Source of the DNA: Eledone cirrhosa
Taxonomy: Eukaryota
Assembly (NCBI GenBank): GCA_964016885.1
Contig: OZ024744.1
Location: forward strand, 111,228,001 to 111,292,000
Length of the DNA stretch: 64,000 bases
Reading direction: 5' to 3'
The notes under the pieces are model-generated. The model was not told where the DNA came from. It saw only the letters and a program-made list of their open reading frames with translations, and made no database searches. The position numbers and the translations under genes are program-made. This document shows positions 1 to 64,000 of this stretch, piece after piece (positions within the stretch are counted from its first letter, which is position 1; each line of letters opens with the position of its first letter).

Positions 1-927
1 TACTCAGTACATTACTGGTATGAAATAACATACCAGAAGTGTTAATATAAGAATCTGATTTACTTTATTCTACTAAAGATAATTGTTTCTACTTTTGGCA
101 CAAGGCCAGCAAATACCCAGTACATTACTGGTATGAAATAACATACCAGAAGTGTTAATATAAGAATCTGATTTACTTTATTCTACTAAAGATAATTGTT
201 TCTACTTTTGGCACAAGGCCAGCAAAATACTCAGTACATTACTGGTATGAAATAACATACCAGAAGTGTTAATATAAGAATCTGATTTACTTTATTCTAC
301 TAAAGATAATTGTTTCTACTTTTGGCACAAGGCCAGCAAATACCCAGTACATTACTGGTATGAAATAACATACCAGAAGTGTTAATATAAGAATCTGATT
401 TACTTTATTCTACTAAAGATAATTGTTTCTACTTTTGGCACAAGGCCAGCAAATACCCAGTACATTACTGGTATGAAATAACATACCAGAAGTGTTAATA
501 TAAGAATCTGATTTACTTTATTCTACTAAAGATAATTGTTTCTACTTTTGGCACAAGGCCAGCAAATACCCAGTACATTACTGGTATGAAATAACATACC
601 AGAAGTGTTAATATAAGAATCTGATTTACTTTATTCTACTAAAGATAATTGTTTCTACTTTTGGCACAAGGCCAGCAAAATACTCAGTACATTACTGGTA
701 TGAAATAACATACCAGAAGTGTTAATATAAGAATCTGATTTACTTTATTCTACTAAAGATAATTGTTTCTACTTTTGGCACAAGGCCAGCAAAATACCCA
801 GTACATTACTGGTATGAAATAACATACCAGAAGTGTCAATATAAGAATCTGATTTACTTTATTCTACTAAAGATAACTGTTTCTACTTTTGGCACAAGGC
901 CAGCAAATACCCAGTACATTACTGGTA
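1..927. repeat. Tandem array of a 113-114 bp unit (8 full copies plus a partial; runs off the window start), made of a SINE 3' tail plus flanking DNA
   Basis: Units start at 1, 114, 228, 341, 454, 567, 681, 795 and 908 and are nearly identical. The segment ATAATTGTTTCTACTTTTGGCACAAGGCCAGCAAATACCCAGTACATTACTGGTA is the reverse complement of the SINE 3' end seen at ~1303-1358. Confidence 0.95.
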
Positions 928-1063
928 CTTTATTTTATCGACCCCGGAAGGATGAAAAGCAAAGTTAACCTCGGCGGGATTTGAACTCAGATCATACAGG
1001 GACGTAACTCTATACTTCAAAGCATGGCATCCGGCCCTCTACCGATACTGCCAATCCACCGCC
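873..1063 (-). mobile_element. tRNA-derived SINE, full length, with target-site duplication
   Basis: The minus strand reads GGCGGTGGATTGGCAGTATCGG (Pol III A box) ... GAGTTCAAATCCC (B box) ... TTTCATCCTTCCGGGGTCGATAAAATAAAGTACCAG. The direct repeat TTTATTCTACTAAAGATAAC flanks it at 858-877 and 1066-1085. The central domain resembles the MetaSINE-type domain (from recall, not searched). Confidence 0.9.
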
Positions 1064-1167
1064 TTTTTATTCTACTAAAGATAACGTTAGTATGAAGGAA
1101 ATAAGACAATGATTCCAATCACATAATATATTGTGCTGTGTGTGTTTGGTTTGGTAACATTATTTAA

Positions 1168-1358
1168 GGCGGTGGACTGGCAGTATCGGTAGAGGGTCGG
1201 ACGTTATGCTTTGACGCATAGAGTTACGGCCCTTGCCATTCTGAGTTCAAATCCCGCCAAGGTTAACTTTGCCTTTCATCCTTACGGGGTCGATAAAATA
1301 AAGTACCAGTAATGCACTGGGTAATTACTGGCCTTGTGCCAAAAGTAGAAACAATTAT
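1168..1358 (+). mobile_element. tRNA-derived SINE (same family), first copy of a head-to-tail dimer
   Basis: A box TGGCAGTATCGG (~1178-1189), B box GAGTTCAAATCCC (1243-1255), conserved GCCTTTCATCCTTACGGGGTCGATAAAATAAAGTACCAG, and tail AAAGTAGAAACAATTAT. Confidence 0.9.
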
Positions 1359-1362
1359 TTAA

Positions 1363-1554
1363 GGCGGTAGATTAGCAGTATCGGTAGAGGGTCGGACGCC
1401 ATGCTTTCCAGCATAGTTACGTCCCTTTACGATCTGAGTTCAAATCCCGCCGAGGTTGACTTTGCCTTTCATCCTTACGGGGTCGATAAAATAAAGTACC
1501 AGTAATGCACTGGGGGTTATTTGCTGGCCTTGTGCCTAAAGTAGAAACAATTAT
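1363..1554 (+). mobile_element. tRNA-derived SINE (same family), second copy of the dimer
   Basis: It has the same A box, B box, central domain and tail as 1168-1358, with scattered substitutions. Confidence 0.9.
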
Positions 1555-1737
1555 TTATAAATGCTAAGTTAAGTGATACCTTTGTAAAAGCAATATTACA
1601 GGTGGGAATGGTCTTTAAAGATATGTATCTGGCGTAGAATCAAGAAAAATGACTATTTTCCTGTTGATCTAAATTTTAAGTCCTTTTTTATAACTTATAT
1701 GGCCAGAATTTTTAGAAAGTTCTTAATGTGTGCAAAA

Positions 1738-1835
1738 CTATCAAGGATCGGTCTCCACAGCCACCTTCGTGCCCACGGCAGACGGGAACTAAAATAAAGA
1801 AGATGTCATCATCGTTTACTATGGACAACCAAGAT
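1738..1835 (+). mobile_element. 5'-truncated 3' end of an RTE-clade LINE
   Basis: 1741-1797 translates as SRIGLHSHLRAHGRRELK*, matching the C-terminal zinc-finger half (S-R-I-G-L-x-S-H-x-R-x-H) typical of RTE ORF2. It is followed by a short 3' UTR, GTCATCATCGTTTACTATGGACAACC, of RTE type (from recall). Confidence 0.7.
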
Positions 1836-1904
1836 GTGGATGTAAACTCAGATCTATATATAGTTAAAATATAGAGAAGAAAGATTTATTGATAAAGGAA
1901 ACAA

Positions 1905-3856
1905 ATCCATTTCCTTTGCATATCCAAAGGTAGGGTGACTATTCTACTACTTGATAGACTGCCAGTGACTAGTATGTGCCCTATTTTGCTGAATATTTTT
2001 AGCATTTTAGTCATATTCCTGATGATTCAGCTGCTTTCCCTGCTTTCATACCTTTAACCACACCTTAAACTGTCTAGTTGTGAACCAAAACAGTTGCTTA
2101 CCCATCGTTCTCCTTACTCAACAACTTCTTATGGTATAATTGCATGCCTGCTTCCAGTGTGACAGTGAAGTACAGAGTTATATCATATAAACTTTCCCTA
2201 ACAATGTCTTGTTTTGCAGTGATATACTGCTAATTAATACAGAACAACTCATATCTCTGACATTCGTGTCTCAGAACATTGTTGAAACTCTTACTTTCTG
2301 CTTCTCTCATTGCTATTCATAACTGATAAATACATGATATCCTTCTTTACTCTGCCACTTTCTTCCAATCTTTCTAAGCCTATCTCTTAACTTTTTATAG
2401 CTCTATCCACTGTACCATTCCATCTCCACATAATCTATCTGGTACTTTGCTACATCTATAAACTTGGTATGTGGTCTGCTGCAGGTTGTCTTGAAGAAAC
2501 TCCTTAGTATTTTCTACGTTATAATTCTCTATCGTCTCCACCTTTTCATCATACATGTTACATAGTAATTCTTTGAACGTACACCTCACTGAGATATCTT
2601 TCATCGTCCATGCATTTCTTCTCCAGATTGTCTAGTGTCTCAATGTCACTCACTAATCACTAGTCTATGTTGAATAGTACATTCAACCATCTGTCTATCA
2701 TATTTCCTGATCTACATGAAGTTTATTTGGCTTGTATATTTACTTGTTTGGTAGGTGACCAGGTGGTTAGCTGACTGGTACCGCTTCTGAAGCTGCTGCT
2801 CTACATCTCACAACTCAAAAAGATTTGATCATTCTTTATTCCTTGTACCATGTCTGTAATTTCCATGTACATTGGAGTAGCCAACCTGATGTTACCCAAA
2901 TATTATCCATTAAAGTCACCAGCTTTGGTAACACAGTTGTTCTTAGTTGTTGTGAAGGTAAGGTAGGTTACAAAAACAACTCAAAATATACCATCGGCTG
3001 GCAAGGTTGTCTGCAAGAGATCTTCACAGAAATTGTCCTTTTGTGCATCATTATGGTGCATCGGCAGACATTACTGTTACAGTTTTATTGCCAGTGACTA
3101 CTCCAAGCTCAATTCCTCAGTTTATTTCGCTGTTGACAATAGAGTTATTCCACCGGCAATTCCAGGACGATTAGTCTTCTGTGAGGAACGCTAAACTCTT
3201 TCGTTTCTTGGCTTTAGCTTGCGTTCATTTTGACCCTCCTCTCTCTCTCTCTCTCCCTCTCTCTCTCTCTCTCCCTCTCTCTCTCCCTCTTCTCTCTCTC
3301 TCTCCAGTGACTACTCCAAGCTCAATTCCTCAGTTTATTTCGCTGTTGACAATAGAGTTATTCCACCGGCAATTCCAGGACGATTAGTCTTCTGTGAGGA
3401 ACGCTAAACTCTTTCGTTTCTTGGCTTTAGCTTGCGTTCATTTTGACCCTCCTCTCTCTCTCTCTCTCTCCCTCTCTCTCTCCCTCTTCTCTCTCTCTCT
3501 CCAGTGACTACTCCAAGCTCAATTCCTCAGTTTATTTCGCTGTTGACAATAGAGTTATTCCACCGGCAATTCCAGGACGATTAGTCTTCTGTGAGGAACG
3601 CTAAACTCTTTCGTTTCTTGGCTTTAGCTTGCGTTCATTTTGACCCTCCTCTCTCTCTCTCTCTCCCTCTCTCTCTCCCTCTTCCCTCTCTCTCTCTCCA
3701 GTGACTACTCCAAGCTCAATTCCTCAGTTTATTTCGCTGTTGACAATAGAGTTATCCACCGACAATTCCAGGACGATTAGTCTTCTGTGAGGAATCTCAC
3801 CCCACTCCATCTCTTGTACACATCTACACACCTATACTCCTGGATTTCTACCAGCA
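1905..3856 (-). pseudogene. Decayed non-LTR retrotransposon (RTE-like LINE) ORF2: APE endonuclease, linker and start of RT domain, with many stops and frameshifts
   Basis: Minus-strand fragments occur in the correct order: LVEIQEYRCVDV / CVQEMEWG / RFLT (~3787-3855), GIAGGITLLSTAK*, VTVMSADAP, QKDNFCEDLLQTT (~3005-3085), AGDFNG (2906-2923), NHLVTYQTSKYTSQINF (~2720-2768), EAESKSFNNVLRHECQR (~2255-2305), KKLLSKEND, VKGMKAGKAAESSGI (~2015-2061) and KMLKIFSKIGHILV. ORF 2395-2604 in the track is a piece of it. Confidence 0.8.
3091..3794. repeat. Tandem array of a ~197-213 bp unit (3.5 copies): ~98 bp of LINE endonuclease DNA plus a spacer ending in (CT)n
   Basis: Units begin CCAGTGACTACTCCAAGCTC at 3091, 3304, 3501 and 3698. 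Length differences lie in the (CT)n tract. The LINE sequence resumes at 3795. Confidence 0.95.
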
Positions 3857-5630
3857 CCATTACCAACACTACTATCACCAACAACAACACAACCACACTA
3901 CCACCACCACCGACACCAACACTACTACAATACTACCACCAACACTACTACAATACTACCACCTACACTACTACACAACTACCACCAATACCAACACAAC
4001 CACACTACCACCGACACCAACACTACTACATTACTACCACCAACGCTACTACAATACTACCACCTACACTACTACACTACTATCACCAACACCAACACAA
4101 CCACACTACCACCACCACCGACAGCAACACTACTACATTACTACCACCAACACTACTACAATACTACCACCTACACTACTACACAACTACCACCAATACC
4201 AACACAACCACACTACCACCACCACCACCACCAACACTACTACATTACTACCACCAACACTACTACAATACTACCACCTACACTACAACACTGCTATCAC
4301 CAACACCAACACAACCACACTACCACCAACACCAACACTACTACACTACTACCACCAATACCAACACAACCACACTACCACCAACACCAACACTACTACA
4401 TTACTACCACCAACACGACTACAATACTGCCACCTACACTACTACTCTACTATCACCAACACCAACACAACCACACTACCACCAACACCAACACTACTAC
4501 ATTACTACCACCAACACTACTACAATACTGCCACCTACACTACTACACTACTTCCACCAATACCAACACAACCACACTACCACCACCACCAACACAAACA
4601 CTACTACATTACTACCACCAACACTACTACAATACTACCATCTACACTACTACACTACTATCACCAACACCAACACAACCACACTACCACCACCACCGAC
4701 ACCAACACTACTACATTACTACCACCAACACTACTACAATACAACCACCTACACTACTACACAACTACCACCAATACCAACACAAACCACACTACCACCA
4801 CCACCGACACCAACACTACTACATTACTACCACCAACGCTACTACAATACAACCACCTACACTACTACACTACTACCACCAATACCAACACAAACCACAC
4901 TACCACCACCACCGACACCAACACTACTACATTACTACCACCAACACTACTACAATACTACCACCTACACTACTACACAACTACAACCAATACCAACACA
5001 AACCACACTACCACCACCACCGACACCAACACTACTACATTACTACCACCAACGCTACTACAATACAACCAGCTACACTACTACACAACTACCACCAATA
5101 CCAACACAAACCACACTACCAACACCACCGACACCAACACTACTACATTACTACCACTAACACTACAAGAATACTACCACCTACACTACTACACAACTAT
5201 CTCCAATACCAACACAAACCACACTACCACCACCACCGACACCAACACTACTACATTACAACCACCAACACGACTACAATACTGCCACCTACACTACTAC
5301 ACAACTACCACCAATACCAACACAAACCACACTACCACCACCACCGACACCAACACTACTACATTACTACCACCAACGCTACTACAATACAACCACCTAC
5401 ACTACTACACAACTACCACCAATACCAACACAAACCACACTACCACCACCACCGACACCAACACTACTACATTACTACCACCAACGCTACTACAATACTA
5501 CCACCTACACTACTACACTACTACCACCAATACCAACACGACCACACTACCACCACAACGAACACCAACACTACTACATTACTGCCACCAACACTACTAC
5601 AATACTACCACCTACACTACACAAACACTA
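3857..5630. repeat. CAC/TAC-rich minisatellite domain with a 108-bp period
   Basis: The marker CCAACAC(A/G)A(A/C)C recurs at 4777, 4885, 4993, 5101, 5209, 5317, 5425 and 5533 (exact 108 spacing). Shorter, degenerate units lie in 3857-4770. Confidence 0.9.
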
Positions 5631-8600
5631 CTACAATACTACCAACACTACCACCAACAGTACCACCAACACTACCACTAACACTACTACCAACACTACT
5701 ACCAACACTACCACCAACATTATTACCAACACTACTACCAACACTACCACCAACACTACAACCAACACTACCACCAACAGTACTAGCAACACTACCACCA
5801 ACAGTACTGCCAACACTACCACCAACATTACTACCAACACTACTACCAACTCTACTACCCACACTACCACCAACACTACTACCAACACTACCACCAACAC
5901 TACCACCAACACTACCACCATCACTACCACCAACACTATTACCAACACTACCACCAACACTACTACCAACACTACCACCAACACCACTACCAACACAACT
6001 ACCAACACTACTACCAACACTACTACCAACACTACTACCAACACTACTGCCAACACTACCACCAATACTACCACCAACACTACTACCAGCACTACTACCA
6101 ACACTACCTCCAATAACACCACCAACACTACCACCAACACTACTACCAACACTACTACCAACACTACCACCAACACTACTACCAACACTACTAACAACAC
6201 TACTAACAACAATACCACCAACACTACTACCAACACTACTACCAACACTACCACCAACACTACCACCAACACTACCACCAACACTACTACCAACACTACC
6301 ACCAACACTACCACCAACGCTACCACCAACACTACCACCAACAATACCACCAACACTACTACCAATACTACTACCAACACTACTACCAACACTACCACCA
6401 ACACTACCACCAACGCTACCACCAACACTACTACCAACACTACTAACAACACTACTACCAACACTACCACCATCACTACCACCAATATTACTACCAACAC
6501 TACTACCAACACTACTACCAACACTACCACCAACACTACTACCAACACTACTACCAATACTACTACCAAGACTACCACCAACACTACCACCAACACTACT
6601 ACCAACACTACTACCAACACTACCACCAACACTACTACCAACACTACTACCAACACTACTACCAACACTACTACCAACACTACCACCAACACTACTACCA
6701 ACACTACCACCAATAATACTACCAAAACTACCACCAACACTACCACTAACACTACCACCAACACTACCACCAACACTACCACCATCACTACTACCAACAC
6801 TACTACCAACACTAACAAAGACACTACCACCAACACTACTACCAACACTACTACCAACACCACTACCAACACTACCACCAACACTGCTAACAACACTACT
6901 AACAACAATACCACCAACACTACTACCAACACTACTACCAACACTACCACCAACACTACCACCAAAACTACCACCAACACTACTACCAACACTACCACCA
7001 ACACTACCACCAACACTACCACCAACACTACCACCAACAATACCACCAACACTACTACCAACACTACTACTAACACTACTACCAACACTACCACCAACAC
7101 TACCACCAACACTACCACCCACACTACTACCAACACTACTACCAACACTACTACCAACACTACCACCATCACTACCACCAATATTACTACCAACACTACT
7201 ACCAACACTAGTACCAACACTACCACCAACACTACTATCAACACTACTACCAACACTACTAACAACACTACCACCAACACTACCACCAACACTACCACCA
7301 ACACTACCACCAACACTACCACCAACACTACCACCAATACTACTACCAACACTACTACAAACACAACCACTAACACTACTACCAATACTACCACCAACAC
7401 TACTACCAACACTACTACCAACAGTACTACCAACACTACTACCAACACTACTACCAACACTACTACTAACGCTACTACCAACACTACTACCAACACTACC
7501 ACCAACACTACTAACACCATTACTACTACCAACACTACCACCAACACTACACTAACACTACCACTAACACTACTACCAACACTACTACCAACACTACTAC
7601 CAACACTACTACCAACACTACCACCAACACTACCACCAACACTACTACCAACACTACCACCAACACTACCACCAACACTACTACCAACACTACTACCAAC
7701 ACTACTACCAACACTACTCCCAACACTACTACCAACACTACTACCAACACTACTCCCAACACTACTCCCAACACTACTACCAACACTACTACCAACACTA
7801 CTACCAACACTACCACCAACACTACTACCAACACTACTCCCAACACTACTCCCAACACTACCACCAACACTACTCCCAACACTACTCCCAACACTACTAC
7901 CAACACTACTACCAACACTACTCCCAACACTACCACCAACACTACTCCCAACACTACTCCCAACACTACTACCAACACTACTACCAACACTACTCCCAAC
8001 ACTACCACCAACACTACTACCAACACTACTACCAACACTACTACCAACACTACTCCCAACACTACTCCCAACACTACTACCAACACTACTACCAACACTA
8101 CTCCCAACACTACTCCCAACACTACTACCAACACTACTACCAACACTACTCCCAACACTACCACCAACACTACTACCAACACTACTCCCAACACTACCAC
8201 CAACACTACTACCAACACTACTCCAACACTACTCCCAACACTACTACCAACACTACCACCAACACTACTACCAACACTACTACCAACACTACCACCAACA
8301 CTACTCCCAACACTACTCCCAACACTACTCCCAACACTACTACCAACACTACTACCAACACTACTCCCAACACTACTACCAACACTACTCCCAACACTAC
8401 TCCCAACACTACTACCAACACTACTACCAACACTACTCCCAACACTACCACCAACATTACTACCAACACTACTCCCAACACTACCACCAACACTACTACC
8501 AACACTACTCCCAACACTACTCCCAACACTACTACCAACACTACTACCAACACTACTCCCAACACTACCACCAACACTACTTCCAACACTACTACCAACA

Positions 8601-11600
8601 CTACCACCAACACTACTCCCAACACTACTACCAACACTACTACCAACACTACTCCCAACACTACTCCCAACACTACTACCAACACTACTACCAACACTAC
8701 TCCCAACACTACCACCAACACTACTACCAACACTACTTCCAACACTACTACCAACACTACCACCAACACTACTCCCAACACTACTCCCAACACTACTCCC
8801 AACACTACTACCAACACTACTCCCAACACTACTCCCAACACTACTACCAACACTACTACCAACACTACTACCAACACTACCACCAACACTACTACCAACA
8901 CTACTCCCAACACTACTCCCAACACTACTACCAACACTACTACCAACACTACTACCAACACTACCACCAACACTACTACCAACACTACTCCCAACACTAC
9001 CACCAACACTACTACCAACACGACTACCAACACTACTCCCAACACTACTCCCAACACTACTACCAACACTACTACCAACACTACTACCAACACTACTCCC
9101 AACACTGCTCCCAACACTACCACCAACACTACTACCAACACTACTACCAACACTGCTACCAACACTACTACCAACACTACTACCAACACTACTCCCAACA
9201 CTACTACCAACACTACTACCAACACTACTACCAACACTACTACCAACACTACTACCAACACTACTCCCAACACTACTCCCAACACTACTACCAACACTAC
9301 TACCAACACTACTACCAACACTACTCCCAACACTACTACCAACACTATTCCCAACACTACTCCCAACACTACTCCCAACACTACTACCAACACTACTACC
9401 AACACTACTACCAACACTACTCCCAACACTACTACCAACACTACTACCAACACTACTACCAACACTACTACCAACACTACTCCCAACACTACTCCCAACA
9501 CTACTACCAACACTACTACCAACACTACTCCCAACACTACTCCCAACACTACTACCAACACTACTCCCAACACTACTCCCAACACTACTACCAACACTAC
9601 TCCCAACACTACTCCCAACACTACTACCAACACTGCCACCAACACTACTACCAACACTACTCCCAACACTACCACCAACACTACCACCAACACTACCACC
9701 AACACTACTACCAACACTACCAATAACACTACTCCCAACACTACTACCAACACTACTACCAACACTACTATCAACACTGCTACCAACACTACTACCAACA
9801 CTACTACCAACACTACTCCCAACACTACTACCAACACTACTCCTAACACTACTCCCAACACTACTACCAACACTACCACCAACACTACTACCAACACTAC
9901 TCCCAACACTACTCCCAACACTACTACCAACAATACTCCCAACACTACTCCCAACACTACTACCAACACTACTCCCAACACTACTACCAACACTACTACC
10001 AACAATACTCCCAACACTACTCCCAACACTACTCCCAACACTACTACCAACAATACTCCCAACACTACTCCCAACACTACTACCAACACTACTCCTAACA
10101 CTACTCCCAACACTACTACCAACACTACTCCCAACACTACTACCAACACTACTCCCAACACTACTCCCAACACTACTACCAACACTACTCCCAACACTAC
10201 TCCCAACACTACTACCAACAATACTCCCAACACTACTCCCAACACTACCACCAACACTACTACCAACACTACTACCAATACTACTCCCAACACTACTCCC
10301 AACACTATTCCCAACACTACTACCAACACTACTACCAACACTACCACCAACGCTACTACCAACACTACTACCAACACTACTCCCAACACTACTCCCAACA
10401 CTACTACCAACACTACTACCAAAACTACCACCAACACTACTACCAACACTACTACCAACACTACTACCAACACTACTCCCAACACTACTACCAACACTAC
10501 TCCCAACACTACTACCAACACTACTACCAACACTACTACCAACACTACTACCAACACTACTACCAACACTACTCCCAACACTACTACCAACACTACTACC
10601 AACACTACTCCCAACACTACTACCAACACTACTACCAACACTACTCCCAACACTACTACCAACACTACTACCAACACTACTACCAACACTAATACCAGCA
10701 CTACTCCCAACACTACTCCCAACACTACTACCAACACTACTACCAACACTACTACCAACACTACAACCAACACTACTACCAAAACTACCACCAACACTAC
10801 TCCCAACACTACTCCCAACACTACTCCCAACACTACTCCCAACACTACTACCAACACTACTCCAAACACTACTACCAACACTACTCCCAACACTACTACC
10901 AACACTACTCCCAACACTACTACCAACACTACTACCAACACTACTCCCAACACTACTACCAACACTACTACCAACACTACTCCCAACACTACTACCAACA
11001 CTACTCCCAACACTACTCCCAACACTACCACCAACACTACTACCAACACTACTACCAATACTACTCCCAACACTACTCCCAACACTATTCCCAACACTAC
11101 TCCCAACACTACTACCAACACTACTCCCAACACTACTCCCAACACTACCACCAACACTACTACCAACACTACTACCAACACTACCACCAACACTACTACC
11201 AACACTACTACCAACACTACTACCAACACTACTCCCAACACTACTCCCAACACTACTACCAACACTACTACCAAAACTACCACCAACACTACTACCAACA
11301 CTACTACCAACACTACTACCAACACTACTACCAACACTACTACCAACACTACTCCCAACACTACCACCAACACTACTACCAACACTACTACCAACACTAC
11401 TACCAACACTACTACCAACACTACTCCCAACACTACTACCAAAATTACTACCACCAACGCTACTACAATACTACCACTTACACTACTACACTACTACCAC
11501 CAATACCAACACGACCACACTACCACCACAACGAACACCAACACTACTACATTACTGCCACCAACACTACTACAATACTACCACCTACACTACACAAACA

Positions 11601-14600
11601 CTACTACAATACTACCAACACTACCACCAACAGTACCACCAACACTACCACCAACATTATTACCAACACTACAACCAACACTACCAGCAACAGTACTAGC
11701 AACACTACCACCAACAGTACTGCCAACACTACCACCAACACTACTACCAACACTACTACCAACTTTACTACCCACACTACCACCAACACTACTACCAACA
11801 CTACCACCAACACTACCACCAACACTACCACCATCACTACCACCAACACTATTACCAACACTACCACCAACACTACTACCAACACTACCACCAACACCAC
11901 TACCAACACAACTACCAACACAACTACCAACACTACTACCAACACTACTGCCAACACTACCACCAATACTACCACCAACACTACTACCAGCACTACTACC
12001 ATCACTACCTCCAATAACACCACCAACACTACCACCAACACTACTACCAACACTACTACCAACACTACCACCAACACTACTACCAACACTACTAACAACA
12101 CTACTAACAACAATACCACCAACACTACTACCAACACTACTACCAACACTACCACAAACACTACCACCAACACTACCACCAACACTACTACCAACACTAC
12201 CACCAACACTACCACCAACGCTACCACCAACACTACCACCAACAATACCACCAACACTACTACCAATACTACTACCAACACTACTACCAACACTACCACC
12301 AACACTACCACCAACGCTACCACCAACACTACTACCAACACTACTAACAACACTACTACCAACACTACCACCATCACTACCACCAATATTACTACCAACA
12401 CTACTACCAACACTACTACCAACACTACCACCAACACTACTACCAACACTACTACCAACACTACTACCAAGACTACCACCAACACTACCACCAACACTAC
12501 TACCAACACTACTACCAACACTACCACCAACACTACTACCAACACTACTACCAACACTACTACCAACACTACTACCAACACTACCACCAACACTACTACC
12601 AACACTACCACCAATAATACTACCAAAACTACCACCAACACTACCACTAACACTACCACCAACACTACCACCAACACTACCACCATCACTACTACCAACA
12701 CTACCACCAACACTACTACCAACACTACTACCAACACCACTACCAACACTACCACCAACACTACTAACAACACTACTAACAACAATACCACCAACACTAC
12801 TACCAACACTACTACCAACACTACCACCAACACTACCACCAAAACTACCACCAACACTACTACCAACACTACCACCAACACTACCACCAACACTACCACC
12901 AACACTACCACCAACAATACCACCAACACTACTACCACACTACTACTAACACTACTACCAACACTACCACCAACACTACCACCAACACTACCACCCACAC
13001 TACTACCAACACTACTACCAACACTACTACCAACACTACCACCATCACTACCACCAATATTACTACCAACACTACTACCAACACTAGTACCAACACTACC
13101 ACCAACACTACTATCAACACTACTACCAACACTACTAACAACACTACCACCAACACTACCACCAACACTACCACCAACACTACCAACACTACTACCAACA
13201 CTACTACCAACACTACTCCCAACACTACTCCCAACACTACTACCAACACTACTACCAACACTACTACCAACACTACTCCCAACACTACTACCAACACTAT
13301 TCCCAACACTACTCCCAACACTACTCCCAACACTACTACCAACACTACTACCAACACTACTACCAACACTACTCCCAACACTACTACCAACACTACTACC
13401 AACACTACTACCAACACTACTACCAACACTACTCCCAACACTACTCCCAACACTACTACCAACACTACTACCAACACTACTCCCAACACTACTACCAACA
13501 CTACTACCAACACTACTACCAACACTACTCCCAACACTACTACCAACACTACTACCAACACTACTACCAACACTACTACCAACACTACTACCAACACTAC
13601 TACCAACACTACTCCCAACACTACTCCCAACACTACTACCAACACTACTCCCAACACTACTCCCAACACTACTACCAACACTACTCCCAACACTACTCCC
13701 AACACTACTACCAACACTACTACCAACACTACTACCAACACTACTACCAACACTACTACCAACACTACTACCAACACTACTACCAACACTACTACCAACA
13801 CTACTACCAACACTACTACCAACACTACTACCAACACTACTACCAACACTACTACCAACACTACTACCAACACTACTACCAACACTACTACCAACACTAC
13901 TACCAACACTACTACCAACACTACTACCAACACTACTCCCAACACTACTACCAACACTACTACCAACACTACTACCAACACTACTACCAACACTACTACC
14001 AACACTACTACCAACACTACTACCAACACTACTACCAACACTACTACCAACACTACTACCAACACTACTACCAACACTACTACCAACACTACTACCAACA
14101 CTACTACCAACACTACTACCAACACTACTACCAACACTACTCCCAACACTACTACCAACACTACTACCAACACTACTACCAACACTACTACCAACACTAC
14201 TACCAACACTACTACCAACACTACTACCAACACTACTACCAACACTACTACCAACACTACTACCAACACTACTACCAACACTACTACCAACACTACTCCC
14301 AACACTACTCCCAACACTACTACCAACACTACTCCCAACACTACTACCAACACTACTCCCAACACTACTACCAACACTACTACCAACACTACTACCAACA
14401 CTACTACCAACACTACTACCAACACTACTACCAACACTACTACCAACACTACTACCAACACTACTACCCAACACTACTACCAACACTACTACCAACACTA
14501 CTACCAACACTACTACCAACACTACTACCAACACTACTACCAACACTACTACCAACACTACTACCAACACTACTACCAACACTACTACCAACACTACTCC

Positions 14601-17600
14601 CAACACTACTACCAACACTACTACCAACACTACTACCAACACTACTCCCAACACTACTACCAACACTACTACCAACACTACTCCCAACACTACTACCAAC
14701 ACTACTACCAACACTACTACCAACACTACTACCAACACTACTACCAACACTACTACCAACACTACTACCAACACTACTACACCAACACTACTCCCAACAC
14801 TACTACCAACACTACTACCAAACACTACTACCAACACTACTCCCAACACTACTACCAACACTACTACCAACACTACTACCAACACTACTACTAACGCTAC
14901 TACCAACAGCTACTACCAACACTACTCCCAACACTACTCCCAACACTACTACCAACACTACTCCCAACACTACTCCCAACACTACTCCAACACTACTACC
15001 AACACTACTACCAACACTACTACCAACAATACTCCCAACACTACTCCCAACACTACTACCAACACTACTACCAACACTACTCCCAACACTACTACCAACA
15101 CTACTACCAACACTACTACCAACACTACTACCAACACTACTACCAACACTACTACCAACACTACTCCCAACACTACTCCCAACACTACTACCAACACTAT
15201 CCCAACACTACTCCCAACACTACTCCCAACACTACTACAACACTACTACCAACACTACTACCAACACTACTCCCAACACTACTACCAACACTACTACCAA
15301 CACTACCTACCAACACTACTACCAACACTACTCCCAACACTACTCCCAACACTACTACCAACACTACTACCAACACTACTCCCAACACTACTACCAACAC
15401 TACTACCAACACTACTCCCAACACTACTACCAACACTACTACCAACACTACTACCAACACTACTACCAACACTACTACCAACACTACTACCAACACTACT
15501 ACCAACACTACTACCAACACTACTCCCAACACTACTACCAACACTACTACCAACACTACTACCAACACTACTCCCAACACTACTACCAACACTACTACCA
15601 ACACTACTCCCAACACTACTCCCAACACTACTACCAACACTGCTACCAACACTACTACCAAAACTACTACCAACACTACTCCCAACACTACTCCCAACAC
15701 TACTACCACACTGCCACCACACTACTCCAACACTACCACCAACACTACTACCAACACTACTACCAACACTACTACCAAAACTACTACCAACACTACTCCC
15801 AACACTACTCCCAACACTACTACCAACACTACTACCAACACTACTCCAACACTACCACCACACTACCACCAACACTAACACCAACACTACTACCAACACT
15901 ACTCCCAACACACTCCAACACTACCACCAACACTACCACCCAACACTAACACCAACACTACTACCAACACTACTCCCAACACTACTCCCAACACTACTAC
16001 CAACACTACTCCAACACTACTACCAACACTACTACCAACACTACTCCCAACACTACTCCCAACACTACTCCCAACACTACTACCAACACTACTACCAACA
16101 CTACTCCCAACACTACTACCAACACTACCCACCAACACTACTCCCAACACTACTCCCAACACTACTCCCAACACTACTACCAACACTACTACCAACACTA
16201 CTACCAACACTACTCCCAACACACTCCACACTACTACCAACACTACTACAACACCTCCAACACTACCACCAACACTACACCAACACTACTCCCAACACTA
16301 CTACCCAACACTACTACCAACACTACTACCAACACTACTCCCAACACTACTACCAACACTACTACCAACACTACTACCAACACACTACCAACACTACTAC
16401 CAACACTACTCCCAACACTACTACCAACACTACTACCAACACTACTACCAACACTACCACCAACACTACTACCACACACACCACACTACTACCAACACTA
16501 CTACCAACACTACTACCAACACTACTCCCAACACTACTACCAACACTACAACCAACACTACTACCAACACAACCCCCCAACACTACTCCAACACTACCAC
16601 CAACACTACTACCAACACTACTATCAACACTACTACCAACACTACCACCAACACTACTACCAACACTACTCCCAACACAACTCCCAACACTACTACCAAC
16701 ACTACTACCAACACTACTCCCAACACTACACCCAACACTACTCCCAACACTACTACCAACACTACCACCAACACTACTCCCAACACTACTACCAACACTA
16801 CTATCAACACTACTACCAACACTACCACCAACACTACAACCAAACCAAACTACCCAACACTACTCCCAACACTACTACCAACACTACTACCAACACTACT
16901 CCCAACACTACTACCAACACTACTACCACACTACACCAACACTACTACCAACACTATTACCAACACTACTCCCACACTACTACCAACACTACTACCAACA
17001 CTACTACCAACACTACCACCAACACTACTCCCAACACTACTCCCAACACTACTACCAACACTACTACCAACACTACTCACCAACACTACTACCAACACTA
17101 CTACCAACACTACCACCAACACTACTACCAACACTACTACCAACACTACTCCCAACACTACTACCAACAGTACTACCAACACTACTCCCAACACTACTAC
17201 CAACACTACTACCAACACTACTACCAACACTACTACCAACACTATTACCAACACTACTCCAACACTACTCCCAACACTACTCCCAACACTACAACCAACA
17301 CTACTACCAACACTACTACCAATACTACTCCCAACACTACTCCCAACACTACCCCAACACTACTACCAACACTACTACCAACAATACCACCAACACTACT
17401 ACCAGCACTACTACCAACACTACTCCCAACACTACTCCCAACACTACTACCAACACTACTACCAACTCCACCAACACTACTACCACACTACTACCAACAC
17501 TACTACCAACACTACTACCAACACAACTACCAACACTACCACCAACACTACTCCCAACACTACTACCAACACTACTACCAACACTACTCCCAACACTACT

Positions 17601-20600
17601 ACCAACACTACTACCAACACTACTCCCAACACTACTACCAACACTACTACCAACACTACTACCAACACTACTACCCAACACTACTCCCAACACTACTCCC
17701 AACACTACTCCCAACACTACTACCAACACTACTACCAACACTACTACCAACACTACTACCAACATACTACCAACACTACCACCAACACTACTACCAACAC
17801 TACTCCCAACACTACTCCCAACACTACTACCAACACTACTACCAACACTACTACCAACACTACTACCAACACTACTACCAAAACTACCACCAACACTACT
17901 CCCAACACTACTCCCAACACTACTCCCAACACTACTACCAACACAACTACCAACACTACTACCAACACTACTACCAACACTACTACCAACACTACTACCC
18001 AACACTACTACCAACACTACTCCCAACACTACTCCAACACTACTACCAACACTACTACCAACACTACTACCAACACTACTCCCAACACTACTACCAACAC
18101 TACTACCAACACTACTCCCAACACTACTACCAACACTACTACCAACACTACTCCCAACACTACTACCAACACTACTACCAACACTACTACCAACACTACT
18201 ACCAACACTACTACCAACACTACTACCAACACTACTACCAACACTACTCCCAACACTACTACCAACACTACTACCAACACTACTACCAACACTACTACCA
18301 ACACTACTACCAACACTACTCCCAACACTACTACCAACACTACTACCAACACTACTACCAACACTACTACCAACGCTACTACCAACACTACTACCAACAC
18401 TACTCCCAACACTACTCCCAACACTACTACCAACACTACTCCCAACACTACTCCCAACACTACTACCAACACTACTACCAACACTACTACCAACACTACT
18501 ACCAACACTACTCCCAACACTACTCCCAACACTACTACCAACACTACTACCAACACTACTCCCAACACTACTACCAACACTACTACCAACACTACTACCA
18601 ACACTACTACCAACACTACTACCAACACTACTACCAACACTACTCCCAACACTACTCCCAACACTACTACCAACACTACTCCCAACACTACTCCCAAACA
18701 CTACTCCCAACACTACTACCAACACTACTACCAACACTACCAACACTACTCCCACACTACTACCAACACTACTACCAACACTACTACCAACACTACTACC
18801 AACACTACTCCCAACACTACTCCCAACACTACTACCAACACTACTACCAACACTACTCCCAACACTACTACCAACACTACTACCAACACTACTCCCAACA
18901 CTACTACCAACACTACTACCAACACTACTACCAACACTACTACCAACACTACTACCAACACTACCTACCAACACTACTACCAACACTACTACCAACACTA
19001 CTCCCAACACTACTACCAACACTACTACCAACACTACAACCAACACTACTCACCAACACTACTACCAACACTACTACCAACACTACCCAACACTACTCCC
19101 AACACTACTACCAACACTACTACCAACACTACTACCAAAACTACTACCAACACTACTCCCAACACTACTCCCAACACTACTACCAACACTGCCACCAACA
19201 CTACTCCAACACTACCACCAACACTACTACCAACACACTACCAACCTACACCAACACTACTACCAACACTACTCCCAACACTACTCCCAACACTACTACC
19301 AACACTACTACCAACACTACTCCCAACACTACCACCAACACTACCAACCACACTAACACCAACAACTACTACCAACACTACTACCAACACTACTCCCAAC
19401 ACTACCACCCCAACACTACCCACCAACACTACACCACACTACTACCAACACTACTCCCAACACTACTCCCAACACTACTACCAACACTACTCCCCAACAC
19501 TACTACCAACACTACTACCAACACTACTCCCAACACTACTCCCAACACTACACACAACCACACTACCCAACACTACTACCAACACTACTCCCAACACTAC
19601 TACCAACACTACCTCACCAACACTACTCCCAACACTACTCCCAACCACTACCCAACCTACCAACACTACTACCAACACTCAACACTACCTACCCAACCCT
19701 ACAACCCAACACCTCCACACTACTACCAACACTACACCAACACTACTACCAACACTACCACTCACTACAACCACACTACTCCCAACACTACACTACCCAC
19801 ACTACCACAACACACTACCTACACTACACCCAACACTACACCAACACTACTACCAACACTACTACCAACACTACTCCCAACACAACCTACAACCACACTA
19901 CCCCAACACTACTACCAACACTACACCACACACTACAACACCAACCCACTACTACCAACACTACTACCACACTACCCACAACCCACCTACTCCCAACACT
20001 ACTACCAACACTACTACCAACACCTACCTCACCAACACTACTACCACACACTACACCAACACTACTACCAACACTACTACCACACCACCAACACTACTAC
20101 CAACACTACTACCACACTACCACCAACACTACTACCAACACTACTACCAACACTACCACTACCAACACTAACACTACACCAACACTACTACCAACACTAC
20201 TCCAACACTACTACCAACACTACTACCCAACACTACTCACACTACCAACACTACCAACACTACCACCAACACTACTACCAACACTACTACCAACACTACT
20301 ACCCAACACTACTACCAACACTACTACCAACACTACTCCCAACACTACTACCACACTCACCACACTACTACCAACACTACTACCAACACTACTAACCAAC
20401 ACCACACTACCAACCACACTACCCAACCCACTACCAACACTACAACCACACTACCAACACTACCACCAACACTACTCCCAACACTACTCCCAACACTACT
20501 ACCAACACTACTACCAACACTACTCCCCAACACTACTACCAACACTACTACCAACACTACCACCCAACACTACTACCAACACTACTACCAACACTACTCC

Positions 20601-23600
20601 AACACTACTACCAACAGTACTACCAACACTACTCCCAACACTACTACCAACACTACTACCAACACTACTACCAACACTACTACCAACACTATTACCAACA
20701 CTACTCCCAACACTACTCCCAACACTACTACCCAACACTACACCAACACTACTACCCACACTACTACCAAATACAACTCCCCAACACTACTCCAACACTA
20801 TCCCCAACACTACTACCAACACTACTACCAACCATACCACCACAACTACCACACTACTACCAACACTACTCCCAACACTACACCCAACACTACTACCAAC
20901 ACTACTACCAAAACTACCACCAACACTACTACCAACACTACTACCAACACTACTACCAACACTACTACCAACACTACTACCAACACTACCACCAACACTA
21001 CTCCCAACACTACTACCAACACTACTACCAACACTACTCCAACACTACTACCAACACTACTACCAACACTACACCAACACTACCAACACTACTACCAACA
21101 CTACTACCAACACTACTACCAACACTACTCCCAACACTACTCCCCAACACTACTCCCAACACTACTACCAACACTACTACCAACACTACTACCAACACTA
21201 CTACCAACACTACTACCAACACTACCACCAACACTACTACCAACACTACTCCCAACACTACTCCCAACACTACTACCAACACTACTACCAACACTACTAC
21301 CAACACTACTACCAACACTACTACCAACACTACACCAACACTACTCCCAACACTACTCCCAACACTACTCCCAACACTACTACCAACACTACTACCAACA
21401 CTACTCCCAACACTACTACCAACACTACTACCAACACTACTCCAACACTACTACCAACACTACTCCCAACACTACTCCCAACACTACTACCAACACTACT
21501 ACCAACACTACTACCAACACTACTCCCAACACTACTACCAACACTACTACCAACACTACTCCCAACACTACTACCAACACTACTACCAACACTACTCCAA
21601 CACTACTACCAACACTACTACCAACACTACTACCAACACTACCCCAACACTACTCCAACACTACTCCCAACACTACTACCAACACTACTACCAACACTAC
21701 TCCAACACTACTACCAACACTACTACCCAACACTACTCCCAACACTACTCCCAACACTACTACCAACACTACTACCAACACTACTCCCAACACTACTACC
21801 AACACTACTCCCAACACTACTACCAACACTACTACCAACACTACTACCAACACTGACTACCAACACTACTAACACTACTACCAACACTACTCCAACACTA
21901 CTCCAACACTACTCCCAACACTACTACCAACACTACTACCAACACTACCACCAACACTACTCCCAACACTACTACCAACACTACTACCAACACTACTCCC
22001 AACACTACTACCAACTACTACCAACACTACCAACACTACTACCAACACTACTACCAACACTACTCCAACACTACTACCCACACTACACCAACACTACTAC
22101 CAACACTACTACCTCCTACCAACACTACTACCAACACTACTACCAACACTACTACCCAACACTACTACCAACACTACTACCACACTACTACCAACACTAC
22201 TACCAACACTACCACCAACACTACCACCAACACTACCACCAATACACTCCCAACACTACTACCAACACTACTACCAACACTACTCCCAACACTACTACCA
22301 ACACTACTACCAACACTACTACAACACTACTACCAACACTACTACCAACACTACTACCCAACACGTACTACCAACACTACTACCAACACTACTACCAACA
22401 CTACTCCCAACACTACTACCAACACTACTACCAACACTACTACCAACACTACTACCAACACTACTCCCAGCACTACTCCCAACACTACTCCCAACACTAC
22501 TACCAACACTACTACCAACACTACTACCAACACTACTCCCAACACTACTACCAACACTACTCCCAACACTACTACCAAACACTACTACCAACACTTCTAC
22601 CATCACTACTCCAACACTACTCCCAACACGACTCCCAACACTACTACCAACACTACTACCAACACTACTACCAACACTACTACCAACACTACTACCAACA
22701 CTACTCCCAACACTACTCCCAACACTACTACCAACACTACTCCCAACACTACTCCCAACATTACCACCAACACTACCACCAACACTACTACCAACACTAC
22801 TACCAACACTACTACCAACACTACCACCAACACTACTCCCAACACTACTAACCAACACTACCACCAACACTACTACCAACACTACTACCAACACTACTCC
22901 CAACACTACTGCCAACACTACTACCAACACTACTACCAACACTACTACCAACACTACTCCACTACTACCAACACACACACACTACTACCAGCACTACTAC
23001 CAACACTACTCCCAACACTACTCCCAACACTACTACCAACACTACTACCAACACTACTACCAACACTACTCCCAACACTACTCCCAACACTAGCACCAAC
23101 ACTACTACCAACACTACAACCAACACTGCTACCAACACTACTATCAACACTACTACCAACACTACTCCCAACACTACTACCAACACTACTACCAACACTA
23201 CTACCAACACTACTACCAACACTACCACCAACACTGCTACCAACACTACTACCAACACTGCTACCAACACTACTACCAACACTACTACCAACACTACTAC
23301 CAACACTACTACCAACACTACTACACAACACTACTACCAACACTACTACCAACACTACTACCAACACTACTACCAACACTACTACCAACACTACTCCCAA
23401 CACTACTCCCAACACTACCACCAACACTACTACCAACACTACTACCCAACACTACTACCCAACACTACCACCAACACTACTACCAACACTACTACCAACA
23501 CTACTCCCAACACTACCACCAACACTACCACCAACACTACCACCAACACTACTACCACACTACTACCAACACTACTCCCAACACTACCACCAACATTACT

Positions 23601-26600
23601 ACCAACACTACTACCAACACTACTACCAACACTACTCCCAACACTACTCCCAACACTACTCACCAACACTACTACCAACACTACTCCCAACACTACTACC
23701 AACACTACTACCAACACTACTACCAACACTACTACCAAACACTACTACCAACACTACTCCCAACACTACTACCAACACTACTACCAACACTACTCCCAAC
23801 ACTACTACCAACACTACTACCAACACTACTCCCAACACTACTACCAACACTACTACCAACACTACTCCCAACACTACTACCAACACTACTACCAACACTA
23901 CCACCAAACACTACTCCCAACACTACTACCAACACTACTCCCAACACTACTACCAACACTACTACCAACACAACCCACCAACAATACTCCCAACACTACT
24001 ACCAACCACTACTCCCAACACTACTACCAACACTACTACCAACACTACCAACACTACTACCAACACTACTACCAACACTACTCCCAACACTACTACCAAC
24101 ACTACTACCAACACTACTACCAACACTACTACCAACACTACCACCAACACTACCACCAATACTACTACCAACACTACTACCAACACTACTACCAACACTA
24201 CTCCCAACACTACAACCAACAGTACTACCAACAATACTACCAACACTACTCCCAACACTACTACCAACACTACTCCCAACACTACTACCAACACTACTAC
24301 CAACACTACTACCAACACTACTACCAACACTACTCCCAGCACTAATCCCAACACTACTCCCAACACTACTACCAACACTACTACCAACACTACTACCAAC
24401 ACTACTCCCAACACTACTACCAACACTACTACCAACACTACTACCAACACTTCTACCAACACTACTCCAACACTACTCCCAACACGACTCCCAACACTAC
24501 TACCAACACTACTACCAACACTACTACCAACACTACTACCAACACTACTACCAACACTACTCCCAACACTACTCCCAACACTACTACCAACACTACTACC
24601 AACACTACTACCAACACTACCACCAACACTACTACCAACACTACTACCAACACTACTCCCAACACTACTACCAACACTACTACCAACACTACTACCAACA
24701 CTACTACCAACACTACTCCCAACACTACCACCAACACTACTACCAACACTACTACCAACACTACTCCCAACACTACCACCAACACTACTACCAACACTAC
24801 TACCAACACTACTCCCAACACTACTCCCAACACTACTACCAACACTACTACCAACACTACTACCAACACTACTCCCAACACTACTACCAACACTATTCCC
24901 AACACTACTTCCAACACTACTCCCAACACTACTCCCAACACTACTCCCAACACTACTACCAACACTACTACCAACACTGCCACCAACACTACTACCAACA
25001 CTACTCCCAACACTACCACCAACACTACCACCAACACTACCACCAACACTACTACCAACACTACTACCAACACTACTCCCAACACTACTCCCAACACTAC
25101 TACCAACACTGCCACCAACACTACTACCAACACTACTCCCAACACTACCACCAACACTACCACCAACACTACCACCAACACTACTACCAACACTACTACC
25201 AACACTACTCCCAACACTACTCCCAACACTACTACCTACACTACCACCAACACTACTCCCAACACTACTACCAACACTACTACCAACACTACTATCAACA
25301 CTGCTACCAACACTACTACCAACACTACTACCAACACTACTCCCAACACTACTCCCAACACTACTACCAACACTACTACCAACACTACTACCAACACTAC
25401 TACCAACACTACTCCCAACACTACTACCAACACTACTCCCAACACTACTCCCAACACTATTCCCAACACTACTACCAACACTACTACCAACACTACTACC
25501 AACACTACTCCCAACACTACTACCAACACTACTACCAACACTACTCCCAACACTACCACCAACACTACTACCAACACTACTACCAATACGACTCCCAACA
25601 CTACTCCCAACACTATTCCCAACACTACTACCAACACTACTACCAACACTACCACCAACACTACTACCATCACTACTACCAACACTACTACCAACACTAC
25701 TCCCAACACTACTCCCAACACTACTACCAACACTACTACCAAAACTACCACCAACACTACTACCAACACTACTACCAACACTACTACCAACACTACTACC
25801 AACACTACTACCAACACTACTCCCAACACTACTACCAACACTACTACCAACACTACTACCAACACTACTACCAACACTACTCCCAACACTACTACCAACA
25901 CTACTACCAACTCTACTCCCAACACTACTACCAACACTACTACCAACACTACTCCCAACACTACTACCAACACTACTACCAACACTACTACCAACACTAC
26001 TACCAACACTACTACCAAAACAACCACCAACACTACTCCCAACACTACTCCCAACACTACTCCCAACACTACTACCAACACTACTCCCAACACTACTACC
26101 AACACTACTCCCAACACTACTACCAACACTACTCCCAACACTACTACCAACACTACTCCCAACACTACTACCAACACTACTACCAACACTACCCCCAACA
26201 CTACTACCAACACTACTACCAACACTACTCCCAACACTACTACCAACACTACTCCCAACACTACTCCCAACACTACCACCAACACTACTACCAACACTAC
26301 TACCAATACTACTCCCAACACTACTCCCAACACTATTCCCAACACTACTACCAACACTACTACCAACACTACCACCAACACTACTACCAACACTACTACC
26401 AAAACTACCACCAACACTACTACCAACACTACTACCAACACTACTACCAACACTACTACCAACACTACTACCAACACTACTCCCAACACTACTCCCAACA
26501 CTACTACCAACACTACTACCAACACTACTACCAACACTACTACCAACAATACTACCAACACTACCACCAACACTACTACCGACACTTCTCCCAACACTAC

Positions 26601-29600
26601 TCCCAACACTACTACCAACACTACTACCAACACTACTACCAACACTACTACCAACACTACTACCAAAACTACCACCAACACTACTCCCAACACTACTCCC
26701 AACACTACTCCCAACACTACTACCAACACTACTCCCAACAATACTACCAACAGTACTACCAACACTACTACCAACACTACTCCCAACACTACTACCAATA
26801 CTACTCCCAACACTACTCCCAACACTACTCCCAACACTACTCCCAACNNNNNNNNNNNNNNNNNNNNNNNNNNNNNNNNNNNNNNNNNNNNNNNNNNNNN
26901 NNNNNNNNNNNNNNNNNNNNNNNNNNNNNNNNNNNNNNNNNNNNNNNNNNNNNNNNNNNNNNNNNNNNNNNNNNNNNNNNNNNNNNNNNNNNNNNNNNNN
27001 NNNNNNNNNNNNNNNNNNNNNNNNNNNNNNNNNNNNNNNNNNNNNNNACTACTACCAACACTACTACCAACACTACTACCAAAACAACCACCAACACTAC
27101 TCCCAACACTACTCCCAACACTACTCCCAACACTACTACCAACACTACTCCCAACACTACTACCAACACTACTCCCAACACTACTACCAACACTACTCCC
27201 AACACTACTACCAACACTACTCCCAACACTACTACCAACACTACTACCAACACTACCCCCAACACTACTACCAACACTACTACCAACACTACTCCCAACA
27301 CTACTACCAACACTACTCCCAACACTACTCCCAACACTACCACCAACACTACTACCAACACTACTACCAATACTACTCCCAACACTACTCCCAACACTAT
27401 TCCCAACACTACTACCAACACTACTACCAACACTACCACCAACACTACTACCAACACTACTACCAAAACTACCACCAACACTACTACCAACACTACTACC
27501 AACACTACTACCAACACTACTACCAACACTACTACCAACACTACTCCCAACACTACTCCCAACACTACTACCAACACTACTACCAACACTACTACCAACA
27601 CTACTACCAACAATACTACCAACACTACCACCAACACTACTACCGACACTTCTCCCAACACTACTCCCAACACTACTACCAACACTACTACCAACACTAC
27701 TACCAACACTACTACCAACACTACTACCAAAACTACCACCAACACTACTCCCAACACTACTCCCAACACTACTCCCAACACTACTACCAACACTACTCCC
27801 AACAATACTACCAACAGTACTACCAACACTACTACCAACACTACTCCCAACACTACTACCAATACTACTCCCAACACTACTCCCAACACTACTCCCAACA
27901 CTACTCCCAACACTACTACCAACACTACTCCCAACACTACTACCAACAGTACTACCAACACTACTACCAACACTACTCCCAACACTACTCCCAACACTAC
28001 TACCAACACTACTCCCAACAATACTACCAACACTACTCCCAACACTACTACCAACACTACTCCCAACACTACTCCCAACACTACTACCAACACTACTCCC
28101 AACACTACTACCAACACTACTCCCAACACTACTACCAACACTACTACCAACACTACTCCCAACACTACTACCAACACTACTACCAACACTACTCCCAACA
28201 CTACTACCAACACTACTCCCAACACTACTCCCAACACTACCACCAACACTACTACCAACACTACTACCAACACTACTACCAACACTACTCCCAACACTAC
28301 TACCAACACTACTACCAACACTACTACCAACACTACCACCAACACTACTACCAACACTACTCCCAACACTACTCCCAACACTACTACCAACACTACTCCC
28401 AACACTACTACCAACACTACTACCAACACTACTCCCAACACTACTACCAACACTACTCCCAACACTACTCCCAACACTACCACCAACACTACTACCAACA
28501 CTACTACCAACACTACTCCCAACACTACTACCAACACTACTACCAACACTACTACCAATACTACTCCCAACACTACTACCAACCACTACTACCAACACTA
28601 CTCCCAACACTACTACCAACACTACTCCCAACACTACTCCCAACACTACCACCAACACTACTACCAACACTACTACCAACACTACTCCCAACACTACTAC
28701 CAACACTACTACCACACTACTACCAATACTACTCCCAACACTACTCCCAACACTATACCAACACTACTACCACCACTACTACCACACTACACCCAACACT
28801 ACTACCAACACTACTACCAACACTACTACCAACACTACTCCAACACTACTCCCAACACTACTACCACACTACTACCAAAACTACCACCAACACTACTACC
28901 AACACTACTACCAACACTACTACCAACACTACTCCCAACACTACTACCAACACTACTCCCAACACTACCACCAACACTACTACTAACACTACTACCAACA
29001 CTACTACCAACACTACTCCCAACACTACTCCCAACACTACTACCAACACTACTACCAAAACTACCACCAACACTACTACCAACACTACTACCCAACACTA
29101 CTACCAACACTACTACCAACACTACTACCAACACTACTCCCAACACTACCACCAACACTACTACTAACACTACTACCAACACTATTCCCAACACTACTAC
29201 CAACACTACTACCAACACTACTCCCAACACTACTACCAACACTACTACCAACACTACTCCCAACACTACTACCAACACTACTACCAACACTACTACCAAC
29301 ACTACTACCAACACTACCACCAACACTACTCCCAACACTACTACCAACACTACTCCCAACACTACTCCCAACACTACCACCAACACTACTACCAACACTA
29401 CTACCAACACTACTCCCAACACTACCACCAACACTACTACTAACACTACTACCAACACTACTACCAACACTACCACCAACACTACTACCAACACTACTAC
29501 CAATACTACTCCCAACACTACTCCCAACACTATTCCCAACACTACTACCAACACTACTACCAACACTACCACCAACACTACTACCAACACTACTACCAAC

Positions 29601-32600
29601 ACTACTACCAACACTACTCCCAACACTACTCCCAACACTACTACCAACACTACTACCAACACTACTACCAACACTACTACCAACACTACTCCCACCAACA
29701 CTACTACCAACACTACTACCAACACTACTCCCAACACTACTACCAACACTACTCCCAACACTACTACCAACACTACTACCAACACTATTCCCAACACTAC
29801 TACCAACACTACTACCAACACTACTCCCAACACTACTACCAACACTACTACCAACACTACTACCAACACTACCCCCAACACTATTCCCAACACTACTACC
29901 AACACTACTACCAACACTACTACCAACACTACTACCAACACTACTCCCAACACTACTCCCAACACTACTACCAACACTACTACCAACACTACTCCGAACA
30001 CTACTCCCAACACTACTCCCAACACTACTACCAACACTACTACCAACACTACTCCCAACACTACTACCAACACTACTACCAACACGACCACCAACACTAC
30101 TCCCAACACTACTACCAACACTACTCCCAACACTACTATCAACACTACTACCAACACTACCACCAACAATACTCCCAACACTACTACCAACACTACTACC
30201 AACACTACTCCCAACACTACTACCAACACTACTACCAACACTACCAACACTACTAGCAACACTACTACCAACACTACTCCCAACACTACTACGAACACTA
30301 CTACAAACACTACTACCAACACTACTACCAACACTACCACCAACACTACCACCAATACTACTACCAACACTACTACCAACACTACTACCAACACTACTCC
30401 CAACACTACAACCAACACTACTACCAACAATACTACCAACACTACTCCCAACACTACTACCAACACTACTCCCAACACTACTACCAACACTACTACCAAC
30501 ACTACTACCAACACTACTACCAACACTACTCCCAGCACTACTCCCAACGCTACTCCCAACACTACTACCAACACTACTACCAACACTACTACCAACACTA
30601 CTCCCAACACTACTACCAATACTACTCCCAACACTACTACCAACACTACTACCAACACTTCTACCAACACTACTCCAACACTACTCCCAACACGACTCCC
30701 AACACTACTACCAACACTACTACCAACACTACTACCAACACTACTACCAACACTACTCCCAGCACTACTCCCAACACTACTACCAACACTACTCCCAACA
30801 CTACTACCAACACTACTCCCAACACTACTCCCAGCACTACTCCCAACACTACTACCAACACGACTCCCAACACTACTACCAACACTACTACCAACACTAC
30901 TACCAACACTACTACCAACACTACTACCAACACTACTCCCAACACTACTACCAACACTACTCCCAACACTACTCCCAACATTACCACCAACACTACCACC
31001 AACACTACTACCAACACTACTACCAACACTACTACCAACACTACCACCAACACTACTCACAACACTACTACCAACACTACCACCAACACTACTACCAACA
31101 CTACTACCAACACTACTCCCAACACTACTACCAACACTACTACCAACACTACTACCAACACTACTACCAACACTACTCCCAACACTACCACCAACACTAC
31201 TACCAACACTACTACCAACACTACTCCCAACACTACTCCCAACACTACTACCAACACTACTACCAACACTACTACCAACACTACTCCCAACAGTACTCCC
31301 AACACTACTCCCAACACTACCACCAACACTACTCCCAACACTACTACCAACACTGCTACCAACACTACTACCAACACTACTACCAACACTACTCCCAACA
31401 CTACTACCAACACTACTACCAACACTACTACCAACACTACTACCAACGCTACAACCAACACTACTACCAACACTACTACCAACACTACTACCAACACTAC
31501 TACCATCACTACAACCAACACTACTACCAACACTACTACCAACACGACTACCAACACTACTACCAACACTACCACCAACACTACAACCAACACTACTACC
31601 AACACTACTCCCAACACTACTCCCAACACTACCACCAACACTACTACCAACACTACTACCAACACTACTCCCAACACTATTACCAACACTACCACCAACA
31701 CTACTACCAACACTACTCCCAACACTACCACCAACACTACCACCAACACTACCACCAACACTACTACCAACACTACTACCAACACTACTCCCAACACTAC
31801 TCCCAACACTTCCACCAACACTACTACCAACACTACTACCAACACTACTACCAACACTACTCCCAACACTACTCCCAACACTACTCCCAACACTACTACC
31901 AACACTACTCCCAACACTACTACCAACACTACTACCAACACTACTACCAACACTACTACCAACACTACTACCAACACTACTACCAACACTACTCCCAACA
32001 CTACTACCAACACTACTACCAACACTACTCCCAACACTACTACCAACACTACTACCAACACTACTCCCAACACTACTACCAACACTACTACCAACACTAC
32101 TACCAACACTACTACCAGCACTACTCCCAACACTACTACCAACACTACTACCAACACTACTACCAACACTACTACCAACACTACTCCCAACACTACTACC
32201 AACACTACTACCAACACTACTCCCAACACTACTACCAACACTACTACCAACACTACTACCAACACTACTACCAACACTACCCCCAACACTACTCCCAACA
32301 CTACTCCCAACACTACTACCAGCACTACTACCAACACTACTACCAACACTACTACCAACACTACTACCAACACTACTCCCAACACTACTCCCAACACTAC
32401 TACCAACACTACTACCAACACTACTCCCAACACTACTCCCAACACTACTCCCAACACTACTACCAACACTACTCCCAACACTACTACCAACACTACTACC
32501 AACACTACCACCAACACTACTCCCAACACTACTACCAACACTACTCCCAACACTACTACCAACACTACTACCAACACTACTACCAACACTACTACCAATA

Positions 32601-35600
32601 CTACTCCCAACACTACTCCCAACACTATTCCCAACACTACTACCAACACTACTACCAACACTACCACCAACACTACTACCAACACTACTACCAACACTAC
32701 TCCCAACACTACTACCAACACTATAACCAACACTACTACCAACACTACTACCAACACTACCACCAACACTACCACCAATACTACTACCAACACTACTCCC
32801 AACACTACTCCCAGCACTACTCCCAACACTACTACCAACACGACTCCCAACACTACTACCAACACTACTACCAACACTACTACCAACACTACTACCAACA
32901 CTACTACCAACACTACTCCCAACACTACTACCAACACTACTCCCAACACTACTCCCAACATTACCACCAACACTACCACCAACACTACTACCAACACTAC
33001 TACCAACACTACTACCAACACTACCACCAACACTACTCACAACACTACTACCAACACTACCACCAACACTACTACCAACACTACTACCAACACTACTCCC
33101 AACACTACTACCAACACTACTACCAACACTACTACCAACACTACTACCAACACTACTCCCAACACTACCACCAACACTACTACCAACACTACTACCAACA
33201 CTACTCCCAACACTACTCCCAACACTACTACCAACACTACTACCAACACTACTACCAACACTACTCCCAACAGTACTCCCAACACTACTCCCAACACTAC
33301 CACCAACACTACTCCCAACACTACTACCAACACTGCTACCAACACTACTACCAACACTACTACCAACACTACTCCCAACACTACTACCAACACTACTACC
33401 AACACTACTACCAACACTACTACCAACGCTACAACCAACACTACTACCAACACTACTACCAACACTACTACCAACACTACTACCATCACTACAACCAACA
33501 CTACTACCAACACTACTACCAACACGACTACCAACACTACTACCAACACTACCACCAACACTACAACCAACACTACTACCAACACTACTCCCAACACTAC
33601 TCCCAACACTACCACCAACACTACTACCAACACTACTACCAACACTACTCCCAACACTATTACCAACACTACCACCAACACTACTACCAACACTACTCCC
33701 AACACTACCACCAACACTACCACCAACACTACCACCAACACTACTACCAACACTACTACCAACACTACTCCCAACACTACTCCCAACACTTCCACCAACA
33801 CTACTACCAACACTACTACCAACACTACTACCAACACTACTCCCAACACTACTCCCAACACTACTCCCAACACTACTACCAACACTACTCCCAACACTAC
33901 TACCAACACTACTACCAACACTACTACCAACACTACTACCAACACTACTACCAACACTACTACCAACACTACTCCCAACACTACTACCAACACTACTACC
34001 AACACTACTCCCAACACTACTACCAACACTACTACCAACACTACTCCCAACACTACTACCAACACTACTACCAACACTACTACCAACACTACTACCAGCA
34101 CTACTCCCAACACTACTACCAACACTACTACCAACACTACTACCAACACTACTACCAACACTACTCCCAACACTACTACCAACACTACTACCAACACTAC
34201 TCCCAACACTACTACCAACACTACTACCAACACTACTACCAACACTACTACCAACACTACCCCCAACACTACTCCCAACACTACTCCCAACACTACTACC
34301 AGCACTACTACCAACACTACTACCAACACTACTACCAACACTACTACCAACACTACTCCCAACACTACTCCCAACACTACTACCAACACTACTACCAACA
34401 CTACTCCCAACACTACTCCCAACACTACTCCCAACACTAATACCAACACTACTACCAACACTACTCCCAACACTACTACCAACACTACTACCAACACTAC
34501 CACCAACACTACTCCCAACACTACTACCAACACTACTCCCAACACTACTACCAACACTACTACCAACACTACTACCAACACTACTACCAATACTACTCCC
34601 AACACTACTCCCAACACTATTCCCAACACTACTACCAACACTACTACCAACACTACCACCAACACTACTACCAACACTACTACCAACACTACTCCCAACA
34701 CTACTACCAACACTATAACCAACACTACTACCAACACTACTACCAACACTACCACCAACACTACCACCAATACTACTACCAACACTACTACCAACACTAC
34801 TACCAACACTACTCCCAACACTACAACCAACACTACTACCAACAATACTACCAACACTACTCCCAACACTACTACCAACACTACTCCCAACACTACTACC
34901 AACACTACTCCCAACACTACTACCAACACTACTACCAACACTACTCCCAACACTACTACCAACACTACTCCCAACACTACTACCAACACTACTACCAACA
35001 CTACTCCCAACACTACTACCAACACTACTCCCAACACTACTCCCAACACTACCACCAACACTACTACCAACACTACTACCAATACTACTCCCAACACTAC
35101 TCCCAACACTATTCCCAACACTACTACCAACACTACTACCAACACTACCACCAACACTACTACCAACACTACTACCAAAACTACCACCAACACTACTACC
35201 AACACTACTACCAACACTACTACCAACACTACTACCAACACTACTACCAACACTACTCCCAACACTACTCCCAACACTACTCCCAACACTACTACCAACA
35301 CTACTACCAACATTACTACCAACACTACTACCAACACTACTACCAACACTACTACCAACATTACTACCAACACTACTACCAACACTACTACCAACACTAC
35401 TACCAACATTACTACCAACACTACTACCAACACTACTACCAACATTACTACCAACAATACTACCAACACTACCACCAACACTACTACCAACACTACTCCC
35501 AACACTACTCCCAACACTACTACCAACACTACTACCAACACTACTACCAACACTACTACCAACACTACTACCAAAACTACCACCAACACTACTCCCAACA

Positions 35601-38600
35601 CTACTCCCAACACTACTCCCAACACAATACCAACACTACTCCCAACACTACTCCCAACACTACTACCAACACTACTCCCAACAATACTACCAACACTACT
35701 CCCAACACTACTACCAACACTACTCCCAACACTACTCCCAACACTACTACCAACACTACTCCCAACACTACTACCAACACTACTCCCAACACTACTACCA
35801 ACACTACTACCAACACTACTCCCAACACTACTACCAACACTACTACCAACACTACTCCCAACACTACTACCAACACTACTCCCAACACTACTCCCAACAC
35901 TACCACCAACACTACTACCAACACTACTACCAACACTACTACCAACACTACTCCCAACACTACTACCAACACTACTACCAAACACTACTCCCAACACTAC
36001 TACCAACACTACTCCCAACACTACTCCCAACACTACCACCAACACTACTACCAACACTACTACCAATACTACTCCCAACACTACTCCCAACACTATTCCC
36101 AACACTACTACCAACACTACTACCAACACTACCACCAACACTACTACCAACACTACTACCAACACTACTACCAACACTACTCCCAACACTACTCCCAACA
36201 CTACTACCAACACTACTACCAAAACTACCACCAACACTACTACCAACACTACTACCAACACTACTACCAACACTACTACCAACACTACTACCAACACTAC
36301 TCCCAACACTACCACCAACACTACTACCAACACTACTACCAACACTACTACCAACACTACTACCAACACTACTCCCAACACTACTACCAACACTACTACC
36401 AACACTACTCCCAACACTACTACCAACACTACTACCAACACTACTCCCCAACACTACTACCAACACTACTACCAACACTACTACCAACACTACTACCAGC
36501 ACTACTCCCAACACTACTCCCAACACTACTACCAACACTACTACCAACACTACTACCAACACTACTCCCAACACTACTACCAACACTACTACCAACACTA
36601 TTCCCAACACTACTACCAACACTACTACCAACACTACTCCCAACACTACTACCAACACTACTACCAACACTACTACCAACACTACCCCCAACACTACTCC
36701 CAACACTACTACCAACACTACTACCAACACTACTACCAACACTACTACCAACACTACTCCCAACACTACTCCCAACACTACTACCAACACTACTACCAAC
36801 ACTACTCCCAACACTACTCCCAACACTCTCCCAACACTACTACCAACACTACTACCAACACTACTCCCAACACTACTACCAACACTACTACCAACACGAC
36901 CACCAACACTACTCCCAACACAACTACCAACACTACTCCCAACACTACTACCAACACTACTACCAACACGACCACCAACACTACTCCCAACACTACTCCC
37001 AACACTACTCCCAACACTCTCCCAACACTACTACCAACACTACTCCCAACACAACTACCAACTCCCAACACTACTACCAACACTACTACCAACACTACTC
37101 CCAACACTACTCCCAACACTCTCCCAACACTACTACCAACACTACTACCAACACTACTCCCAACACTACTACCAACACTACTACCAACACTACCACCAAC
37201 AATACTCCCAACACTACTACCAACACTACTACCAACACTACTCCCAACACTACTACCAACACTACTACCAACACTACCAACACTACTAGCAACACTACTA
37301 CCAACACTACTCCCAACACTACTACGAACACTACTACAACACTACTACCAACACTACTACCAACACTACCACCAACACTACCACCAATACTACTACCAAC
37401 ACTACTACCAACACTACTACCAACACTACTCCCAACACTACAACCAACACTACTACCAACAATACTACCAACACTACTCCCACACTACTACCAACACTAC
37501 TCCCAACACTACTACCGACACTACTACCAACACTACTACCAACACAACTACCAACACTACTCCCAGCACTACTCCCAACGCAACTCCCAACACTACTACC
37601 AACACTACTACCAACACTACTACCAACACTACTCCCAACACTACTACCAATACTACTCCCAACACTACTACCAACACTACTACCAACACTTCTACCAACA
37701 CTACTCCAACACTACTCCCAACACGACTCCCAACACTACTACCAACACTACTACCAACACTACTACCAACACTACTACCAACACTACTACCAACACTACT
37801 CCCAACACTACTCCCAACACTACTACCAACACTACTACCAACAGTACTACCAACACTACTCCCAACACTACTACCAACACTACTACCAACACTACTACCA
37901 ACAATACTCCCAACACTACTCCCAACATTACCACCAACACTACCACCAACACTACTACCAACACTACTACCAACACTACTACCAACACTACCACCAACAC
38001 TACTCCCAACACTACTACCAACACTACCACCAACACTACTACCAACACTACTACCAACACTACTCCCAACACTACTACCAACACTACTACCAACACTACT
38101 ACCAACACTACTACCAACACTACTCCCAACACTACCCCAACACTACTACCAACACTACTACCAACACTACTCCCAACACTACTCCCAACACTACACCAAC
38201 ACTACTACCAACACTACTACCAACACTACTCCCACAGTACTCCCAACACTACTCCCAACACTACCACCAACACTACTCCCAACACTACTACCAACACTGC
38301 TACCAACACTACTACCAACACTACTACCAACACTACTCCCAACACTACTACCAACACTACTACCAACACTACTACCAACACTACTACCAACCTACAACCA
38401 ACACTACTCCAACACTATTACCAACACTACTACCAACACTACCACCAACACTACTCACAACACTACTACCAACACTACCACCAACACTACTACCAACACT
38501 ACTACCAACACTACTCCCAACACTACTACCAACACTACTACCAACACTACTACCAACACTACTACCAACACTACTCCCAACACTACCACCAACACTACTA

Positions 38601-41600
38601 CCAACACTACTACCAACACTACTCCCAACACTACTCCCAACACTACTACCAACACTACTACCAACACTACTACCAACACTACTCCCAACAGTACTCCCAA
38701 CACTACTCCCAACACTACCACCAACACTACTCCCAACACTACTACCAACACTGCTACCAACACTACTACCAACACTACTACCAACACTACTCCCAACACT
38801 ACTACCAACACTACTACCAACACTACTACCAACACTACTACCAACGCTACAACCAACACTACTACCAACACTACTACCAACACTACTACCAACACTACTA
38901 CCATCACTACAACCAACACTACTACCAACACTACTACCAACACGACTACCAACACTACTACCAACACTACCACCAACACTACAACCAACACTACTACCAA
39001 CACTACTCCCAACACTACTCCCAACACTACCACCAACACTACTACCAACACTACTACCAACACTACTCCCAACACTATTACCAACACTACCACCAACACT
39101 ACTACCAACACTACTCCCAACACTACCACCAACACTACCACCAACACTACCACCAACACTACTACCAACACTACTACCAACACTACTCCCAACACTACTC
39201 CCAACACTTCCACCAACACTACTACCAACACTACTACCAACACTACTACCAACACTACTCCCAACACTACTCCCAACACTACTCCCAACACTACTACCAA
39301 CACTACTCCCAACACTACTACCAACACTACTACCAACACTACTACCAACACTACTACCAACACTACTACCAACACTACTACCAACACTACTCCCAACACT
39401 ACTACCAACACTACTACCAACACTACTCCCAACACTACTACCAACACTACTACCAACACTACTCCCAACACTACTACCAACACTACTACCAACACTACTA
39501 CCAACACTACTACCAGCACTACTCCCAACACTACTACCAACACTACTACCAACACTACTACCAACACTACTACCAACACTACTCCCAACACTACTACCAA
39601 CACTACTACCAACACTACTCCCAACACTACTACCAACACTACTACCAACACTACTACCAACACTACTACCAACACTACCCCCAACACTACTCCCAACACT
39701 ACTCCCAACACTACTACCAGCACTACTACCAACACTACTACCAACACTACTACCAACACTACTACCAACACTACTCCCAACACTACTCCCAACACTACTA
39801 CCAACACTACTACCAACACTACTCCCAACACTACTCCCAACACTACTCCCAACACTACTACCAACACTACTCCCAACACTACTACCAACACTACTACCAA
39901 CACTACCACCAACACTACTCCCAACACTACTACCAACACTACTCCCAACACTACTACCAACACTACTACCAACACTACTACCAACACTACTACCAATACT
40001 ACTCCCAACACTACTCCCAACACTATTCCCAACACTACTACCAACACTACTACCAACACTACCACCAACACTACTACCAACACTACTACCAACACTACTC
40101 CCAACACTACTACCAACACTATAACCAACACTACTACCAACACTACTACCAACACTACCACCAACACTACCACCAATACTACTACCAACACTACTCCCAA
40201 CACTACTCCCAGCACTACTCCCAACACTACTACCAACACGACTCCCAACACTACTACCAACACTACTACCAACACTACTACCAACACTACTACCAACACT
40301 ACTACCAACACTACTCCCAACACTACTACCAACACTACTCCCAACACTACTCCCAACATTACCACCAACACTACCACCAACACTACTACCAACACTACTA
40401 CCAACACTACTACCAACACTACCACCAACACTACTCACAACACTACTACCAACACTACCACCAACACTACTACCAACACTACTACCAACACTACTCCCAA
40501 CACTACTACCAACACTACTACCAACACTACTACCAACACTACTACCAACACTACTCCCAACACTACCACCAACACTACTACCAACACTACTACCAACACT
40601 ACTCCCAACACTACTCCCAACACTACTACCAACACTACTACCAACACTACTACCAACACTACTCCCAACAGTACTCCCAACACTACTCCCAACACTACCA
40701 CCAACACTACTCCCAACACTACTACCAACACTGCTACCAACACTACTACCAACACTACTACCAACACTACTCCCAACACTACTACCAACACTACTACCAA
40801 CACTACTACCAACACTACTACCAACGCTACAACCAACACTACTACCAACACTACTACCAACACTACTACCAACACTACTACCATCACTACAACCAACACT
40901 ACTACCAACACTACTACCAACACGACTACCAACACTACTACCAACACTACCACCAACACTACAACCAACACTACTACCAACACTACTCCCAACACTACTC
41001 CCAACACTACCACCAACACTACTACCAACACTACTACCAACACTACTCCCAACACTATTACCAACACTACCACCAACACTACTACCAACACTACTCCCAA
41101 CACTACCACCAACACTACCACCAACACTACCACCAACACTACTACCAACACTACTACCAACACTACTCCCAACACTACTCCCAACACTTCCACCAACACT
41201 ACTACCAACACTACTACCAACACTACTACCAACACTACTCCCAACACTACTCCCAACACTACTCCCAACACTACTACCAACACTACTCCCAACACTACTA
41301 CCAACACTACTACCAACACTACTACCAACACTACTACCAACACTACTACCAACACTACTACCAACACTACTCCCAACACTACTACCAACACTACTACCAA
41401 CACTACTCCCAACACTACTACCAACACTACTACCAACACTACTCCCAACACTACTACCAACACTACTACCAACACTACTACCAACACTACTACCAGCACT
41501 ACTCCCAACACTACTACCAACACTACTACCAACACTACTACCAACACTACTACCAACACTACTCCCAACACTACTACCAACACTACTACCAACACTACTC

Positions 41601-44600
41601 CCAACACTACTACCAACACTACTACCAACACTACTACCAACACTACTACCAACACTACCCCCAACACTACTCCCAACACTACTCCCAACACTACTACCAG
41701 CACTACTACCAACACTACTACCAACACTACTACCAACACTACTACCAACACTACTCCCAACACTACTCCCAACACTACTACCAACACTACTACCAACACT
41801 ACTCCCAACACTACTCCCAACACTACTCCCAACACTAATACCAACACTACTACCAACACTACTCCCAACACTACTACCAACACTACTACCAACACTACCA
41901 CCAACACTACTCCCAACACTACTACCAACACTACTCCCAACACTACTACCAACACTACTACCAACACTACTACCAACACTACTACCAATACTACTCCCAA
42001 CACTACTCCCAACACTATTCCCAACACTACTACCAACACTACTACCAACACTACCACCAACACTACTACCAACACTACTACCAACACTACTCCCAACACT
42101 ACTACCAACACTATAACCAACACTACTACCAACACTACTACCAACACTACCACCAACACTACCACCAATACTACTACCAACACTACTACCAACACTACTA
42201 CCAACACTACTCCCAACACTACAACCAACACTACTACCAACAATACTACCAACACTACTCCCAACACTACTACCAACACTACTCCCAACACTACTACCAA
42301 CACTACTCCCAACACTACTACCAACACTACTACCAACACTACTCCCAACACTACTACCAACACTACTCCCAACACTACTACCAACACTACTACCAACACT
42401 ACTCCCAACACTACTACCAACACTACTCCCAACACTACTCCCAACACTACCACCAACACTACTACCAACACTACTACCAATACTACTCCCAACACTACTC
42501 CCAACACTATTCCCAACACTACTCCCAACACTACTACCAACACTACTACCAACACTACCACCAACACTACTACCAACACTACTACCAAAACTACCACCAA
42601 CACTACTACCAACACTACTACCAACACTACTACCAACACTACTACCAACACTACTACCAACACTACTCCCAACACTACTCCCAACACTACTCCCAACACT
42701 ACTACCAACACTACTACCAACATTACTACCAACACTACTACCAACACTACTACCAACACTACTACCAACATTACTACCAACACTACTACCAACACTACTA
42801 CCAACACTACTACCAACATTACTACCAACACTACTACCAACACTACTACCAACATTACTACCAACAATACTACCAACACTACCACCAACACTACTACCAA
42901 CACTACTCCCAACACTACTCCCAACACTACTACCAACACTACTACCAACACTACTACCAACACTACTACCAACACTACTACCAAAACTACCACCAACACT
43001 ACTCCCAACACTACTCCCAACACTACTCCCAACACAATACCAACACTACTCCCAACACTACTCCCAACACTACTACCAACACTACTCCCAACAATACTAC
43101 CAACACTACTCCCAACACTACTACCAACACTACTCCCAACACTACTCCCAACACTACTACCAACACTACTCCCAACACTACTACCAACACTACTCCCAAC
43201 ACTACTACCAACACTACTACCAACACTACTCCCAACACTACTACCAACACTACTACCAACACTACTCCCAACACTACTACCAACACTACTCCCAACACTA
43301 CTCCCAACACTACCACCAACACTACTACCAACACTACTACCAACACTACTACCAACACTACTCCCAACACTACTACCAACACTACTACCAAACACTACTC
43401 CCAACACTACTACCAACACTACTCCCAACACTACTCCCAACACTACCACCAACACTACTACCAACACTACTACCAATACTACTCCCAACACTACTCCCAA
43501 CACTATTCCCAACACTACTACCAACACTACTACCAACACTACCACCAACACTACTACCAACACTACTACCAACACTACTACCAACACTACTCCCAACACT
43601 ACTCCCAACACTACTACCAACACTACTACCAAAACTACCACCAACACTACTACCAACACTACTACCAACACTACTACCAACACTACTACCAACACTACTA
43701 CCAACACTACTCCCAACACTACCACCAACACTACTACCAACACTACTACCAACACTACTACCAACACTACTACCAACACTACTCCCAACACTACTACCAA
43801 CACTACTACCAACACTACTCCCAACACTACTACCAACACTACTACCAACACTACTCCCAACACTACTACCAACACTACTACCAACACTACTACCAACACT
43901 ACTACCAGCACTACTCCCAACACTACTCCCAACACTACTACCAACACTACTACCAACACTACTACCAACACTACTCCCAACACTACTACCAACACTACTA
44001 CCAACACTATTCCCAACACTACTCCCAACACTACTACCAACACTACTACCAACACTACTCCCAACACTACTACCAACACTACTACCAACACTACTACCAA
44101 CACTACCCCCAACACTACTCCCAACACTACTACCAACACTACTACCAACACTACTACCAACACTACTACCAACACTACTCCCAACACTACTCCCAACACT
44201 ACTACCAACACTACTACCAACACTACTCCCAACACTACTCCCAACACTCTCCCAACACTACTACCAACACTACTACCAACACTACTCCCAACACTACTAC
44301 CAACACTACTACCAACACGACCACCAACACTACTCCCAACACAACTACCAACACTACTCCCAACACTACTACCAACACTACTACCAACACGACCACCAAC
44401 ACTACTCCCAACACTACTCCCAACACTACTCCCAACACTCTCCCAACACTACTACCAACACTACTCCCAACACAACTACCAACACTACTCCCAACACTAC
44501 TCCCAACACTACTACCAACACTACTACCAACACTACTCCCAACACTACTCCCAACACTCTCCCAACACTACTACCAACACTACTACCAACACTACTCCCA

Positions 44601-47600
44601 ACACTACTACCAACACTACTACCAACACTACCACCAACAATACTCCCAACACTACTACCAACACTACTACCAACACTACTCCCAACACTACTACCAACAC
44701 TACTACCAACACTACCAACACTACTAGCAACACTACTACCAACACTACTCCCAACACTACTACGAACACTACTACGAACACTACTACCAACACTACTACC
44801 AACACTACCACCAACACTACCACCAATACTACTACCAACACTACTACCAACACTACTACCAACACTACTCCCAACACTACAACCAACACTACTACCAACA
44901 ATACTACCAACACTACTCCCAACACTACTACCAACACTACTCCCAACACTACTACCGACACTACTACCAACACTACTACCAACACTACTACCAACACTAC
45001 TCCCAGCACTACTCCCAACGCAACTCCCAACACTACTACCAACACTACTACCAACACTACTACCAACACTACTCCCAACACTACTACCAATACTACTCCC
45101 AACACTACTACCAACACTACTACCAACACTTCTACCAACACTACTCCAACACTACTCCCAACACGACTCCCAACACTACTACCAACACTACTACCAACAC
45201 TACTACCAACACTACTACCAACACTACTACCAACACTACTCCCAACACTACTCCCAACACTACTACCAACACTACTACCAACAGTACTACCAACACTACT
45301 CCCAACACTACTACCAACACTACTACCAACACTACTACCAACAATACTCCCAACACTACTCCCAACATTACCACCAACACTACCACCAACACTACTACCA
45401 ACACTACTACCAACACTACTACCAACACTACCACCAACACTACTCCCAACACTACTACCAACACTACCACCAACACTACTACCAACACTACTACCAACAC
45501 TACTCCCAACACTACTACCAACACTACTACCAACACTACTACCAACACTACTACCAACACTACTCCCAACACTACCACCAACACTACTACCAACACTACT
45601 ACCAACACTACTCCCAACACTACTCCCAACACTACTACCAACACTACTACCAACACTACTACCAACACTACTCCCAACAGTACTCCCAACACTACTCCCA
45701 ACACTACCACCAACACTACTCCCAACACTACTACCAACACTGCTACCAACACTACTACCAACACTACTACCAACACTACTCCCAACACTACTACCAACAC
45801 TACTACCAACACTACTACCAACACTACTACCAACGCTACAACCAACACTACTACCAACACTACTACCAACACTACTACCAACACTACTACCATCACTACA
45901 ACCAACACTACTACCAACACTACTACCAACACGACTACCAACACTACTACCAACACTACCACCAACACTACTACCAACACTACTACCAACACTACTCCCA
46001 ACACTACTCCCAACACTACCACCAACACTACTACCAACACTACTACCAACACTACTCCCAACACTATTACCAACACTACCACCAACACTACTACCAACAC
46101 TACTCCCAACACTACCACCAACACTACCACCAACACTACCACCAACACTACTACCAACACTACTACCAACACTACTACCAACACTACTCCCAACACTACT
46201 CCCAACACTACTCCCAACACTACTACCAACACTACTCCCAACACTACTACCAACACTACTACCAACACTACTACCAACACTACTACCAACACTACTACCA
46301 ACACTACTACCAACACTACTCCCAACACTACTACCAACACTACTACCAACACTACTCCCAACACTACTACCAACACTACTACCAACACTACTCCCAACAC
46401 TACTACCAACACTACTACCAACACTACTACCAACACTACTACCAGCACTACTCCCAACACTACTACCAACACTACTACCAACACTACTACCAACACTACT
46501 ACCAACACTACTCCCAACACTACTACCAACACTACTACCAACACTACTCCCAACACTACTACCAACACTACTACCAACACTACTCCCAACACTACTACCA
46601 ACACCTACCAACACTACTACCAACACTACCCCCAACACTACTCCCAACACTACTCCCAACACTACTACCAGCACTACTACCAACACTACTACCAACACTA
46701 CTACCAACACTACTACCAACACTACTCCCAACACTACTCCCAACACTACTACCAACACTACTACCAACACTACTCCCAACACTACTCCCAACACTACTCC
46801 CAACACTACTACCAACACTACTACCAACACTACTCCCAACACTACTACCAACACTACTACCAACACTACCACCAACACTACTCCCAACACTACTACCAAC
46901 ACTACTCCCAACACTACTACCAACACTACTACCAACACTACCACCAACAATACTCCCAACACTACTACCAACACTACTACCAACACTACTACCAACACTA
47001 CCAACACTACTAACAACACTACTACCAACACTACTCCCAACACTACTACCAACACTACTACCAACACTACTCCCAACACTACTACCAACACTACTACCAA
47101 CACTACTACCAACACTACTCCCAACACTACTACCAACACTACTACCAACACTACCACCAACAATACCCCCAACACTACTACCAACACTACTACCAACACT
47201 ACTCCCAACACTACTACCAACACTACTACCAACACTACTACCAACACTACTCCCAACACTACTACCAACACTACTCCCAACACTACTACCAACACTACTA
47301 CCAACACTACCAACACTACTACCAACACTACTACCAACACTACTCCCAACACTACTACCAACACTACTACCAACACTACTACCAACACTACTACCAACAC
47401 TACCACCAACACTACCACCAATACTACTACCAACACTACTACCAACACTACTACCAACACTACTCCCAACACTACAACCAACACTACTCCCAACACTACT
47501 ACCAACACTACTACCAACACTACTCCCAACACTACTACCAACACTACTACCAACACTACTCCCAACACTACTCCCAACACTACTACCAACACTACTCCCA

Positions 47601-50600
47601 ACACTACTACCAACACTACTCCCAACACTACTACCAACACTACTACCAACACTACTACCAACACTACTCCCAACACTACTACCAACACTACTACCAACAC
47701 TACTCCCAGCACTAATCCCAACACTACTCCCAACACTACTACCAACACTACCACCAACACTACTCCCAACACTACTACCAACACTACCACCAACACTACT
47801 ACCAACACTACTACCAACACTACTCCCAACACTACTACCAACACTACTACCAACACTACTACCAACACTACTACCAACACTACTCCCAACACTACCACCA
47901 ACACTACTACCAACACTACTACCAACACTACTCCCAACACTACTCCCAACACTGCTACCAACACTACTACCAACACTACTACCAACACTACTCCCAACAC
48001 TACTACCAACACTACTACCAACACTACTACCAACACTACTACCAACACTACCACCAACACTACTACCAACACTACTACCAACACTACTACCAACACTACT
48101 ACCAACACTACCACCAACACTACTACCAACACTACTACCAACACTACTACCAACACTACTACCAACACTACTACCAACACTACCACCAACACTACTACCA
48201 ACACTACTACCAACACTACTCCCAACACTACTCCCAACACTACCACCAACACTACTACCAACACTACTACCAACACTACTCCCAACACTACTACCAACAC
48301 TACCACCAACACTACTACCAACACTACTCCCAACACTACCACCAACACTACCACCAACACTACCACCAACACTACTACCAACACTACTACCAACACTACT
48401 CCCAACACGACCACCAACACTACTACCAACACTACTACCAACACTACCACCAACACTACTACCAACACTACTACCAACACTACTCCCAACACTACTCTCA
48501 ACACTACTACCAACACTACTACCAACACTACTACCAACACTACTCCCAACACTACTACCAACACTACTACCAACACTACTCCCAACACTACTACCAACAC
48601 TACTACCAACACTACCACCAACACTACTACCAACACTACTACCAACACTACTACTAACACTACTACCAACACTACTACCAACACTACTACCAACACTACT
48701 ACCAACACTACTCCCAACACTACTACCAACACTACTACCAACACTACTACCAACACTACTACCAACACTACTACCAACACTACTCCCAACACTACTCCCA
48801 ACACTACTACAAACACTGCTACCAACACTACTACCAACACTACTACCAACACTACTCCCAACACTACTCCCAACACTACTACCAACACTACCACCAACAC
48901 TACTACCAACACTACTCCCAACACTACCACCAACACTACTACCAACACTACCACCAACACTACTACCAACACTACTACCAACACTACTCCAAACACTACT
49001 CCCAACACTACTACCAACACTACCACCAACACTACTCCCAACACTACTACCAACACTACTACCAACACTACTACCAACACTACTCCCAACACTACTCCCA
49101 ACACTACTACCAACACTACTCCCAACACTACTACCAACACTACTACCAACACTACTCCCAACACTACTACCAACGCTACTACCAACACTACTACCAAGAC
49201 TACCACCGACACTACCACCAACACTACCACCAACACTACTACCAACACTACTACCAACACTACCACCAACACTACCACCAACACGAATACCAACACTACT
49301 ACCAACACTACTCCCAACACTACTCCCAACACTACCACCAACACTACTCCCAACACTACTACCAACACTTCTACCAACACTACTCCCAACACTACCACCA
49401 ACACTACTACCAACACTACCACCTACACTACTACTAACACTACTACCAACACTACTACCAACACTACTACCAACACTACTCCCAACACTACCACCAACAC
49501 TACTACCAACACTACTACCAACACTACTACCAACACTACTACCGACACTACTACCAACACTACTACCAACACTACTACCAACACTACTCCCAACACTACT
49601 CCCAACACTACCACCAACACTACTACCAACACTACTACCAACACTACTACCAACACTACTCCCAACACTACTCTCAACACTACTACCAACACTACTACCA
49701 ACACTACTACCAACACTGCTCCCAACACTACTACCAACACTACTACCAACACTACTCCCAACACTACTACCAACACTACTACCAACACTACTCCCAACAC
49801 TACTCCCAACACTACCACCAACACTACTACCAACACTACTACCAACACTACTACCAACACTACTACCAACACTACTACCAACACTACTACCAACAATACT
49901 CCCAACACTACTACCAACACTACCACCAACACTACTCCCAACACTACTACCATCACTACCACCAATATTACTACCAACACTACCACCAACACTACCACCA
50001 ACACTACCACCAACACTACTCCCAACACTGCTACCAACACTACAACCAACACTACTACCAACACTACTCCCAACACTACTACCAACACTACTACCCAACA
50101 CTACTACCAACACTACTACCAACACTACCACCAACACTACCACCAACACTACTCCCAACACTACTACCAACACTACTACCAACACTACCAACACTACTAG
50201 CAACACTACTACCAACACTACTCCCAACACTGCTACCAACACTACAACCAACACTACTACCAACACTACTCCCAACACTACTACCAACACTACTACCCAA
50301 CACTACTACCAACACTACTACCAACACTACTCCCAACACTACTACCAACACTACTACCAACACTACCACCAACACTACTACCAGCACTACTACCAACACT
50401 ACTACCAACACTGCAACCAACACTACTACCAACACTACTACCAACACTACTACCAGCACTACTACCAGCACTACTACCAACACTACTACCAACACTGCAA
50501 CCAACACTACTACCAACACTACTACCAACACTACTCGCAACACTACTACCAACACTACTCCCAACACTACTACCATCACTACCACCAATATTACTACCAA

Positions 50601-53600
50601 CACTACCACCAACACTACTACCAACACTACTACCAACACTGCTACCAACACTACTACCAACACTACTACCAACACTACTACCAACACTACCACCAACATT
50701 ACTACCAACACTACTACCAACACTACTACCAACACTACCACCAACACTACCACCAACACTACTCCCAACACTACTACCAACACTACTACCAACACTACTA
50801 GCAACACTACTACCAACACTACTCCCAACACTACTACCAACACTACTCCCAACACTACTACCAACACTACTCCGAACACTCCTACCAACACTACTACCAA
50901 CACTACTACCAACACTACTACCAACACTCCTACCAACACTACTACCAACACTACTACCAACACTACCACCAACACTACCACCAACACTACTACCAACACT
51001 ACTACCAACACTACTCCCAACACTACCACCAACACTACTACCAACACTACTACCAACACTACTACCAACACTACTACCAACACTACTACCAACATTACTC
51101 CCAACACTACTACCAACACTACCCCCAACACTACTACCAACACTACCACCAACACTACTACCAACACTACTACCAACACTACTCCCAACACTACACCCAA
51201 CACTTCTCCCAACACTACTACCAACACTACTACCAACACTACTCCCAACACTACTACCAAAACTACCACCAACACTACTCCCAACACTACTATAAACACT
51301 ACTACCAACACTACTACCAACACTGCTACCAACACTACTACCAACACTACTACCAACACTACTACCAACACTACCACCAACATTACCACCAACACTACTA
51401 CCAACACTACTACCAACACTACCACCAACACTACTACCAACACTACTACCAACACTACTACCAACACTACTACCAACCCTACCACCAACACTACCACCAA
51501 CAGTACCACCAACACTACTCCCAACACTACTACCAACACTACTACCAACACTACTCCAAACACTACTACCAACACTACTCCCAACACTACTACCACCACT
51601 ACTACCAACACTACTACCAACACTACTACCAACACTACTACCAACACTACCACCAACACTACTACCAACACTACTACCAACACTACTACCAACACTACTA
51701 CCAACACTCCTCCCAACACTACTACCAACACTACTACCAACACTACCACCAACACTACCACCAACACTACTACCAACACTACTACCAACACTACTCCCAA
51801 CACTACCACCAACACTGCTACCAACACTACTACCAACACTACTACCAACACTACTACCAACATTACTCCCAACACTACTACCAACACTACTCCCAACATT
51901 ACTACCAACACTACCACCAACACTACTACCAACACTACTACCAACACTACTACCAACACTACTACCAACACTACTACCAACACTACTACCAACACTACTA
52001 CCAACACTACCACCAACACTACTACCAACACTACTACCAACACTACTACCAACACTACTACCATCACTACTCCCAACACTACTACCAACACTACTACCAA
52101 CACAACTACCAACGCTACTACCAACACTACTACCAACACTACTACCAACACTACTCCCAACACTACTCCCAACACTACTCCCAACACTACTACCAACACT
52201 ACTCCCGACACTACTCCCATCACTACCACCAACACTACTCCCAACACTACTACCAACACTACCACTAACACTACTACCAACACTACTCCCAACACTACTA
52301 CCAACACTACTCCCAACACTACTACCAACACTACTCCCAACACTACCACCAACACTACTCCCAACACTACTACCAACACTACTCCCAACACTACCACCAA
52401 CACTACTACCAACACTACTACCAACACTACTCCCAACACTACTACCAACACTACTACCAACACTACTACCAACACTACTACCAACACTACTCCCAACACT
52501 ACTACCAACACTACTACCAACACTACTACCAACACTACTCCCAACACTACCACCAACACTACTACCAACACTGCTACCAACACTACCACCAACACTACTA
52601 CCAACACTACCACCAACACTCCTCTCAACGCTACTACCAACACTACTACCAACACTACTACCAACACCACCACCAACACTACGCCCAACACCTCTACCAA
52701 CACTACTACCAACACTACCACCAACACTACTACCAACACTACTCCCAACACTTCTACCAACACTACCACTAACACTACTACCAACACTACTACCAACACA
52801 ACCACCAACACTACCACCATCATTACCACCAACACTACTACCAACACTACTACCAACACTACCACCAACACTACTACCAACATTACTACCAACACTACTC
52901 CCAACACTACCACCAACATTACCACCAACACTACGACCAACACTACTACCAACACTACTCCCAACACTACTACCAACACTACTACCAACACTACTACCAA
53001 CACTACCACCAACACTACTCCCAACACTACTACCAACACTACTCCCAACACTACTACCAACACTACTACCAACATTACTACCAACACTACTCCCAACACT
53101 ACTCCCAACACTACTACCAACACTACTCCCAACACTACTACCAACACTACTACCAACACTACTCCCAACACTACTCCCAACACTACTCCCAACATTACTA
53201 CCAACACTACTACCAACACTACTACCAACACTACCACCAACACTACTACCAACACTACTACCAACACTACCACCAACATTACTACCAACACTACTCCCAA
53301 CACTACTACCAACACTACTACCAAACACCACTACCATCACCACTACCAAACACTACCACCAACACTACTACCAACACTACTACCAAACACCACTACCAAC
53401 ACTACTACCAACACTACCACCAACACTACTACCAACACTACTACCAACACTACTACCAACACTACTCCCAACACTACTACCAACACTACTACCAACACTA
53501 CCACCAACACTACTACCAACACTACTACCAACACAACTCCCAACACTACTACCAACACTACTACCAGCACTACTACCAACACTACTACCAACACTATTAC

Positions 53601-56600
53601 CAACAATACCAACACTACCACCAACACTACTACCAACACTACCACCAACACTACCACTAACACTACTACCAACACTACTACCAACACTACCACCAACACT
53701 ACTACCAACAGTACTACCAATACTACTACCAACACTACCACCAACACAATTACCAACACTACTACCAACACTACAACCAACACTACTACCAACACTACTA
53801 CCATCACTACTACCAACACTACCACTAACACTACTACCAACACTACTACCAACACTACTACCAACAGTAACACCAACACTACTACCAACACTACTACCAA
53901 GACTACCACTAACACTACCACCAATACTACTACCAACACTACGACAAACACTACCACTAACACTACTAACAATACTACCACCAACACTACTACCAACACT
54001 ACTATTAACGCTACCACCAACACTACTACCAACACTACCACCAACACTACTACCAACACTACTACCAACACTACTACCAACACTACCACCAACGCTACCA
54101 CTAACACTACTACCAATACTACCACCAACACTACTACCAACACTACTACTAACGCTACTACCAACACTACTACCAACACTACCACCAACACTACTAACAC
54201 CAATACTACTACCAACACTACCACCAACACTACCACCAACACTACTACCAACACTACCACCAACACTACTACCAATACTACTACCAACAATACTACCAAC
54301 ACTACTACCAACACTCCTCCCAACACTACCACCAACACTACCTCCAACACTACACTAACACTACCACTAACACTACTACCAACACTACCACCAACACTAC
54401 TACCAACACTACTACCAACACTACTACCAACACTACTCCCAACACTACCACCAACACTACTACCAACACTGCTACCAACACTACCACCAACACTACTACC
54501 AACACTACCACCAACACTCCTCTCAACGCTACTACCAACACTACTACCAACACTACTACCAACACCACCACCAACACTACGCCCAACACCTCTACCAACA
54601 CTACTACCAACACTACCACCAACACTACTACCAACACTACTCCCAACACTTCTACCAACACTACCACTAACACTACTACCAACACTACTACCAACACAAC
54701 CACCAACACTACCACCATCATTACCACCAACACTACTACCAACACTACTACCAACACTACCACCAACACTACTACCAACATTACTACCAACACTACTCCC
54801 AACACTACCACCAACATTACCACCAACACTACGACCAACACTACTACCAACACTACTCCCAACACTACTACCAACACTACTACCAACACTACTACCAACA
54901 CTACCACCAACACTACTCCCAACACTACTACCAACACTACTCCCAACACTACTACCAACACTACTACCAACATTACTACCAACACTACTCCCAACACTAC
55001 TCCCAACACTACTACCAACACTACTCCCAACACTACTACCAACACTACTACCAACACTACTCCCAACACTACTCCCAACACTACTCCCAACATTACTACC
55101 AACACTACTACCAACACTACTACCAACACTACCACCAACACTACTACCAACACTACTACCAACACTACCACCAACATTACTACCAACACTACTCCCAACA
55201 CTACTACCAACACTACTACCAAACACCACTACCATCACCACTACCAAACACTACCACCAACACTACTACCAACACTACTACCAAACACCACTACCAACAC
55301 TACTACCAACACTACCACCAACACTACTACCAACACTACTACCAACACTACTACCAACACTACTCCCAACACTACTACCAACACTACTACCAACACTACC
55401 ACCAACACTACTACCAACACTACTACCAACACAACTCCCAACACTACTACCAACACTACTACCAGCACTACTACCAACACTACTACCAACACTATTACCA
55501 ACAATACCAACACTACCACCAACACTACTACCAACACTACCACCAACACTACCACTAACACTACTACCAACACTACTACCAACACTACCACCAACACTAC
55601 TACCAACAGTACTACCAATACTACTACCAACACTACCACCAACACAATTACCAACACTACTACCAACACTACAACCAACACTACTACCAACACTACTACC
55701 ATCACTACTACCAACACTACCACTAACACTACTACCAACACTACTACCAACACTACTACCAACAGTAACACCAACACTACTACCAACACTACTACCAAGA
55801 CTACCACTAACACTACCACCAATACTACTACCAACACTACGACAAACACTACCACTAACACTACTAACAATACTACCACCAACACTACTACCAACACTAC
55901 TATTAACGCTACCACCAACACTACTACCAACACTACCACCAACACTACTACCAACACTACTACCAACACTACTACCAACACTACCACCAACGCTACCACT
56001 AACACTACTACCAATACTACCACCAACACTACTACCAACACTACTACTAACGCTACTACCAACACTACTACCAACACTACCACCAACACTACTAACACCA
56101 ATACTACTACCAACACTACCACCAACACTACCACCAACACTACTACCAACACTACCACCAACACTACTACCAATACTACTACCAACAATACTACCAACAC
56201 TACTACCAACACTCCTCCCAACACTACCACCAACACTACCTCCAACACTACACTAACACTACCACTAACACTACTACCAACACTACCACCAACACTACTA
56301 CCAACACTAACACCAACACTACTACCAACACTACTACCACCAACACTACTACCAACACTACCACCGACACTACTACTAACACTACCACCAACACTACACT
56401 AACACTACCACTAACACTACTACCAACACTACTACCAACACTACCACCAACACTACACTAACACTACCACTAACACTACTACCAACACTACTACCAACAC
56501 TACTACCAACACTACTACCAACACTACCACCAACACTACCACCAACACTACTACCAACACTACCACCAACACTACCCCCAATACTACTACCAACACTACT

Positions 56601-59600
56601 ACCAACACTACTACCAACACTACTACAAACACTACCACCAACACTACTACTAACACTACCACTAACACTACTACCAACACTACCACCAACACTACTACCA
56701 ACACTACTACCAACACTACTACCAACAATACTCCCAACACTACTCCCAACTCTACTACCAACACTACTACCAACACTACTACCAACACTACTACCAACAC
56801 TACCACCAACACTACTACCAACACTACCACCAACACTACCACCAACAGTACTACCAACACTACCACCAACACTAGCACCAACACTACTACCAACACTACT
56901 ACCAACAATACCACCAACACTACTACCAACACTACTACCAACACTACCATCAACATTACTACCAACACTACTACCAACACTACTACCAACACTACTACCA
57001 ATACTACTCCCAACACTACTACCAACACTACTATCAAACACCACTACCATCACCACTACCAAACACTACCACCAACACTACTACCAACACTACCACCAAC
57101 ACTACTACCAACACTACTACCAACACTACTACCAACACTACTCCCAACACTACTACCAACACTACTACCAACACTACCACCAACACTACTACCAACACTA
57201 CTACCAACACTACTACCAGCACTACAACCAACACTACTACCAACACTACCACCAACACTACTACCAACACTACTACCAACACTACTACCAACACTACTCC
57301 CAACACTACTACTAACACTACTACCAACACTACTACCAACACTACTCCCAAAACTACTACCAACACTACTACCAACACTACTACCAACACTACTACCAAC
57401 ACTACTCCCAACACTACTCCCAACACTACTACCAACACTACCACCAACACTACTCCCAACACTACTACCAACACTACTATCAACACTACTACCAACACCA
57501 CTACCAACACTACTACCAACACTACTCCCAACACTACCACCAACACTACCACCAACACTACTATCAACACTACTACCAACACTACTACCAACACTACCAC
57601 CAACACTACTACCAGCACTACTACCAACACTACTACCAACACTACTCCCAACACTACTACCAACACTACTACCAACACTACTACCAACACTACTCCCAAC
57701 ACTACCACCAACACTACTACCAACATTACTACCAACACTACTCCCAACACTACTACCAACACTACTACCAACACTACTACCAACACTACTCCCAACACTA
57801 CTACCAACACTACTACCAACACTACTACGAACACTACTACCAACACTACTACCAACACTACTCCCAACACTACTCCCAACACTACTACCAACACTACCAC
57901 CAACACTACTCCCAACACTACTACCAACACTACTACCAACACTACTACCAACACTACTCCCAACACTACTACCAACACTACTACCAACACTACTACCAAC
58001 ACTACTAGCAACACTACTACCAACACTACTACCAACACTACTACCAACACTACCACCAACACTACCACCAACACCACTATCAACACTACTACCAACACTA
58101 CTACCAACACTACTACCAACACTACTCCCAACACTACTCCCAACACTACTACCAACAATACCACCAACACTACCACCAACACTACTACCAACACTACTAC
58201 CAACACTAGTACCTACACTACCACCAACACTACCACCAACACTACTACCAACACTATTACCAACACTACTCCCAACACTACTACCAACACTACTACCAAA
58301 ACTACTACCAACACTACTACCAACACTACTACCAACACTACCACCAACACTACTACCAACACTTCTACCAACACTACTACCAACACTACTACCAACACTA
58401 CTAGCAACACTACTACCAACACTACTCCCAGCACTACTACCAACACTACTACCAACACTACCACCAACACTACTACCAACACTACTACCAACACTACTCC
58501 CAACACTACTACCAACACTACTACCAACACTACTACCAACACTACCACCAACACTACTACCAAGACTACCACCGACACTACCACCAACACTACCACCATC
58601 ACTACCACCAATACTACTATCAGCACTACTACCAACACTACTACCAACACTACTACCAACACTACTACCAACACTACCACCAACACTACTACCAACACTA
58701 CTACCAACACTACTACCAACACTACCACCACTACCACCAACACTACTACCAACACTACCACCAACACTACCACTAACACTACTACCAACACTACTACCAA
58801 CACAACCACCAACACTACTACCAACAGTACTACCAATACTACTACCAACACTACCACCAACACTATTACCAACACTACTACCAACACTACCACCAACACT
58901 ACTACCAACACTACTACCATCACTACTACCAACACTACCACTAACACTATTACCAACACTACTACCAACACTACTACCAACACTACCACCAACACTACTA
59001 CCAACACTACTACCAAGACTACCACCGACACTACCACCAACACTACCACCAACACTACTACCAAGACTACCACCAACACTACTACCAACACTACCACTAA
59101 CACTACTACCAACACTAACACCAACATTACTACCAACACTACTACCAAGACTACCACTAACACTACCACCAATACTACTACCAACACTACGACAAACACT
59201 ACCAACACTACTACCAACACTACTACCAACACTACCACCAACACTACCACCAACACTACTACCAACACTACCACCAACACTACTACCAATACTACTACCA
59301 ACAATACTACCAACACTACTACCAACACTCCTCCCAACACTACCACCAACACTACCTCCAACACTACACTAACACTACCACTAACACTACTACCATCACT
59401 ACCACCAACACTACTACCAACACTACCACCAACACTACTACCAACACTACTACCACCAACACTACTACCAACACTACCACCGACACTACTACTAACACTA
59501 CCACCAACACTACACTAACACTACCACTAACACTACTACCAACACTACTACCAACACTACCACCAACACTACACTAACACTACCACTAACACTACTACCA

Positions 59601-60223
59601 ACACTACTACCAACACTACTACCAACACTACTACCAACACTACCACCAACACTACCACCAACACTACTACCAACACTACCACCAACACTACCACCAATAC
59701 TACTACCAACACTACTACCAACACTACTACCAACACTACTACAAACACTACCACCAACACTACTACTAACACTACCACTAACACTACTACCAACACTACC
59801 ACCAACACTATTACCAACACTACTACCAACACTACTACCAACAATACTCCCAACACTACTCCCAACACTACTACCAACACTACTACCAACACTACTACCA
59901 ACACTACTACCAACACTACCACCAACACTACTACCAACACTACAACCAACACTACCACCAACAGTACTACCAACACTACCACCAACACTAGCACCAACAC
60001 TACTACCAACACTACTACCAACACTACCACCAACACTAGCACCAACACTACTACCAACACTACTACCAACACTACCACTAACACTACTACCAACACTACC
60101 ACCAACACTACTACCAACACTACTACCAACACTACCACCAACACTAGCACCAACACTACTACCAACACTACTACCAACACTACCACTAACACTACTACCA
60201 ACACTACCACCAACACTACTACC
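5631..60223. repeat. ~54.6-kb satellite of a 12-bp monomer ACCAACACTACT (major variants ACCAACACTACC, CCCAACACTACT)
   Basis: The 12-bp periodicity is directly visible throughout, and the plus strand is almost devoid of G. The ORF track gives only (VGSS)n and (LVVV)n translations. The array ends abruptly at ...ACTACTACC|GTCAACTTTG. Confidence 0.98.
26848..27047. other. Assembly gap (200 N)
   Basis: A run of 200 Ns lies inside the satellite. Confidence 1.
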
Positions 60224-60245
60224 GTCAACTTTGCCTCTCATGTTT
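60224..60245 (-). pseudogene. Probable upstream continuation of the LINE endonuclease (N-M-R-G-K-V-D) on the far side of the satellite
   Basis: The minus strand AAC ATG AGA GGC AAA GTT GAC joins in register to CTG GTA GAA ATC at 3855-3844, rebuilding a TMxGKxxELxxxxERRxVD-like RTE endonuclease N-terminus. The match is short, so this is inference. Confidence 0.5.
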
Positions 60246-60655
60246 CTCTCTGACTTCTCTCTTGATTTTCACCTCCCCCTATATAATTATTGATATTTTT
60301 TTCTGCCTCTTTCTTTTCAGTCTGTCTCTTCTCTAACTGTGCTTAACACTATAACTAAATAATTACCTTACTCCCTCCCTCTTAAATCTCTCAATTTGTA
60401 TGATGAATTATTATTATTCATCTGCTGCTTTCGGTTGCCTCTCTCTTTTACCTCCTCCTTCCTTCTCACTCCCCTATTTCTCTGTATTTCTCTCTGTTTT
60501 TCTTTACATACATTTCTTCTTTTTCTCCGTCTTTATTTGTAACTGTGATTAACACTAAATATCTATAAACACTTCACTACCAAGCCAGCTTCCTACATTA
60601 ATGGCCGCTATATTTATGGTACGTCAAAATTATTTATAAAACTGGTTATATATTG

Positions 60656-60721
60656 TATTTTATCTGACGAAGGCATGCTATATTTTTAATATGGTATCCC
60701 CGAAATATGTATAATGAAATA
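60656..60721 (+). ncRNA. Type I hammerhead ribozyme motif (minimal, palindromic stem III)
   Basis: Stem I TATTTTAT(60656-63)/ATGAAATA(60714-21); core CTGACGA (60664-70); stem II GG-C-ATGCTATATT-ttt-AATATGGTAT-CC; GAAA (60702-05); self-complementary stem III ATATGTAT; predicted cleavage after AUA (60713). There is a distal stem I extension TATTTATAAAAC(60631-42)/GTTTTATAAATA(60728-39). Confidence 0.7.
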
Positions 60722-60853
60722 AATATGGTTTTATAAATATAGTTTCCATTTGTTTAATATCGTATATCTACTCCCAAAACTTGTCGAGTGCTTTATATCA
60801 GTTATAAAATATTTACTTGTTGTAACCCAACAATTTTAAATAAAACTTTTGCA

Positions 60854-60863
60854 TATATATATC

Positions 60864-60895
<32 letters not shown>

Positions 60896-60897
60896 TA
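60854..60897. repeat. (TA)n microsatellite
   Basis: Direct reading. Confidence 0.95.
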
Positions 60898-61241
60898 TCC
60901 CGGATTCAATCGGGGGTAACCACAGTAAGTAAGGTATTCAATACAAAGCAGAGTATAAATATTTAATATAGAAAAGCTTCTACAGTACTAGAACTGTTTC
61001 ATTCGTGAGAAATCATCAGGAAGCTGACTGTCCAAGTAAATATGGTGGTATTTATATCTTTTCTGGTGGTAGGAGAGGGTCGGGATTGGGATGGGTTGAG
61101 GTCATTGATTGATGGGTTTAAAGAAAAGGGAATTCTTTAAAAGCTATAATTAGAGTAACAAAGGCAGAAAGGGGTTCCACTCCTTATTTTTAAGGTTCTC
61201 ATAAGCTAACAATGACTATTATTCAGGTGTCTACAAGCACA
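60898..61241 (-). mobile_element. 3' remnant of a Penelope-like retroelement (ORF end, 3' UTR/pLTR with hammerhead)
   Basis: The minus strand encodes ACRHLN (CRH at 61235-61227), reminiscent of the CRHxN C-terminus of Penelope GIY-YIG ORFs. A UTR and a hammerhead (61025-60975) follow, and the element terminates at (TA)n. Confidence 0.55.
60975..61025 (-). ncRNA. Type I hammerhead ribozyme motif (complete three-stem form)
   Basis: Minus strand: AGCTTC-CTGATGA-tTTCtcacGAAt-GAAA-CAGTtctagtACTG-TA^GAAGCT. Stem I is a perfect 6 bp, all core nucleotides are canonical, stem III is 4 bp plus the A-U pair, and the cleavage triplet is GUA. Confidence 0.85.
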
Positions 61242-61312
61242 TTCACACACACACACACATATATATAAAGACCCTACTCCCACACACTCGCAAAAACAAA
61301 CTCTCTTATACC

Positions 61313-61432
61313 CATATATATATATATACATGTATATATATACATATACAGTATATATGTATACATGTATATATATACATATATATATATACATATATAT
61401 ATACATATATATATATACATATATATATATAC

Positions 61433-61494
<62 letters not shown>

Positions 61495-61572
61495 ATATAT
61501 ACATATATATATACATGCATATATATATACATATATATATACATATATATACATATATATATATATACATAT

Positions 61573-61630
<58 letters not shown>

Positions 61631-61695
61631 ATATATATACATATATATATTCATATATATATATACATATATATTTATATATATATACATATGTA
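61313..61695. repeat. Compound (TA)n/(TATACA)n microsatellite
   Basis: Direct reading; it generates the YI-rich spurious ORFs. Confidence 0.95.
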
Positions 61696-61784
61696 TGAAT
61701 GAAGTAATTCCGTCGGAAAAGTCCAGGAAAAAAGAGTGCTCTATGTAAGCAACAGAGCTTAATTATTATTATGTAATAAACAAC

Positions 61785-61888
61785 AATGTTCGGTAAACCC
61801 ATATGTACATATATATGTGTGTGCATGTATGTATATATATACATACATGCACACACATGTATATGTACATATGGGTTTACCGAACATT
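61785..61888. repeat. 104-bp loopless palindrome (52-bp arms, one mismatch)
   Basis: AATGTTCGGTAAACCCATATGTACATAT...GTATAT|ATATAC...ATATGTACATATGGGTTTACCGAACATT; the only mismatch is 61814/61859. Confidence 0.95.
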
Positions 61889-61892
61889 TATT

Positions 61893-62083
61893 ATAATTGT
61901 TTCTACTTTAGGCACAAGGCCAGCAATCACCCAGTGCATTACTGGTACTTTATTTTATCGACCCCGTAAGGATGAAAGGCAAAGTTAACCTCGGCGGAAT
62001 TTGAACTCAGATTGGAAAGGGCCGTAACTCTATGCATCAAAGCATGGCGTCCGAACCTCTACCGATACTGCCAATCCACCGCC
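61893..62083 (-). mobile_element. tRNA-derived SINE (same family as left-flank copies), full length
   Basis: The reverse complement contains the A box TGGCAGTATCGG, the B box GAGTTCAAATTCC, the central domain and the tail AAAGTAGAAACAATTATAATAA. Confidence 0.9.
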
Positions 62084-62165
62084 CTTATAGGTTCGGTTTG
62101 TTTGTTTGTAAACAAACAAACAGCCCGGATTACGCCGTACATATACATATATATATATATATATT

Positions 62166-62540
62166 TATTATAAAAAATAAACAAAGAAGCCTTCAATACA
62201 TCAAAAGTCTTTATTAGCCGACAGTGTTTCGTCCCATTAATAGGGACTCATCAGAGCAAGTAAAGAGACAAGAAGTATTAACGGCCAGAACAATCCAAAA
62301 CTCAGAAGAACAGGGAATTTATATCTATGAAAACTTAGGAAAGACATCATGGAAAGACATGCTAAAGCTAAAAGTGTGCATTTGAAAATATAGACTATAG
62401 GGCAAGAGAGCGAGTAATATGTCAAACCCACGTTGAAAGTACAGTATAAGACAAATACATGAAACACAACATGGTAATACAATGTGAGAATTATAATATG
62501 ATATAGAATACAATATAATGGATAATAAGAAATAAAAAGC
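62166..62540 (-). mobile_element. Probable Penelope-like pLTR/3' UTR remnant carrying the 62214-62259 hammerhead
   Basis: This is a T-rich minus-strand segment between (TA)n tracts, with a hammerhead followed by AATAAA near its 3' end. Boundaries are approximate. Confidence 0.45.
62214..62259 (-). ncRNA. Type I minimal hammerhead ribozyme motif
   Basis: Minus strand: TTGCT-CTGATGA-GTCCCtattaatGGGAC-GAAA-CACTG-TC^GGCTAATAAA. It has a canonical core, a perfect 5-bp stem II with G10.1-C11.1, a tiny near-palindromic stem III (ACA-C-TGT), a GUC triplet, a short stem I (GCT/GGC) and AATAAA just downstream. Confidence 0.8.
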
Positions 62541-62906
62541 CTAATATATATATATATATAAATCCATATATATACACATTTACACAAACACATACTAACA
62601 CTTATTTAAATATTTAAATATAAATATACTCGTTATAATGTAATAATCATTATAATAGAATAATCACCCTGACGGTGTGCATAAACTATACCAAAAACAA
62701 TGGAATAATATACGGACATTAAAAAATATATAAAACTACATCATACGTATCATTTAAGGTCAACAAATTGTATATAAAGTTTTACACAGGGTAAGAAAAA
62801 ATATCAAATAAAAATAAAGTATGGTGAAAAAATATATATAAATATATATAATATTGACAATAAATATACAGAGGTATAGGCAGTTCAAATTCATAAAATA
62901 TTACAA

Positions 62907-62929
62907 TATATATATATATATATATATTT

Positions 62930-62993
<64 letters not shown>

Positions 62994-63005
62994 ATATATA
63001 TATAT
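62907..63005. repeat. (TA)n microsatellite
   Basis: Direct reading. Confidence 0.95.
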
Positions 63006-63677
63006 TGTTATATTTGGGGAGGGTCATATTTGCGTAATATTGCCAGAATTAATAACAGAACACACTCACTGTTTGGTTGGTTTTCGCTTCTCGCTGTCTT
63101 TTATATATATATATCTGCGATCTAACTTACTCGGTCCTCAATGTTGCCATTGACTGACCGGCGGTCAAAAATAATACAGATACAATATAGACAAACACAT
63201 ATATATATAGTTTACATAATTTACATAAATCTTTCGTTGCACATCTGCAAAATCGTCAGTGGTGTTATATTCATTGTTCCTCCTGTTGTGTTGTATGTCT
63301 ACGCCATTTTTTTGTTCAGTCTGTCTATATATTTATTTATTTATTTGCTTGTTTGTTTATCTTATTTTATTTTGTCTTCTTTGCGCATGCGTTTGCGTGT
63401 GTGTATAGTGTTATGTGTGATGTGTGACTAGTGTGTATAGTGTTGTGTCTGCTGGGTGACTAGTGTGTGTTTATGTGCTTGTGTATGTATTTATTTATCT
63501 TATTTTATTTTTGACCGCCGGTCAGTCAATGGCAACATTGAGGACCGAGTAAGTTAGATCGCAGATATATATATATAAAAGACAGCGAGAAGCGAAAACC
63601 AACCAAACAGTGAGTGTGTTCTGTTATTAATTCTGGCAATATTACGCAAATATGACCCTCCCCAAATATAACAATAT
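63002..63677. mobile_element. Element with perfect 173-bp inverted terminal arms (63002-63174 / 63505-63677) and a 330-bp spacer; Penelope-like inverted pLTR structure or MITE
   Basis: The arms are exact reverse complements, including an internal (AT)6 run. The left arm abuts (TA)n. The spacer contains a hammerhead core on the minus strand. Confidence 0.75.
63224..63262 (-). ncRNA. Degenerate hammerhead-like motif
   Basis: Minus strand: CCA-CTGACGA-ttTTGCAgatgTGCAAc-GAAA-GATT-TA^TG. The core and stem II are intact and stem III (AGATTT) is self-complementary with G-U pairs, but stem I has only 2 bp. Confidence 0.45.
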
Positions 63678-63732
63678 CTGTTTCGACACACGATTTCATA
63701 TAAAAAACCTCGCAAAACTAATTCATCGCCGC

Positions 63733-63780
63733 TATATATATATATATATATGGATATATATATATATGAATATATATATG

Positions 63781-63811
<31 letters not shown>

Positions 63812-63874
63812 GTAAATATATATATGTATATATATATATGTAAATATATATATATATATATACATGTATATATG

Positions 63875-63938
<64 letters not shown>
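63733..63938. repeat. Imperfect (TA)n microsatellite
   Basis: Direct reading. Confidence 0.95.
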
Positions 63939-63939
<1 letters not shown>

Positions 63940-63940
<1 letters not shown>

Positions 63941-64000
63941 AAGTACCAGTAATGCACTGGGTGATTGCTGGCCTTGTGCCTAAAGTAGAAACAATTATAA
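63940..64000 (+). mobile_element. 5'-truncated SINE (3' part only)
   Basis: AAAGTACCAGTAATGCACTGGGTGATTGCTGGCCTTGTGCCTAAAGTAGAAACAATTATAA is the exact reverse complement of 61891-61951. Confidence 0.85.

Follow-up and report, generated by a model that had tools for sequence, protein, structure and literature searches.

The window analysed here is a stretch of 64,000 nucleotides of the Eledone cirrhosa genome (contig OZ024744.1), and the flank to the right of its satellite (60224 to 64000) carries four type I hammerhead cores. A motif scan of both strands confirmed them at the places given in an earlier sequence-only reading: there are exactly four CUGANGA words in this flank, at 60664 (+), 61019 (-), 62254 (-) and 63259 (-), all of them leading into a hairpin and then GAAA. 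CUGANGA, GAAA, a UH site and an open stem I are present in all four motifs, stem I being 8, 6, 3-4 and 2 bp long in motifs 1 to 4, and the predicted cleavage sites fall after 60713 (UA), 60981 (UA), 62220 (UC) and 63226 (UA). As also stated from the letters, the stems of different motifs share no sequence, and a run of (TA)5 or longer lies 17 to 150 nt from every motif. When the flank, stripped of microsatellites, was dinucleotide-shuffled 1000 times, there were at most two cores (reached in 2/1000) and at most one full type I fold (reached in 5/1000), against four cores and three full folds observed. The left flank of the satellite contains five CUGANGA words, none with a hairpin and GAAA, and hence no core.

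The four motifs belong to four different high-copy repeat families, each of them lying close to the 3' end of a copy that has lost its 5' part. The copy nearest the satellite, H1 (60228 to 60852, +), starts 5 nt past the satellite end and consists of a truncated 3' UTR and pLTR with a tail of about 80 nt (60771 to 60852), ending at a (TA)n tract (60853 to 60898) that it shares with H2, the two converging tail to tail; its inverted partners at other loci end at 60770. The full H1 element, L111, has an ORF at 2552-4801 (750 aa). We ruled out that the satellite derives from H1, as other H1 copies have unrelated sequence (3' UTR) upstream of 60228. Hammerhead 1 (60656 to 60721, +) has an 8-bp stem I, a long stem II and a 2-bp helix III that sits inside a fully self-complementary 8-mer. 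H2 (60899 to 61330, -) is a truncated pLTR with a tail of about 65 nt (about 60965 to 60899), and hammerhead 2 within it (60975 to 61025, -) has a 6-bp stem I, a 3-bp stem II flanked by U.U, and a helix III with a palindromic loop, 5 bp long in the window and 4 bp in the family. Three contig runs of one sample were compared with 60228-61310 only, a comparison that bears on repeat copies generally and neither on this locus nor on RNA; it confirmed a high copy number, and at positions 60679 and 60986 most copies have a letter other than the one seen here.

Further right, H3 (62167 to 62906, -) is again a truncated 3' UTR and pLTR, which ends at a (TA)n tract (62148 to 62163) and whose family is linked to an ORF of 768 codons (L071:2089-4392). 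Its hammerhead 3 (62215 to 62259, -) has a 3-4 bp stem I, a 5-bp stem II closed by G-C, a 2-bp helix III and a GUC site. The (TA)n tract at 62906 to 63005 marks both the 5' break of H3 and the 3' end of H4 (63006 to 63510, -), the 3' UTR and pLTR of a young Neptune-like element without a tail, 99.8% identical to other copies and linked to frames in L075 (3827-7297, +; 1314-3941, -). Hammerhead 4 (63224 to 63261, -) is a minimal type I motif with a 2-bp stem I, an unpaired U before stem II and a self-complementary 6-nt helix III. Its label as degenerate was borne out, in that it differs from the commonest family form by one substitution (U instead of G10.1, at 63251) in addition to the family-wide 2-bp stem I. 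Head to head with H4 lies a shorter inverted partner (63511 to 63732, +) without the hammerhead. Its 55-nt tail covers 63678 to 63732, the partner includes codons 1 to 27 of the ORF (ATG at 63652), and (TA)n follows at its end (63733 to 63937). The 198-bp inverted repeat at 63002-63677 was considered as a MITE and rejected, as it is the junction of these two truncated H4 copies.

Two further hammerhead-bearing families have left remnants between H2 and H3, both on the minus strand. The first is a 3' end at 61690 to 61785, truncated downstream of its hammerhead and without an ORF link here; the second is a palindromic 3' end at 61785 to 62141, inside which lies a repeat (about 61890 to 62090) that we take to be SINE-like. 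The latter's 357 bp recur at 64003-64363 (353/357 identical), followed by the family's hammerhead core at 64447, outside the window.

Exact matches of the motifs across the genome numbered 2,419, 18,540, 228 and 9,886 for motifs 1 to 4, and the reversed-pattern control gave 0 for each. The Rfam search proposed in the sequence-only reading did not recover them: among 45 matches at E<=1 there was no hammerhead family, only sub-threshold miRNA and snoRNA matches on TA palindromes, which we dismissed as compositional. That reading had also tied its case to covariation of the stems, and here the outcome was divided, with compensatory changes between subfamilies clearest in motifs 2 and 4 and weak in 1 and 3. 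Counted in cells, which tally related, non-independent copies and not events, motif 2 has 10 in two pairs and motif 4 has 8 in three pairs (0/500 shuffles as high in either case), while the 2 cells of motif 3 were equalled by 20/500 shuffles and the single cell of motif 1 by 175/500. The motif 1 alignment comprised 23 rows, including the window copy, out of 27 distinct ones (three copies with another stem II register or from another family and one unrelated copy were left out); that of motif 4 included three added rows of a related subfamily, on which its stem II covariation depends. The 10.1-11.1 pair closing stem II in the window copies is G-C in motif 3, U.U in motif 2, U.C in motif 4 and a mismatched A.C in motif 1, where the commonest family form has A-U; another register with an unpaired A and G-C is possible in motif 1. 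Folding z-scores were weak (-0.2, 0.2, -2.2 and 0.0 for motifs 1 to 4) and carry little information, since the junctions are short and AT-rich.

The proposed link to Penelope-like elements (PLEs) held, as all four families elsewhere join an ORF with reverse transcriptase (RT) and C-terminal GIY-YIG motifs, and the locus is indeed invisible to ORF annotation, there being no ORF in the window except the 27 codons in one tail. The linked frames in L111, L145, L071 and L075 have YxDD and a C-terminal YIG/YVG nuclease motif; a Pfam search of five element frames gave one sub-threshold RVT_1 match (1/5) and no GIY-YIG model, so that the nuclease call rests on motifs. For H2 the ORF link goes via close copies that extend into the ORF start (L023, L028, L152 and L155, 85-91%) and via a sister subfamily with an 80-82% similar pLTR, to which the intact 758-codon frames belong (L145, L146, L148, L150 and L154). 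A direct pLTR-ORF-pLTR arrangement was found in L145, L146, L148 and L154, and inverted pairs in L071, L075, L079 and L111 as well as at 63006-63732 in the window. Tails are present in H1, H2 and the H4 pair and not clear in H3; at 55-80 nt they are longer than the 30-40 bp cited for known PLEs. Both the tails and the inverted, shortened partners are in keeping with PLEs.

By motif comparison, H1 to H3 are assigned as families with Hydra-clade motifs and H4 as Neptune-like, with Nematis as a formal alternative for H4. For the Hydra clade, two features are already in print (Craig et al., 2021; PMC8557442): hammerheads, whose distance to the 3' end is mostly about 85-210 nt, and insertion into (TA)n by almost all families. 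Like that clade, including Hydra-1_Obim, the H1 to H3 families have a single RT-EN frame, DKT in all three, no CCHH, a CxCx5C linker, CxxC and CxH around the catalytic E/N near the end, a canonical hammerhead near the 3' end and (TA)n at their insertion ends. They differ from it in having RWR (in H1, H2 and the H3 copy L032) where the clade has RWK, in the Tyr that replaces the first linker Cys in H1 (YxCx5C), in lengths above the <3 kb described, and in copy numbers of thousands or tens of thousands. Motif 2 resembles the published Hydra hammerheads in its short U-flanked stem II and 4-bp helix III (PMC8557442, File S2), and shares U.U at 10.1-11.1 with many of them; the hammerhead listed for Hydra-1_oBim equals none of motifs 1 to 3, which are therefore other families. 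As in Neptune, whose C-terminal EN is described with a CX2-5CxxC linker and CCHH, the H4 protein has a C-terminal GIY-YIG and, at residue 743, a CX4CxxC linker; two Cys lie between its GIY-like and YIG motifs, two His come later in the alignment, and the element has a minimal hammerhead in its pLTR, a tail and an inverted partner; it is unlike Neptune in having DKS instead of DKG and an Asn-rich N-terminal region. Compared with the minimal PLE hammerheads (Cervera and De la Pena, 2014; PMC4209133), ours are likewise type I with a short palindromic helix III, are mostly lone motifs in truncated copies with pairs on opposite strands, and in the motif 4 family have the unpaired base before stem II and G10.1-C11.1, but motif 2 departs from them in its 4-5 bp helix III and U.U at 10.1-11.1, and motif 1 in a stem II of 12 pairs closed by A-U.

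Very probably, then, the motifs are type I hammerhead sequences marking the 3' ends of copies, truncated on their 5' side, from four high-copy PLE families, three with Hydra-clade motifs and one Neptune-like; they are likely passive here, and are likely stacked as a result of insertion by these elements into (TA)n tracts. What was observed comprises the motifs, copy numbers, linked RT and GIY-YIG frames, tails, inverted partners, the (TA)n ends and how often such clusters occur in the background; the mechanism that we infer would begin with nicking of AT-rich DNA by the element protein. Reverse transcription primed slightly inside the ORF or just past the pLTR would give copies with or without a tail, and copying, which would usually stop early, would leave only the 3' UTR and the pLTR with its hammerhead, at times with an inverted partner. 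Every insertion would end in (TA)n, and one family would bring more of it, so that later insertions could adjoin earlier ones. In a complete element, precursor RNA would be cut to unit length by the hammerheads of the two pLTRs, acting as a dimer, aided by the element protein, or both; lone copies have no identical partner in cis, and motifs 1, 3 and 4, with their dimer-type helix III, likely need one.

Retrozymes, which the sequence-only reading had named beside Penelope, resemble our motifs in that type I hammerheads lie in abundant, short non-coding repeats akin to pLTRs of PLEs (PMC7229834; Li et al. bioRxiv 10.64898/2026.07.22.740005), and a hammerhead tandem array with a 311-bp period exists elsewhere in the genome (L179). 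In the window, however, there is no hammerhead-containing tandem unit (no head-to-tail units of 170-400 nt), and all four families run on into coding relatives, with variable 5' truncation or tails, so that they are truncated copies of coding elements, unlike the non-LTR retrozymes of Cervera and De la Pena (2020; PMC7229834). That the motifs belong to non-autonomous tandem retrozymes making small circular RNAs is thus extremely improbable. It is slightly less so, and still very unlikely, that one or more of them cut host read-through or intronic RNA with a regulatory effect. Motif 2 would be the most plausible candidate, as it keeps all 13 pairs and its helix III has 5 bp, its stems I and III are part of the minimum-energy fold, and those hammerheads of fungal PLEs that have a large helix III self-cleave as monomers (PMC4209133); but its 3-bp stem II with U.U is missing from the centroid fold, the pair closing stem II is mismatched in motifs 1 and 4, and motifs 1, 3 and 4 have a dimer-type helix III. 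Metazoan PLE hammerheads were moreover inactive as monomers and weak as dimers (PMC4209133), the published Anolis PLE hammerhead required the element protein, with no RNA-seq reads ending at its site, and no host gene was found here, the neighbours seen being satellites and other retroelements. The predicted self-cleavage of read-through RNA at this locus is unsupported.

The sequence-only reading had also taken the site for a (TA)n-associated insertion hotspot of several ribozyme-bearing retroelement families. Among 40 evenly spaced 10-kb stretches of the genome, three have at least three families within 2.7 kb, as do two of the ten next stretches rightward, 30-50 kb from the satellite, and 4/120 background bins of 2.7 kb hold at least four loose cores; pile-ups of hammerhead families are common in this genome. 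That the satellite edge is a real and unusually strong hotspot beyond ordinary (TA)n targeting is unlikely in view of these figures and of the left flank without a core, although six hammerhead-family remnants and a SINE-like repeat of differing ages (nearest copies 96-99.8%) lie within 3.5 kb, and the density is uneven, 17 of the 40 background stretches lacking an accepted motif. Four families in 2.7 kb were seen in only one of the 40, one member being doubtful, which puts the window in the upper tail. (TA)5 lies within 300 nt of 33 of the 41 background hammerheads, compared with 35.5% of 1000 random positions. The locus is ordinary transposon debris that requires no special explanation.

From the same background we estimate a genome load of about 290,000 hammerhead motifs (170,000-440,000), or about one per 10 kb; a looser accepted count (62/76 cores, about 450,000) was not used, since a part of the repeated cores probably arose by chance within other repeats. 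The estimate is far above the 4,000-9,000 counted in coelacanth and Xenopus (PMC4209133), and no published count as high was found. Natural hammerheads in this genome seem to form a very large set, diverse in sequence and missed by Rfam, and young elements from two PLE clades, with open frames and 99.8% identical copies, are good material for the question of what PLE hammerheads do.

The H2 sister elements carry a TA-rich 3' UTR of 1.6-2.5 kb, a further difference from the Hydra clade as described, and we found no earlier family with such a TA tract in its own 3' UTR. The interrupted (TA)n tract at 61314 to 61696 may be a remnant of H2's own TA-rich 3' UTR, the target of the 61690-61785 remnant, or both, and some TA sequence at the locus may have been carried in by elements rather than belonging to the target. 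Element-borne tracts of this kind suggest a way, open to testing, in which PLEs could make their own targets and raise the microsatellite load. We regard as unlikely a broader reading in which some 300,000 motifs of more than 12 families, one per 10 kb and above any published count found, build up in self-feeding pile-ups; the kilobase (TA)n in the 3' UTR of an abundant Hydra-clade family would be a landing pad for itself and others, and the hammerhead of that family, with a stable helix III and more than 18,000 exact-pattern copies, would cleave as a monomer and clip host transcripts. H2 was also considered as a non-autonomous element of defined length, because 13 of the 14 other H2 loci break at about 61300-61330 or inside the TA tract beyond; this reading was judged less likely, as full-length sisters have the internal TA tract at the same place.

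The satellite's right flank holds the CUGANGA word four times, at 60664 (+), 61019 (-), 62254 (-) and 63259 (-), in each case with a hairpin and then GAAA behind it; in the left flank none of five such words has this continuation. All four cores claimed in the sequence-only reading are thus present, and with three complete type I folds they are beyond chance, the maxima in 1000 dinucleotide shuffles being 2 and 1. The Rfam models that had been proposed as a check returned no hammerhead among the matches for the window, and the folding z-scores of these motifs (1-4, in the order given) are weak.

Each motif is carried by a 5'-truncated Penelope-like element (PLE) copy of a different family, H1 to H4. 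H1 (60228-60852, +) lies to the right of the satellite and is joined tail to tail, through a common (TA)n, to H2 (61330-60899, -), which likewise has a tail. An interrupted TA tract then separates H2 from a fifth hammerhead-bearing family, represented by a headless 3' end, which is followed by the palindromic end of a sixth, with a SINE-like repeat within it, and by (TA)n before H3 (62906-62167, -), flanked by (TA)n on either side. H4 (63510-63006, -) is joined to its own inverted partner (63511-63732, +), whose tail contains the first 27 ORF codons and is followed by (TA)n. Tails and inverted truncated partners are among the PLE signatures described (PMC8557442; PMC11167929). The insertions are likely to differ in age, because identities to the nearest other copies differ (96.5% for H1, 99.4% for H2, 96.0% for H3 and 99.8% for H4). 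The closest H2 copy (L017/L083, 112.64 Mb) is on the same contig, C28, 1.35 Mb away, and there too has H1-family copies on one side and the palindromic sixth family on the other. The segment 61785-62141 is repeated at 64003-64363 (353/357 identical), with another hammerhead core then at 64447; this 357-bp direct duplication (98.9%; L081:3-363) flanks the H3-H4 block and may be either a target-site duplication of unusual length or the product of tandem duplication at this locus.

The contexts of all four motifs are dispersed repeats. Exact pattern matches in the genome number 2,419 for motif 1, whose pattern covered just the core and stem II, 18,540 for motif 2, 228 for motif 3 and 9,886 for motif 4, with none for the reversed-pattern controls. 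Many copies are arranged as head-to-head pairs with frames between or beside them, and the supposed link of multicopy families to Penelope frames was found for all four motifs: 750 codons for H1 (L111), 768 for H3 (L071) and 876 plus 1157 for H4 (L075), while for H2 close copies extend into the ORF start and a sister subfamily has an open 758-codon frame in five copies, mostly between two hammerhead-bearing terminal repeats. Within the H1-H3 set, identity to the H1 frame is 41-43%. These frames have DKT, RWR, a CxCx5C-type linker, CxxC and CxH and lack CCHH; apart from RWR, this matches the features given for the Hydra clade by Craig et al. 2021 (PMC8557442), to which they are assigned by motifs and not by a tree. 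H4, placed in the same way, is Neptune-like, with CX4CxxC plus two Cys ahead of YIG. The elements appear to add new members to PLE clades already described, and their hammerhead types are known ones as well. Across all loci examined, 401 hammerhead-like cores formed 55 clusters, 22 of them in at least two loci; several clusters are hammerhead families absent from the window.

In gap-poor alignments of distinct natural copies (23 rows for motif 1, 12 for motif 4), paired stem cells amounted to 97%, 94%, 98% and 90% for motifs 1 to 4, with at most 55% in slid controls. Two-sided changes, the covariation expected among genomic copies, lay above all 500 shuffles for motifs 2 and 4 and not for motifs 1 and 3; the copies counted are related, not independent. 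Helix III consists of 2 bp inside a self-complementary segment in motif 1 (8/8), motif 3 (6/7) and motif 4 (6/6), which would represent a dimer design, and of 5 bp in motif 2. In the window, motif 4 has U in place of G10.1, the sole such row of its alignment, and motif 1 has C at 11.1, as do four other rows. In motif 2, positions 10.1-11.1 are U.U; this is not new, since it is common among the Hydra hammerheads listed in a published supplement (PMC8557442).

The proposal of a special insertion hotspot found no support in a comparison with 40 evenly spaced 10-kb background stretches, of which the four largest contigs supplied 30 and six others 10. In them 76 cores were counted (22.3 in shuffles) and 41 full type I folds (1.7 in shuffles). 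A (TA)5 run was no more than 300 nt from 33 of the 41 folds; for random positions the share was 35.5%. Four or more cores occurred in 4 of 120 bins of 2.7 kb, and at least three families inside 2.7 kb in 3 of the 40 stretches (one has four, a doubtful core included) and in 2 of 10 stretches to the right of the window. Against this background the cluster falls in the upper tail, yet it would recur thousands of times genome-wide; the locus is ordinary. Extrapolation to the genome (3.0 Gb, 1796 contigs) gives about 290,000 motifs (bootstrap 170,000-440,000); published counts are 126,247 for axolotl, over 6,000 for a coral, about 5,000 for a mussel (PMC7229834), 4,000 for coelacanth and 9,000 for Xenopus (PMC4209133), but descriptors differ, so the totals are not strictly comparable. 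A literature search for hammerheads with octopus or cephalopod found a single relevant paper, Craig et al. (PMC8557442); 31 recently active Penelope-like families are listed in an octopus repeat annotation of 2026, whose main text is silent on ribozymes (PMC13282606). A hammerhead array of 311-bp period with an inverted copy, at L179:8630-9750 (contig C3, 280.0 Mb), is a candidate non-LTR retrozyme family, seen in four loci.

The main value of the analysis lies in this genome-wide load and in a TA tract that is apparently element-borne. In full-length H2 sisters with open frames (L145, L146, L148, L154) the 3' UTR is a TA/TG tract of 1.6-2.5 kb (in L145 at 3600-6050), alignable between copies and with the strand polarity of the window's tract, only stronger, which suggests that part of the target sequence may travel with the element. 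Judging from the literature and the anatomy, insertion would start by nicking of AT-rich DNA, internal priming would give the tail, copying would terminate early, and elements would land in TA tracts again and again. The role of the hammerheads would be to process the precursor of the element itself. Those of metazoan PLEs are described as inactive alone and weak as dimers (PMC4209133; review PMC6765202), and that of an Anolis PLE as needing the element protein and being dispensable for in vitro insertion (PMC11167929). Cleavage of read-through RNA at the locus, as had been envisaged, is unlikely, motif 2 perhaps excepted, because each family has one copy here and the helix III segments differ.

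The satellite itself, an array of a C/A-rich 12-bp unit with extreme GC skew, fills 56 kb of the window (3848-60223), leaving short flanks. Its + strand frames have 33-54 stops apiece; open stretches, rich in Thr/Asn or in Leu/Pro/Thr, reach 6,647 codons, and none of the frames is clearly favoured. To its left are tandem arrays of 113 bp (1-927), 193 bp (1159-1557) and 197 bp (3091-3794), the first two assembled from pieces of a SINE-like repeat present also at 61890-62090 and 63939-64000; the non-repetitive segment between arrays (1600-3090, - strand) has CUGANGA words without GAAA. Neighbouring and related stretches (L081, L083, L196, L203) hold frames that we take to resemble other kinds of non-LTR retrotransposons. 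A second satellite, of 44-bp period and at least 91 kb (L205-L213 and L082:1-1161; C28, ~111.128-111.219 Mb), stops some 9 kb short of the window on its left side.

Follow-up and report, generated by a model that had tools for sequence, protein, structure and literature searches.

The 64,000-nucleotide stretch of Eledone cirrhosa DNA analysed here (the window) carries on its minus strand a 51-nt motif with the appearance of a self-cleaving ribozyme, which raises the question of whether it is a genuine hammerhead, what kind of element it belongs to and how it might act there. A preliminary description made from the letters alone had proposed a complete hammerhead with canonical CUGAUGA, GAAA and GUA, a perfect 6-bp stem I and a weak 3-bp stem II with a U-U at its base, and all of these are present in the sequence. 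The parts of the motif, read from the sequence unless another basis is given, are listed below.

60975..61025, minus strand: type I hammerhead ribozyme motif (sequence and stem I covariation; variation confined to loop II)
61025-61020 / 60980-60975, minus strand: stem I, AGCUUC/GAAGCU
61019-61013, minus strand: core CUGAUGA
61012/61001, minus strand: U10.1.U11.1 mismatch at the base of stem II
61011-61009/61004-61002, minus strand: stem II, UUC/GAA, 3 bp, with a UCAC loop
61000-60997, minus strand: GAAA
60997-60994/60985-60982, minus strand: stem III
60986..60993, minus strand: loop III, 8 nt, centred on a CUAG palindrome; A at 60986 is a variant, the family having C (copy comparison)
60980..60981, minus strand: predicted cleavage site after GUA, between 60981 and 60980 (hammerhead geometry)

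Positions within copies are counted below from core U4 (61018 = 0), which places the beginning of stem I at -7 and the cut between +37 and +38.

All type I core positions (C3 U4 G5 A6 N7 G8 A9, G12 A13 A14, A15.1-U16.1, H17) are found in the window copy. An Rfam scan of the window gave no match at the gathering score and the folding z-score of the 51-mer is an unremarkable -0.72, so that the case for a hammerhead is carried by the comparison of the family rather than by folding. A 35-place core pattern matches the 3.0-Gb genome exactly 3,771 times while its reversed control matches 0 times, which together with compensatory stem I changes between subfamilies shows that the motif is not a product of chance. 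The family consensus also keeps the hammerhead core, every core position being retained in 94-100% of 177 arms of genomic copies, a sample partly chosen by the core (200 arms before duplicates were removed; 26 long and 151 short). The canonical G10.1-C11.1 pair is absent from this set, U.U standing at each side in 175 of the 177 arms. As U.U occurs in 14 of the 25 published Hydra families (PMC8557442), where it is the norm of the clade, and in an active axolotl ribozyme (PMC7229834), it represents a known hammerhead variant.

The motif lies in one of about 10,000 copies of a Penelope-like element (PLE) family of the Hydra clade in the 3.0-Gb genome, the 3' half of the ribozyme giving 10,022 pattern matches and the tail pattern 9,804; a 381-base query from the window returned 4,490 candidate loci, 40 of which were scored. 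The element-level features are as follows.

60896..61313, minus strand: solo pseudo-LTR (pLTR; a 5'-truncated insertion) of a Hydra-clade Penelope-like element, 420 bp, between (TA)n tracts (boundaries common to genomic copies)
61221..61235, minus strand: stretch reading CRHLN, preceded by a (TG)n tract and part of the 3'-UTR/pLTR sequence (copy comparison and parent L171)
C1:14204000-14213000, minus strand: L171, whole parent element, contiguous with its hammerhead

The ribozyme has changed far less than its surroundings. The two main subfamilies differ at 4 of its 51 positions, and these four consist of two bases in loop II and a single stem I pair whose change is compensated. The upstream flank differs at 22 of 93 positions and the downstream flank at 8 of 76, a divergence of 11-24%, while the core, the cut triplet and the stems (stem I by way of compensation) have been kept. 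A third group of copies shows a second compensated stem I pair, although the compensated changes represent only two change events, each inherited many times. Stem I is perfect in 49 of 75 long copies (AGAUUC/GAAUCU, AGCUUC/GAAGCU or GGCUUC/GAAGCC) and imperfect in the other 26; stems II and III are invariant among copies and therefore offer no covariation. Measured against the majority of its own subfamily, the window copy departs at 1 of 51 positions in the ribozyme, 4 of 93 in the upstream flank and 2 of 76 in the downstream flank. A copy 99% identical to it, L002 (C28:112638217-112638596), lies 1.35 Mb away; the two have in common a 25-bp deletion and an upstream microsatellite, and a similar repeat adjoins them downstream.

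An intact parent of the family was found in L171, which reads in order hammerhead, a 713-aa RT/GIY-YIG ORF, a (TA/TG)n-rich UTR of about 3.5 kb and a second pLTR with hammerhead, the unit measuring 5,966 bp. Hammerhead-bearing pLTRs flanking an ORF for reverse transcriptase (RT) and GIY-YIG endonuclease form a Penelope-like arrangement, and the window pLTR is 80% and 88% identical to the two pLTRs of this element. By eye the protein shows RWR, DKT, RDD, CNCLNKEAC, a GIY-YIG region and CDLC...CMH. Against Pfam it matched GIY-YIG (PF01541) with an E-value of 0.012, below the cut-off, and gave no RVT_1 match; its protein-atlas neighbours (0.96-0.99) are PLE-like clusters with HTH_animal, GIY-YIG and RVT_1 in part of their members, and a PDB sequence search with it returned nothing below E 0.078. 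The C-terminal 200 aa gave 150 scored matches of 96-100% identity, at least 18 of them with an intact 758-codon frame. Three loci extend beyond the usual 3' end into an ORF. Decayed ORF starts carrying the window's own ribozyme type (L223, L225, L228) place the window copy in an older subfamily of the same family. The PLE fragments L018, L026, L028, L033, L043 and L058 were considered as parents and rejected, lying on the opposite strand or separated by microsatellite, whereas L171 is contiguous with the hammerhead.

This parent also settles what had been described as a CRHxN-coding remnant of a PLE ORF end upstream of the ribozyme. The reading itself is present at 61235-61221, but a (TG)n tract precedes it, the CVCV upstream being derived from (TG)n, and CRHxN occurs in just 7 of 22 copies. 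The true ORF end in L171 is CMHKN, 3.65 kb upstream of the 3' hammerhead, and the family ORF begins downstream of the ribozyme, not upstream, its start lying 174 nt after core U4. Between hammerhead and ATG the minus strand of L171 contains a candidate 62-nt intron, its start corresponding to window position 60944, with a weak GT donor, TAAC and a T-rich AG; the long 3' end described below lies within it. A 5'-UTR intron is known from Penelope (PMC2377424) and from Chlamys. At +36..+38 in L171 a UAG spanning the predicted cut is the in-frame stop that bounds the 758-codon frame, probably by chance. Long copies often break off in the microsatellite of about 3.5 kb that serves as 3' UTR, and with such a UTR the family not only targets microsatellites but also spreads them.

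As in the Hydra-clade elements described in PMC8557442, there is one ORF with RT and C-terminal GIY-YIG, targets are (TA)n, and RW[K/R] (here RWR), DKT in place of DKG, CxCx5C, CxxC and CxH can be recognised by eye, the latter two, set around a conserved E and N, being CDLC and CMH in the L171 protein. Hydra-clade endonucleases lack the CCHH motif; compared by eye with two Neptune rows, the L171 protein has Val at the first Cys position of this motif and retains a Cys 4 residues before YIG. The hammerheads of that account are likewise type I with U.U at the stem II base (14 of 25) and an ACAG/CUGU stem III. Loop III differs, having 8 nt here and 1-3 nt there, as does the unit length of 6.0 kb, which results from the 3.5-kb microsatellite UTR, the elements described there being generally <3 kb; the hammerhead of Hydra-1_oBim, the one cephalopod family listed in that source, differs from the present one. 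On sequence comparison, 61025-60975 is a genuine hammerhead; its kind and its clade are already known, and the family is new.

Other parts of the window are occupied by further repeats. A second, unrelated hammerhead at 62260-62215 on the minus strand, with a 5-bp stem II, stem III ACA/C/UGU and a GUC cut triplet, is of the minimal dimer type and probably marks the end of another Penelope-like family. An array of about 56 kb (about 3850-60300) is built of degenerate 12-bp repeats in which A and C abound and plus-strand G is almost absent; it accounts for numerous long but spurious open frames. Tandem arrays of 113 bp and 197 bp, together with copies of a SINE that we take to be tRNA-like, are spread across window positions 1-927, 1159-1557, 3091-3794 and 61900-62090. 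Elsewhere in the genome, hammerhead-like motifs with U...U around stem II at L011, L014, L026, L028 and L029 suggest several more Hydra-type families; the motif of L028 is folded back at its own stem III palindrome.

The ribozyme of the window had further been called probably monomer-active, on account of a CAGT/ACTG stem III hairpin. This hairpin is indeed present in the window copy, but its extra pair stems from a near-private mutation to A at 60986, a base that occurs in 104 of 10,022 copies; among the 30 closest loci only the window copy has it, and even L002, for all its 99% identity, has C there. In DNA contigs aligned to the element the family base makes up about 98% of the depth at this position; in the same alignment the depth falls 5' of 61020, where a 90% likeness filter removes diverged upstream sequence, and the size of the fall was left uncounted. 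The family stem III is ACAG/CUGU with the 8-nt loop UUCUAGUC. Each loop position is retained in 50-52 of 52 copies chosen by their tail and is thus kept like the core, and the CUAG at the centre of the loop favours a dimer helix. Computed for the 16-mer of stem III, with a dimer energy that takes no account of concentration, the family type favours a two-molecule helix (-12.8 kcal/mol) over the hairpin (-1.4 kcal/mol), as does the window copy (-15.2 and -3.6 kcal/mol on the same basis). When two ribozymes were co-folded, stem III was swapped between the molecules in all 4 variants tried, and stem II appeared in only 5-17% of predicted folds (6-17% for the 51-mer).

An 8-nt loop III makes a monomer fold possible, and one could picture an efficient monomer whose loop removes the need to dimerise seen in other Hydra hammerheads, where a stem III of 3 or 4 bp is closed by 1-3 nt in all 25 published families (PMC8557442). 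The minimum free energy fold of the 51-mer does form stems I and III, with a stem III probability of 0.99 for this copy and 0.51 with the family base, and PMC4209133 describes PLE hammerheads of fungi that have a long helix III and work alone. We nevertheless consider an efficient monomer unlikely, given the family hairpin of only -1.4 kcal/mol, a loop sequence conserved like the core around a central palindrome, the weak stem II with its U.U, and the rarity of copies made from cut RNA (1 of 70 ends at the cut). The axolotl hammerhead with U.U reported in PMC7229834 cleaved only 22% within one hour when alone, its dimer being far more efficient, and cleavage by the PAc hammerhead needed the PLE protein according to PMC11167929. 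The call of probable monomer activity thus finds no support for the family, in view of the hairpin and dimer energies, the private extra pair and the weakness of the U.U relative alone; we infer from these models and analogies a weak cleavage that would be aided by a dimer or by protein. The window copy, an ordinary stub with a lucky mutation, may perform somewhat better alone than the family type.

The minimal PLE hammerheads described in PMC4209133 likewise sit in pLTRs, occur as thousands of solo motifs, have a palindromic centre of helix III and led to a circle model for tandem structure; they have little or no helix III and keep G10.1-C11.1, whereas in the present ribozyme helix III measures 4 bp, helix II is short and U.U takes the place of that pair. 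The axolotl retrozyme HHR_Amex2 (PMC7229834) resembles it in the U.U at the helix II base and, being weak alone and better as a dimer, offers a functional parallel, but it resides in tandem 350-bp non-coding repeats and has a 2-bp helix III. A non-LTR retrozyme, which would consist of head-to-tail tandem repeats that each bear a type I hammerhead and lack an ORF, was rejected for our locus, which is a single copy in the window and belongs to a family with solo or head-to-head copies and an ORF-bearing parent.

Four further positions in the window relate to the predicted RNA start and to the ends of the copies.

61049..61056, minus strand: predicted TATA box TATAAATA, first T 31 nt upstream of 61025 (long-arm motif count)
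61024..61025, minus strand: predicted transcription start at the first nt of stem I, the 5' limit of most short copies (short-arm ends)
60953..60961, minus strand: short 3' end, predicted first reverse-transcription start (3'-end clusters and arm pairing)
60893..60903, minus strand: long 3' end or 'tail', predicted second reverse-transcription start, with the (TA)n target next to it (3'-end clusters; tail model of PMC11167929)

Ends were first scored in 70 loci chosen by the core, some of which overlap, and, since that sample requires the core, in another 70 chosen by the tail, all from the start of contig C1, as are the arm and pairing counts below. In the core-chosen set 54 loci have their 5' end no more than 12 nt from U4, and 42 of the 54 carry an inverted arm. 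The tail-chosen set has 28 ends at -8..0, 8 at +1..+10 and 0 at -12..-9; the remaining ends lie at -30..-13 (3), farther upstream (16), at the cut (+37..+40; 1) or elsewhere downstream (14). Of the 151 short arms, 139 stop 0-7 nt 5' of U4 and hence inside stem I's 5' strand. The commonest end points are -7 (39 arms) and -6 (29), while -8/-9 account for just 5. Solo copies and both inverted arms stop at one and the same place. For an untemplated G from a cap, 3 of 5 solo ends at -7 could be counted, inverted junctions being ambiguous in this respect. Of 31 long arms, a count that includes duplicates, 20 have the motif TATA[AT]ATA at -38..-36, about 29-31 nt above -7; the other 11 have C[AG]TAAATA at -36 (5), a shifted box (5) or none (1). 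The optimal TATA-to-start spacing in mouse is given as -31/-30 in PMC1779604. Start sites within the pLTR are known for Penelope (PMC2377424) and Chlamys, and TATA/Inr has been noted in a rotifer pLTR (PMC3846280), while the promoter of D. virilis Penelope is internal, with no TATA (PMC2377424). A literature search, with subscription journals outside its scope, found no PLE transcription start at the first base of a hammerhead. Because thousands of related copies stop at the ribozyme's first letter, the RNA of the element likely begins with the ribozyme, and most insertions likely copy uncut RNA, which was the main insertion substrate in vitro for another PLE (PMC11167929).

The same 5' limit might instead be a stop of reverse transcription, the cDNA folding back on its stem I copy or the enzyme aborting early. 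Fold-back junctions do exist (L110 and L158), AGCT/GAAGCTTC palindromes occur at many junctions, and self-priming has been proposed for inverted PLE ends (PMC3846280). Were the cDNA to fold back, the sense arm should resume 3' of the cut, as seen in 1 of 70 loci; both arms and the solo copies have one stop position in common, and the spacing of the TATA box would be a coincidence. The stop is moreover missing on the 5' side of intact-ORF copies, being found in 0 of the 17 that reach it and in 141 of 177 arms (Fisher p 3e-11, the copies not being independent). An RT stop therefore appears improbable to us as the source of the limit.

At the other side, the 3' ends of copies form two clusters near +60/+65 and +125, and (TA)n flanks most family copies. 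Inverted ends with a tail on one side, a PLE hallmark, are present: the 56 head-to-head insertions comprise 31 with a long and a short end, 1 with two long, 0 with two short and 24 unclassified. Two 3' classes paired as long and short are expected from two internal priming sites. Poseidon PAc of Anolis, as described in PMC11167929, similarly has two internal RT starts giving a tail, AT-rich targets and insertion of uncut RNA; in PAc the ORF starts within the hammerhead and the tail measures 30-40 nt, whereas in the present family the ORF start follows the core at a distance of 174 nt, with about 60 nt between the two ends.

We therefore favour, at a probability of roughly 65%, a solo-end hammerhead of a Hydra-clade PLE that likely makes up bases 1-51 of the RNA and likely cleaves slowly with the aid of a dimer or protein, a reading built on sequence, folding models and analogy. 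Polymerase II would start transcription at stem I, the RT/endonuclease would nick (TA)n, and reverse transcription would be primed 65 or 125 nt from the 5' end of the RNA. With a linear RNA left uncut as its template, the RT would run off the 5' end after 70-130 nt, which would produce thousands of tiny insertions, mostly head-to-head, with the whole ribozyme kept. Longer copies, including that of the window, would come from a template continuing past stem I. Cleavage would remove a capped 45-nt leader, and cleavage at the 3' repeat would free a ligatable unit. The imperfect stem I of 26 of 75 long copies, the 11 of 31 long arms with no canonical TATA and the TATA-less Penelope promoter count against this explanation. 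A motif that no longer cuts, kept as a protein-binding or promoter element or as a passenger, would be compatible with genomic copies that come from uncut RNA. Core mutants had no effect on insertion in vitro in PMC11167929, and PMC8557442 calls hammerhead function in these elements unclear and raises the possibility that the hammerheads parasitize PLEs. Retention of core, triplet and stems in diverging flanks, with compensated stem I changes in only two events, speaks against such a loss, and we hold it to be quite improbable.

The intact-ORF copies demand a different template. Of 20 such copies none stops at -8..0: 16 extend farther upstream, 1 stops at -9 and 3 are cut inside, so that they cannot all derive from a linear RNA that begins at stem I. 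Long copies, the window's included, imply a template continuous through stem I, which may be a circle, a read-through transcript or a strand jump. A ribozyme-made circle has been proposed (PMC4209133), and same-strand ORF pairs 4-8 kb apart exist, as would be compatible with read-through of tandem units. That the RNA starts at the ribozyme, its linear form giving only stubs of 70-130 bp, while the hammerheads at both ends cut and the unit, ligated into a circle that the RT runs round, yields the full-length copies, is a tentative possibility, less likely than not.

The role of the hammerhead in PLEs and the rebuilding of the upstream repeat are stated as open questions in PMC8557442. The present family provides a map of ends that bears on both, with a likely RNA start at the ribozyme, two priming sites, stubs, and full-length copies that ignore that start. 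If the circle reading is true, traces of the two templates stand next to each other in the genome, and active copies could not be made without the hammerhead. With at least 18 intact-frame copies, the circle, read-through and strand-jump models should be distinguishable by ordinary RNA experiments.
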